Source: a virus. From it: DNA of 39,663 nt. Made by a program: the position numbers and the translations under genes. Positions within the stretch are counted from its first letter, which is position 1. Every line of letters starts with the position of its first letter. A model generated the notes under the pieces. The model searched no databases and was not told the DNA's origin. It saw nothing but the letters and a program-made list of their open reading frames with translations. Location of the stretch: UHGV virus genome UHGV-1361890; one strand, given 5' to 3'. Of this stretch, positions 1 to 39,663 are shown piece after piece.

Positions 1-34
1 TTACACCGTGAAACTAAATAATTTATTTGGATAT

Positions 35-77
35 AGCCTAGAATCCTTAATTTATAAGGGTTCTAGGCTCTTTTTTT
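35..77 (+). terminator. Rho-independent terminator on the presumed host flank, just outside the prophage
   Basis: 12-bp stem AGCCTAGAATCC/GGGTTCTAGGCT with one G.U pair and an 11-nt loop, followed by TTTTTTT at 71-77. It lies upstream of the putative attL core. Confidence 0.5.
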
Positions 78-104
78 GTTGTTAGAAATTTACTGATTTA
101 GTTA

Positions 105-117
105 TTGATGTAGATTT
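105..117. repeat. Putative attL core, 13-bp exact direct repeat TTGATGTAGATTT
   Basis: The exact 13-mer occurs again at 39552-39564 in the same orientation. This copy lies 7 bp downstream of the integrase stop codon. Confidence 0.4.
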
Positions 118-123
118 GCTATT

Positions 124-1305
124 TTAAAAATTTACATAGCTACTTAAAGCATCTGTTGCTTCTTTAGTAACTTCATCAGAAACATGAGTGTAAGTATCCA
201 TAGTTATTTGTAAAGAAGAATGTCCTAAGCGTTCTTGGATTATTTTAGACCTAACATTATCTGATTCGAATAATAATGTTGCGTGGGTATGCCGAAAACC
301 ATGACAACCAATAGAATGTAAGTTAGCTTTTTCTGCCAATCTTTTGGAACGTTGGTAAATGTCTTGACTTCGGAACATAGTACCATCAATTTTTGTAAAA
401 ATGAGTTGTGTTTTAAACCCACCTTTTTTCATTAAAGCCTCACGCTGTCTAAGTTTCCATTTTTTTAAGATATAAGCAGTCTTGTTATCAAAAGAAATTT
501 TACGAATAGAATTGGGAGTTTTAGGATCGTTTATAGTCAATCCATTTGTACTGATAGCAGTAGTTTTATTTATATTAACTACCTGCTTTTTAATATCAAT
601 ATCATTCCAATTCAATGCTAAAGCTTCACCAACACGTATACCAGTAAAAGAAAGTAAGCGAAAAATAGCACAGTCTAAGTCAGCATAGTATTTTAGAACT
701 AAACTTTCTTCTTTGGCTTGATTGGCAATGCTATCAGCTGTATTTAAGAAATGTTCCAGTTCGTCTTTTGTATAGAACTTTCTTTTTGTATTCTTTTCTA
801 CTTTCTTTAGCGAACTAGGCTTAGTTATTTTCTTAAATGGGTTTGAGTCTATTATTTCTAAACCAACAGCATAGTCACAAACACGAGAAGCATAACTCAA
901 AAGTACTTTTCCCATTTCATTCTTTTTATACCATTCATTAACAGATCTTTGCACGATCTTTACTGTTAAACGCTCAAGTCTCATTTTCCCGAATGTGGGT
1001 AAAATGTGCTTTTTCATACGGCGTTCAGTAGCTATGAATGTGGATTCCCTAACTGTTTTTTTGTATTCGTCCAACCACATATAATAAACTTCTTCAAAAG
1101 TGGTTAAACGAGTATGCTCGTTAGCTAGATTTCCATTATCAAAATCTAATTTTTTTTGATTAAGCTTGAGCTGTGCTTCTTTTTTTGTATTACAGTTTCT
1201 GATAGTGACATTAATTTGTTTTCCAGTTAAATAATCTACGCCTAAATAGGCAGTTACTTTCCAGTATTTTTGTCCTTTTTTTGTGTATTGTTTAAAAGTT
1301 GCCAT
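124..1305 (-). CDS. int: Tyrosine-type site-specific integrase
   Basis: 393 aa. The C-terminal catalytic region GCHGFRHTHATLLF...LGHSSLQITMDTYTHV carries the R..H-x-x-R..Y signature. The N-terminal AP2-like/SAM-like arm region is typical of Firmicute phage integrases. Confidence 0.9.
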   Translation of the reverse strand: MATFKQYTKKGQKYWKVTAYLGVDYLTGKQINVTIRNCNTKKEAQLKLNQKKLDFDNGNLANEHTRLTTFEEVYYMWLDEYKKTVRESTFIATERRMKKHILPTFGKMRLERLTVKIVQRSVNEWYKKNEMGKVLLSYASRVCDYAVGLEIIDSNPFKKITKPSSLKKVEKNTKRKFYTKDELEHFLNTADSIANQAKEESLVLKYYADLDCAIFRLLSFTGIRVGEALALNWNDIDIKKQVVNINKTTAISTNGLTINDPKTPNSIRKISFDNKTAYILKKWKLRQREALMKKGGFKTQLIFTKIDGTMFRSQDIYQRSKRLAEKANLHSIGCHGFRHTHATLLFESDNVRSKIIQERLGHSSLQITMDTYTHVSDEVTKEATDALSSYVNF

Positions 1306-1320
1306 TTTTTATCCTTTCCA

Positions 1321-1338
1321 CTTGGGCAAGCGAATAGA
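1321..1338. promoter_or_regulatory. GC-rich near-palindromic motif CTTGGGCAAGCGAATAGA in the int 5' region, copy 1 of 3
   Basis: GGCAAGCGAA is shared with 3558-3571 (same strand) and 39526-39539 (reverse complement). It lies between a -35-like TTGTCA and the int ribosome-binding site on the minus strand. Confidence 0.4.
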
Positions 1339-1383
1339 AGGAATGACAAATTTCTAGCACCTCCTTATTAAATTTTAAAGCCC

Positions 1384-1406
1384 CTAGCATGAATCGAACA
1401 TGCTAG
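1384..1406. promoter_or_regulatory. Perfect 8-bp inverted repeat CTAGCATG-N7-CATGCTAG between int and the upstream membrane-protein gene
   Basis: Read directly from the sequence. On the minus strand it is followed by GGGCUUUAAAAUUU, so it could be a weak terminator or a protein-binding palindrome. Confidence 0.35.
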
Positions 1407-1429
1407 AACTCACCAGAGAGGGGAATCTT

Positions 1430-1948
1430 TTATTTTAGTATTTTGATTTTATTAGTATCCAGCGCTTCAGATCTAGCTACGATTTCATCACCCGCTTTTA
1501 TTTGCATAAAAGGTAATTTATTATCTTTCGTGAAAGGTGATGCGATTGCTTTTAAAACACCGATGTAGTTTTGTCTGTCAGTGGAATCTAAATTTTCCCA
1601 ATCAGTAGATAAATTTAGTTGTACGTAATTAATATTGTTATTAGATTTTGTATCTACTTCCGCACTTAAAATATACGGGTAATCTTCGTTTTTATAGTTA
1701 TTAAGTTCTTCATTTAACTTTTCTTGATTTTGTTTCTGATAGTTTTTTGCTTCAGTAACGGTGGTTTTATCATTTCTGTTATTTTGAGTTTTTTTATTTA
1801 TATTTAATGCACCGGTAACCATTAAAATAAAACTAATAACTAAAAATAATAAAGCTTTTTTCTTAGGCTGTTTTTTGAAAAGCGAAATAATAAACAAAAT
1901 GAGACTAACAAGTATACCTAACAACCCGATTAAAACTAAAAATTCCAT
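1430..1948 (-). CDS. Membrane-anchored protein of the lysogeny module, a candidate superinfection-exclusion factor (function unknown)
   Basis: 172 aa. Two N-terminal hydrophobic helices (MEFLVLIGLLGILVSLILFIISLF and LLFLVISFILMVTGAL) are followed by a soluble domain. It occupies the canonical int/repressor accessory slot. Confidence 0.6.
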   Translation of the reverse strand: MEFLVLIGLLGILVSLILFIISLFKKQPKKKALLFLVISFILMVTGALNINKKTQNNRNDKTTVTEAKNYQKQNQEKLNEELNNYKNEDYPYILSAEVDTKSNNNINYVQLNLSTDWENLDSTDRQNYIGVLKAIASPFTKDNKLPFMQIKAGDEIVARSEALDTNKIKILK

Positions 1949-2035
1949 ATGAAAACCTCTTTCTATTTGATATAATAAATTTGTAAGCTAAATCTCGAAA
2001 TGAGGTTTTAAGTCCGTGTTGTCGCACGGGCTTTT

Positions 2036-2470
2036 TTACTGTGCGTAAGAATAATTCTTTTTGAAGTATGAATGACAAACATCGAAACATTCCGTTCTTA
2101 AATTACTATTGATAGAATAAAAATCCATGAAATTATCTAATTTAAATTGTGATTCATCCGTTAGTTCATTTTCTACAAAAATGTTTAATAGAATTATAAT
2201 TGCTATTTTATTAGCTTCTGTCTCAAACTTTGAATGAAAAGTAATAGAGCTATCATATAACGTTGTATATTCGTAGTGTGAAGCGATAAAATGGCCGAGC
2301 TCATGTGCTAAATGAAAGGCTTCTGCTCTATCCTCATGTAATTTTTCGTTTAAAAAAACGATTCTTGGCTTAGGATAGTAGAATCCAGATTCTTCCATTT
2401 CCATATAAACCAATTTTAAATTATAATCACTTAGCAATTCTTTCAGTTTTAAATACATACCAACTACCAC
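2036..2470 (-). CDS. ImmA/IrrE-family zinc metallopeptidase (anti-repressor protease)
   Basis: HEXXH motif in FHLAHELGHFIASH. About 140 aa, encoded immediately downstream of the XRE repressor, which is the ImmR/ImmA arrangement. Confidence 0.85.
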   Translation of the reverse strand: MVVGMYLKLKELLSDYNLKLVYMEMEESGFYYPKPRIVFLNEKLHEDRAEAFHLAHELGHFIASHYEYTTLYDSSITFHSKFETEANKIAIIILLNIFVENELTDESQFKLDNFMDFYSINSNLRTECFDVCHSYFKKNYSYAQ

Positions 2471-2475
2471 TCCAA

Positions 2476-2796
2476 TTACTCGTTTTCTTCCAAAGCTTTA
2501 GCAATAGCAATTGCTTTACGCATTGTCTCCTTTGAAATTTCTTTTCCATCAAATGAAAATACAGTATCATCTTCTGATAAATCTACTTTTTTTGGAGCTT
2601 CTTTGAGTTCTCTTCCAAGAAGGTAGTCTACAGATACATCAAAGTAGTCAGCTACTTTTCTTAGACCTTCTGAATTTGGAGAAACTTTTTTCCACTTGCT
2701 AAAATATCCATTTGAGTAGCCTAGAGTAATTTCTAATTGTCGAATGGACATCTTCTTCCTTTTTGCTAATTCTTTTATTATTTCATAAGTATTCAT
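2476..2796 (-). CDS. XRE-family HTH transcriptional repressor (CI-like)
   Basis: The N-terminal helix-turn-helix SIRQLEITLGYSNGYFSKWKK is a bare HTH_3-like motif. The gene is divergent from the early genes. Confidence 0.85.
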   Translation of the reverse strand: MNTYEIIKELAKRKKMSIRQLEITLGYSNGYFSKWKKVSPNSEGLRKVADYFDVSVDYLLGRELKEAPKKVDLSEDDTVFSFDGKEISKETMRKAIAIAKALEENE

Positions 2797-2840
2797 TGAT
2801 TTGACAACCTTTCTGAATGCTTACAAAAAAAGTTTAGAAA

Positions 2841-2884
2841 AAAACTCTATTTTAATTGACAAATCAGAGTTTAAGCTCTATACT
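2841..2884 (+). promoter_or_regulatory. Early rightward promoter (TTGACA-16 nt-TATACT) embedded in an operator inverted repeat AAACTCT-N17-AGAGTTT
   Basis: -35 at 2857-2862 and -10 at 2879-2884. The 11-mer AAAACTCTATT at 2841-2851 is repeated exactly at 3014-3024. Confidence 0.45.
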
Positions 2885-3013
2885 GTATTTTGTAAACAAG
2901 TTAATCAACTAAAAAGACAACAAAAAACAATATTGATAAATGAACGCTAACCGCCAAGAAAGCTATAAATCAATGTTTCAATGTCTTATTTAATTACGTT
3001 TTGATTATAGAAT

Positions 3014-3024
3014 AAAACTCTATT
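3014..3024. promoter_or_regulatory. Second copy of the operator-like 11-mer AAAACTCTATT
   Basis: Exact direct repeat of 2841-2851 inside the divergent int-proximal regulatory region. Confidence 0.4.
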
Positions 3025-3090
3025 CGTGTCAACCAAATTTAGAAATTAGTTGATTAATTTGTTTACTAATTCAGAGAAAGGAGAAAAAGC

Positions 3091-3273
3091 ATGGCAAATA
3101 TTCAAGAAACACGTCAAAAAATTTTAGACCATTTTAAATCTAACGATTGGGAAATTCCTGATGTAGCAAGTGCGTTAGGAATTACAGAACAATATCTACG
3201 AAAAATCCTAAACAATCCAGAAAAACATTTAAAGCAAATGACCGATATTATTGCTTATTACAAAATCAGATAG
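3091..3273 (+). CDS. Small HTH DNA-binding protein (Cro-like)
   Basis: 60 aa. Contains the motif VASALGITEQYLRKIL. It is the first gene of the rightward early operon and has a good RBS (AAAGGAG). Confidence 0.6.
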   Translation: MANIQETRQKILDHFKSNDWEIPDVASALGITEQYLRKILNNPEKHLKQMTDIIAYYKIR

Positions 3274-3285
3274 GATGTGTAAAAA

Positions 3286-3555
3286 ATGGAAGTGATTTTA
3301 ACTCCAGAAAATGAAGCTTCTCTAAGGGATTTTGTACATGGAATTATTGTTGATGAAATAGAAAAAGCACGAAGAGATACCTCAATTGATAAGCGAGTTT
3401 TAAATCAAACAGAGATTGCAAAATATTTCAATGTATCCACTACAACAATAAGGGAATGGGAGAAGCTAGGTCTTCCGCATGGATCAGTAAGTAAACAAGG
3501 GAAGTTCTACGACAAAGAAGAGTGTCGCAGATGGCTTCTATCACAAAAAAGATAA
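3286..3555 (+). CDS. Excisionase-like/MerR-type HTH protein
   Basis: 89 aa. The motif TEIAKYFNVSTTTIREWEKLGLP is typical of the phage Xis/AlpA-type HTH_17 family. Confidence 0.5.
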   Translation: MEVILTPENEASLRDFVHGIIVDEIEKARRDTSIDKRVLNQTEIAKYFNVSTTTIREWEKLGLPHGSVSKQGKFYDKEECRRWLLSQKR

Positions 3556-3557
3556 AT

Positions 3558-3571
3558 CTTGGGCAAGCGAA
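3558..3571. promoter_or_regulatory. GC-rich motif CTTGGGCAAGCGAA, copy 2 of 3
   Basis: An exact 14-mer match to 1321-1334. It lies immediately after the xis-like ORF. Confidence 0.4.
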
Positions 3572-3593
3572 ATTTTAAATAAGGAGTGAGAAC

Positions 3594-3800
3594 ATGAAAA
3601 TAACAATCGAATGAACACCAGAAGAGATAGCAAAAATGCTCCAAGCTATTGAGAGTAGCAAGGATCCAAAAAATATTAATGTAAACCCGCAATGTGGCAT
3701 TAATAAAATATCGGAAGAATTAGCTAGGAGAATAACTACTCGTCAAGAGAAAATTGAGAAAATTTTATCAGGAGTGAAACAAAATCAGAATGGGAGATGA
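3594..3800 (+). pseudogene. Small ORF interrupted by an in-frame TGA after codon 6 (MKITIE*TPEEIAKMLQAIESS...)
   Basis: A strong RBS (AAGGAGTG) precedes the ATG at 3594. The reading frame continues past the TGA for another 62 codons to the stop at 3798-3800. Confidence 0.3.
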
Positions 3801-3805
3801 AAAAA

Positions 3806-3961
3806 ATGCAGAAGGAACAGTCATTACAAATTAATGTGGAAGTTAAAGGAATTGAAGAAGCTACAAAAAAAGCAGAAAGATTAATTGGATTAATAAAAGA
3901 AGCCAAAACGTTGGCAGACGAATTGGCTTCAGTTGAATTTGATGTAGACCTTAAAAATTAA
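3806..3961 (+). CDS. Hypothetical small protein (51 aa)
   Basis: ATG with RBS GGGAGA. Predicted coiled-coil. Its 3' end carries TTGATGTAGA (3939-3948), a 10/13 copy of the att core. Confidence 0.35.
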   Translation: MQKEQSLQINVEVKGIEEATKKAERLIGLIKEAKTLADELASVEFDVDLKN

Positions 3962-4139
3962 GTTCTATTTTCTGTCCACAAGTACACTTAGCACCATTTG
4001 ATGTTACTTTGATTGTTTTTCCGCAATTAGGACACTTTATAGGATGGCCACCCTTACTATCCATTGCTTTTTTTGCAAGTGTAGCAGGATCATTTAATTT
4101 TTTTCTTAAGTTATCCATACCATTTATCTTAATACCCAT
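3951..4139 (-). CDS. Zinc-ribbon protein (CPNCG...CTCG) encoded antisense to the early operon
   Basis: An RBS (GGTGGTGA) lies 7 nt before the ATG at 4139. A minus-strand extended -10 (TGGTATAAT, plus coordinates 4195-4203) lies upstream. Two CxxC pairs are present. Confidence 0.5.
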   Translation of the reverse strand: MGIKINGMDNLRKKLNDPATLAKKAMDSKGGHPIKCPNCGKTIKVTSNGAKCTCGQKIELNF

Positions 4140-4194
4140 AATATTTTCACCACCAATCATAAATTATTTCAGCAGACCACTTGCTGATAAGAAA

Positions 4195-4203
4195 ATTATA
4201 CCA
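4195..4203 (-). promoter_or_regulatory. Extended -10 element TGGTATAAT (minus strand) driving the zinc-ribbon gene
   Basis: The reverse complement of plus 4195-4203 is TGGTATAAT. This promoter is divergent from the Rha gene. Confidence 0.4.
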
Positions 4204-4220
4204 GAAAGGAAATAAAGCGA

Positions 4221-4931
4221 ATGAATAATTTAGTAATTATGAAAGACCAAGAAGCAGTAACAAGTAGTTTACAAGTTGCAGAAACTTTCGGAAAAGAACA
4301 CAAAGTTGTTCTAAAAGCCATTGATGAATTAAAAGAGGGGGTGGCACAGAATTATGCCGACCTATTTTACGAAGATACCTACATTCATCCACAAAACAAA
4401 CAATCTTATCGCCAAGTAATTATGAACCGTGACGGATTCACACTACTAGCAATGGGATTCACAGGTCAAAAAGCTTTGCAATTCAAACTGAAATATATTG
4501 AAGCTTTTAATCAAATGGAAAAAGAAATTCAGCAGCCTAAACTACCAACCTCCCAAAGAGAATTAGCGATGCTTGCTTTATCAGCGAATGAAGAAACAAA
4601 TGAGCGTGTAGATGTAATTGAAAAAGAAGTAGCCGACTTAAAAGACAATCAAAAAATCGGTGCAGATGATTATGGCTACTTATCACGTCGAGTTCATCAA
4701 CGAGTAGCAGAAGTTGCAAGAGGATTTGGAAAAATCACAAAGGAACAGCGTGGCAAGCTTTACAAAGATATTAATTCAGGTATTAAGCAAATCACAGGTG
4801 TGGGTACCCGATCACAATTAAGAGAAAAACATTATCCAATGGTAATTGAGTATATCAATGACTGGGAGCCGTCTACAGCCACAAAAACAGTTGTAAGACA
4901 AATGAGCTTTGACTTAAACGACATAGCGTAG
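4221..4931 (+). CDS. Rha-family phage regulatory protein/antirepressor (Phage_pRha N-terminus, ORF6C-like C-terminus)
   Basis: The N-terminus VTSSLQVAETFGKEHKVVLKAIDEL matches the Rha family. 236 aa. Confidence 0.75.
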   Translation: MNNLVIMKDQEAVTSSLQVAETFGKEHKVVLKAIDELKEGVAQNYADLFYEDTYIHPQNKQSYRQVIMNRDGFTLLAMGFTGQKALQFKLKYIEAFNQMEKEIQQPKLPTSQRELAMLALSANEETNERVDVIEKEVADLKDNQKIGADDYGYLSRRVHQRVAEVARGFGKITKEQRGKLYKDINSGIKQITGVGTRSQLREKHYPMVIEYINDWEPSTATKTVVRQMSFDLNDIA

Positions 4932-4941
4932 GGAGAATATT

Positions 4942-5127
4942 ATGGCTTATACAACTGAACAAGAAAGCTGGATACTCAACCAAATCAAAAAAGAGCGTAA
5001 ACAGCTACAAGATGATAGAGCAGCGCTTAGACAATCAGAACAACTGACCGAAGGAAAAGCATATCAAATTGAAAAAGAACTCGAATTTTTAAGATACTTA
5101 GAGATTCAAAATAGAATGCATATTTAA
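4942..5127 (+). CDS. Hypothetical protein
   Basis: 61-aa ORF, predicted coiled-coil, with an RBS. Confidence 0.4.
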   Translation: MAYTTEQESWILNQIKKERKQLQDDRAALRQSEQLTEGKAYQIEKELEFLRYLEIQNRMHI

Positions 5128-5138
5128 GGAGAAATGAA

Positions 5139-5312
5139 ATGAGAAAAATTTATAACTTAAGAAGAATTGCAGTGTTGCTAATCGTTTTCGGATTGGGGTT
5201 GATAGTAGGCGGAAATTTTAATCCGATTATCCAAAATATTTATATCGGCTTATTCATCATTTGGACACTGTTTTATGATCTAGCACTTGAAGATAGAGAG
5301 GTTAAGAAATGA
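5139..5312 (+). CDS. Small membrane protein (57 aa)
   Basis: RBS AAGGAG 7 nt upstream. Two hydrophobic segments. Not in the ORF track because it is under 60 aa. Confidence 0.35.
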   Translation: MRKIYNLRRIAVLLIVFGLGLIVGGNFNPIIQNIYIGLFIIWTLFYDLALEDREVKK

Positions 5313-5512
5313 CAAGAAAAGACAAATTAGAACAAACAAAAAAACTTGCTGATTTATGGTACAAGCAACAAAAAAATAAAATATACATTGCGCAACAAAA
5401 AGAGCGCAGAGGTGTCGCATGACGACAAAAAAGCGACTTAAGCCGGCAAGCAATAAGTCGCATACAAAAATTATACAAGAAAAATTATATCACAGAAATG
5501 AGGTCTTGTTAA

Positions 5513-6256
5513 ATGGCTGAACAACTAAATGTTTATCAAAGATTAGCAGAAGTAAGAAAAAAAGTATCTTATTTAAAAAAAGAACAATCAGGAAGTCAAT
5601 TTAATTATGTTGGGTCAAGTGATGTCCTAGGAGCTTTACATTCAAAAATTAATGAAATGGGATTGTTATTACAGCCAGCAATTACAGGCCATAAAGTTAA
5701 GGACCAGATAGAGATTATAAATCAATACAATAAGTACACGAAACAGACGGAACAGAAACAAAGAATAACATATTTTACTGAACTTGAGATGACTATGCGC
5801 TGGATTAATATTGATAATCCAGAAGATTTTTTGGAATCAAAGTGGTATGCACAAGGTGTTGATATTGCTGGTGAGAAGGGTGTAGGTAAAGCATTAACTT
5901 ATGCAGAAAAATATTTTTTATTGAAATTTTTTAATATTGCAACAGATAAAGATGATCCTGATTCATTTCAAAAGAAGCTTGATGCTAAAGAACCAATAAA
6001 TTTGGTTAATGGTAAACAAATATCAGAGATGAACGATTTAATAAGAAAAGTAGCGAAACTAAGCTCAAGCGATATGCAAGTTGTTAGAAATGGATTGTTG
6101 CAACATGTTGGTGCAAAAACATTAGACAGTATGACAGATAAACAGTATCCAGAAGCAATGAGACAGTTAAATAAGTGGAAAAGTAACTATGAAATAGAGA
6201 TCAATAAAAACAATACAAATGATCAAGTAAAAAATATTAACTGGGGGCAAAGGTAA
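5513..6256 (+). CDS. ERF-family single-strand annealing protein (recombinase)
   Basis: The N-terminus VYQRLAEVRKK...FNYVGSSDVLGAL and the motif GVDIAGEKGVGKALTYAEKY parallel P22 Erf conserved blocks. Confidence 0.65.
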   Translation: MAEQLNVYQRLAEVRKKVSYLKKEQSGSQFNYVGSSDVLGALHSKINEMGLLLQPAITGHKVKDQIEIINQYNKYTKQTEQKQRITYFTELEMTMRWINIDNPEDFLESKWYAQGVDIAGEKGVGKALTYAEKYFLLKFFNIATDKDDPDSFQKKLDAKEPINLVNGKQISEMNDLIRKVAKLSSSDMQVVRNGLLQHVGAKTLDSMTDKQYPEAMRQLNKWKSNYEIEINKNNTNDQVKNINWGQR

Positions 6257-7194
6257 TGACAAATGAATTAACAACAAATGTGCAGTTTAAAGTAGATTTT
6301 AAAGCCAGTGAAATAACAATTCAGAACGAATCGCAACTAAAAGAAATGGTTGATAAAGCAGTAAATCATTACTCAAGTATGATTTATACAGATGCGAATA
6401 TTCCAGAAGCCAAGCAAGCAAAAGCGGATTTAAATAAAGTGGCGACACTTTTAGATAATGAGCGCAAAGCAATAAAAAACGAGTATAACAAACCTTTGAA
6501 ATCGTTTGAAGACAAAATTAAAACTTATGTTGGACAAATTAAGTTAGTAAGTGATGGCATCAACGAAAGTATCCAATTATATGAAGAAACAGAACGTTCT
6601 AAGAGGCTTGAAAAAATCAAAGATACTATTAAAGAAATGTCAGAAAACTATAGTGTTGAGTTAGAAGAAGTAGGTATTAGAAATAACTGGTTAAATAAGA
6701 GTTCTTTTACTGCAAAAGGAGAAATAAATAAAAAAACTTTAGAAGAAATTGCTGCCGATATGACAATGATTTTTAAAGAAAAAGAGCGAGTTATAGGAGA
6801 AAAAGCGATTATAGAAAATTATGTAAAGGCACTAGGATTAGAGCCTTACTCGTGGTTAAGCCAAATTGATAACGGAAAAACAGCTGCAGAATTGATGATT
6901 GAGATTGATGCTGCACTAGCAAAGAAAAAAGCCGCTGAAGAAAGGGCTATAGAACAACAGAAAGCACATGAAGAATATGAAGCAGCAATGCGAGAATTAA
7001 ATGAAACAGTCGTAGAAGATAAAGTAATTGACAAAAATACAGGAGAAATAGTCAGTGAACTATCACCAAAAGCGGAAGTAAAAGATACAAATAAAAATAC
7101 AGTAACATTACGACTTTCAGGTTCGCACAGTCAATTGACAGCACTTAATGAGTTTATAGTTGATAGTGGCATTATGGTGGAAGTGATTGAGTGA
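6256..7194 (+). CDS. DUF1351-like phage protein (recombination-associated)
   Basis: 312 aa, coiled-coil rich. Sits in the conserved position downstream of the SSAP in Firmicute phages. Confidence 0.4.
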   Translation: MTNELTTNVQFKVDFKASEITIQNESQLKEMVDKAVNHYSSMIYTDANIPEAKQAKADLNKVATLLDNERKAIKNEYNKPLKSFEDKIKTYVGQIKLVSDGINESIQLYEETERSKRLEKIKDTIKEMSENYSVELEEVGIRNNWLNKSSFTAKGEINKKTLEEIAADMTMIFKEKERVIGEKAIIENYVKALGLEPYSWLSQIDNGKTAAELMIEIDAALAKKKAAEERAIEQQKAHEEYEAAMRELNETVVEDKVIDKNTGEIVSELSPKAEVKDTNKNTVTLRLSGSHSQLTALNEFIVDSGIMVEVIE

Positions 7195-7832
7195 TTGGAA
7201 AAATAATAAACCACATAGGAAATAAATTGGTCATCGAATTTGAGGATGAAATAAATTCAAATTTTCTCGAACTTCTGGCTAATAACGATGATAATTTAGC
7301 GAAAGTTGAATTCTTAGATAATCGACAGATGTCTCAAAAACAGAATGCACTTTCTCACGTTCTAATAGCCGATGTGGCACGTTGGAGCTATGACGAACCT
7401 AAATGGATTGAAAGTGTCTTGAAATACTACTACGAGGCTAAGAGTGGTGTTTATTTTGAACATAGTAGAGCTACCAAGAATGAAGCGACTGAGTGGATCG
7501 GTTTCTTGATTGAGTTTATTTTGAAAAACGATATACCACTGGAAAAAAGATACCAATACTTGCTTGAAAACAACAAATGGTTTTATTACTGTCTGAAATA
7601 TCGTAAGTGCTGTATTTGCGGTAAGCATGCTGACGTTTGCCATATTGAAGTTGTTGGTATGGGACGTAATCGTAAAAAGATTAATCATGAGACATTCACA
7701 TTTTATGCAGGATGTCGTCAGCACCATCAAGAGGAGCACCAAATAGGTACTAAGAACTTTTTGAATAAGTATCAAATTAAACCAGTCAAATTAAACATCG
7801 AAGAACGTAAAAAGTTAAACATAGGAGGATAG
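7191..7832 (+). CDS. Phage zinc-binding protein with a CxxC...C...H...HH cluster, possibly nuclease-related
   Basis: Contains CCICGKHADVCHIEVVGMG...CRQHHQEEH. GTG start with an RBS. Confidence 0.4.
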   Translation: MIGKIINHIGNKLVIEFEDEINSNFLELLANNDDNLAKVEFLDNRQMSQKQNALSHVLIADVARWSYDEPKWIESVLKYYYEAKSGVYFEHSRATKNEATEWIGFLIEFILKNDIPLEKRYQYLLENNKWFYYCLKYRKCCICGKHADVCHIEVVGMGRNRKKINHETFTFYAGCRQHHQEEHQIGTKNFLNKYQIKPVKLNIEERKKLNIGG

Positions 7833-7836
7833 AACG

Positions 7837-8703
7837 GTGGCTGAAAGAAGAATGTTTGCAAAGACCATCATTGATAGCGATGCATTTTTAGACATGCCGC
7901 TGTCAACTCAATCTCTTTACTTTCATTTGTCAATGCGAGCGGATGATGATGGATTTATTAATAATCCTAAGAAAATCCAACGAATGGTTGGATGTGGAGA
8001 TGATGATCTAAAGCTATTAATGGCCAAAAGATTCATTTTAGTTTTTGATAGCGGAGTTATTGTTATCAAGCATTGGAAAATTCATAACTATATTCGAAAT
8101 GATCGATACAAACCAACTCTATATCAAGAAGAAAAGGCTGAATTAGCTGAGAAAAATAGTAAGGCATATACCTTTAAAACCGAGGTTATAGAGAGTGAAA
8201 AACATCTTGGTATACCAGATGACAACCGCATGGGATACCAAATGGATACACAGGTTAGGTTAGGTAAGGATAGGTTAGTTAAGGATAAAAAAAAGAATAG
8301 TGTTGAGCCGAGCTCAACTATGCCTGAATTATTCGAAAAAGTTTGGAAAACTTATCCAAAGAAAACCAACAAGAAAAAAGCTAGAGAACAATTTTTAAAG
8401 AAGTTCAAGACGGAAGAAGATTTAGAGTCGTTTAAAAAAGGATATAAAGACTATCTTGCATATATTAAATTAAACGATTGGTACCATCCACAAGAATTAT
8501 TTCGTTGGATACGTGATGACCGTTATAACGATGAATATGATTTATCTCAAACAAATAAACTGCCAGCCTATTCTAAGGTGCCAATGAGACAAGAAAAGTT
8601 ACCTGAATGGGCTAACAATCAGAAGCAAGAAGAAGAGAAACTTTCGTCAGAGGAACAAGCTGAGCTTGATAGACAAATAAAAGAATACTTGGAGGGTAAA
8701 TGA
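7837..8703 (+). CDS. Phage replisome organiser (Phage_rep_org_N)
   Basis: The N-terminus MAERRMFAKTIIDSDAFLDMPLSTQSLYFHLSMRADDDGFINNP matches the replisome-organiser N-terminal domain. Confidence 0.75.
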   Translation: MAERRMFAKTIIDSDAFLDMPLSTQSLYFHLSMRADDDGFINNPKKIQRMVGCGDDDLKLLMAKRFILVFDSGVIVIKHWKIHNYIRNDRYKPTLYQEEKAELAEKNSKAYTFKTEVIESEKHLGIPDDNRMGYQMDTQVRLGKDRLVKDKKKNSVEPSSTMPELFEKVWKTYPKKTNKKKAREQFLKKFKTEEDLESFKKGYKDYLAYIKLNDWYHPQELFRWIRDDRYNDEYDLSQTNKLPAYSKVPMRQEKLPEWANNQKQEEEKLSSEEQAELDRQIKEYLEGK

Positions 8704-9011
8704 TGAATGAATTAGTTAAATTAATTGAGAAATGGGCAAGAGAAAAAAATCTAGATATCGCAGAGCCTGAGAAACAAATGCTAAAAGTGGTTGAAGAAGT
8801 CGGAGAAGTCGCAGCAGCATTAGCAAGAAATAATAAAAATGATTTAAGGGATGGTATCGGTGATGTTGTTGTGACACTAGTTATTCTTGCTATGCAAAAT
8901 GATATGGATTTATACGAATGTCTGAACCAAGCGTATAACGAGATTAAAGATCGTAAGGGAAAAAATGTCAATGGTGTGTTCGTTAAGGAGAGTGATTTGA
9001 ATGATAAATAA
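8700..9011 (+). CDS. MazG-like nucleotide pyrophosphohydrolase
   Basis: The motif [12 protein letters not shown]...[14 protein letters not shown] is an EExxE...D MazG signature. 103 aa. Confidence 0.7.
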
Positions 9012-9528
9012 TGTGGTATTAGTCGGAAGATTGACAAAAGATCTTGATTTACGCTACACCGCAAGTGGTTCTGCAGTTGGAAGCTTTACTCTTGCTGTGA
9101 ACCGTAACTTTACAAACCAAAACGGCGAACGAGAAGCGGATTTTATCAACTGTGTAATTTGGCGTAAGCCTGCTGAAACAATGGCTAATTATACTCGTAA
9201 AGGAACATTATTAGGAGTTGTTGGCAGAATTCAAACTCGTAATTATGACAACCAACAAGGCCAACGTGTCTATGTGACTGAAGTTGTTTGCGAGAGTTTC
9301 CAATTATTAGAGCCAAAAAGCGCCAATGAGAATAGAAATAGCATTCAGATGTCACAGAATGACGGTACAAGCGTTCAAAACAATTTCGAGGGTAATTATG
9401 CCACGAATCAAAACAAAGGCTTAAATCAGCAAAATAACAGCCAACAAATGTCGTTTGGTGGAGATGTAGATCCGTTCGCAGGTGCAGGTAATTCAATCGA
9501 CATTAGCGATGATGATCTGCCTTTTTAG
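9001..9528 (+). CDS. ssb: Single-stranded DNA-binding protein
   Basis: OB-fold N-terminus [31 protein letters not shown] and an acidic C-terminal tail ending DDDLPF. Confidence 0.9.
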
Positions 9529-9539
9529 GAGGTTAAAAA

Positions 9540-9869
9540 ATGAACAGTGTAATTTTTGAAGATATAGCACGTATTCAAGCTGAAAAAAAGCAAAAGCGAA
9601 AAGAAATGCTTAAGTTAATGAATGAAAACCCAGATTGGTATAGACATCCAAAAAGCATGGTCTATCGTCAAATTAAAATGCTTGGTAAGGATATCGGTGA
9701 GCAAACAATGGATAAATCTAAACCAATCAGCTCAATTGATAAAGACAAGTTCACCATTCAAGAATATTTGTATTTGCAGTGGATTGGTTATTCAGTAAAT
9801 GCAATCATAGAAGCGTTAGGAATGCCTAGAAGCAAATTTTGGGAATATAAAGCTGAACATTTAAATTAG
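9540..9869 (+). CDS. Hypothetical protein with a C-terminal HTH-like segment
   Basis: 109 aa with a strong RBS (GGAGG). Confidence 0.45.
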   Translation: MNSVIFEDIARIQAEKKQKRKEMLKLMNENPDWYRHPKSMVYRQIKMLGKDIGEQTMDKSKPISSIDKDKFTIQEYLYLQWIGYSVNAIIEALGMPRSKFWEYKAEHLN

Positions 9870-9888
9870 ATTTATGAAATGAAAGTGA

Positions 9889-10095
9889 GTGTTCATTTTG
9901 CTGGAGATTTATTACACGCCAACATCCGCTATTATTGCGGATGCATTGGCTAGAAAATATGAGGTCGTTTCTTTAGACAAAGCTAGAAATATTGCCAATA
10001 AATTTAAGGCTAGTTTAAAGCAGAAAACGGACCTTTATGTGATTGAAAGTATTTTGATTGATGCTGGTTATAAAAAAGAGCCAGTGAATTTGTGA
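9889..10095 (+). CDS. Hypothetical protein
   Basis: 68-aa ORF with a GTG or TTG start. Confidence 0.3.
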   Translation: MFILLEIYYTPTSAIIADALARKYEVVSLDKARNIANKFKASLKQKTDLYVIESILIDAGYKKEPVNL

Positions 10096-10613
10096 GGAAG
10101 GAGTGGAGGTTTGGTCGACCACAAAGAATTCTTTACTCCTTTGAAATTATGAAAAGAATACTTGATGCCTGTTGTGGTAGCAGAATGTTTTGGTTTGATA
10201 AGCAAAACGAACAAGTTTTGTTTATGGACAACAGAGAACATTACGAAAAATTAGACAGTGGGCATGTTATCGATGTTAATCCTAACCTTGTTGCAGATTT
10301 TAGAAAGATGCCTTTTGAAGATAACTCGTTTTATCATGTAGTATTTGACCCTCCGCATTTATTGAGAGCCGGTAGTAACAGCTGGTTGGCCAAAAAATAT
10401 GGGAAGTTGAATGAGCAAACTTGGAAAGAAGATATACAAAAAGGTTTTTCTGAGTGTATGAGGGTTTTGAAGCCGAATGGGACTCTAGTTTTTAAATGGA
10501 ATGAGGACCAAATCAAGCTAACTGAAATATTAAGCATAATTGATTATAAGCCATTATATGGCAATAAAAGAGCAAAAACACATTGGTTAGTATTTATGAA
10601 AGCGGGTGAATAA
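10092..10613 (+). CDS. Small orphan DNA methyltransferase (N6-adenine/N4-cytosine class); the real start is probably the ATG at 10152
   Basis: AdoMet motif I (ILDACCGSRMFWF) and a motif IV-like DPPH (VVFDPPHLL). No cognate restriction enzyme is present. Confidence 0.55.
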   Translation: MRKEWRFGRPQRILYSFEIMKRILDACCGSRMFWFDKQNEQVLFMDNREHYEKLDSGHVIDVNPNLVADFRKMPFEDNSFYHVVFDPPHLLRAGSNSWLAKKYGKLNEQTWKEDIQKGFSECMRVLKPNGTLVFKWNEDQIKLTEILSIIDYKPLYGNKRAKTHWLVFMKAGE

Positions 10614-10614
10614 G

Positions 10615-10935
10615 ATGAATGAGCAAATAAATTTGCTTGAGTTAGATAATGATAAACTTTGGCAATTTTATGGGCATTATTGTAATGACGATTGGTCCGC
10701 TAAGACAGAGACCGTGAATGGTGTTACTGATATAGTGCTAGGTTTTAGCGTTAAACTAACGAAAAATGAACTGAAAAAAATATGCAGAGATGCCATCGAA
10801 ATAAGCAGAATTAAGTATGGATATTCCGTTAGGTTTTTAACAAATAATGTAAAGAAAGAGCTGTTCGTTCGTTTTGACAACTACACCACTAGTAAAAAAA
10901 GAGATGTCTTTGAACATATAAATTTATATTTTTAA
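10615..10935 (+). CDS. Hypothetical protein
   Basis: The ATG at 10615 has an RBS GGGTGA. The ORF track extends to the GTG at 10606. Confidence 0.4.
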   Translation: MNEQINLLELDNDKLWQFYGHYCNDDWSAKTETVNGVTDIVLGFSVKLTKNELKKICRDAIEISRIKYGYSVRFLTNNVKKELFVRFDNYTTSKKRDVFEHINLYF

Positions 10936-10946
10936 ACGGAAAGCGA

Positions 10947-11267
10947 GTGAAGAAGATGATAAGAAAGTCAGATAAAATTCGTGCATGGGAATTACAAATG
11001 ATGTCTCAAAAAATCAGAGTTTTGAGTGGTTTAAGTACAGGTCCAACTGTCACTGTTATGGAAATAGGCAAGTCGTGGCTTGACCATGAGCCGTTGTATA
11101 ACAAACTTTCTGCTGCTATTTATCACAATAACAATTTAATTCATTTGTCAAAAGATGACGAAGGCTATTCTTACAACGCAGAACAATATGAAAAAGCTGT
11201 CAACGATTTTTGGAAAATAAACGCAGAGAATTTTAATGAACCATGTGAAAAGCGGCCTGTCTACTAA
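10947..11267 (+). CDS. Hypothetical protein
   Basis: 106-aa ORF. Alternative start at ATG 10956. Confidence 0.4.
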   Translation: MKKMIRKSDKIRAWELQMMSQKIRVLSGLSTGPTVTVMEIGKSWLDHEPLYNKLSAAIYHNNNLIHLSKDDEGYSYNAEQYEKAVNDFWKINAENFNEPCEKRPVY

Positions 11268-11300
11268 TAAAAATCAGATAAAGAAAAGAGAGTGGAGAAG

Positions 11301-11756
11301 ATGATTCCAAAGTTTAGAGCGTGGGATAAGCGTAGTAAAGAGATGTGGAAGGTATCAACTTTACACATTGAAGATGAATATGTAGATCTATTCAAAAAAA
11401 ATATATATGAAAATCCGCTTAATGATCCGTGGGCTAAATTTGGAGATGCGATCCTCATGCAAGCAACAGGCTTTAAAGATGATAACGGAGTTGAAATTTT
11501 TGAAGGAGACGTGGTCAACATTCATTGGTTTTATACGGATTATGATCCTGAAACTCTCGGAGCTATTGAAAACGAAGCGACAGCAGAAAAAGTAGTGATA
11601 ACAAAAGAATTTGGAAATCTTGGATTCTGGTGGAATAGCGGTGATGATTGGGTTGATTTGGCAACGTTGGCACTTACTGTCCAATTGCATGAAGAATCAT
11701 TCGAGCTTTTAGGCAATATCCACGAAAATCCAGAATTATTGGAGGGAACAGAATGA
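11301..11756 (+). CDS. YopX-family phage protein
   Basis: The start MIPKFRAWDK and the motif LMQATGFKDDNGVEIFEGDVV match the YopX family pattern. ATG at 11301 with an RBS GGAG. Confidence 0.65.
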   Translation: MIPKFRAWDKRSKEMWKVSTLHIEDEYVDLFKKNIYENPLNDPWAKFGDAILMQATGFKDDNGVEIFEGDVVNIHWFYTDYDPETLGAIENEATAEKVVITKEFGNLGFWWNSGDDWVDLATLALTVQLHEESFELLGNIHENPELLEGTE

Positions 11757-12109
11757 GTAAACAAGAACTAGTAGATAAAAACGAAGTATTGAGTATTTGG
11801 CATAATTATTGGGAATCAGATAAATTGGCTTATGAAGCAGAGGACGAGTTAAGAGAGCTAAAAACGATAATATGTATTACAGAACTCAACGAAAATCAGC
11901 AGATTGTGCTGGATTGGTTGAAAGAAAATGTTGGACAAGATAACGCAAGTCCAATGTGCGCTGTCTTTCTCCTAGGGGAATGGCAGACAAGAATAGGATC
12001 AAAAGAGCTTAGGAGCGTAGATATATCTTATTGTTGTTTGAATTCAAAGCAACAAGCGGAAGTTTTAAATGCGTTTAGCCAGTGGTCCTTGGAACAGGAG
12101 GAAGAGTGA
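11753..12109 (+). CDS. Hypothetical protein
   Basis: 118-aa ORF, coupled to the upstream gene by an ATGA overlap. Confidence 0.4.
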   Translation: MSKQELVDKNEVLSIWHNYWESDKLAYEAEDELRELKTIICITELNENQQIVLDWLKENVGQDNASPMCAVFLLGEWQTRIGSKELRSVDISYCCLNSKQQAEVLNAFSQWSLEQEEE

Positions 12110-12351
12110 TGTTCAAATGTGTAGCTGTAGTGAATGATTCGACAGGTGAATTTGCATATATACTAAGCGACTATATTTCGAGATTCCCATCAAAGGTTCC
12201 TGTATATGCAACAAATATTGAACAGTTAAAACAATATGGAGAATTTGGCGAGAACGAATTATATAAAGTGGAAACGTGCGATGGTTTTTATCATATCGTA
12301 AGCTCAGAAAAATATTCGTTTATTTTCGAGGAACAGGAGGAAGCGGAATGA
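12082..12351 (+). CDS. Hypothetical protein
   Basis: 89-aa ORF. Confidence 0.35.
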   Translation: MVLGTGGRVMFKCVAVVNDSTGEFAYILSDYISRFPSKVPVYATNIEQLKQYGEFGENELYKVETCDGFYHIVSSEKYSFIFEEQEEAE

Positions 12352-12584
12352 TTATCCAATCTAGTAAAAAATTATCAAAATGTTCGAAACAAGAACTATT
12401 ATTGATAATTCAAGCAGAAGTAGAAAACAGACAGAAGCTAATAAATTTAATTGATAAAGAATACGACAATTGGAACAAAAATATCGAAGATGGAAGGTTT
12501 CCTAATTATCAGTCTAGTGAACGTAAAGCATTTTTGGATGGCATTGAAGCAGCAACGAATATTGTGAAGAATTTTTGGGGGTAA
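12348..12584 (+). CDS. Hypothetical protein
   Basis: The ATG at 12348 overlaps the upstream stop (ATGA) and has an RBS GGAGG. Confidence 0.35.
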   Translation: MIIQSSKKLSKCSKQELLLIIQAEVENRQKLINLIDKEYDNWNKNIEDGRFPNYQSSERKAFLDGIEAATNIVKNFWG

Positions 12585-12589
12585 TCAGA

Positions 12590-12913
12590 ATGAAACTATA
12601 TCGATATGAAAGTTCAAAAAATACTGGACCTTGGACAGAAAGCTTAGTTCAAGCAAACAAAGAATACGAAGAGGAAAAAGACTACCTAATGGCTGATGAT
12701 CCAGATGAAGACGAAACAGTAAAGCTAGTCTCGATTGAGGTCCCAGAAGAGTTAATGGGTGAACTAGATGATGAATCCAAAGAAGTGAAACAGGCCATAT
12801 TAATGCCTGATCCAGATCGTTTAGAAGAAAATCCAAGAGAAGATGGCTATGACTTTGATTATTATGCTGCTTGGTCCGATGATATAGCGAAACGCAAGGA
12901 GGTATCGGAATGA
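12590..12913 (+). CDS. Highly acidic small protein, a candidate DNA-mimic/anti-restriction protein
   Basis: RBS GGGGG before the ATG at 12590. The sequence is full of D/E runs (DDPDEDETVKL, EELMGELDDESKE, DGYDFDYYAAWSDD). Confidence 0.4.
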   Translation: MKLYRYESSKNTGPWTESLVQANKEYEEEKDYLMADDPDEDETVKLVSIEVPEELMGELDDESKEVKQAILMPDPDRLEENPREDGYDFDYYAAWSDDIAKRKEVSE

Positions 12914-13122
12914 GTATGAGCATTCAACCAGGAGACAAAGTAAAGTATATCGGTAAAGGAGTTCCGCAATACACAAACCAATTTTTGGTAGTAAAAGCAG
13001 TATTAGTGAATGGGCTGATTCTTGAATTTCCTGACGAAGATAAAAGAGAGGTTGTACTGGAAGATTGTGGAATTTGGAAGGAAGAATCGTTAATCTGTGG
13101 ATTTGATGAAGTGGAGGAATAG
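12910..13122 (+). CDS. Hypothetical protein
   Basis: 70-aa ORF. Confidence 0.35.
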   Translation: MSMSIQPGDKVKYIGKGVPQYTNQFLVVKAVLVNGLILEFPDEDKREVVLEDCGIWKEESLICGFDEVEE

Positions 13123-13124
13123 CG

Positions 13125-13643
13125 ATGAATAAACAAGAATTGATTGAAAAGATAAAGTATGGACGTATGAACTATCCTAGTGACAGGTGGGACAAAGGGT
13201 ATAATTCAGCTCTAGAATACGTGATAAATATTGTACAGCAACTAGACGAACCGAAAAAAGTCATTGTGCCGAAGGTTGTGGCTGATTGGCTAGAATATAC
13301 TAAAAAGAAAGGTGATAGTCTAATTGATTCGTTCAACCCGTGGGATCTATACGGTGCTGAATACAGTGATGCTAATAGCTGGATCGATGATAATCAAGAA
13401 ACGTTTGCTCGTGCGTGGATTGATGGCTACGAAGTCGAGAAAGAGCCAAGATATGTAATAAGCGTTCCCGACGACAGTATTCATAAACACTATTTAGCTA
13501 GGTTTATAAATAATAATTTTGAGAAGCCTGTTTTTAGACATATTGGTGAAGAAGACCCGTTATTTTTTAAAGACAAAGCAAAAGCAGCGGTTATTGCTGA
13601 TTGGGTGAAAGGTACAGTTGAGCAGTGGGAGGAACAGCGATGA
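13125..13643 (+). CDS. Hypothetical protein (paralogue A)
   Basis: Starts MNKQELIEKI and contains QLDEPKKVIVP. The next gene is a paralogue. Confidence 0.45.
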   Translation: MNKQELIEKIKYGRMNYPSDRWDKGYNSALEYVINIVQQLDEPKKVIVPKVVADWLEYTKKKGDSLIDSFNPWDLYGAEYSDANSWIDDNQETFARAWIDGYEVEKEPRYVISVPDDSIHKHYLARFINNNFEKPVFRHIGEEDPLFFKDKAKAAVIADWVKGTVEQWEEQR

Positions 13644-14149
13644 ATAAACAAGAATTGATTGGTATTTTAGAAGGTTTAGAAGGTGATTCATTCATCGAAA
13701 AGTATAACGAAGGATATGATCAAGCAGTTCGTGACTGTTTGATTGCAGCAAAACAACTAGACGAACCGAAAAAAGTCGTTGTTCCGCCGATTATTGATAA
13801 ATTTATCAGGGCAAATATAGACCCTATTTATGAAATATGCGCGTGGTCAGATCATTACGGTAGCGATGGTAGAACATGTGAAGATTCTAAATTATCAGCA
13901 GTGATTAATTGGTATGGAAAAAATAGTAATGAATTTTATCGAGCTGTAATTAACGGTTACGAAGTCAAGGAAGAACCGCTATACGCAGTTAAAGGGCTTA
14001 CTGATTATTTTAGATATGGAAATGAAGTAATTCTTTTTAACGATAAACAAGAAGCATTGGATATTGCTAATAAAATCGGCGAATATTGTGATATTGAAGA
14101 ATTTGACTACGTTAATAATTCAAATTTCATATTAAGTAGGGAGTTTTAA
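13640..14149 (+). CDS. Hypothetical protein (paralogue B)
   Basis: Starts MNKQELIGIL and contains QLDEPKKVVVP plus a shared YEV(E/K)EP block. ATGA overlap with paralogue A. Confidence 0.45.
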   Translation: MNKQELIGILEGLEGDSFIEKYNEGYDQAVRDCLIAAKQLDEPKKVVVPPIIDKFIRANIDPIYEICAWSDHYGSDGRTCEDSKLSAVINWYGKNSNEFYRAVINGYEVKEEPLYAVKGLTDYFRYGNEVILFNDKQEALDIANKIGEYCDIEEFDYVNNSNFILSREF

Positions 14150-14371
14150 ATGATGAACACTAATGAGAAAGAGCAGCTTTACTATGTCGATTTTATAAAT
14201 GATGGGGATGTGCACAAACGATTAATTCTGGATCATGAAAATGGTAAATACAATATTGTTGACTGGTCAGATAATTTAATTGGATTGGTTCAAGAAATGT
14301 TCACTGAACAAGAAATCAAAGCAATTGATGAACGTTACTGGCCGTTTGCTGAGAAAGTTGATGGTGAATAA
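14150..14371 (+). CDS. Hypothetical protein
   Basis: 73-aa ORF. Confidence 0.35.
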   Translation: MMNTNEKEQLYYVDFINDGDVHKRLILDHENGKYNIVDWSDNLIGLVQEMFTEQEIKAIDERYWPFAEKVDGE

Positions 14372-14557
14372 ATGAAACGCAATTGGAAAAGAGTAATAAA
14401 TAAAGTTAGTGGCATTGCAATAATGATTCTTGTAGCAAAAGCAGCCGTGAGCTATTTCGTGTATAGCAATGACATAACAAGCAGTGACCTCGTTTATTTC
14501 CTTTCATGCTCGTTTATTTTGGGGTTAGGGCTATATTTAGGAGGTTCAAGTGTATGA
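14372..14557 (+). CDS. Small membrane protein
   Basis: Two hydrophobic helices. Confidence 0.3.
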   Translation: MKRNWKRVINKVSGIAIMILVAKAAVSYFVYSNDITSSDLVYFLSCSFILGLGLYLGGSSV

Positions 14558-14742
14558 GTTATCCAGAAGTTTATATCTTAGGAAGGCAAGTCGATGGCGT
14601 TTATGTTGAGTATCTGAGAAGAACCTTTTACACATTATCAGATGCTAAACATAATGCAGATTTTTATAACAAACACTATAATGGCGAATGGAAAATTTTA
14701 AAATACGGTAGACCGATAACAGTATTAGGAGATGATGATTAG
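14554..14742 (+). CDS. Hypothetical protein
   Basis: ATG at 14554 with an RBS TAGGAGG and an ATGA overlap. Confidence 0.35.
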   Translation: MSYPEVYILGRQVDGVYVEYLRRTFYTLSDAKHNADFYNKHYNGEWKILKYGRPITVLGDDD

Positions 14743-15162
14743 TTGCGGACGTCAACATTTAACTATATCAAAGATATCTTAGGAGACTATTATAAAACCG
14801 ATGACTATATTCGGCAACGCGAAGAAGAATTACGTTATCCATATAGAGAAAGTGATTTGAACAGTGGCATTAAAGGATCACACGGAAATAATGAAGCTGC
14901 TGCCAATTTACTTATTACGATTGAACAAGACAGACGGCTAGCAAGCTTAGAACGGAATAAACGCATTATTGACAAAGTGCTTAGCGAATCGTGTGAAGAT
15001 ACCATCACTATCATTCAAGAACTTCATTTTAAAAAACGGCCTAGATTCACTATGCAAGGATTAATTGATCAAGGGAAAATATTTTGTAGTAGAAGAAAGG
15101 CCTTCGAATTACAAAGAATATTTTTTGAAGAAATTGCAAAAGAATTAAATTTAGATATATAA
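14743..15162 (+). CDS. ArpU-family late-gene transcriptional regulator
   Basis: 139 aa with a TTG start. It occupies the conserved position immediately upstream of the packaging module. The C-terminal region resembles sigma-70 region 4. Confidence 0.5.
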   Translation: MRTSTFNYIKDILGDYYKTDDYIRQREEELRYPYRESDLNSGIKGSHGNNEAAANLLITIEQDRRLASLERNKRIIDKVLSESCEDTITIIQELHFKKRPRFTMQGLIDQGKIFCSRRKAFELQRIFFEEIAKELNLDI

Positions 15163-15412
15163 TTTGCACTATTTGTGCACTATCGAGGTTATTTCACATG
15201 GTAAATTAGTAGTGTGAGAAGTGTAAGGAAATCAAAAATAAATATTATCTCGTTGCTAACACTGATCACACTATCACTCGCAAACTGATACGTTCTCTTA
15301 TTAGAGGGGAGGTGAAGAGCCTTCTCTTTTTTTCTATAGGGTTGCGAGTGCTGCTATTATAAAAACTAAACCTTTGGTATACTTAAATAAAAAATTATCA
15401 GGGGTGTTTTAG
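15163..15412 (+). promoter_or_regulatory. 250-bp non-coding region with CACTAT/TAGTG repeats and an extended -10 (TGgTATACT, 15375-15383)
   Basis: TGCACTAT occurs at 15165-15172 and 15175-15182. CACACTATCACTC occurs near 15278. A likely late promoter and/or pac region. Confidence 0.35.
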
Positions 15413-16129
15413 ATGGAATGGTGGCAACTATGGGTTCCTTTTGGTGGAACTATAGCGGGAATTTTAGTAAATATATATATTAATTATAGACAGACAAAGA
15501 AAAATGAAGAACTTCAAAAGGAAATAACTCAAAAACAAATTGACGCTGATGTGATTTTAAAATCTAGAATTCATTGGATTGATAGTACCAAGAATATAGC
15601 TTCAGAATTTTTGATTGATTCATTGAAACTAGTAACTTTAAATGCAAATCTTATAGAACATTATCGTAATATAACTACATGTAGAGAACTGGAGCATAGA
15701 AACTTTTTGAAATTAAAAGAAAATAACCTTAGTTCAGAAGATAAAGAGACGGCTACCAAACTTAAGAAAACAATAGAAAAAGCAATTCTTGATTATAGAG
15801 AAATTGTTAGACAAAGTAACACCCAAGTTAATGAATTAATATACCAAACTTCCAAAAACAATACATTACTTTTATTGAATTTTAGTAATAATATTGAAAA
15901 TAATGAAATTATTAAATTGGTTGAATCTATAAATAGTAAGTTAAGAATAATAACTAATGAGACGAAAAAATTAGAAATTTTAGTTGGAGACGAAAAAGTA
16001 AATTGGGAAATAAAAATTGAAGAATCAACTGCTAGAAAAAAAGTCATTAATAAAGAAGTAGATGAATTAACTCTTAAGCTGAGAGATTATTACAAAAAAG
16101 AGTGGGAGAAAGTTAAAGCAGGTCTGTAG
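15413..16129 (+). CDS. AT-rich moron encoding a membrane-anchored coiled-coil protein (unknown function, candidate abortive-infection/exclusion factor)
   Basis: N-terminal TM helix WQLWVPFGGTIAGILVNIYINY followed by a long K/E/N-rich helical region. By eye the GC content is much lower than its neighbours. It has its own RBS and terminator. Confidence 0.6.
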   Translation: MEWWQLWVPFGGTIAGILVNIYINYRQTKKNEELQKEITQKQIDADVILKSRIHWIDSTKNIASEFLIDSLKLVTLNANLIEHYRNITTCRELEHRNFLKLKENNLSSEDKETATKLKKTIEKAILDYREIVRQSNTQVNELIYQTSKNNTLLLLNFSNNIENNEIIKLVESINSKLRIITNETKKLEILVGDEKVNWEIKIEESTARKKVINKEVDELTLKLRDYYKKEWEKVKAGL

Positions 16130-16140
16130 GAAATAATTAT

Positions 16141-16169
16141 AGATCACTCACTGAGTGGTCTATTTTTAT
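16141..16169 (+). terminator. Rho-independent terminator after the moron
   Basis: 8-bp stem AGATCACT/AGTGGTCT with one G.U pair and loop CACTG, followed by ATTTTTAT. Confidence 0.55.
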
Positions 16170-16197
16170 ACATAAAATTACATAGGAGGTGAATAAC

Positions 16198-16659
16198 ATG
16201 ATAAGGAATCCAAAACATCAGGTTTTTGCTGATGAATGGCTGATTGATATGAATGGTACGAGAGCGTATAAAGTCGCATATCCAAACATAAAAAAAGACA
16301 CCACAGCAAGAGTGAATGCAAGTAGACTGCTAACAGATGCTAACGTGAAGCAATATATTGATGAACAGCTAGAAAAGATGCAGAACGAAAGAGTTGCAGA
16401 TGCACAAGAGGTACTAGAGTATCTCACTAGCACCATGCGTGGTGAAAAAATGAAAGGTGTTTATAATACCGAAACAACTAATGATGAAGGGGAAATATTT
16501 ACGCATCAGAAAAGCTATGAATATACTCCTAGCACTGAAGAGAGGACTAAAGCAGCCGAATTACTTGGTAAACGTCATGCGCTGTTCACTGACAAGCAAC
16601 AAATAGAAGTTACTGAAATGCCAGTATTTGTTGATGATATCGGTGATGATGATGGTTAA
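16198..16659 (+). CDS. terS: Terminase small subunit (Terminase_2 family)
   Basis: FADEWLIDMNGTRAYKVAYPN...ASRLLTDANVKQYIDEQ fits the small-terminase pattern. RBS GGAGGTG before the ATG at 16198. Confidence 0.75.
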   Translation: MIRNPKHQVFADEWLIDMNGTRAYKVAYPNIKKDTTARVNASRLLTDANVKQYIDEQLEKMQNERVADAQEVLEYLTSTMRGEKMKGVYNTETTNDEGEIFTHQKSYEYTPSTEERTKAAELLGKRHALFTDKQQIEVTEMPVFVDDIGDDDG

Positions 16660-17923
16660 GAAAAAACTATCAGAATTATTACCGAAAAAATTTCATTCGG
16701 TATGGAGAGCCACTCTTAATTCGGACATACTCAATATTGTTTGTAAGGGTGGACGTGGTTCTGGTAAATCATCAGATATCGCACATATTATTACTCAATT
16801 ACTTATGAGGTATGCTGTCAATGCGGTTGGCATTCGATATGTTGATAATACATTAGAACAATCAATCTACGAGCAAATGAAGTGGGCGATTGAACAGCAA
16901 GGGGTAACGCATCTATTTAAATTTAATAAATCGCCGTTGAGAATCACATACATACCTCGTGGTAATTATATGATTTTCAGAGGTGCCCAAAATCCTGAAA
17001 GAATCAAGTCTTTAAAAGATAGTCGGTTCCCGTTTGCGATTGGCTGGATTGAGGAGTTAGGCGAGTTTAAAACTGAAGATGAAGTAACGACCATTACCAA
17101 TTCACTTTTACGTGGTGAATTAGGAAATGGTCTTTTTTATAAATTCTTTTTCAGCTACAACCCGCCAAAACGTCGACAATCTTGGGTGAACAAAAAATAT
17201 GAATCTAGTTTCCAACCTGAGAATACATTTGTTCATCACTCTACTTATAAAGATAATCCTTTTATTTCGAGAGAATTCTTGAAAGAAGTGGAGGCAGCAA
17301 GAGATAGAAATCCTTTGCGTGCTAGATGGGAATACGATGGTGAAGCAATCGGTTCTGGAGTAGTTCCATTCAGTAATCTAAAAGTGGAGAAAGGCTGTAT
17401 AACTGATGAAATGGTTGCTAACTTTGATAATATCAGAAACGGTCTTGACTTCGGTTATGCTACTGATCCGCTAGCATTTGTTAGATGGCACTACGATAAG
17501 AAAAAGAATGGCATCTATGCTGTTGATGAAATCTATGGAGTGAAAGTCAGTAATCGTGAGTTTGCCCAAAAGGCGAAAGCAAAAGGTTATCAGTCTGATC
17601 GTATTGCATCGGATTCAGCAGAACCTAAATCCATAGCAGAATTGAACAATGAACACGGAATGAGCCACGTATTTGGGGTTAAAAAAGGCCCCGACTCTGT
17701 GCAGTATGGCGAGGAATGGTTGGATGATTTGGATTTTATTTGTATCGACCCACTAAGAACTCCCAATATAGCCAAAGAGTTTGAAAACATTGATTATCAG
17801 ACGGATAAAGATGGCAATCCTAAGCCAAGGCTTGAAGATAAAGATAACCACACAATCGATGCAACAAGATACGCTTTTAGCGAAGATATGGAGAAAAATA
17901 ATGTGAGTTTCATTAAATTTTAG
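16628..17923 (+). CDS. terL: Terminase large subunit (PBSX/Terminase_3 type); the real start is probably an ATG at 16646-16652
   Basis: Walker A motif NIVCKGGRGSGKSS. 431 aa. Overlaps the end of terS. Confidence 0.85.
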   Translation: MLMISVMMMVKKKLSELLPKKFHSVWRATLNSDILNIVCKGGRGSGKSSDIAHIITQLLMRYAVNAVGIRYVDNTLEQSIYEQMKWAIEQQGVTHLFKFNKSPLRITYIPRGNYMIFRGAQNPERIKSLKDSRFPFAIGWIEELGEFKTEDEVTTITNSLLRGELGNGLFYKFFFSYNPPKRRQSWVNKKYESSFQPENTFVHHSTYKDNPFISREFLKEVEAARDRNPLRARWEYDGEAIGSGVVPFSNLKVEKGCITDEMVANFDNIRNGLDFGYATDPLAFVRWHYDKKKNGIYAVDEIYGVKVSNREFAQKAKAKGYQSDRIASDSAEPKSIAELNNEHGMSHVFGVKKGPDSVQYGEEWLDDLDFICIDPLRTPNIAKEFENIDYQTDKDGNPKPRLEDKDNHTIDATRYAFSEDMEKNNVSFIKF

Positions 17924-17935
17924 GAGGTGGAATGA

Positions 17936-19411
17936 TTGTTCCAAAGTGATTTAACGTTGAGTCGATATAAAAGATTACGAACGAAATATTCTACGCAAAT
18001 AAACGAAGAGCTGTTTGATCCAAATGACTTTATAACAGAGATGAAGCCATTTTTTGATGACAGAGAGCGTAAATACAAAGCTTATACAAGTGAAGAAAAT
18101 GAGATTGATAGCAGACCTAAACCAAACACAAAAATTATAAAAGTGAATAATAAACTTCACGCTGGCTTATACAACACCATTGTTGATCAAGCAGCTGATC
18201 ATTTCACAGGTATCCCAGTTAAATGGGATTATGATATTACAGAACAAAGAAAGTCCTTAATTCAAAAAACAAAGGATTTATTTTTAGGTAACGTCAGCGC
18301 GAAAATTAAAACACCTAAAGAATTCGATAGACTAGCAGAATTAGTTAAAGAAATGCGATTCGCAATGTTGGATTCGGACACGGCACGATATCAAGGCGCT
18401 TGTGGGGTGGCTTTTCGTTTGTTAGAACCCGTTAAAACTGAGGGCGAGTGGCAATTGTGGGCATGTAATGTTGAGCCGTGGAGAGCCGAAAAATATGAGA
18501 ATGCAGATATTTTCATTCGAGAGAAATATGACACACACCAAAAGAAATTTTTCGAAGAAATGAAAGTTGTTACTAAGAAAAAAATCTTAACGTATAACAG
18601 ATACGTGGAAACGAATTTAATGAATGCGGCTGAAACATTTAAATTGACATCAGAAACTGACAACCCTCTAGAAACGTTCTACCTATCAGAATTTAAAAAC
18701 AACACGAATCGTTATTGTGATTTTGAAGTAGCGGAGGAACTTTCTGATGCATTTGATAGAAGCCTGTCAGACCAACAAAACGAAGTTGAACAGTTTAAAC
18801 TTGCTTACATGGCCATTAGTGGCTCGCGATTGGATGAAAAAGAAGCACGAAGAATGATGGAGCAATTAGGTATTATTAACTTGCCAGATCCACAAGCTAA
18901 GGTTGGCTACGTAACGAAAGATATTAACAAAGATTTCAACGAGTATCATCTTAATCAGCTGAAAAAGCTTTACTACACAGTCACTAAGTCAATCGACTTC
19001 AACGATGAAGTATTTAAATCTAATAGCTCTGGTGAAGCTCGCAAGTGGCAAATAATAGCACTAGAAGCCAAAACAAACACGAAAGAACAGTACTTTAAAG
19101 AAGGATTAAAAGAAGTTGCAGAGACGATGGCAGCTTTTATAAAATTTAACGATAAATTAGAAGTAGATGTTTCTAAAATTGTGTTTACGTTTAGTCGTAG
19201 TTTACCAACCGATATTGGATATCTTGCTGAGGCGTTACCTAAATTAGCACCTTATGTATCAAAACGTACTATCATTAATCAAATTCCATTCGTTAAAGAT
19301 CCAGATTACGAGGCGGACATGATGAATTTAGAACAAGGGCAAAACTATCCAAGTGGGGAATACGGCAAGCTAGGCGGTGCGGATAATGACGAAGAAGAAA
19401 ACAACGGCTAG
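17936..19411 (+). CDS. Portal protein (SPP1 gp6-like)
   Basis: 491 aa, placed directly after terL. TTG start with an RBS GGAGGTGG. Confidence 0.7.
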   Translation: MFQSDLTLSRYKRLRTKYSTQINEELFDPNDFITEMKPFFDDRERKYKAYTSEENEIDSRPKPNTKIIKVNNKLHAGLYNTIVDQAADHFTGIPVKWDYDITEQRKSLIQKTKDLFLGNVSAKIKTPKEFDRLAELVKEMRFAMLDSDTARYQGACGVAFRLLEPVKTEGEWQLWACNVEPWRAEKYENADIFIREKYDTHQKKFFEEMKVVTKKKILTYNRYVETNLMNAAETFKLTSETDNPLETFYLSEFKNNTNRYCDFEVAEELSDAFDRSLSDQQNEVEQFKLAYMAISGSRLDEKEARRMMEQLGIINLPDPQAKVGYVTKDINKDFNEYHLNQLKKLYYTVTKSIDFNDEVFKSNSSGEARKWQIIALEAKTNTKEQYFKEGLKEVAETMAAFIKFNDKLEVDVSKIVFTFSRSLPTDIGYLAEALPKLAPYVSKRTIINQIPFVKDPDYEADMMNLEQGQNYPSGEYGKLGGADNDEEENNG

Positions 19412-21170
19412 TGAACGTTATTGGGAAAAACGCCGAGAATTAGAAGACAAAGCACGTTTGAAACTAGAAAAGAAAACTCTTAGTGAGCTTGAATCAGTTT
19501 TTGAACGTGCTTTAGTTAAAATTCAACGACAGCTATTGTCGCAAGCGGATTTACACGACATCACACAAAGCGAAATGCTAGAAGACTTTAGCAAACGAGA
19601 CCAAGAAAAGTACCGCAAGTACATTGAGAAAAACTATGAAAAGTTGATGGAGTCTGACGAAGCTTATAAGCAATTCATAGATGAGTATTTTCCATCTTAC
19701 GACTATGCCAAGGTCAATCGCCTATTGCAATTACGAGCAGACATTTTTTCTACTCTTGCAGGTGAAGCGATATCTAGTGATGTCAATGGTAAATTTAATA
19801 ACGACTTAGAAAATATTACAAAACGAATCTATAATTCTAATTCTAATGCGTTGATGCAATTATTAGGCGGCTCTGCTCCTGGTTTATCAAAAAAAGAGCT
19901 GGAAAACATTCTGAACTATCCGTGGAGCGGAAAAACTTTTTCATCTCGTTTGTGGGGCAATATTTCAAGTTTAGAGCAACGTCTAAGTAATTCTATTATT
20001 AATTCGTTAGCAAGTGGTGGAGGGGTTGTGGAAGCTCTTAAAACGATGAAAAATGATGGTGTTATTAGTGGCATGTTTAAGTTGGAACAAAGAAAGTTTA
20101 ATCGATCGATTGAAAATCTTGTTAGAACGGAATATTCCCATTTTGCTGTAGAGGGCATTAGAGAATCATTTAGAGGGGCTAACGTTAAAGAATCAGAAAG
20201 TTGGTCTGCAGAAGATGAACGAGTTTGTTCCATTTGTGGCGGATTTCATGGCCAATTAATTAAGAATGAACATCCTCCCTACCACACGTTGTGCAGATGC
20301 ACAGAAATACCAAGAATTCCAGAAATAAGCGATGATATTGACGCTTTGTATGAAGAAATGTTCGGTGATCTGTTAGACGAATTCGCAAGTGATCAGTGGG
20401 GTGTTAAGTTGAATCATCCGCAAGTGTCTATAAAAACTAGTATCTTTGATAAAACAAATATGGCAAAATCAATTGGTGAAGAGAACTATTTGAAGTTTAT
20501 AGAAAGTTTAGATTCTATAGATAATACTCAAATTAAAGAACTGCTAAATCGTTTAGGGAATCGCTTCAATTTTAAAGACATTTCAGAATCAAAAAGCTTT
20601 GTTAATGGTAATGATATACAATTATCAAAAGAAGCGTTTGACGGCACTAAAAATAAAACTCAAATGCAAGTAGTATTTCATGAACTGGGTCATGCTATAG
20701 ATAATATCGGTGTGGAAATGTTAGACAGTGATTTTGATCGCATATCTGTAATGCCAGAATATAAATTAAAAAATGCAATAAAAAAAGATTTATTAAACGT
20801 TTTCAATAATGATTTAAAAGAAGCAAATGGAGATAATTATCAACAAGTCAAAAATCTAAAAAAACTTTCTGTTTTTGATCAAAGTGCTATAGTTAGAAAA
20901 TATAAGAAACTATCTGAAATATCTCCGAAAGCATACTCTGCATTGTCAGATATGATGGAATCCACAGGTGGTTTTATAGATCACCCGTTAGGATTTGGGC
21001 ACGGAACTAAATACTGGAAAGCATACGGAATGCAAGAAACAGAATTTTTTGCTCATATGACTGAAACCGTTGTTAACAAAGAAGCTAAAAAAATGATGTA
21101 CGAAGTCTTTCCAACAGCATCGAAAATATGGGAAAATATGTTAGATGACATCTTAAAGGCGGTGAAATAA
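19386..21170 (+). CDS. Minor head/head-morphogenesis protein (SPP1 gp7/Mu F family) fused to a C-terminal extension of about 280 aa with an HExxH metallopeptidase-like motif
   Basis: The MuF signature CSICGGFHGQLIKNEHPPYHTLCRCT is followed by a long extension containing QVVFHELGHAIDN. At 597 aa it is about twice the usual gp7 size. Confidence 0.65.
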   Translation: MTKKKTTASERYWEKRRELEDKARLKLEKKTLSELESVFERALVKIQRQLLSQADLHDITQSEMLEDFSKRDQEKYRKYIEKNYEKLMESDEAYKQFIDEYFPSYDYAKVNRLLQLRADIFSTLAGEAISSDVNGKFNNDLENITKRIYNSNSNALMQLLGGSAPGLSKKELENILNYPWSGKTFSSRLWGNISSLEQRLSNSIINSLASGGGVVEALKTMKNDGVISGMFKLEQRKFNRSIENLVRTEYSHFAVEGIRESFRGANVKESESWSAEDERVCSICGGFHGQLIKNEHPPYHTLCRCTEIPRIPEISDDIDALYEEMFGDLLDEFASDQWGVKLNHPQVSIKTSIFDKTNMAKSIGEENYLKFIESLDSIDNTQIKELLNRLGNRFNFKDISESKSFVNGNDIQLSKEAFDGTKNKTQMQVVFHELGHAIDNIGVEMLDSDFDRISVMPEYKLKNAIKKDLLNVFNNDLKEANGDNYQQVKNLKKLSVFDQSAIVRKYKKLSEISPKAYSALSDMMESTGGFIDHPLGFGHGTKYWKAYGMQETEFFAHMTETVVNKEAKKMMYEVFPTASKIWENMLDDILKAVK

Positions 21171-21401
21171 ATGTTCAGTTGCGAAGAGGGTGCATGGTCT
21201 ATTATTGATGCTGCAATTAAAAAGTATGAACAACATTTTCATGATGAGTTTCCAATATATGAATATATCGATGTAACAAAGAGTGATGACTTCGATTTTT
21301 CTATTCCAGGTGCTAAAAGATTAGCGATACTCATCGATAAGCATATTAAAGAAAATGAATTGGTCCACGTCCCGTCAGATTACCATAGCAGACTTTACTA
21401 A
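21171..21401 (+). CDS. Small protein immediately downstream of the MuF fusion, a candidate cognate immunity protein
   Basis: 76 aa. The ATG directly abuts the MuF stop. A hairpin terminator follows. Confidence 0.4.
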   Translation: MFSCEEGAWSIIDAAIKKYEQHFHDEFPIYEYIDVTKSDDFDFSIPGAKRLAILIDKHIKENELVHVPSDYHSRLY

Positions 21402-21435
21402 GCACTTAAAGGATAACTTTGAGTGCTATTTTTAT
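21401..21435 (+). terminator. Hairpin AGCACT-N15-AGTGCT followed by ATTTTTAT
   Basis: Read directly. The stem is short (6 bp). Confidence 0.35.
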
Positions 21436-21457
21436 ACCCTAAATTGGAGGTGAGGTT

Positions 21458-21778
21458 ATGAAAGGATTATTCGAAGCAGTGTTGAATCTAGACGTTTTCA
21501 ACGGTACAGAAAAGGCCTATAAAAAAGCTTTTGAACAAGAAAACGAACGATACTTAACCAAACACACTTTGAGAGACGGCAACGGTAATATCGTCAAAGA
21601 TGAGCTTAAATCAGTTTGGGGTGGTAATTATTGTCACGTTGATATTTTGTATTCGTTACCAGGTAAAAAAAGTAAATTAACTATTTCGATTGTGTCTAGG
21701 ACTCTACAAAATGTAAAAGATGCTGTCACTGATTATCAAATGCTAGGCGCTGAACTGGTCCATAAGAATTGGGAGTGA
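21458..21778 (+). CDS. Hypothetical protein (cargo between head-morphogenesis and scaffold genes)
   Basis: 106 aa with a strong RBS GGAGGTGAGG. Confidence 0.45.
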   Translation: MKGLFEAVLNLDVFNGTEKAYKKAFEQENERYLTKHTLRDGNGNIVKDELKSVWGGNYCHVDILYSLPGKKSKLTISIVSRTLQNVKDAVTDYQMLGAELVHKNWE

Positions 21779-21895
21779 TTAGATGGATCCCTATGATTAT
21801 TTAGATGCAGACTATGAAGAGCATTTACTAAGAGAAGAAGAGCAACTAAAGTCTGACGAAAGTTAGGCTTTTTATTTTGTCCGAAATGACGGTAA

Positions 21896-21982
21896 ACTAG
21901 CGCAATGCTGGGCTTAATTGAATGGTGGGGCGCAATAAATAAATCTAAAGCAATGCGGGGCGTGCAAACGAATCGTGGGGCG
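21896..21982 (+). promoter_or_regulatory. GC-rich repeat cluster (GCAATGC[T/G]GGGC x2; [T/C]GGGGCG x3) immediately upstream of the scaffold gene
   Basis: GCAATGC at 21901 and 21949. TGGGGCG at 21925 and 21975. CGGGGCG at 21955. Confidence 0.4.
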
Positions 21983-21996
21983 AAAGGAGAAACAAA

Positions 21997-22626
21997 ATGA
22001 AAACAAAAAAATTATTACCAATGAATTTGCAGATGTTTGCTGATGGTGGGGGAAATGAATCAGAGTTCACTATTGATGATTTTAAAGCATTTGTCGAATC
22101 GAATGAAGATGCACAGAAATTCATTCAATCTCAATCACAAAGTGCTGCAGACAAACAATTAGAAGCTTGGAAACAGAATAACCTTGATAAGCTAAAACAG
22201 GAAGCTGTGAAGCAATATGAAGAAGCTAAAAAGAACAAAACACCAGAACAGCTAGAACTTGAGAAATTAAAAGCTGAGTTTGAAGCAGAGAAAGCTAAGA
22301 GCCGTTCGAATGAAAATAAAGCTTTTGTAGCTGAACAAATTGCAGGATTAGAGCTTGATAAAGAGTTGAAAGATTCAGTTTCCCAGTTCATGTTGAACAC
22401 TTTAGTTAGTTCAGATACAGAATTCACACAGAAAGCTGTAGAAGCGTTCACAGGCGTTTTAGGAACAATCAACGAGAAGCATGCAGAAGCCATCAAAAAC
22501 ATGGAAATGGGTAAAGCTTTTGGTAATAAGCAGCAACAAACTAATGCGGCTAATGGTAATCAGTCAACGCAACCGATTGAAAATCCTAAAGAAGCATTAG
22601 GGCAAAAATTACAAGCATTCAATTAG
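21997..22626 (+). CDS. Scaffolding protein
   Basis: N-terminal motif MNLQMFADGG. The sequence is a coiled-coil rich in A/E/K/Q. Located upstream of the capsid gene. Confidence 0.7.
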   Translation: MKTKKLLPMNLQMFADGGGNESEFTIDDFKAFVESNEDAQKFIQSQSQSAADKQLEAWKQNNLDKLKQEAVKQYEEAKKNKTPEQLELEKLKAEFEAEKAKSRSNENKAFVAEQIAGLELDKELKDSVSQFMLNTLVSSDTEFTQKAVEAFTGVLGTINEKHAEAIKNMEMGKAFGNKQQQTNAANGNQSTQPIENPKEALGQKLQAFN

Positions 22627-22639
22627 GAGGAATTTATAA

Positions 22640-23542
22640 ATGAAAAAAACTACACTTAATAACCTTGAATATTTAGACATTTCACAAGAAATCAATGCGT
22701 TACAACGTCCGTCAACACCTTTTTTAAGCTGGCTATTAGGAGCTGGTAAAACTAGTCCAGCAACTTCTACGGAGATCAAATGGCGTGAATCAGAACTTGA
22801 TGGAGAAGATTCATCTGCACAATTAGAAGGCGGAGAATACAAAGATGCAGATTCAGGGCGTAAATGGTTCAATAATTACACTGAAATTTTCCGTAAATCT
22901 ACTTCTGTTTCAGGTACATTAGATGCTATCAATGTAAATGGCGTAGGTAGTGAATTAGCTAATCAAGTATCTCAACGTGCGTTAGAAATGAAGAGAGATT
23001 TAAACAAAAAACTTTTGATTGGTGTAAAAGCTGACGAAAATGGTACTAAAGGACGACAAATGGCTGGTGTAATTAACTTAATCAACTCTGATAACTTAGT
23101 TAAAACGTCTGCAGCTGATGCAGTAACACGTAAAGATGTGGATAAAATGTTTAAAACTATGTTTGACAAAGGTTATGCAGGAGAAAAACTATGTCTGGTT
23201 TCGACTGATATGGTTGATTTAATGACCGATGAAGTTGATAAAGCGGGCACTAAAGTGTTTAACTTTGGAGATCAAGTAGCTTTTGGATTGCAACTAGGGA
23301 AAATCGTTTCAAATTATGGATCAGGTACAGCTTTAATTGAACCGTCATTGCCAAGTGGAACAATGATTGCTTTAGATACAAACTATGTGGAGCTACGTCC
23401 GTTACGTGAATGGCGCGCAGAGGAATTAGCTAAAACAACTGATTCAAAACGTATTGGTTTAGTTGGTGAGTACACGATTGAATACAACGCTTCGAATTCA
23501 GGGGCAATCTTAAACCTTGCAACTGCAGCACCAGGTGAATAA
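22640..23542 (+). CDS. Major capsid protein
   Basis: 300 aa, following the scaffold. Strong RBS GGAGG. Confidence 0.7.
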   Translation: MKKTTLNNLEYLDISQEINALQRPSTPFLSWLLGAGKTSPATSTEIKWRESELDGEDSSAQLEGGEYKDADSGRKWFNNYTEIFRKSTSVSGTLDAINVNGVGSELANQVSQRALEMKRDLNKKLLIGVKADENGTKGRQMAGVINLINSDNLVKTSAADAVTRKDVDKMFKTMFDKGYAGEKLCLVSTDMVDLMTDEVDKAGTKVFNFGDQVAFGLQLGKIVSNYGSGTALIEPSLPSGTMIALDTNYVELRPLREWRAEELAKTTDSKRIGLVGEYTIEYNASNSGAILNLATAAPGE

Positions 23543-23565
23543 TTAAAAAGTAAAGGAGAATAATT

Positions 23566-23802
23566 ATGGTTAAAAAGTCAGAGGTCAAAGAAGAAGTAAT
23601 CGAAGAGACAAAAGAAGTAACTGAAGAAGTGAAACCTGCAACAAAAACATTCAAAGTTTTAAAAAATAAAAATTTTGTTGGTTTTGTTCATCCTGAAACA
23701 CGCAAATTTATTACAGCAGTTGACGGAAAAATCGAAGTGAGTGTTTCTGATAAAAAAGCTATTGCAATTTTAGAAGAAGCTGCAGATTTAACAGAAATTT
23801 AG
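23566..23802 (+). CDS. Small head-associated protein (hypothetical)
   Basis: 78 aa with an RBS AAAGGAG. Confidence 0.4.
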   Translation: MVKKSEVKEEVIEETKEVTEEVKPATKTFKVLKNKNFVGFVHPETRKFITAVDGKIEVSVSDKKAIAILEEAADLTEI

Positions 23803-23810
23803 GTGATTAT

Positions 23811-24155
23811 ATGACAGACGAACAAAAAAAAGTAATTATAGAAAAAGTTTCAAAAATGCTACCTAATGTTTCAAAAGAGCGTATTTCGTCTGTCTTAGAC
23901 CTAGTTCTTTTGGAAATCGGATCTTACAATACATGTAAGATTGAAATTGATTGGGATTTACTTACCTCGCTTGTAATTGAAATTCTATATCAGTCACTTA
24001 AAAGTGAAACGGAACAAGCTGTAACTAGCATTAAGCGCGGTGATACATCTATTAGCTATGCAACTACGCAGCAGAGTATAACAGCGTTGCTTGGCAATTA
24101 CAGCGACACTATTAAACGTTTAATTGGCTGTGATAGTGGGGTGTTTTTCTATTGA
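23811..24155 (+). CDS. Head-tail connector/DNA-packaging protein (gp6/gp15-like)
   Basis: 114 aa in the conserved position. Confidence 0.5.
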   Translation: MTDEQKKVIIEKVSKMLPNVSKERISSVLDLVLLEIGSYNTCKIEIDWDLLTSLVIEILYQSLKSETEQAVTSIKRGDTSISYATTQQSITALLGNYSDTIKRLIGCDSGVFFY

Positions 24156-24919
24156 ATGAAGCGGATATTTTGGCAATGACCTATCTTGATACTTGTGTTA
24201 TTGAAAGAATGGGTGATATCGAAAATCCTGAAACAGGTATTACGGAACAAGATTATTCACCAATTCATGATGGGAAGTTAAAATGCTCACTGTCTCAAAG
24301 TGGTCTGGGTAGCGCTGGAAGCTTACCAGTTGTTGAAAACAAAGGGACCGTTAATATCACTTACGAAGATCAAAAATTATTCTTAATGCCTGATGTAGAT
24401 GTGAAAAAGGCCGACAGAATCACGGTAATTCAAAGTACAGGTCAAAAGCATATTTTATTTGCAAAGAAACCCTTTAACTATCCAAGTCACATCGAAGTGA
24501 CATTGACAGGAAGTGAATCGATGAGTAAAAGTGATTTTAGAATGACCTCGAATGCTGACAAAGTTATTGCTAATTTAAAGAAAATGACACCAATTGCTGA
24601 AAAAGAAGGTATTGCGATGGTCAATGATTCCTTAGCGAAGATTTATCAGTTAATTGTACCTATTACGCCGATTAAAACAGGTGATTTAAGACGTGGATAC
24701 AGAATCATTAAAGCTAGAAAAACATCAAGTGGTAGAATCGTTGGCGCCTTAATTAACAATGAAAAATATTTCAAATATGTAAATGACGGACACAGAACGA
24801 AGAATGGTGGATTTGTAAAAGGGCGATTCATGTTGCAAAAGTCTTATAAATTAGCTCATGCAACTTATATTCCAAAACGATTTAAACAAATGGCGATTGT
24901 CATCGCGAAGAAAGGATAG
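24152..24919 (+). CDS. Head-closure plus HK97 gp10-like tail-component fusion (or two unresolved genes)
   Basis: The C-terminal half (GDLRRGYRI...NEKYFKYVNDGHRTKNGGFVKGRFML) resembles the HK97 gp10 family. An internal ATG lies near 24520. Confidence 0.45.
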   Translation: MNEADILAMTYLDTCVIERMGDIENPETGITEQDYSPIHDGKLKCSLSQSGLGSAGSLPVVENKGTVNITYEDQKLFLMPDVDVKKADRITVIQSTGQKHILFAKKPFNYPSHIEVTLTGSESMSKSDFRMTSNADKVIANLKKMTPIAEKEGIAMVNDSLAKIYQLIVPITPIKTGDLRRGYRIIKARKTSSGRIVGALINNEKYFKYVNDGHRTKNGGFVKGRFMLQKSYKLAHATYIPKRFKQMAIVIAKKG

Positions 24920-24922
24920 GGT

Positions 24923-25297
24923 ATGTACGATAAAATTTTAAAAATGCTTACGAGCAAAATAAAACAGTTCTCGAATGCACCTATCTATCTTGATGATGTG
25001 ATGCAATCGTCAGAACCGTTTTATTTTGTTTTAAGCGTAGAAGAAAGCATGACTGATAATGTTGGCCAAAACGTTCAGAATAAAGCATATAACGTTGATA
25101 TTGCGTTAGTTGATAGCAAGAAAAATAAACAATTAGTAACAAGCCTAACAGAAAACTGTGGGGCTTTTTTTAATGTCTTGAAATTAGATGGAAATGAATT
25201 GTTTTCGGAAGATTATCAGACATTTAAAACAGATGGAATTCAACATGTTAATTTTAATGTTGCTTTTCCTCAATTAATCGAATGGAGTGAAGAATAG
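24923..25297 (+). CDS. Tail completion/terminator-like protein
   Basis: 124 aa, lying between the connector genes and the major tail protein. Confidence 0.4.
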   Translation: MYDKILKMLTSKIKQFSNAPIYLDDVMQSSEPFYFVLSVEESMTDNVGQNVQNKAYNVDIALVDSKKNKQLVTSLTENCGAFFNVLKLDGNELFSEDYQTFKTDGIQHVNFNVAFPQLIEWSEE

Positions 25298-26140
25298 ATG
25301 GCAGTTAAAAAAAATGTAAGTGTCATTTCTGTGGAGAAACCAACCTGGTTCCCACTAACAGATGACACAGGTACTTTCCCAATCTACGGAGAGCCAACAA
25401 CAATCGGGACTGCAGTAAGTATTAAACCAGATGTTACAACAGAAACAACGCCTGACTATGGCGATAGTGTAGTTCAAGATCAGTACGTTGCATTTGGTGG
25501 TGCAGAAGTTACTTTGGAAACAAATGGATATCAAAATGAAGTTTTAGCTGAAATTACGGGTGGTGAAAAATTGAAAGGCGGTGTTTTACGATCCGCAGAT
25601 GATATTGCACCAGATGGAGCATTTGCTTATCGCCGTCGTAAATCAAATGGTAAATATCGCTACACAATTTTTTATAAAGGCAAATTTGCATTGACTTCTG
25701 ATGAATCATCAACTCTAGAAGGTAGTTCAGTATCTTACACTCATCCAGAGTGGACAGGTTCATTTGTTGATGTTCCTGGTGTCGGATACATGTATTCAGT
25801 CGATGAAGACGATGAAGGTGTTGACTTAGATATGATCAAAAATTGGTTTACTACGGTTACTAATCCACGTGAAGAGTCTACAAATCCTGTCAGTGGTGTA
25901 ACTTTAGATAAAACGGAATTAGTTCTAACCGTTGGTGAAACTGCAACTCTAACGCCAACAATCGTACCTGAAAACGCAACAAACAAAAACTATTCATTCA
26001 AATCAAATGATACTTCAATTGCAACAGTAACACCTGTGCAAGGAAAAGTTACAGCAGTAACAGCAGGAACCACAACTGTTGTTGTCACTACTGAAGATGG
26101 CAACCATACAGCTGAATGCAGCATAACAGTTAATGCATAA
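25298..26140 (+). CDS. Major tail protein with a C-terminal Big_2 (Ig-like) domain
   Basis: The C-terminus VSGVTLDKTELVLTVGETATLTPTIVPENATNKNYSFKSNDTSIATVTPVQGKVTAVTAGTTTV is a textbook Big_2 domain. Confidence 0.8.
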   Translation: MAVKKNVSVISVEKPTWFPLTDDTGTFPIYGEPTTIGTAVSIKPDVTTETTPDYGDSVVQDQYVAFGGAEVTLETNGYQNEVLAEITGGEKLKGGVLRSADDIAPDGAFAYRRRKSNGKYRYTIFYKGKFALTSDESSTLEGSSVSYTHPEWTGSFVDVPGVGYMYSVDEDDEGVDLDMIKNWFTTVTNPREESTNPVSGVTLDKTELVLTVGETATLTPTIVPENATNKNYSFKSNDTSIATVTPVQGKVTAVTAGTTTVVVTTEDGNHTAECSITVNA

Positions 26141-26192
26141 TAAAATTTAAGGACGGCCAAGTGTCGTCCTATTTATATGGAGGAATTAAAAA

Positions 26193-26546
26193 ATGGCAAG
26201 CAAATTACAAACGACAATTAAACTGTACTTGAAAGATGAAGAAGGAAATTTCACCTCTAAACAATTCAAATCTGCTGAAATGTTACCAGGGTCTGTCATG
26301 GAAGATGCAACAGAATTACAAGTAGAACTAGAAGAAATCGTCAAAACAAACGACATGGAGGAAATTCGGCCTGTTTTGCGTAAATGTTATGATTTTATCG
26401 CAAAAGTTATTTTTGAAGGTCAATTTACGGGCCAAGAATTTCTTGACGGAATGGATGCACGCGAAATTTTAAAAATTACGGGTCAACTATTAGGGTCTGT
26501 TTCTAGCGGTTATGATGCAGTTTATTCTGATCAGAAAAAAAAGTAA
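26193..26546 (+). CDS. Tail assembly chaperone (gpG-like)
   Basis: 117 aa, acidic. Located upstream of the tape-measure gene. Ends at the slippery A-run. Confidence 0.7.
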   Translation: MASKLQTTIKLYLKDEEGNFTSKQFKSAEMLPGSVMEDATELQVELEEIVKTNDMEEIRPVLRKCYDFIAKVIFEGQFTGQEFLDGMDAREILKITGQLLGSVSSGYDAVYSDQKKK

Positions 26547-26749
26547 CAGATCTCCTTTATCATCCTCATTTTAAATTTAGTCCACAGTACCGAGAAGCAG
26601 AATTAAAAATTGCGTTGCTTGAAAATGGGTGGACACTAAACGAAATTGAGAATACAGACTTGAAAGAACTTATGAAGCTTTATGCGTTCAGAGATGCTGT
26701 TAAAGAATTTGAAGAACTTAAATTCCTTGATGAACACACAATGTTCTAA
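26193..26749 (+). CDS. Tail chaperone frameshift fusion product (gpGT-like)
   Basis: The conserved G/GT architecture lies upstream of the tape-measure gene. The fusion ORF is continuous after a -1 slip at 26535-26543. Confidence 0.55.
26535..26543 (+). other. Programmed -1 ribosomal frameshift site (slippery AAAAAAAAG)
   Basis: The -1 frame stays open from here to the TAA at 26747-26749. I translated it as VTDLLYHPHFKF...EHTMF. Confidence 0.6.
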
Positions 26750-26767
26750 GAAGGGAGGGGGTACTTA

Positions 26768-29692
26768 TTGAACAATGAAGACTTAGTTTTAAAAATGATA
26801 CTAGATGAATCAGGATTCTCCCAAGGTCTAAATTCGGCAGTAAAAAAGTTGCAAGGTTTTGATGGAGAGGTTGACAGGACAGGACAAAAAGGCGGCCGCT
26901 CTCTTGGATCTATTTGGACGTCATTTGTTGGTAACTTTTTAGCCAGCGGAGCAACTAAAATTATTTCAAAAGGAATTGGGCTGATTACCAGCAACATCGA
27001 TGGGGCCATTAATCGTGTGGATACGTTAAATAATGCAAACCGTGTATTTGAAAATATGGGCTTTTCAGCTGGCGAAACATCAAAGACAATGGATAGCTTA
27101 AAGAAGAGTATCCAAGGGTTACCTACACCTTTAGACAGCGCAATTAAAGGTGTTCAATTAATTGCTTCGTCTACAAATGACTTAGGAAAATCAGAACAGA
27201 TTTTCGCGGCTTTAAATAATGGTATCCTCGGCTTTGGTGGGTCTGCAGAGATGGTAGACAATGCGATCATCCAGCTATCACAATCATTTTCAAATGGTAA
27301 AGTAGATGCGCAAACGTGGAACTCAATGATTAACAGTGGTTTGGGCCCAGCTTTAAACGCATTAGCGAAACAAATGGGGTTAACTGCTGGTCAGATGAAA
27401 GAAGGACTCTCCGATGGTTCAATTTCAGTTGAAGAATTTCAAGACTCTCTAATTAAATTGAATAAAGAAGGCGGAGGAGGTCTTAAATCATTAGAACAGA
27501 TTGCTAAAGACTCTACTGCAGGTATTAAAACCGGATTGGCTAACATGAAAACTGCGATCGTTCGTGGCGTGGCCAATGTTGTAACTAAAATTGACGAAGG
27601 CTTAAAGGGTGCAGGTTTTGGAAGTATAAGTGAAATCATTGCTGACAAAGGGGCAAAAATGGAAGCAGCTTTATCTAAATTTGCCGAGATGATTCCGCCA
27701 ATGATAAAAACAGCCAAAACATTGTATGATACGTTAAAACCTTATGCACCATTGCTTGCAGGTTTAGCTGGCAGTATTGGAACGTTGATGCTTGCTAAAA
27801 AAGTAAGTGCAGCATTCACGGCTTGGCAAAAAGCAACAGAAGGATTATCAATTGCGCAAGCGATACTTAATTCAACTATATTGGCGAATCCATTTGTCGC
27901 TATTTTAGCTGCAGTTGTAGGTTTAGTCACAGCGTTTATTTATCTTTGGAAAACCAATGAAGGTTTTAGAGATGCTGTTAAAAACATTTGGAAAAACATA
28001 CAGGAGGTCATTTCAAGCGCTGCCGATGCAGTTGTAAAAGCATGGAATTCCACAATGGAATTTTTCAGTAATATGTGGGATGGCACAAAAGAAGCTTTTT
28101 CAAATGCTGGTACATGGATGAAAGAAGCACCTGGAAATGCAGCCGACTGGGTTAAAAATAAATGGAATGGTACTAAAGAATTCTTTAGTGGACTTTGGGA
28201 TTCAACAAAAGAAGGCTCAAAAAACACATGGGAAAATATCAAGCAGGGTGCTGCTGATAGTGCTAAAAGCGTTGGCGAAAGTTTTAAAAATGGCTTTGAT
28301 AATGCAAAAGACTGGTTTAAGGGTGTTGGAAAATCAATATCAGATGTTTTCACAACAGCATTTGATTTTGTTTGGAAATATATTGGTCCGTATGCAACAG
28401 GAATCAAAAATGCGTTTAAAATGGTTGTTAACGCTATGAAAGCGAACATTGAAAATGTCAAAATGATCGCTGAAAATGTCGTTACCATTCTAAAAAATGT
28501 TCTGTTAGCTCCGATACTTTTCATTACATCAATGATTACCGGCGGATGGGAAGAAGCAAAAGAGAACATGATTGCCGTTTGGGATAATATTGCTGAAGCT
28601 GCTCAGACTATTTGGTTCGGGATTAAAAATATCTTTTATAACACTGTTACAGCTATTTCCTATTCAGTTACTTCTATTTTTAATGGATTGATGTTGACAA
28701 TTAAAAAGATTTGGATTGATGTGAAGTTATTTTTCACTTTGCTTTGGATTGATATTAAATATGGAGCAATCAACGTTTGGATTGAAATTAAATATTCTAT
28801 CATCGAAACGTGGATAAATATTAAATTTGAAGCAATAAGAATATGGGAAAGTTTGAAAACTTGGTTCTTCGAAACAGTAGAAAACATTAAAAATGGTGTG
28901 ATCGATGGCTGGAACAACCTAAAACAAGGAACCATTGATACATTTAATGCAACTGTTCAATGGTCAAAAGATACATGGTCCAATTTCAAACAGTGGATTA
29001 TTGATGCGGCGGTTGGAATAAAAGATGGTGTTGTTCAAACCTGGTATAGAATTAGAAATGGCACAATAGATACCTTCAACAACATGGTGCAAGGTGCTAA
29101 AAACGCATGGAATAATCTCACAAGAAGTGTCAGTGATACAGTGTCAAATGTAAAACAAACTTTTGAAGATTTAAAACATGTTGATTTATTTGAAATTGGT
29201 CAGAATATTATTCAAGGGCTTATTAATGGCATAACAGACAAGTTTAATAAATTAAAAGAAACAATGTTTAATATGGCTGATAATATTAAAAAATGGACTC
29301 AAAAGCAATTAAGAATATTTTCTCCTTCGAGATGGATGCGGGATATGATTGGTAAAAATATCGTGTTGGGTGTCGTTGCTGGTATTGACCAAGAAAAAGG
29401 AACTTTGGATAAATCGGTTAAAAAAATGACTGATTTGCCAACGGAATTACCGGATTTTTCTGTCACAGGTAGATATATTAGTAAACAGGAATCTCAAGCA
29501 TCTAAATCGGATAAGAACAACAGCAATGCAACGACTACCTTTGGTGGTGATACCTTTAACATTAATTTACAAGCAATGGGTGAATTAGATGATAAGCAAT
29601 TAATGAGCATGGCTCAAAAATTAGTTAAATACATTCAAGTCGTCAAAAATAGAGATAGCGATGCAGTAGGAGGTGCTTTTGGTGGAATTTAA
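26768..29692 (+). CDS. Tail tape-measure protein
   Basis: 974 aa with a TTG start after RBS GGGAGGGGG. It has a hydrophobic central segment and repeated W-containing helical motifs. Confidence 0.85.
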   Translation: MNNEDLVLKMILDESGFSQGLNSAVKKLQGFDGEVDRTGQKGGRSLGSIWTSFVGNFLASGATKIISKGIGLITSNIDGAINRVDTLNNANRVFENMGFSAGETSKTMDSLKKSIQGLPTPLDSAIKGVQLIASSTNDLGKSEQIFAALNNGILGFGGSAEMVDNAIIQLSQSFSNGKVDAQTWNSMINSGLGPALNALAKQMGLTAGQMKEGLSDGSISVEEFQDSLIKLNKEGGGGLKSLEQIAKDSTAGIKTGLANMKTAIVRGVANVVTKIDEGLKGAGFGSISEIIADKGAKMEAALSKFAEMIPPMIKTAKTLYDTLKPYAPLLAGLAGSIGTLMLAKKVSAAFTAWQKATEGLSIAQAILNSTILANPFVAILAAVVGLVTAFIYLWKTNEGFRDAVKNIWKNIQEVISSAADAVVKAWNSTMEFFSNMWDGTKEAFSNAGTWMKEAPGNAADWVKNKWNGTKEFFSGLWDSTKEGSKNTWENIKQGAADSAKSVGESFKNGFDNAKDWFKGVGKSISDVFTTAFDFVWKYIGPYATGIKNAFKMVVNAMKANIENVKMIAENVVTILKNVLLAPILFITSMITGGWEEAKENMIAVWDNIAEAAQTIWFGIKNIFYNTVTAISYSVTSIFNGLMLTIKKIWIDVKLFFTLLWIDIKYGAINVWIEIKYSIIETWINIKFEAIRIWESLKTWFFETVENIKNGVIDGWNNLKQGTIDTFNATVQWSKDTWSNFKQWIIDAAVGIKDGVVQTWYRIRNGTIDTFNNMVQGAKNAWNNLTRSVSDTVSNVKQTFEDLKHVDLFEIGQNIIQGLINGITDKFNKLKETMFNMADNIKKWTQKQLRIFSPSRWMRDMIGKNIVLGVVAGIDQEKGTLDKSVKKMTDLPTELPDFSVTGRYISKQESQASKSDKNNSNATTTFGGDTFNINLQAMGELDDKQLMSMAQKLVKYIQVVKNRDSDAVGGAFGGI

Positions 29693-30416
29693 AAGAGGTC
29701 AGTTTTTTCTTAATGGAAAACATAGCTCTGAATTTAATGTGTTTATGAGAGAAAGACCTGAACGACTTTCTGCTGGACGTGTAGTAGAGCTTAGGGAGCG
29801 AATGGGTAATGATTCAATAGCTGTTGATTTTGAGTATTATAAAAATGTAGAACGCACTATTACATGCTATGCGAAAGCAAGAAATTTACAAGAAGTATCT
29901 TTCTTAGAAGATGAAATCACGTTCTGGCTCGATATGGGAAACTACTCAGACTTTATCGTCTATTTTGATGAACATTACATCTATCAAGCCATCGTAACAA
30001 GTCCACCAAAGTTTACAGGAACAAGAAAAACAGGGATTTTAATTCCTTTTGAGTTTACTGTAAGTATCCGACCTTTCAAAAAAAATCGTATTGGCCAATA
30101 TTGGACAAGTAATCCTAAACAATTAATAAACACAGAAAAATATCCTTCAGAACCTACTATTCAGATTTTTGGTTCTGGGGATATTTCTTTTTTCATCAAT
30201 AATCAGGAATACGCATTAAAAGCGATTGCTGGAGACATCATTATTGATTCAGAAAAACAAGAAGCTTATCGAAACTCAGGTGGAGCTTTTGAAATTTTGG
30301 ATCATAAAACACTTTTCAAAGATTACCCAATTTTAAAAAGTGGAGAAAATAATTTTCGCTGGACTGGAAAAGTTACAGAGTTTAAGGTTCAGCCTAATTG
30401 GAGGCGGAAAGTTTGA
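29673..30416 (+). CDS. Distal tail protein (Dit, Sipho_tail family)
   Basis: 247 aa, directly after the tape-measure gene. Confidence 0.65.
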   Translation: MLLVEFKRGQFFLNGKHSSEFNVFMRERPERLSAGRVVELRERMGNDSIAVDFEYYKNVERTITCYAKARNLQEVSFLEDEITFWLDMGNYSDFIVYFDEHYIYQAIVTSPPKFTGTRKTGILIPFEFTVSIRPFKKNRIGQYWTSNPKQLINTEKYPSEPTIQIFGSGDISFFINNQEYALKAIAGDIIIDSEKQEAYRNSGGAFEILDHKTLFKDYPILKSGENNFRWTGKVTEFKVQPNWRRKV

Positions 30417-33205
30417 TTCCAGTTATTTTTAAACCTGGAGAAAAAGATTTTACAACAAACGGCTTAGGACGTCTTATTGATGCGACACGTTGCGAAATCA
30501 CTGAAGAAGCAAACGGAAAATATGAACTAGAAATGGACTATCCAGCGATTAGCAGATTTAGTGATTATTTCGAAAATGGCTATCAAATTAAAGCAAAGCC
30601 AAATGACTTAGAAGAATACCACATTTTCGAGATCAAACAAACGTTTAAAGATACGTTTACTAATAGTATTGTCATTTATGCTCAATCTCGTACTTATAAA
30701 CTAGGAAACAGACAAGTGAGGCTAGTAACAGTTGATAATCGTAATGGTGCAGAAGCTATGAGATTAATCGAACAGAACATGGACGAACCATGCGATATCA
30801 AACTATATTCTGATATTAACACAGCTTCTAGTACGGTATTCGAAGCTAGAAACGTACTTAATTGTATTGCTGGTGAACAAGGTTCTTTGCTTCAATATTG
30901 GGGTGGAGAAATCAAACGAGAACCTTTTAAATTATCTTTGTTAAGACGTAGAGGACGAGATAACGTTGGAACTGTTCGTTATGGTAAAGATTTAAAAGGA
31001 TTAACCATTAAATTTGATTGGCAATCAATTGTTACTAAAGTTTTACCATTTGCAGAGCTTCAAAGTGGTGTAGACGGAACTTCTCAACGGATTTATGGAG
31101 ATGCGGTTAAGAGCGAATATATCAACAAATATCCAGATGTTTACGCTCAATACGTTCAGTTCACTGAAGATCAAGGAGTAAAAGATTTATCCAGCTTAAA
31201 TAAAGTGGCAGGTAAATACTTCACTACATTATATCCAGGAAGTGATAAGCCTAAAGTTTCTATTGAACTAGAAATTGAGAAACTCACAGATTCAGAAGAA
31301 GCAAAAGAATTTGCGAAAATGAGAAACTATAATTTATTCGATACGTTCACTGTTTATCACAAGTTTTATGATATTGACATTCAAACGAAAGTTACAGGGA
31401 TTGTCTATGATGCTTTAGCAGAAAAAACAATAAAGATTACTGCTGGAGATATCCAAGTTGCTTTTTATAAACAGCAAAGTCAAGATTTTCAAGAAGCAAT
31501 TAAAACCTTAACTAAAAAAGACTACATGAGTAACTTTATTGATTACATTACCGATTTAATCAATGGCGTGAAAGGTGGTAGTATTCTTCAATATCCTAAA
31601 AATAGGCCACATACGCTTTATTTTATGGATACAGATTCCACAGATACCGCAAAGAATGTTATCGCTATTAATAACCAAGGTATCGGTTTTTCAACTACTG
31701 GATGGAAAGGCCCATTTAGAAACGCCTGGACCATTGATGGTATTTTAAATGCCGATTTTATCAGAGCTGGTAAAATTAGATCTGATATTTTTGAAACGTC
31801 ATTTAACTCTTACGGAGATATATTACGTTTAGTCAATGGTGCTTTACAAGCATGGAATGGAAAAACTAAAATAATGGAATTGACCAAAAAAGGTACGGAG
31901 TTCTGGAATGGCAATAGTCATGTTGGTACGATGGGAACAAAAGGAAATCCTTTTCCTGAATTAAACGATGTTAACGGAAATCCAGTCGTTACAGATGGCA
32001 AAGCATTGTTACTAGTAGGCGATAGTTCTTATAACACAATTGGATTATCTAACGAAAAAAATACAGGACTTGTCTTATCTGGTAAAAATCAGTTTCATTT
32101 GGGAAATCATTTTTATTTTATCGGTAAAGGTGGCACTCCTTCAACGATATATGCAGATAAAATGTTTTTACAAGGCAAAGAAGTTATCCCTGGTCAAAAT
32201 GGCGGTGGTGGTTCTGGAGCTGGTACAGGTGGTTATCCATCTGAAGTTACAAGTGATGCTGATAAATTTGCTTGGGACTTATGGAGTTACCTTTTAGCTA
32301 ACGGATACAGCAAAGCAGCTGCTGCAGGTATCCTCGGAAATGTGCAAGGTGAAGTTGGCCCAAACATGAATCCAGATACAGAACAAAATGGAGGTCCTGG
32401 TTATGGTTGGGTCCAATGGGACGGATCAGCATATCCATTGGTTGGAGCACCAACTTGGAATGGCCGAGAATATGTGCAACGCTTAATCGCAGCTGCAGGT
32501 ATTAAACAAGACTACAGAACATCGTTAGCTCAAGCACAATTAATTAATTGGTGTATGTTCAATGGGCAATGGTTAGGACAAGTAAGTCCATTAACAGTTG
32601 ATGAATTTAAAGTTGTTAGCTCGCCTAAAACAGCTGCTTATGCGTTTGAATTAAACTTTGAACGTCCAGCTGCAGCACATCCAGAAAGACAAACCTATGC
32701 ACAAGCATGGTATGACAAATTCAAAGATTTGAAAGCTTCTACTGCGACAGGGAAAGCTGGAATTGAACATTTAGAGACCTTAATGGGAAAATGGTTAGGT
32801 AATGGCCAATGTTACGCAGTACCAGCCGAATATTCTGGCTTTATGGGTGGCTGTGGTTTAGGTGCAGGTACAATTTATGGATTGTCACATGTCATTGGTG
32901 ATACATCAGCTGCTGCAGATATTGGCGAAGCATATGATTGGAATGCAGTCGGTTGGAAAGTAATCTCAAATCCTACGTATAAAGATTTAGTCGTTGGAGC
33001 TATCGTCAATATTAGACGAAGTGGACAATGGGGAACTGGTTGGACAGTAGACCCCGCATATGGCCACACAGGCGTGATTTACGGCTTAGATAATGGACGT
33101 ATTCAAACCATAGAGCAGAATGCTGAGCAAGGCCAAATTGTCGCAAAGTACGACCGTCTTTATTTTGAGGGTTCTATCCAATCAATAGTTATACCACCAA
33201 AATAG
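30398..33205 (+). CDS. Tail-associated lysin (Tal): prophage-tail endopeptidase N-terminal domain, a lysozyme-like domain and a C-terminal CHAP domain
   Basis: FAWDLWSYLLANGYSKAAAAGILGNVQGEVG...GYGWVQW is a tail-lysozyme-like block. The C-terminus GQCYAV...AYGHTGVIYG supplies the CHAP Cys/His residues. Confidence 0.75.
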   Translation: MEAESLIPVIFKPGEKDFTTNGLGRLIDATRCEITEEANGKYELEMDYPAISRFSDYFENGYQIKAKPNDLEEYHIFEIKQTFKDTFTNSIVIYAQSRTYKLGNRQVRLVTVDNRNGAEAMRLIEQNMDEPCDIKLYSDINTASSTVFEARNVLNCIAGEQGSLLQYWGGEIKREPFKLSLLRRRGRDNVGTVRYGKDLKGLTIKFDWQSIVTKVLPFAELQSGVDGTSQRIYGDAVKSEYINKYPDVYAQYVQFTEDQGVKDLSSLNKVAGKYFTTLYPGSDKPKVSIELEIEKLTDSEEAKEFAKMRNYNLFDTFTVYHKFYDIDIQTKVTGIVYDALAEKTIKITAGDIQVAFYKQQSQDFQEAIKTLTKKDYMSNFIDYITDLINGVKGGSILQYPKNRPHTLYFMDTDSTDTAKNVIAINNQGIGFSTTGWKGPFRNAWTIDGILNADFIRAGKIRSDIFETSFNSYGDILRLVNGALQAWNGKTKIMELTKKGTEFWNGNSHVGTMGTKGNPFPELNDVNGNPVVTDGKALLLVGDSSYNTIGLSNEKNTGLVLSGKNQFHLGNHFYFIGKGGTPSTIYADKMFLQGKEVIPGQNGGGGSGAGTGGYPSEVTSDADKFAWDLWSYLLANGYSKAAAAGILGNVQGEVGPNMNPDTEQNGGPGYGWVQWDGSAYPLVGAPTWNGREYVQRLIAAAGIKQDYRTSLAQAQLINWCMFNGQWLGQVSPLTVDEFKVVSSPKTAAYAFELNFERPAAAHPERQTYAQAWYDKFKDLKASTATGKAGIEHLETLMGKWLGNGQCYAVPAEYSGFMGGCGLGAGTIYGLSHVIGDTSAAADIGEAYDWNAVGWKVISNPTYKDLVVGAIVNIRRSGQWGTGWTVDPAYGHTGVIYGLDNGRIQTIEQNAEQGQIVAKYDRLYFEGSIQSIVIPPK

Positions 33206-33223
33206 TGAAAGGAGGATTTTTTT

Positions 33224-34099
33224 ATGGTTAAATGGCAAGCAACACTAAGCACTACCGAGCCTTACAACTATGTAGGCATTATTAATGTCCGTCAGGGGAA
33301 TAAGAATACAGAAAAATTAGAAGTAAATATCGTAGAAAATGCTTTGCCATTAGATCTAACTAATTGCAAGGTATTTTTTGAATCTGTAATCAGTAATAAA
33401 TACCCTATTCAGCGGCCAGCAACGGTTGTAGATGCGCGTAGTGGGATCATTCAGTACACTTTTGATGAATATTCTATGCAGTCGTTACATCGCCAAGAAG
33501 CTTATTTTACGATTTATAACGGTGAAGAATTAATTGGTTCAACGCAGAATTTTTCTTATTTCGTCATTAAAGCAGCTTCTAAAACAGAAGGTGAAATGGG
33601 GTCATACTGGCAGTCAATTGAAGATTTAATAGCGGATATGACCGCTTTTATCAATGAAAACAAAGGCGATTTTACTGATTGGATGAACGCCAGAAAAGAA
33701 GAGTTTGAAGCGTGGCGAGATGCGCAAAAAACAGATTTCACTTCATGGTTCGAATCAATCAAAGATATTTTAAAAACGATTGATCCTGGCGGTACGATGT
33801 TAGTCGAGCTAATGGATGCACGTGTAGACATTCAAGGAGTGCGCCATAATTCAATTTCTGAACGTTTATTGGCAGATATGGAATATTTGTATCAGAGGTT
33901 AGAAGAACGGCTATACACCATCAAGTACGGCAATGTAAACACGTTAGAAATTTTAGAGGATGATTCATTTTCTAAGAATCATGAAGTTGAACTGGTGGGT
34001 ACAGTCAATTTTCCAATCGAGGAAGGGGCGTTAATCATAGCGACAGTTGATGATCCAAAACAAAATGTTTTTACGATTGAAGGTGCAGATAATGGTTGA
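33224..34099 (+). CDS. Baseplate/tail structural protein (hypothetical)
   Basis: 291 aa, lying between Tal and the fibre genes. Confidence 0.45.
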   Translation: MVKWQATLSTTEPYNYVGIINVRQGNKNTEKLEVNIVENALPLDLTNCKVFFESVISNKYPIQRPATVVDARSGIIQYTFDEYSMQSLHRQEAYFTIYNGEELIGSTQNFSYFVIKAASKTEGEMGSYWQSIEDLIADMTAFINENKGDFTDWMNARKEEFEAWRDAQKTDFTSWFESIKDILKTIDPGGTMLVELMDARVDIQGVRHNSISERLLADMEYLYQRLEERLYTIKYGNVNTLEILEDDSFSKNHEVELVGTVNFPIEEGALIIATVDDPKQNVFTIEGADNG

Positions 34100-34409
34100 T
34101 GCTAAAAGAATGATGGAAACCGATGAAAATGGTATTAAACGTCAGTTTTTTCCTATGACACACGTATCGGCAATCCTTGGACTAACAGAGATAATGGCTG
34201 GTAATTCAAAAGTATCTTCAGTAAATGGACATACAGGCGCAGTCATTATTACGCGTGCAGACTTAGATTTACCTATCGATGGGATTATGATTTCGAAACA
34301 GGAGTATGACAAAATGTTAAAAATCATAGCCGATTATGAAGCTGGAAAACTAGGTGGTTCTGGTGTTGAGTTTGAAAAAGTAAAAGGAGATGAAGAAATA
34401 AATGCCTGA
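34092..34409 (+). CDS. Small tail-fibre-like protein containing an SVNGHTGAV motif
   Basis: The ATG at 34092 has an RBS GAAGGTG. The ORF track extends upstream to 34047. Confidence 0.45.
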   Translation: MVDAKRMMETDENGIKRQFFPMTHVSAILGLTEIMAGNSKVSSVNGHTGAVIITRADLDLPIDGIMISKQEYDKMLKIIADYEAGKLGGSGVEFEKVKGDEEINA

Positions 34410-34719
34410 TTTATATGTAGTGAAAAAAGACGGCGTAGCTATTGATGTACAAACTAGTACAGCTGGCGTTGTTGGATTAAATGAATTTGTTGATGGAAAA
34501 ATTAGTGGTGCTGGAGCAGGCACTGTTTCGTCTGTAAATGGTCACACAGGTGAAGTTACATTAAGTGCTACTGACGTAAGAGCTTTGCCTGACACAACTA
34601 TCATTCCAACACTTCCTGGCAATGCCACTGCTGAAAAAGACGGTTTAATGTCTAAAACGGATAAAGCAAAATTGGATGCATTACCAGTTTTTACATTTGA
34701 AAAGGTAGGTGAAGCGTAA
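34402..34719 (+). CDS. Small tail-fibre-like protein containing an SVNGHTGEV motif
   Basis: Shares the (V)SSVNGHTG(A/E)V(I/T)L...D(L/V)(D/R)ALP block with the preceding gene. Confidence 0.45.
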   Translation: MPDLYVVKKDGVAIDVQTSTAGVVGLNEFVDGKISGAGAGTVSSVNGHTGEVTLSATDVRALPDTTIIPTLPGNATAEKDGLMSKTDKAKLDALPVFTFEKVGEA

Positions 34720-35228
34720 TGGCAGATATCGTTCAGTTAAAAGAAAATGGCACTGTAAAGTATATGAAAACACACGCAGATGCCATCGATGGTATTGAAG
34801 GTAAATTAGTAAAGGCTGTTGGAAATGAGACTGTTTTAGGTACTAAGGATTTTCAAGATGGATGTCTTTCAAAAGGCAACGCAGTATTAACTCAAAATGG
34901 ATTAAAATATAAATCATTTACGCCAACTGATCTTGATTCTTTACAAGGTGGATCTGTAACTTTTGAACGTTACGGTGACATTGTAACTGTTCAATTTACG
35001 ATTCAAACGCGAATCGATAAAGATTTTGCAAAAGATCAAACGATTGTTTGGGGAATACCAGATGAATTTCAACCGAACACGGACAAACTATTTCCGTTAA
35101 TTAATAGTGTTGGGAGTGGCGGAATTGTTAAATTTGTCAGTGGTGTTAGAATATCAGCTCAAACAACCATCGCAAAAAACACGTGGTATTGGGGAACAAT
35201 CACTTATATTGCTAAAAACAGATTATAA
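34719..35228 (+). CDS. Putative receptor-binding/tail-fibre tip protein
   Basis: 169 aa in the conserved position ahead of the XkdW/XkdX-like genes. Confidence 0.35.
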   Translation: MADIVQLKENGTVKYMKTHADAIDGIEGKLVKAVGNETVLGTKDFQDGCLSKGNAVLTQNGLKYKSFTPTDLDSLQGGSVTFERYGDIVTVQFTIQTRIDKDFAKDQTIVWGIPDEFQPNTDKLFPLINSVGSGGIVKFVSGVRISAQTTIAKNTWYWGTITYIAKNRL

Positions 35229-35244
35229 TCAGGAGATGACATAG

Positions 35245-35619
35245 ATGAAAACTATTTATAAAGTTTTGTATCCTGTGGGCTATGAACCACAAGAAGTAAG
35301 TGACACATACAACGTTGCTTTGCCATACGTGGTAGAAAAACCACTTGAAGGTTTAGCAAATGAACAATCACAATTCTTTAATTTCTCGGAACGAAAATGG
35401 GAAGAAGCGGTCACGCAAGATTATTCGAAGAAATTAAATCTGTTAGAAAACCTTTCAGCAGTATTAGAAGCAGATAACACTGCTTTAAAACAAGCAAATG
35501 AAAAACTAAATGCTAAAGCAGAATCGCTTGCGCAAATCAATTCAAAGACTATGCTTACGTCTCTTCAAAATTCAAAAGAAATTGATGCGATTAAAGAACA
35601 AATCGGAGGTGCAAAATAA
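35245..35619 (+). CDS. Hypothetical protein (XkdW-like position)
   Basis: 124 aa with a C-terminal coiled-coil. Confidence 0.35.
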   Translation: MKTIYKVLYPVGYEPQEVSDTYNVALPYVVEKPLEGLANEQSQFFNFSERKWEEAVTQDYSKKLNLLENLSAVLEADNTALKQANEKLNAKAESLAQINSKTMLTSLQNSKEIDAIKEQIGGAK

Positions 35620-35756
35620 TGTATTCATATGATGACATTAAACTGATGTATGACTGGGGGCTATTTACTCCAGAGCAGGTTGCAGAATTTGTACCTAGTT
35701 GTATTACAGAAGAGGAATTTACTAAAATGACAGGAAAACCGTTTAGCGAAAGCTAA
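35619..35756 (+). CDS. XkdX-family small phage protein (45 aa)
   Basis: MYSYDDIKLMYDWGLFTPEQVAEFVPSCITEEEFTKMTG fits the XkdX pattern. RBS GGAGGT. Missing from the ORF track because it is under 60 aa. Confidence 0.55.
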   Translation: MYSYDDIKLMYDWGLFTPEQVAEFVPSCITEEEFTKMTGKPFSES

Positions 35757-35768
35757 GCGGTTTTTATT
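35739..35768 (+). terminator. Terminator-like hairpin CCGTTTAGC-GAAA-GCTAAGCGG followed by TTTTTATT
   Basis: 9-bp stem with one G.U pair and a GNRA tetraloop. Confidence 0.45.
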
Positions 35769-35785
35769 ATTGGAAGGTGGAAAAT

Positions 35786-36190
35786 ATGGTGATTATTGAT
35801 AATCAAGCATTGATACTAGAATTTAAGAATATGATTTCTAACGGATTTATCCAAGTGTTTGTCTGGATTGTGTTAGGGGATATCTTAACAGGATTATGTA
35901 AAGGGATTTTCATTAAGGAGGGTAATAGCACAAAAGGATTGCTAGGATTGGTAAAACATCTTTTAGTGGTTTGCCTAGTAAGTATTGCTTATCCATACTT
36001 AAAAATCATGGGTCTAGAATCAATCGCTACTGGATTTGTCTTATTTTATATAGCAGTGTATGGCATTTCCATTATTGAAAACTTAGGGCAGTTAGGCGTT
36101 CCTTTTCCTTCATGGGTTAAGGAGCATTTAAGTAAATTAAAAGATGAAAATGATAAAGGTGGTGAACCTAAAGATGGTGCAAGTGATTAA
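35786..36190 (+). CDS. Holin (Phage_holin_4_1-like)
   Basis: FVWIVLGDILTGLCKGIF...LLGLVKHLLVVCLVSIAYPYL is a holin-like TM pattern. RBS GAAGGTGG before the ATG at 35786. Confidence 0.7.
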   Translation: MVIIDNQALILEFKNMISNGFIQVFVWIVLGDILTGLCKGIFIKEGNSTKGLLGLVKHLLVVCLVSIAYPYLKIMGLESIATGFVLFYIAVYGISIIENLGQLGVPFPSWVKEHLSKLKDENDKGGEPKDGASD

Positions 36191-37007
36191 TCAATCTGTT
36201 TGCGGTGGGATTGCCGGGAGACGTCCCAATGCAACGCCAAAAGGTGTTGTCATTCACAATGATGCCGGAAGTATTTATGCCACAGCTGCGCAATATGTCA
36301 ATGCCTTGGCTGTAATGTCTCCTACACAACTGGCGAATGGTTTTGCTCATTATTATATTGATCGGAATACAATTGCACGTGTAGAAGATACATTCAATGC
36401 AGCATGGCACACAGCGAATCCAGAGGGTAATTTGAACTATGTTGGCTATGAAGTATGTCAATCAATGGGTGCTAGCGATGCCGATTTTTTAGCTAATGAA
36501 CAAATGACATTTAAACAAGTTGCTGAAGATATGAAGTTTTGGGGAATGCATCCTAATAGAGATACTGTAAGATTACACAAAGAATTTGTTCCTACGGCAT
36601 GTCCTCACCGTTCGTGGGAATTGCATGGAAAAGAAACAAATGCCGTAAAAGACTATTTTATTAGCCAAATAAAAAAATATATGGGCAATCCAAACGAAGG
36701 CAATGGCAATTCAAATAATAACAATCAAAATAATATAAAAGGTGGAGAAACGACTATGCAATGTTTATACGAAAGACCAATTAATTCAAAGACGGGTAAA
36801 CTAGAATGGAATGGAGATGCTTGGACGGTAATGTTTTGTAACGGAGTGAATACAAGACGTGTGTCTCATCCGGATGAAATGAAAGTCATTGAGGACCTAT
36901 ACAAGAGAAACAACGGAAAAGATATTCCTTTCTACGGACAAGATAAATGGAACAAAAACGCTCCTTGGTATAATCGCTTAGAAGCTATGTTTCCAGTCGT
37001 GAAATAA
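36174..37007 (+). CDS. Endolysin: N-acetylmuramoyl-L-alanine amidase (Amidase_2/PGRP fold) with a C-terminal cell-wall-binding domain
   Basis: VVIHNDAGS and HKEFVPTACPHRS parallel the IFVHCSAT and HHEVAPKACPSF blocks of T7 lysozyme. RBS AAGGTGGTGA before the ATG at 36174. Confidence 0.85.
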   Translation: MVQVINQSVCGGIAGRRPNATPKGVVIHNDAGSIYATAAQYVNALAVMSPTQLANGFAHYYIDRNTIARVEDTFNAAWHTANPEGNLNYVGYEVCQSMGASDADFLANEQMTFKQVAEDMKFWGMHPNRDTVRLHKEFVPTACPHRSWELHGKETNAVKDYFISQIKKYMGNPNEGNGNSNNNNQNNIKGGETTMQCLYERPINSKTGKLEWNGDAWTVMFCNGVNTRRVSHPDEMKVIEDLYKRNNGKDIPFYGQDKWNKNAPWYNRLEAMFPVVK

Positions 37008-37066
37008 AGTATAGTAAAATATTTATAGATAGTGTAAAATAATAACACACTTATTAAATTTCTCTT

Positions 37067-37089
37067 GAGTCGCCTTTCTAAGGTGGCTC
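37067..37089 (+). promoter_or_regulatory. Hairpin GAGTCGCC-N7-GGTGGCTC plus a U-run immediately 5' of the tRNA; a similar arrangement precedes the second tRNA-like copy
   Basis: 8-bp stem with two G.U pairs. The junction ...TTTTCCGTACC is repeated as ...TTTGTTCCGTACC at 38765. Confidence 0.3.
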
Positions 37090-37095
37090 TTTTCC

Positions 37096-37169
37096 GTACC
37101 CTTAGCTCAGTTGGTTAGAGCAGACGGCTCATAACCGTCCGGTCGTAGGTTCGAGTCCTACAGGGTACA
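37096..37169 (+). tRNA. tRNA with anticodon CAT (Met elongator or lysidine-Ile2; not the initiator because pair 1:72 is G:C)
   Basis: I folded the cloverleaf by hand. Acceptor GTACCCT/AGGGTAC. D arm GCTC-AGTTGGTTA-GAGC. Anticodon arm GACGG-CTCATAA-CCGTC. T arm GTAGG-TTCGAGT-CCTAC. Discriminator A. 74 nt, with no encoded CCA. Confidence 0.8.
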
Positions 37170-37177
37170 TAGAAGAG

Positions 37178-37210
37178 CCCCCTTACTCTTCTGAGTAGGG
37201 GGTATTTTTT
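37178..37210 (+). terminator. Rho-independent terminator after the tRNA
   Basis: Stem CCCCCTTACTC/GAGTAGGGGG with a one-base bulge and loop TTCT, followed by TATTTTTTATT. It overlaps the last codons of the convergent minus-strand ORF. Confidence 0.6.
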
Positions 37211-37485
37211 ATTCTGGTATACAGTGTTTTTATAGATTCAGCTACAACGGGATATTCTAGCTCGTCTAATTCATCTAAAGAAAAGTAATTTATTAAGCCC
37301 ATAACCTTAGCACCTAAAATTGAAGATTCATCTAAGTCTACAATTAGATAAATATGATCTGTACATTGAATATAGTCAACATTTCCATATGATTTATTGT
37401 AAAATGTAAGATAATCATACCCAATATTATACTCTACTGAAAGAGATGCATCAGCGAGAAAATCTTTATAAAGAATTTTGTACAT
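37183..37485 (-). CDS. Unknown-function protein C (100 aa), third gene of the three-gene operon
   Basis: RBS GGGAGGTG 6 nt before the ATG. The start lies 20 nt inside the end of gene B, which indicates translational coupling. Confidence 0.55.
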   Translation of the reverse strand: MYKILYKDFLADASLSVEYNIGYDYLTFYNKSYGNVDYIQCTDHIYLIVDLDESSILGAKVMGLINYFSLDELDELEYPVVAESIKTLYTRIKNTPYSEE

Positions 37486-38023
37486 AATGCACCTCCCTAC
37501 TCATGAAATCTTCACTCATCTTACTTTGTACGAAGCATGTAACCATCTCTTGATAATTCCAAGTTGATCTGTCTTTAATATCAATAGAAATTTCAGGATT
37601 ATTTACTTCTGTAACTATTTTAACATGTTTCATTTTAAATTGCCCATTATTTTTTATCATCGCACTTCCTAAATAATTAAGACGGACATTACTATCTGAA
37701 AAATCCTTGTCTTCAACTATCAGAGTGGGAGTAGCTATAACACTTACTATCTGACCAAAATTAAATTCATCATTATAAAAAATTCTATCTGGATGGTCTT
37801 TAATTACATGTTCGTTCCACGTACTTTCTTTCAAAACTACTCTATGTCCCAAAGGGTTTATAGTTTCAAATTTAAAATGATCAATAGCTGGCTTATTATT
37901 AAAATTGATGTTCACAGTTTCGATTGTAGGTGGAGAGGCAACTACTATCTTTGGAGCGATGAGTGAAGTAGTATCAGTAGTTTCTATAATATCTTCAATA
38001 TCTTCTTTTCTACAGTCAGTCAT
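37466..38023 (-). CDS. Unknown-function protein B (about 185 aa), middle gene; possible PD-(D/E)xK-like nuclease
   Basis: ATG at 38023 with an RBS AGGTGA. The ORF track starts at the GTG at 38032. The motif ...KESTWNEHVIKDHPDRIFY...(27 aa)...TLIVEDKDF has a PD ... hydrophobic-strand-EDK spacing. Confidence 0.55.
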   Translation of the reverse strand: MTDCRKEDIEDIIETTDTTSLIAPKIVVASPPTIETVNINFNNKPAIDHFKFETINPLGHRVVLKESTWNEHVIKDHPDRIFYNDEFNFGQIVSVIATPTLIVEDKDFSDSNVRLNYLGSAMIKNNGQFKMKHVKIVTEVNNPEISIDIKDRSTWNYQEMVTCFVQSKMSEDFMSREVHYVQNSL

Positions 38024-38032
38024 TGTAATCAC

Positions 38033-38443
38033 CTATTCAATTGCTTTTGCTTTAGAAAAGAATAATGGAGATGAACAAATTTCGATATCATCTACATATA
38101 AAAATAAATCGAATCTTCCAAGGTGGTCAATTTGAATAGAGCCTAATCCAATGTTAGCATTCATTGAAAAAATGGTATTAGGATCATCCAGATTATTATG
38201 ACTTGAGAATTGAGCAGGGATAGTTTCATTTATTATGGTTCTATTTACTGTGTTACTTTTTAAAACCAAAGACAAAGAATGATTTTTTTCAGGATCAATC
38301 CCAGAGACATTAAATAGCAATGCTAAATTATGAAAAGTAGGAGTGCTTAACACAGAGAAGCTATTTGTTGGATTAGTTATAAAATATCCATTTCCTTGAG
38401 GATCTGGGGTAACGTTTTGTGCTATAATCATATTGCCGTACAT
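38033..38443 (-). CDS. Unknown-function protein A (136 aa), first gene of the operon
   Basis: ATG preceded by AAAAAGGAGTTTTAAT. Its stop abuts the start of gene B. Rich in N/S/T, probably all-beta. Confidence 0.55.
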   Translation of the reverse strand: MYGNMIIAQNVTPDPQGNGYFITNPTNSFSVLSTPTFHNLALLFNVSGIDPEKNHSLSLVLKSNTVNRTIINETIPAQFSSHNNLDDPNTIFSMNANIGLGSIQIDHLGRFDLFLYVDDIEICSSPLFFSKAKAIE

Positions 38444-38471
38444 ATTAAAACTCCTTTTTAAATTTTACTTT

Positions 38472-38501
38472 ATTATACTTAGTAAATGAAAAGTAACGCA
38501 A
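38472..38501 (-). promoter_or_regulatory. Sigma-70-type promoter for the three-gene operon (minus strand: TTGCGT-18 nt-TATAAT)
   Basis: Reverse complement of plus 38472-38477 (ATTATA) and 38496-38501 (ACGCAA). The inferred +1 lies about 25 nt upstream of the RBS of gene A. Confidence 0.45.
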
Positions 38502-38748
38502 GAGGAACTAATGTTTGTATAAATAAAATGGATTAACAATTTTATGATATAAAGGGAGCTTCGTGATATGATTGGAGTATAGTTGTCCTTTCAGTGCTTC
38601 AAACTCAATCATAACTTTAGTTTGCCTTTTTTCGAACATACATAAGCGAAACACATTATTTTAAAAAAAATGATATGGCACAATCTTAACTGATAATTTA
38701 AGATGAATGTAGTCAGAGTTTTTTGGTTTAATCTTCCTTCAAAGGAGC

Positions 38749-38764
38749 CCACTCTTCGGAGTGG
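38749..38764 (+). promoter_or_regulatory. Perfect hairpin CCACTC-TTCG-GAGTGG immediately upstream of the tRNA-like element
   Basis: 6-bp GC-rich stem with a UUCG tetraloop, followed by TTTGTTCC. Confidence 0.3.
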
Positions 38765-38772
38765 TTTGTTCC

Positions 38773-38846
38773 GTACCTTTAGCTCAGTTGGTTAGAGCCA
38801 ATCGCTCATAACGGTTAGGCCACAGGTTCGAGTCCTGTATGGTCCA
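38773..38846 (+). tRNA. Degenerate tRNA-like copy (CAT anticodon) with two acceptor-stem mismatches; a likely pseudo-tRNA or diverged duplicate of the tRNA at 37096
   Basis: The D arm, anticodon arm (AATCG-CTCATAA-CGGTT, one G.U pair) and T arm (ACAGG-TTCGAGT-CCTGT) all fold. The acceptor GTACCTT/ATGGTCC has T2:C71 and T6:T67 mismatches. Confidence 0.4.
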
Positions 38847-38853
38847 TAGTTAA

Positions 38854-38894
38854 ACACCTACCTCTTTTTCTTATGAGAGATAGGTGTTTTTTTG
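38854..38894 (+). terminator. Rho-independent terminator after the tRNA-like copy
   Basis: 12-bp stem ACACCTACCTCT/AGAGATAGGTGT with one mismatch and a 10-nt loop, followed by TTTTTTTG. Confidence 0.55.
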
Positions 38895-38913
38895 TTATGT
38901 TAATATTTTTTTG

Positions 38914-38942
38914 TTGAAAAATAGAACAAACGTTCGTATAAT
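38914..38942 (+). promoter_or_regulatory. Near-consensus sigma-70 promoter TTGAAA-17 nt-TATAAT
   Basis: -35 at 38914-38919 and -10 at 38937-38942. RBS AGGAGAG at 38952-38958 upstream of the ATG at 38967. Confidence 0.55.
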
Positions 38943-38966
38943 GTTTCTGATAGGAGAGTGTATCAG

Positions 38967-39452
38967 ATGGTGAGACGAACTAAAAAAGAGTTTAAACCTT
39001 ACAATGATTATGTTGACCGTCCTTTTGAATTAAAGTGGCCAACGGCGTTTCCGTTGGGCGAATTGACTGAAGCAATAAAGAGTACTGATGAATATCATGC
39101 TCGCAATATTGATAGACTGCCGCAGCAATCACAGCGACAAATAGAATATTTTTTAGATCGCTCTATTAAGCAAAATAAAGTTTTAGAAATCCAATTAAAT
39201 TCTTTAGATGAATATGAACGAGTTAAGCCCCACGTTTTCGGTGTATTTCGTGGAATGGCAGAATTTGATGTTGTATTGATTGGAGAAAACGAGGTCGATT
39301 TTTATGATATTAGAAACATTCAGATTCATAACTTCACGAAATGGAGCGAAGAGCATATACCTGAAGAAAATCCATTTGAAGAAGAAACAGAACGTTGCGA
39401 AACTATAGATGAATTTGTGGACGAATATTTCGATGATGAGTGGATAGAATAA
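38967..39452 (+). CDS. Stand-alone hypothetical protein with a highly acidic C-terminus (about 161 aa)
   Basis: It has its own consensus promoter and a strong terminator. The C-terminus is EENPFEEETERCETIDEFVDEYFDDEWIE. The ORF track starts at the GTG at 38958. Confidence 0.55.
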   Translation: MVRRTKKEFKPYNDYVDRPFELKWPTAFPLGELTEAIKSTDEYHARNIDRLPQQSQRQIEYFLDRSIKQNKVLEIQLNSLDEYERVKPHVFGVFRGMAEFDVVLIGENEVDFYDIRNIQIHNFTKWSEEHIPEENPFEEETERCETIDEFVDEYFDDEWIE

Positions 39453-39462
39453 TTAAAAACGT

Positions 39463-39503
39463 AAAAGCTCTACTTCTCAATCATGGTGAGTAGAGCTTTT
39501 TTG
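39463..39503 (+). terminator. Rho-independent terminator
   Basis: Perfect stem AAAAGCTCTACT/AGTAGAGCTTTT with a 14-nt loop, followed by TTTTG. Confidence 0.65.
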
Positions 39504-39525
39504 TTTATTCGGTATAATTTATATA

Positions 39526-39539
39526 TCTATTCGCTTGCC
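39526..39539. promoter_or_regulatory. GC-rich motif, copy 3 of 3 (TCTATTCGCTTGCC, the reverse complement of GGCAAGCGAATAGA)
   Basis: An exact 14-mer reverse-complement match to 1325-1338. It lies 12 bp from the putative attR core. Confidence 0.4.
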
Positions 39540-39551
39540 TTTTTTATTTTT

Positions 39552-39564
39552 TTGATGTAGATTT
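39552..39564. repeat. Putative attR core, 13-bp exact direct repeat TTGATGTAGATTT
   Basis: Identical to 105-117 in the same orientation. The flanking bases differ (A/G on the left copy, T/T on the right copy). Confidence 0.4.
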
Positions 39565-39663
39565 TATCTTGTTGTTATAGTCTATTTTGCTAATTTGAAT
39601 TAAAATGATATTACGCAAACCCTTGTGAGTTCTAGTCTGTCTAAATATGGTGTTGCAGAAAAA

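Follow-up and report, generated by a model that had tools for sequence, protein, structure and literature searches.

A mobile three-gene operon of Enterococcus prophages, a candidate toxin-antitoxin-like module with a predicted PBECR2-like RNase

What is the function of three tightly packed minus-strand genes, here called A, B and C, that lie near one end of an Enterococcus prophage? The trio occurs in UHGV virus genome UHGV-1361890, a stretch of 39,663 nucleotides that was analyzed as a whole (the window), where it is located between two tRNA(CAT) genes downstream of the lysin gene (Table 1). An earlier note, made from the DNA letters and open reading frames, had put it forward as a candidate new defense or toxin-immunity cassette. 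To answer this question, we examined the gene junctions and transcription signals, the prophage setting and distribution of the trio, and the families to which its proteins belong.

Table 1. Features of the trio and of the surrounding prophage, with positions counted from the first nucleotide of the window
Feature	Position	Strand	Remarks
Candidate attL core TTGATGTAGATTT	105-117	plus	13-bp direct repeat; adjoins integrase gene
Integrase gene	124-1305	minus	Adjoins candidate attL
Lysin gene (Amidase_2)	36144-37007	plus	Convergent with trio
tRNA(CAT) gene 1	37096-37169	plus	ARAGORN; Rfam 71 bits (gathering score 29)
Hairpin CCCCTTACTC-TTCT-GAGTAGGGGG	37179-37202	unstranded	Terminator scan; downstream limit of cassette
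Gene C	37183-37485	minus	100 aa; pI 4.3; proposed antidote
Gene B	37466-38032 (GTG start, 188 aa) or 37466-38023 (ATG start, 185 aa)	minus	Proposed toxin/effector
Gene A	38033-38443	minus	136 aa; DUF6941 family; pI 4.9; proposed accessory/sensor
-10 element TATAAT	38472-38477	minus	Read from sequence; spacer to -35 of 18 nt
-35 element TTGCGT	38496-38501	minus	Read from sequence; matches TTGACA at 3/6 positions
Conserved box TATACAAACATTAGTTCCTCTTG	38499-38521	minus	Upstream of and overlapping -35; candidate operator or UP-like element
tRNA(CAT) gene 2	38773-38846	plus	ARAGORN; Rfam 54 bits (gathering score 29); two acceptor-stem mismatches
Candidate attR core TTGATGTAGATTT	39552-39564	plus	13-bp direct repeat of 105-117

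All three reading frames were found in the tight operon arrangement described in the earlier note. Gene A is preceded by an AAGGAG ribosome-binding site (RBS) located 7 nt upstream of its ATG. Its TAG stop codon is directly abutted by a GTG start of gene B (TAG-GTG), and for this start the described stop/start abutment holds, whereas most orthologue calls use the ATG 9 nt past the stop of A, for which an AGGTGA RBS spans the stop codon. Four of the five full-length orthologues (P0002 to P0005) start with the residues MTDC encoded from this ATG (38023), as do most NCBI gene calls of B; the N terminus of the fifth (P0001) reads VITMTDC. Genes B and C overlap by 20 nt, and a GGAGGTG RBS for C was found inside B, as had been described. 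Overlap and internal RBS were conserved in all lineages, remote ones included, and in three remote loci (see below) the gene that follows B has its RBS and start codon embedded in the (E)GR-x-x-Y motif of B. Since the RBS and start codon of C lie inside the conserved C-terminal motif of B, translation of C would be locked to that of B. Such embedding probably represents a fixed-stoichiometry arrangement, which is typical of toxin-antidote pairs. All three genes were found to be under purifying selection, with dN/dS of 0.14-0.34 at dS of 0.5-1.6.

The predicted TTGCGT-18-TATAAT promoter was present upstream of A. It was not listed by a consensus scan because its -35 hexamer fits the consensus at only half of its positions. 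The TTG of the -35 element, the 18-nt spacing and TATAAT were all invariant in the window and in three further lineages (L011, L012 and L014), and the -35 element in lineages other than the window read TTGTTT. Moreover, four lineages with cassette DNA of 73-79% identity shared the 23-nt box at the promoter with 100% identity, which suggests regulation of the cassette by some factor. At the opposite end of the cassette, the minus strand of the hairpin contains the last codons and the stop codon of gene C, and the same sequence, read on the plus strand, is an intrinsic terminator that includes a T-run. L011, L013 and L014 have a further copy of the hairpin on the upstream side of the promoter.

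The trio had been placed in a cargo slot between lysin and attR, convergent to the late genes, and both parts of this description were borne out. The lysin gene lies upstream on the plus strand, opposite to the trio, and the candidate attR lies beyond it, so that the trio, both tRNA genes and an open reading frame at 38958-39452 are within the prophage. A direct repeat as long as that of the candidate attachment cores was reached in 5 of 2,000 shuffles. Similarity of the window to trio-bearing prophages at other chromosomal sites stopped at 39451-39504. The flanking elements, previously described as two copies of a tRNA-like element, were identified as bona fide tRNA(CAT) genes by both ARAGORN and Rfam, but not as copies: since they are only ∼81% identical and show compensatory differences in the anticodon and T stems, they represent two distinct tRNA genes. 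Flanking tRNA genes were absent from the trio loci of other species and of remote relatives, and tRNA gene 1 also follows the lysin gene in phages EFC-1 and 1_EfsPF36, in which the trio is absent; the tRNAs were therefore ruled out as parts of the system. In EFC-1, the slot of the trio is occupied by a gene annotated as encoding a TIR-domain protein. As the trio appears to have its own sigma-70-type promoter, which shares the orientation of the integrase gene and opposes that of the late genes, the operon would be expressed in the lysogen.

Identical trios were found at at least five chromosomal sites, beside differing lysins (Amidase_2, GH25-LysM) and tail modules. Across these sites the trio DNA was 96-98% identical, and such identity beside different neighbors indicates that the trio moves as a module. 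The cassette was present in Enterococcus faecalis, E. faecium, E. gallinarum, E. lactis and E. casseliflavus. Intact trios were detected in an E. casseliflavus genome (L011), two IMG/VR viral contigs (L012 and L013) and a metagenome contig (L014), where they stayed together even when the identity of B fell to 57% and always had a convergent lysin gene adjacent to them. Together with the chromosomal sites, these loci revealed that the unit is retained in other (pro)phages. Similarity of the window to the loci of other species began exactly at position 37179.

In three remote lineages, to which the claim of remote retention is confined, the B-C pair was kept: a viral contig (L016), a metagenome contig (L017) and Staphylococcus phage phiSP119-2 (L018). 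The genome and metagenome locus scans yielded one locus each, and most locus searches that started from subgroup alignments or from single remote proteins returned no locus. The first gene encodes a DUF6941 protein in the window family and in L017 and a DUF3467 protein in L016 and L018, an exchange that fits a swappable accessory component. When A and members of the B family were compared by tblastn with 50,697 phage records, phiSP119-2 was the single record matched; the same search against 72,556 plasmids found none. Members of the B family were found in (pro)phages only.

The B family is rare, with 29 representatives among 1.84 billion proteins. B itself carries a variable acidic N-terminal extension of ∼50 aa in front of its predicted PBECR2-like core. 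Searched directly, B and C matched no family in Pfam, NCBIfam, PHROG or PADLOC (for the window B, no Pfam match at an E value of ≤1), and a B-family profile yielded nothing above noise against PDB sequences. At the level of the family, 17 of 33 members matched PF18810 (PBECR2), the best with an E value of 2.4e-7 over positions 16-119 of 120. The B homologue of L016 scored 26.8 bits, just under the gathering score of 27.1, and other relatives scored 15-24 bits in register over approximately positions 16-119 of 120, most of them below the gathering score. A profile built from 12 remote relatives, each of which scored 17.5-26.8 bits against PBECR2, matched the window B with 92 bits (E value of 1e-24); the PBECR2 link of this protein is thus transitive, via its relatives. 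The family also matched PBECR3.

Despite divergence down to 21-37% identity, seven residues were invariant or nearly so in the B family: H75 (33/33), H80 (32/33), P102, R117 and Y120 (31/33 each), T165 (T in 31/33 and S in one) and Y183. In PBECR domains, i.e., the phage Barnase-EndoU-ColicinE5/D-RelE-like predicted RNases, the active site combines a strictly conserved His, located early in the core, with a Thr/Ser closer to the C terminus (Iyer, Burroughs, Anand, de Souza & Aravind 2017, PMC5512222), and His75 and Thr165 of B would fit this pattern. The conserved residues, together with the PBECR2 matches, point to a metal-independent BECR-fold RNase, and B is most likely a divergent, solo PBECR2-like predicted endoRNase rather than a DNA nuclease. 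An AF2 model of B, for which the alignment comprised 7 close sequences, reached a pLDDT of only 35 and a pTM of 0.28, too low to show the N-terminal helix and 4-5-stranded sheet expected of a BECR fold.

The earlier note had recognized no domain in any of the three proteins, which no longer holds for A and C either. A itself scored 21 bits against DUF6941 (PF22091; E value of 4.5e-4, profile positions 4-122 of 125), below the gathering score of 27. Its assignment to DUF6941 is based on orthologues that pass this score, such as P0014 (69% identical, 32.1 bits); precomputed PF22091 matches were available for P0010, P0013 and P0014. The fold of A was modeled, with moderate confidence, as an Ig-like β-sandwich, and this model ruled out a SecB-like chaperone as in TAC systems. 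The A and DUF3467 families were not significantly related in hhalign (probability 6%), and neither the A-family profile nor the DUF3467 protein gave anything above noise against PDB sequences.

C comprises a DUF2283-like domain at approximately residues 15-70 and an acidic tail of 30-35 aa. Neither C nor four of its orthologues matched DUF2283 (PF10049; gathering score 23) even at an E value of ≤10, and a C-family profile gave nothing above noise against PDB sequences. The gene that follows the remote B homologues encodes a DUF2283 protein, scoring 26.7 (L016), 24.1 (L017) and 21.9 bits (L018). Matches of the C family to these proteins in hhalign were weak (E values of 4e-4, 2e-3 and 2e-4, probabilities of 14-46%), and the three alignments shared one register (C residues 15-75). 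Conversely, a profile of the remote DUF2283 proteins matched C alone among the 203 open reading frames of the window (E value of 8e-4). C and the remote DUF2283 genes also occupy the same position, with the same overlapping start relative to B. These weak profile matches and the synteny suggest that C is a divergent DUF2283-like protein. DUF2283 genes may commonly be paired with genes for DUF4258 (BECR) toxins, but this pairing was not confirmed in the literature searched and no argument is built on it here. In one paper (PMC4755241), DUF2283 is connected with the ICE regulator FseA and with the antiactivator QseM, which is a weak lead.

In our best explanation, held with evenly balanced confidence, the trio is a lysogen-expressed tripartite toxin-antitoxin-like module, carried by temperate Enterococcus phages as a self-contained cargo ("moron") operon. 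B would be the effector, a solo PBECR2-type, colicin-D-like BECR-fold endoribonuclease that acts independently of metal through a His/Thr (plus Arg/Tyr) site. The small acidic C protein would bind and neutralize B, and A would have an accessory role, most plausibly as a protein-binding sensor or adaptor that is exchangeable elsewhere for an unrelated DUF3467 protein. For instance, a superinfecting phage might free B by shutting off or titrating C or A; B would then cut cellular RNA (tRNA or mRNA), and infection would be aborted or the prophage stabilized. Against this reading, no type II antitoxin-like DNA-binding domain (HTH, RHH, AbrB or Phd) was found in A or C, and all three proteins are acidic, including B with a pI of 5.1. 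In addition, PBECR domains were first proposed as offensive, virion-delivered phage effectors and not as defense toxins (PMC5512222).

The same proposal underlies a rival explanation, which we consider unlikely, in which the cassette is an offensive or counter-defense module: B would degrade host mRNA or defense RNAs (e.g., CRISPR RNAs) early or on induction, and C and A would serve as timing inhibitors or specificity factors. Just such roles were suggested for phage PBECR RNases by Iyer et al. 2017 (PMC5512222). On the circular form of the phage genome, the integrase and lysogeny genes lie upstream of the cassette and are read in the same direction, which would make early transcription possible, and in phiSP119-2 the trio adjoins the lysogeny and early control region. 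However, the PBECR effectors of that study have MuF, portal or polyvalent proteins as fusion partners for virion delivery, whereas B stands alone. The trio has its own conserved promoter in a lysogenic-conversion or defense slot, used in EFC-1 by the gene with the TIR-domain annotation, and a dedicated partner whose translation is locked to that of the effector is seen more typically in self-protection against a toxin that is made constitutively.

A slim chance likewise attaches to the trio being purely an addiction or stabilization module, i.e., a toxin-antitoxin pair that penalizes loss of the prophage or of the cargo and has no antiphage role. The toxin-antidote architecture would be the same as in the best explanation, and a mobile, hairpin-bracketed cassette that spreads among prophages is compatible with it, as are N-terminally truncated B gene calls on ∼25 E. 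faecium contigs, which would be expected if a toxin is sometimes inactivated. In contrast, the lineage-variable third component (DUF6941 or DUF3467) would be superfluous for such a pair, and the lysin-side slot, given its occupant in the related phage, hints at defense.

Still another explanation is that B is an inert RNA- or protein-binding BECR derivative, as has been proposed for the C-terminal MuF domain of phage Mu, and that the trio contains no toxin and has an accessory function in regulation or structure. The acidity of B and the four family members that touch the MuF_C model would agree with this; nevertheless, we regard it as quite improbable, as the His, Arg, Tyr and Thr of active BECR RNases have remained invariant or nearly so throughout so divergent a family. 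Finally, the PD-(D/E)xK DNA nuclease that the earlier note had suggested for B, which would turn the trio into a restriction-like defense system, is hardly credible: the window B does contain HPD...(LIV)EDK, but the triad varies among family members (position 82 is occupied by D in 14/33, by E in 10/33 and by another residue in 9/33; position 107, E in the window B, most often carries K, E, D, S or R; the K of position 109 is retained in only 21/33), and B and its family matched no PD-(D/E)xK family of Pfam, with PBECR2 and PBECR3 matched instead.

The trio is a credible candidate for the defense or toxin-immunity cassette that had been proposed. Against our best explanation, no model of PADLOC-DB v2 matched A, B or C, or any of the partner proteins, and PADLOC runs on 33 B relatives gave only scattered single marginal matches. 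The literature searched contained none of the gene pairings of the cassette, nothing directly relevant on Enterococcus prophage abortive-infection systems in the slot of the trio, and no biochemically characterized PBECR.

Should B be an active RNase under the control of C, the tripartite module would place a solo PBECR, from a family that has only been predicted computationally, in a functional context for the first time, and it would provide the first functions for DUF6941, for DUF3467 and, in this setting, for DUF2283. Its exchangeable first gene would offer a natural experiment on how tripartite toxin systems gain trigger specificity. The cassette occurs in clinical Enterococcus species, in which prophage-borne exclusion systems affect the host range available to phage therapy. 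If the cassette is a mere addiction module, it would add one further toxin-antitoxin variant. More speculatively, and improbable as it stands, the trio might represent an unrecognized tripartite abortive-infection family of Bacillota prophages, in which B is a colicin-D-like anticodon/tRNA nuclease, C its DUF2283 antidote, and the first protein (DUF6941 or DUF3467) frees B on sensing a component of the invading phage. A swap of the first gene would then re-target the system, and in the E. faecalis version the bracketing phage tRNA(CAT) genes might supply a replacement or resistant tRNA.

With the TIR-annotated gene of EFC-1, the trio shares the slot after the same lysin and tRNA genes, the strand opposite to the late genes and the exchange as cargo; the proteins themselves are unrelated, and it is position only that suggests a defense role for the trio. 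Like PBECR2, the B family is phage encoded, matches the model over nearly its full length (17/33) and has His and Thr/Ser active-site residues, and solo PBECR versions are known from phages (PMC5512222). Unlike PBECR2, the window B is below Pfam detection and has an additional acidic N-terminal extension of ∼50 aa, and it is not a fusion with MuF, portal or polyvalent proteins; its lysogeny-side cargo operon with two dedicated partner genes is not described in that study. Type II toxin-antitoxin modules with BECR-fold RNase toxins are represented by the RelE/ParE superfamily, DUF4258/Ntox49 and colicin-D-like toxins (Gerdes 2025, PMC11980606; BECR classification preprint 10.64898/2026.08.28.747851). 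As in these modules, the gene of a predicted RNase-type toxin is translationally coupled to that of a small acidic partner, in a cassette that is located on mobile elements and under purifying selection; unlike them, the cassette consists of three genes instead of two, and the partner is DUF2283-like, with no HTH, RHH or Phd-type antitoxin domain found. Tripartite toxin-antitoxin systems include the toxin-antitoxin-chaperone (TAC) systems, omega-epsilon-zeta, PaaR-PaaA-ParE and retron-type systems. The cassette resembles these in combining a putative toxin-antidote core with a third, lineage-variable gene in one operon. It differs from them in that A, modeled as an Ig-like β-sandwich, would be neither a SecB-like chaperone nor a DNA-binding regulator, and its gene order, set against theirs, would be accessory-toxin-antidote.

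The three minus-strand genes A, B and C were found as the earlier note had described them, and their coupling is tight. Gene A has an AAGGAG ribosome-binding site (RBS), its TAG stop is embedded in the RBS of B (AGGTGA), and C starts at an ATG within B, overlapping it by 20 nt and preceded by a GGAGGTG RBS. The start of B is more probably the ATG at 38023 (giving 185 aa), used in 4 of 5 full-length orthologues and in most NCBI gene calls, than the GTG. Pairwise dN/dS was 0.14 to 0.34 for all three genes. The claimed promoter is also present; it was missed by the promoter scan because its -35 element fits the consensus at only three of six positions. TTG, the spacing, TATAAT and an upstream 23-nt box abutting the -35 element are invariant in four lineages (the window and loci L011, L012 and L014), whose cassette DNA is only 73 to 79% identical. 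This box, 100% identical throughout and conserved more strongly than coding DNA, is a possible operator for some regulator.

Features of the prophage and hairpin copies at compared loci (window positions unless a locus is named)
Feature	Position	Strand	Remark
Direct repeat	105-117; 39552-39564		13 bp, TTGATGTAGATTT
Integrase gene	124-1305	minus	
Amidase_2 lysin gene	36144-37007	plus	end of plus-strand late genes
Hairpin at C end	37179-37202		encodes last codons of C (..TPYSEE, stop); also plus-strand terminator
Gene C	37183-37485	minus	100 aa
Gene B	37466-38032	minus	188 aa from GTG
Gene A	38033-38443	minus	136 aa
Cassette promoter	38501-38472	minus	TTGCGT-18-TATAAT
23-nt box	38499-38521	minus	TATACAAACATTAGTTCCTCTTG
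tRNA2	38773-38846		CAT anticodon
Promoter of separate cargo gene	38914-38942	plus	TTGAAA-17-TATAAT, near-consensus
Separate cargo gene	38958-39452	plus	164 aa; inside prophage
RefA9-like stretch	39464-39534	minus	weak Rfam match
Hairpin copies, L011	3446-3464; 4822-4840		
Hairpin copies, L013	2578-2596; 4822-4840		
Hairpin copy, L014	1285-1303		

The trio proved to be conserved as a unit elsewhere. Exact look-up of B located an identical A-B-C trio at at least five unrelated chromosomal neighbourhoods in Enterococcus genomes, always adjoining a lysin gene, though lysins (Amidase_2 or GH25-LysM) and tail modules differ. Nucleotide identity of these prophages to the window is 96 to 98% and breaks at module edges. 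Similarity breakpoints lie at 37017, after the lysin stop; at the end of the first tRNA gene, tRNA1 (37159/37174), in phages EFC-1 and 1_EfsPF36, both without the trio; at the end of tRNA2 (38854); and near 39451-39504. The trio alone is conserved in an E. casseliflavus genome (L011), IMG/VR viral contigs (L012 and L013) and a metagenome contig (L014, with a B protein 57% identical to that of the window), where the same 20-nt overlap is kept and a convergent lysin gene lies alongside, with no tRNA gene. Cluster look-ups placed the cassette's proteins in E. faecalis, E. faecium, E. gallinarum, E. lactis, E. casseliflavus and E. innesii, every one annotated as hypothetical. Judged by these comparisons, the cassette moves among prophages as cargo. 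The integration site of one prophage with the trio is beside the tmRNA gene ssrA (L004, 5980-6343); thus, the cassette rides phages with different integration sites. About 25 E. faecium contigs carry gene calls for B that are truncated at the N-terminus (P0063, 122 aa; P0064, 128 aa); certain strains may thus have the 5' part of this putative toxin gene disrupted.

The flanking elements, previously taken for two tRNA-like copies, are genuine tRNA genes, both with a CAT anticodon (ARAGORN; Rfam, 71 bits for tRNA1 and 54 for tRNA2), but ∼81% identity and compensatory changes in two stems make them two different genes rather than copies. tRNA1 may be a tRNA-Ile(CAU), because phage records annotate its homologues variously, some as tRNA-Met and another as tRNA-Ile; tRNA2, with two acceptor-stem mismatches (T2·C71 and T6·T67) and the lower Rfam score, may be decaying or a hybrid. 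Since E. faecalis prophage breakpoints coincide exactly with the lysin stop and the 3' ends of both tRNA genes, the comparison suggests that the tRNA genes act as module boundaries for cargo shuffling. In EFC-1 the corresponding slot, following that same lysin gene and tRNA gene, is occupied by a gene annotated as encoding a TIR-domain protein, antisense to the late genes (L001, 4592-5434), which makes the slot look like a hotspot of candidate defence cargo among these phages. Similarity to the L011-L014 loci begins exactly at the hairpin ending C. L011, L013 and L014 carry a second copy upstream of the promoter; the cassette has direct copies of this one hairpin (CCTACTC-NNNN-GAGTAAGG) on both sides. 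The upstream copy in L011 follows a mini-ORF ending ..APYSNE, stop, which resembles a duplicated 3' end; that of the window (∼38545-38580) is degenerate. Exchange of cargo may use these hairpins as recombination linkers.

Nearly the whole window is a single Enterococcus prophage. A direct repeat has one copy just outside the integrase gene and the other just past the last ORF; because 13 bp or more was reached in only 5 of 2,000 shuffles, it is likely the att core. The product of the separate cargo gene had no family match. This gene is common to prophages at three other chromosomal sites, and other small ORFs replace it in three compared loci (L007, L009 and L010). Just inside the candidate attR lies a weak match to the Enterococcus sRNA RefA9 (31 bits against a gathering score of 49; E 0.037).

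The earlier note had recognized no domain in the three proteins, and direct Pfam, NCBIfam, PHROG and PADLOC scans of B and C were indeed blank. By profile score, however, A is a DUF6941 protein (21 bits for window A and 32 for its orthologue P0014, threshold 27; phrog_5881, E 1.8e-8), modeled as a nine-strand Ig-like sandwich (pLDDT 64, pTM 0.61). The B family is very small (six 90% clusters among 5.8 billion proteins; 29 profile-search representatives among 1.84 billion). Of its 33 members, 17 matched almost the full length of the Pfam PBECR2 model (best E 2.4e-7), and a few also touched PBECR3 or MuF_C. A profile from 12 remote members only, each with a PBECR2 match below the gathering score (17.5 to 26.8 bits), gave 92 bits over residues 51-183 of window B. 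Conserved positions are T71, H75 (33/33), H80, R83, P102, D108, R117, Y120, E142, T165, R179 and Y183, of which H75 and T165 fit the PBECR active-site pattern (Iyer et al. 2017, PMC5512222). The AlphaFold model of B had a pLDDT of 35, too low to verify the predicted fold. B is probably of BECR/PBECR2 type, with an assignment to PBECR2 that is transitive or below threshold.

Three loci with distant B homologues were compared. A viral contig (L016) encodes DUF3467 (E 3e-10), PBECR2-like (26.8 bits) and DUF2283 (26.7 bits, above threshold) proteins beside a convergent M15 lysin; a metagenome contig (L017) encodes DUF6941-like (25.3 bits), PBECR2-like and DUF2283 (24.1 bits, above threshold) proteins beside a LysM lysin. 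Staphylococcus phage phiSP119-2 (L018) has DUF3467-like (BLASTP E 7e-8 to the L016 protein), PBECR2-like (23.6 bits) and DUF2283-like (21.9 bits) genes in the region after the lysin on its circular map. The C family aligned with the DUF2283 proteins of remote loci in a single register (hhalign E 2e-4 to 2e-3), and a profile of the latter matched C alone among 203 window ORFs; C is accordingly classed as DUF2283-like, transitively or below threshold. Together, the remote loci and this alignment indicate that the invariant core is a PBECR2-like plus a DUF2283-like gene. Each lineage has the RBS (GGGAG or GGAGG) and the start ATG of its downstream gene inside the conserved (E)GR-x-x-Y codons of B. 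The first gene switches between two families, DUF6941 and DUF3467, with no sequence similarity detectable between them.

We give about even chances to the cassette being a tripartite toxin-antitoxin-like module, inferred to be expressed from the lysogen. B would be a toxic, metal-independent endoRNase and C its stoichiometrically coupled, neutralizing antidote, a pairing that we somewhat favor; A would be an exchangeable protein-binding accessory, either sensor/adaptor or modulator. The preferred outcome would be abortive infection or superinfection exclusion, an anti-phage role that we hold tentatively, or else prophage addiction. An offensive or counter-defence RNase, the role originally proposed for PBECR domains, is unlikely here, as is a pure addiction module. 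It is quite improbable that B, with its conserved H75 and T165, is an inert binding protein. The PD-(D/E)xK nuclease earlier suggested from a PD...EDK motif is scarcely credible, the motif residues not being conserved across the B family.

No component of the cassette matched PADLOC, and its relatives gave nothing beyond isolated marginal hits among the 33 B relatives. The literature searched held no mention of DUF6941 and a single one of PBECR2, and mentions of DUF2283 and DUF3467 concerned unrelated topics; on this evidence, the three-gene architecture, with its DUF2283 and DUF6941/DUF3467 partners, seems not to have been described. The cassette is a good, cheap experimental target, though no conceptual surprise. 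It would work like a BECR-toxin toxin-antitoxin system, and its proposed effector B belongs to or borders the PBECR2 family.
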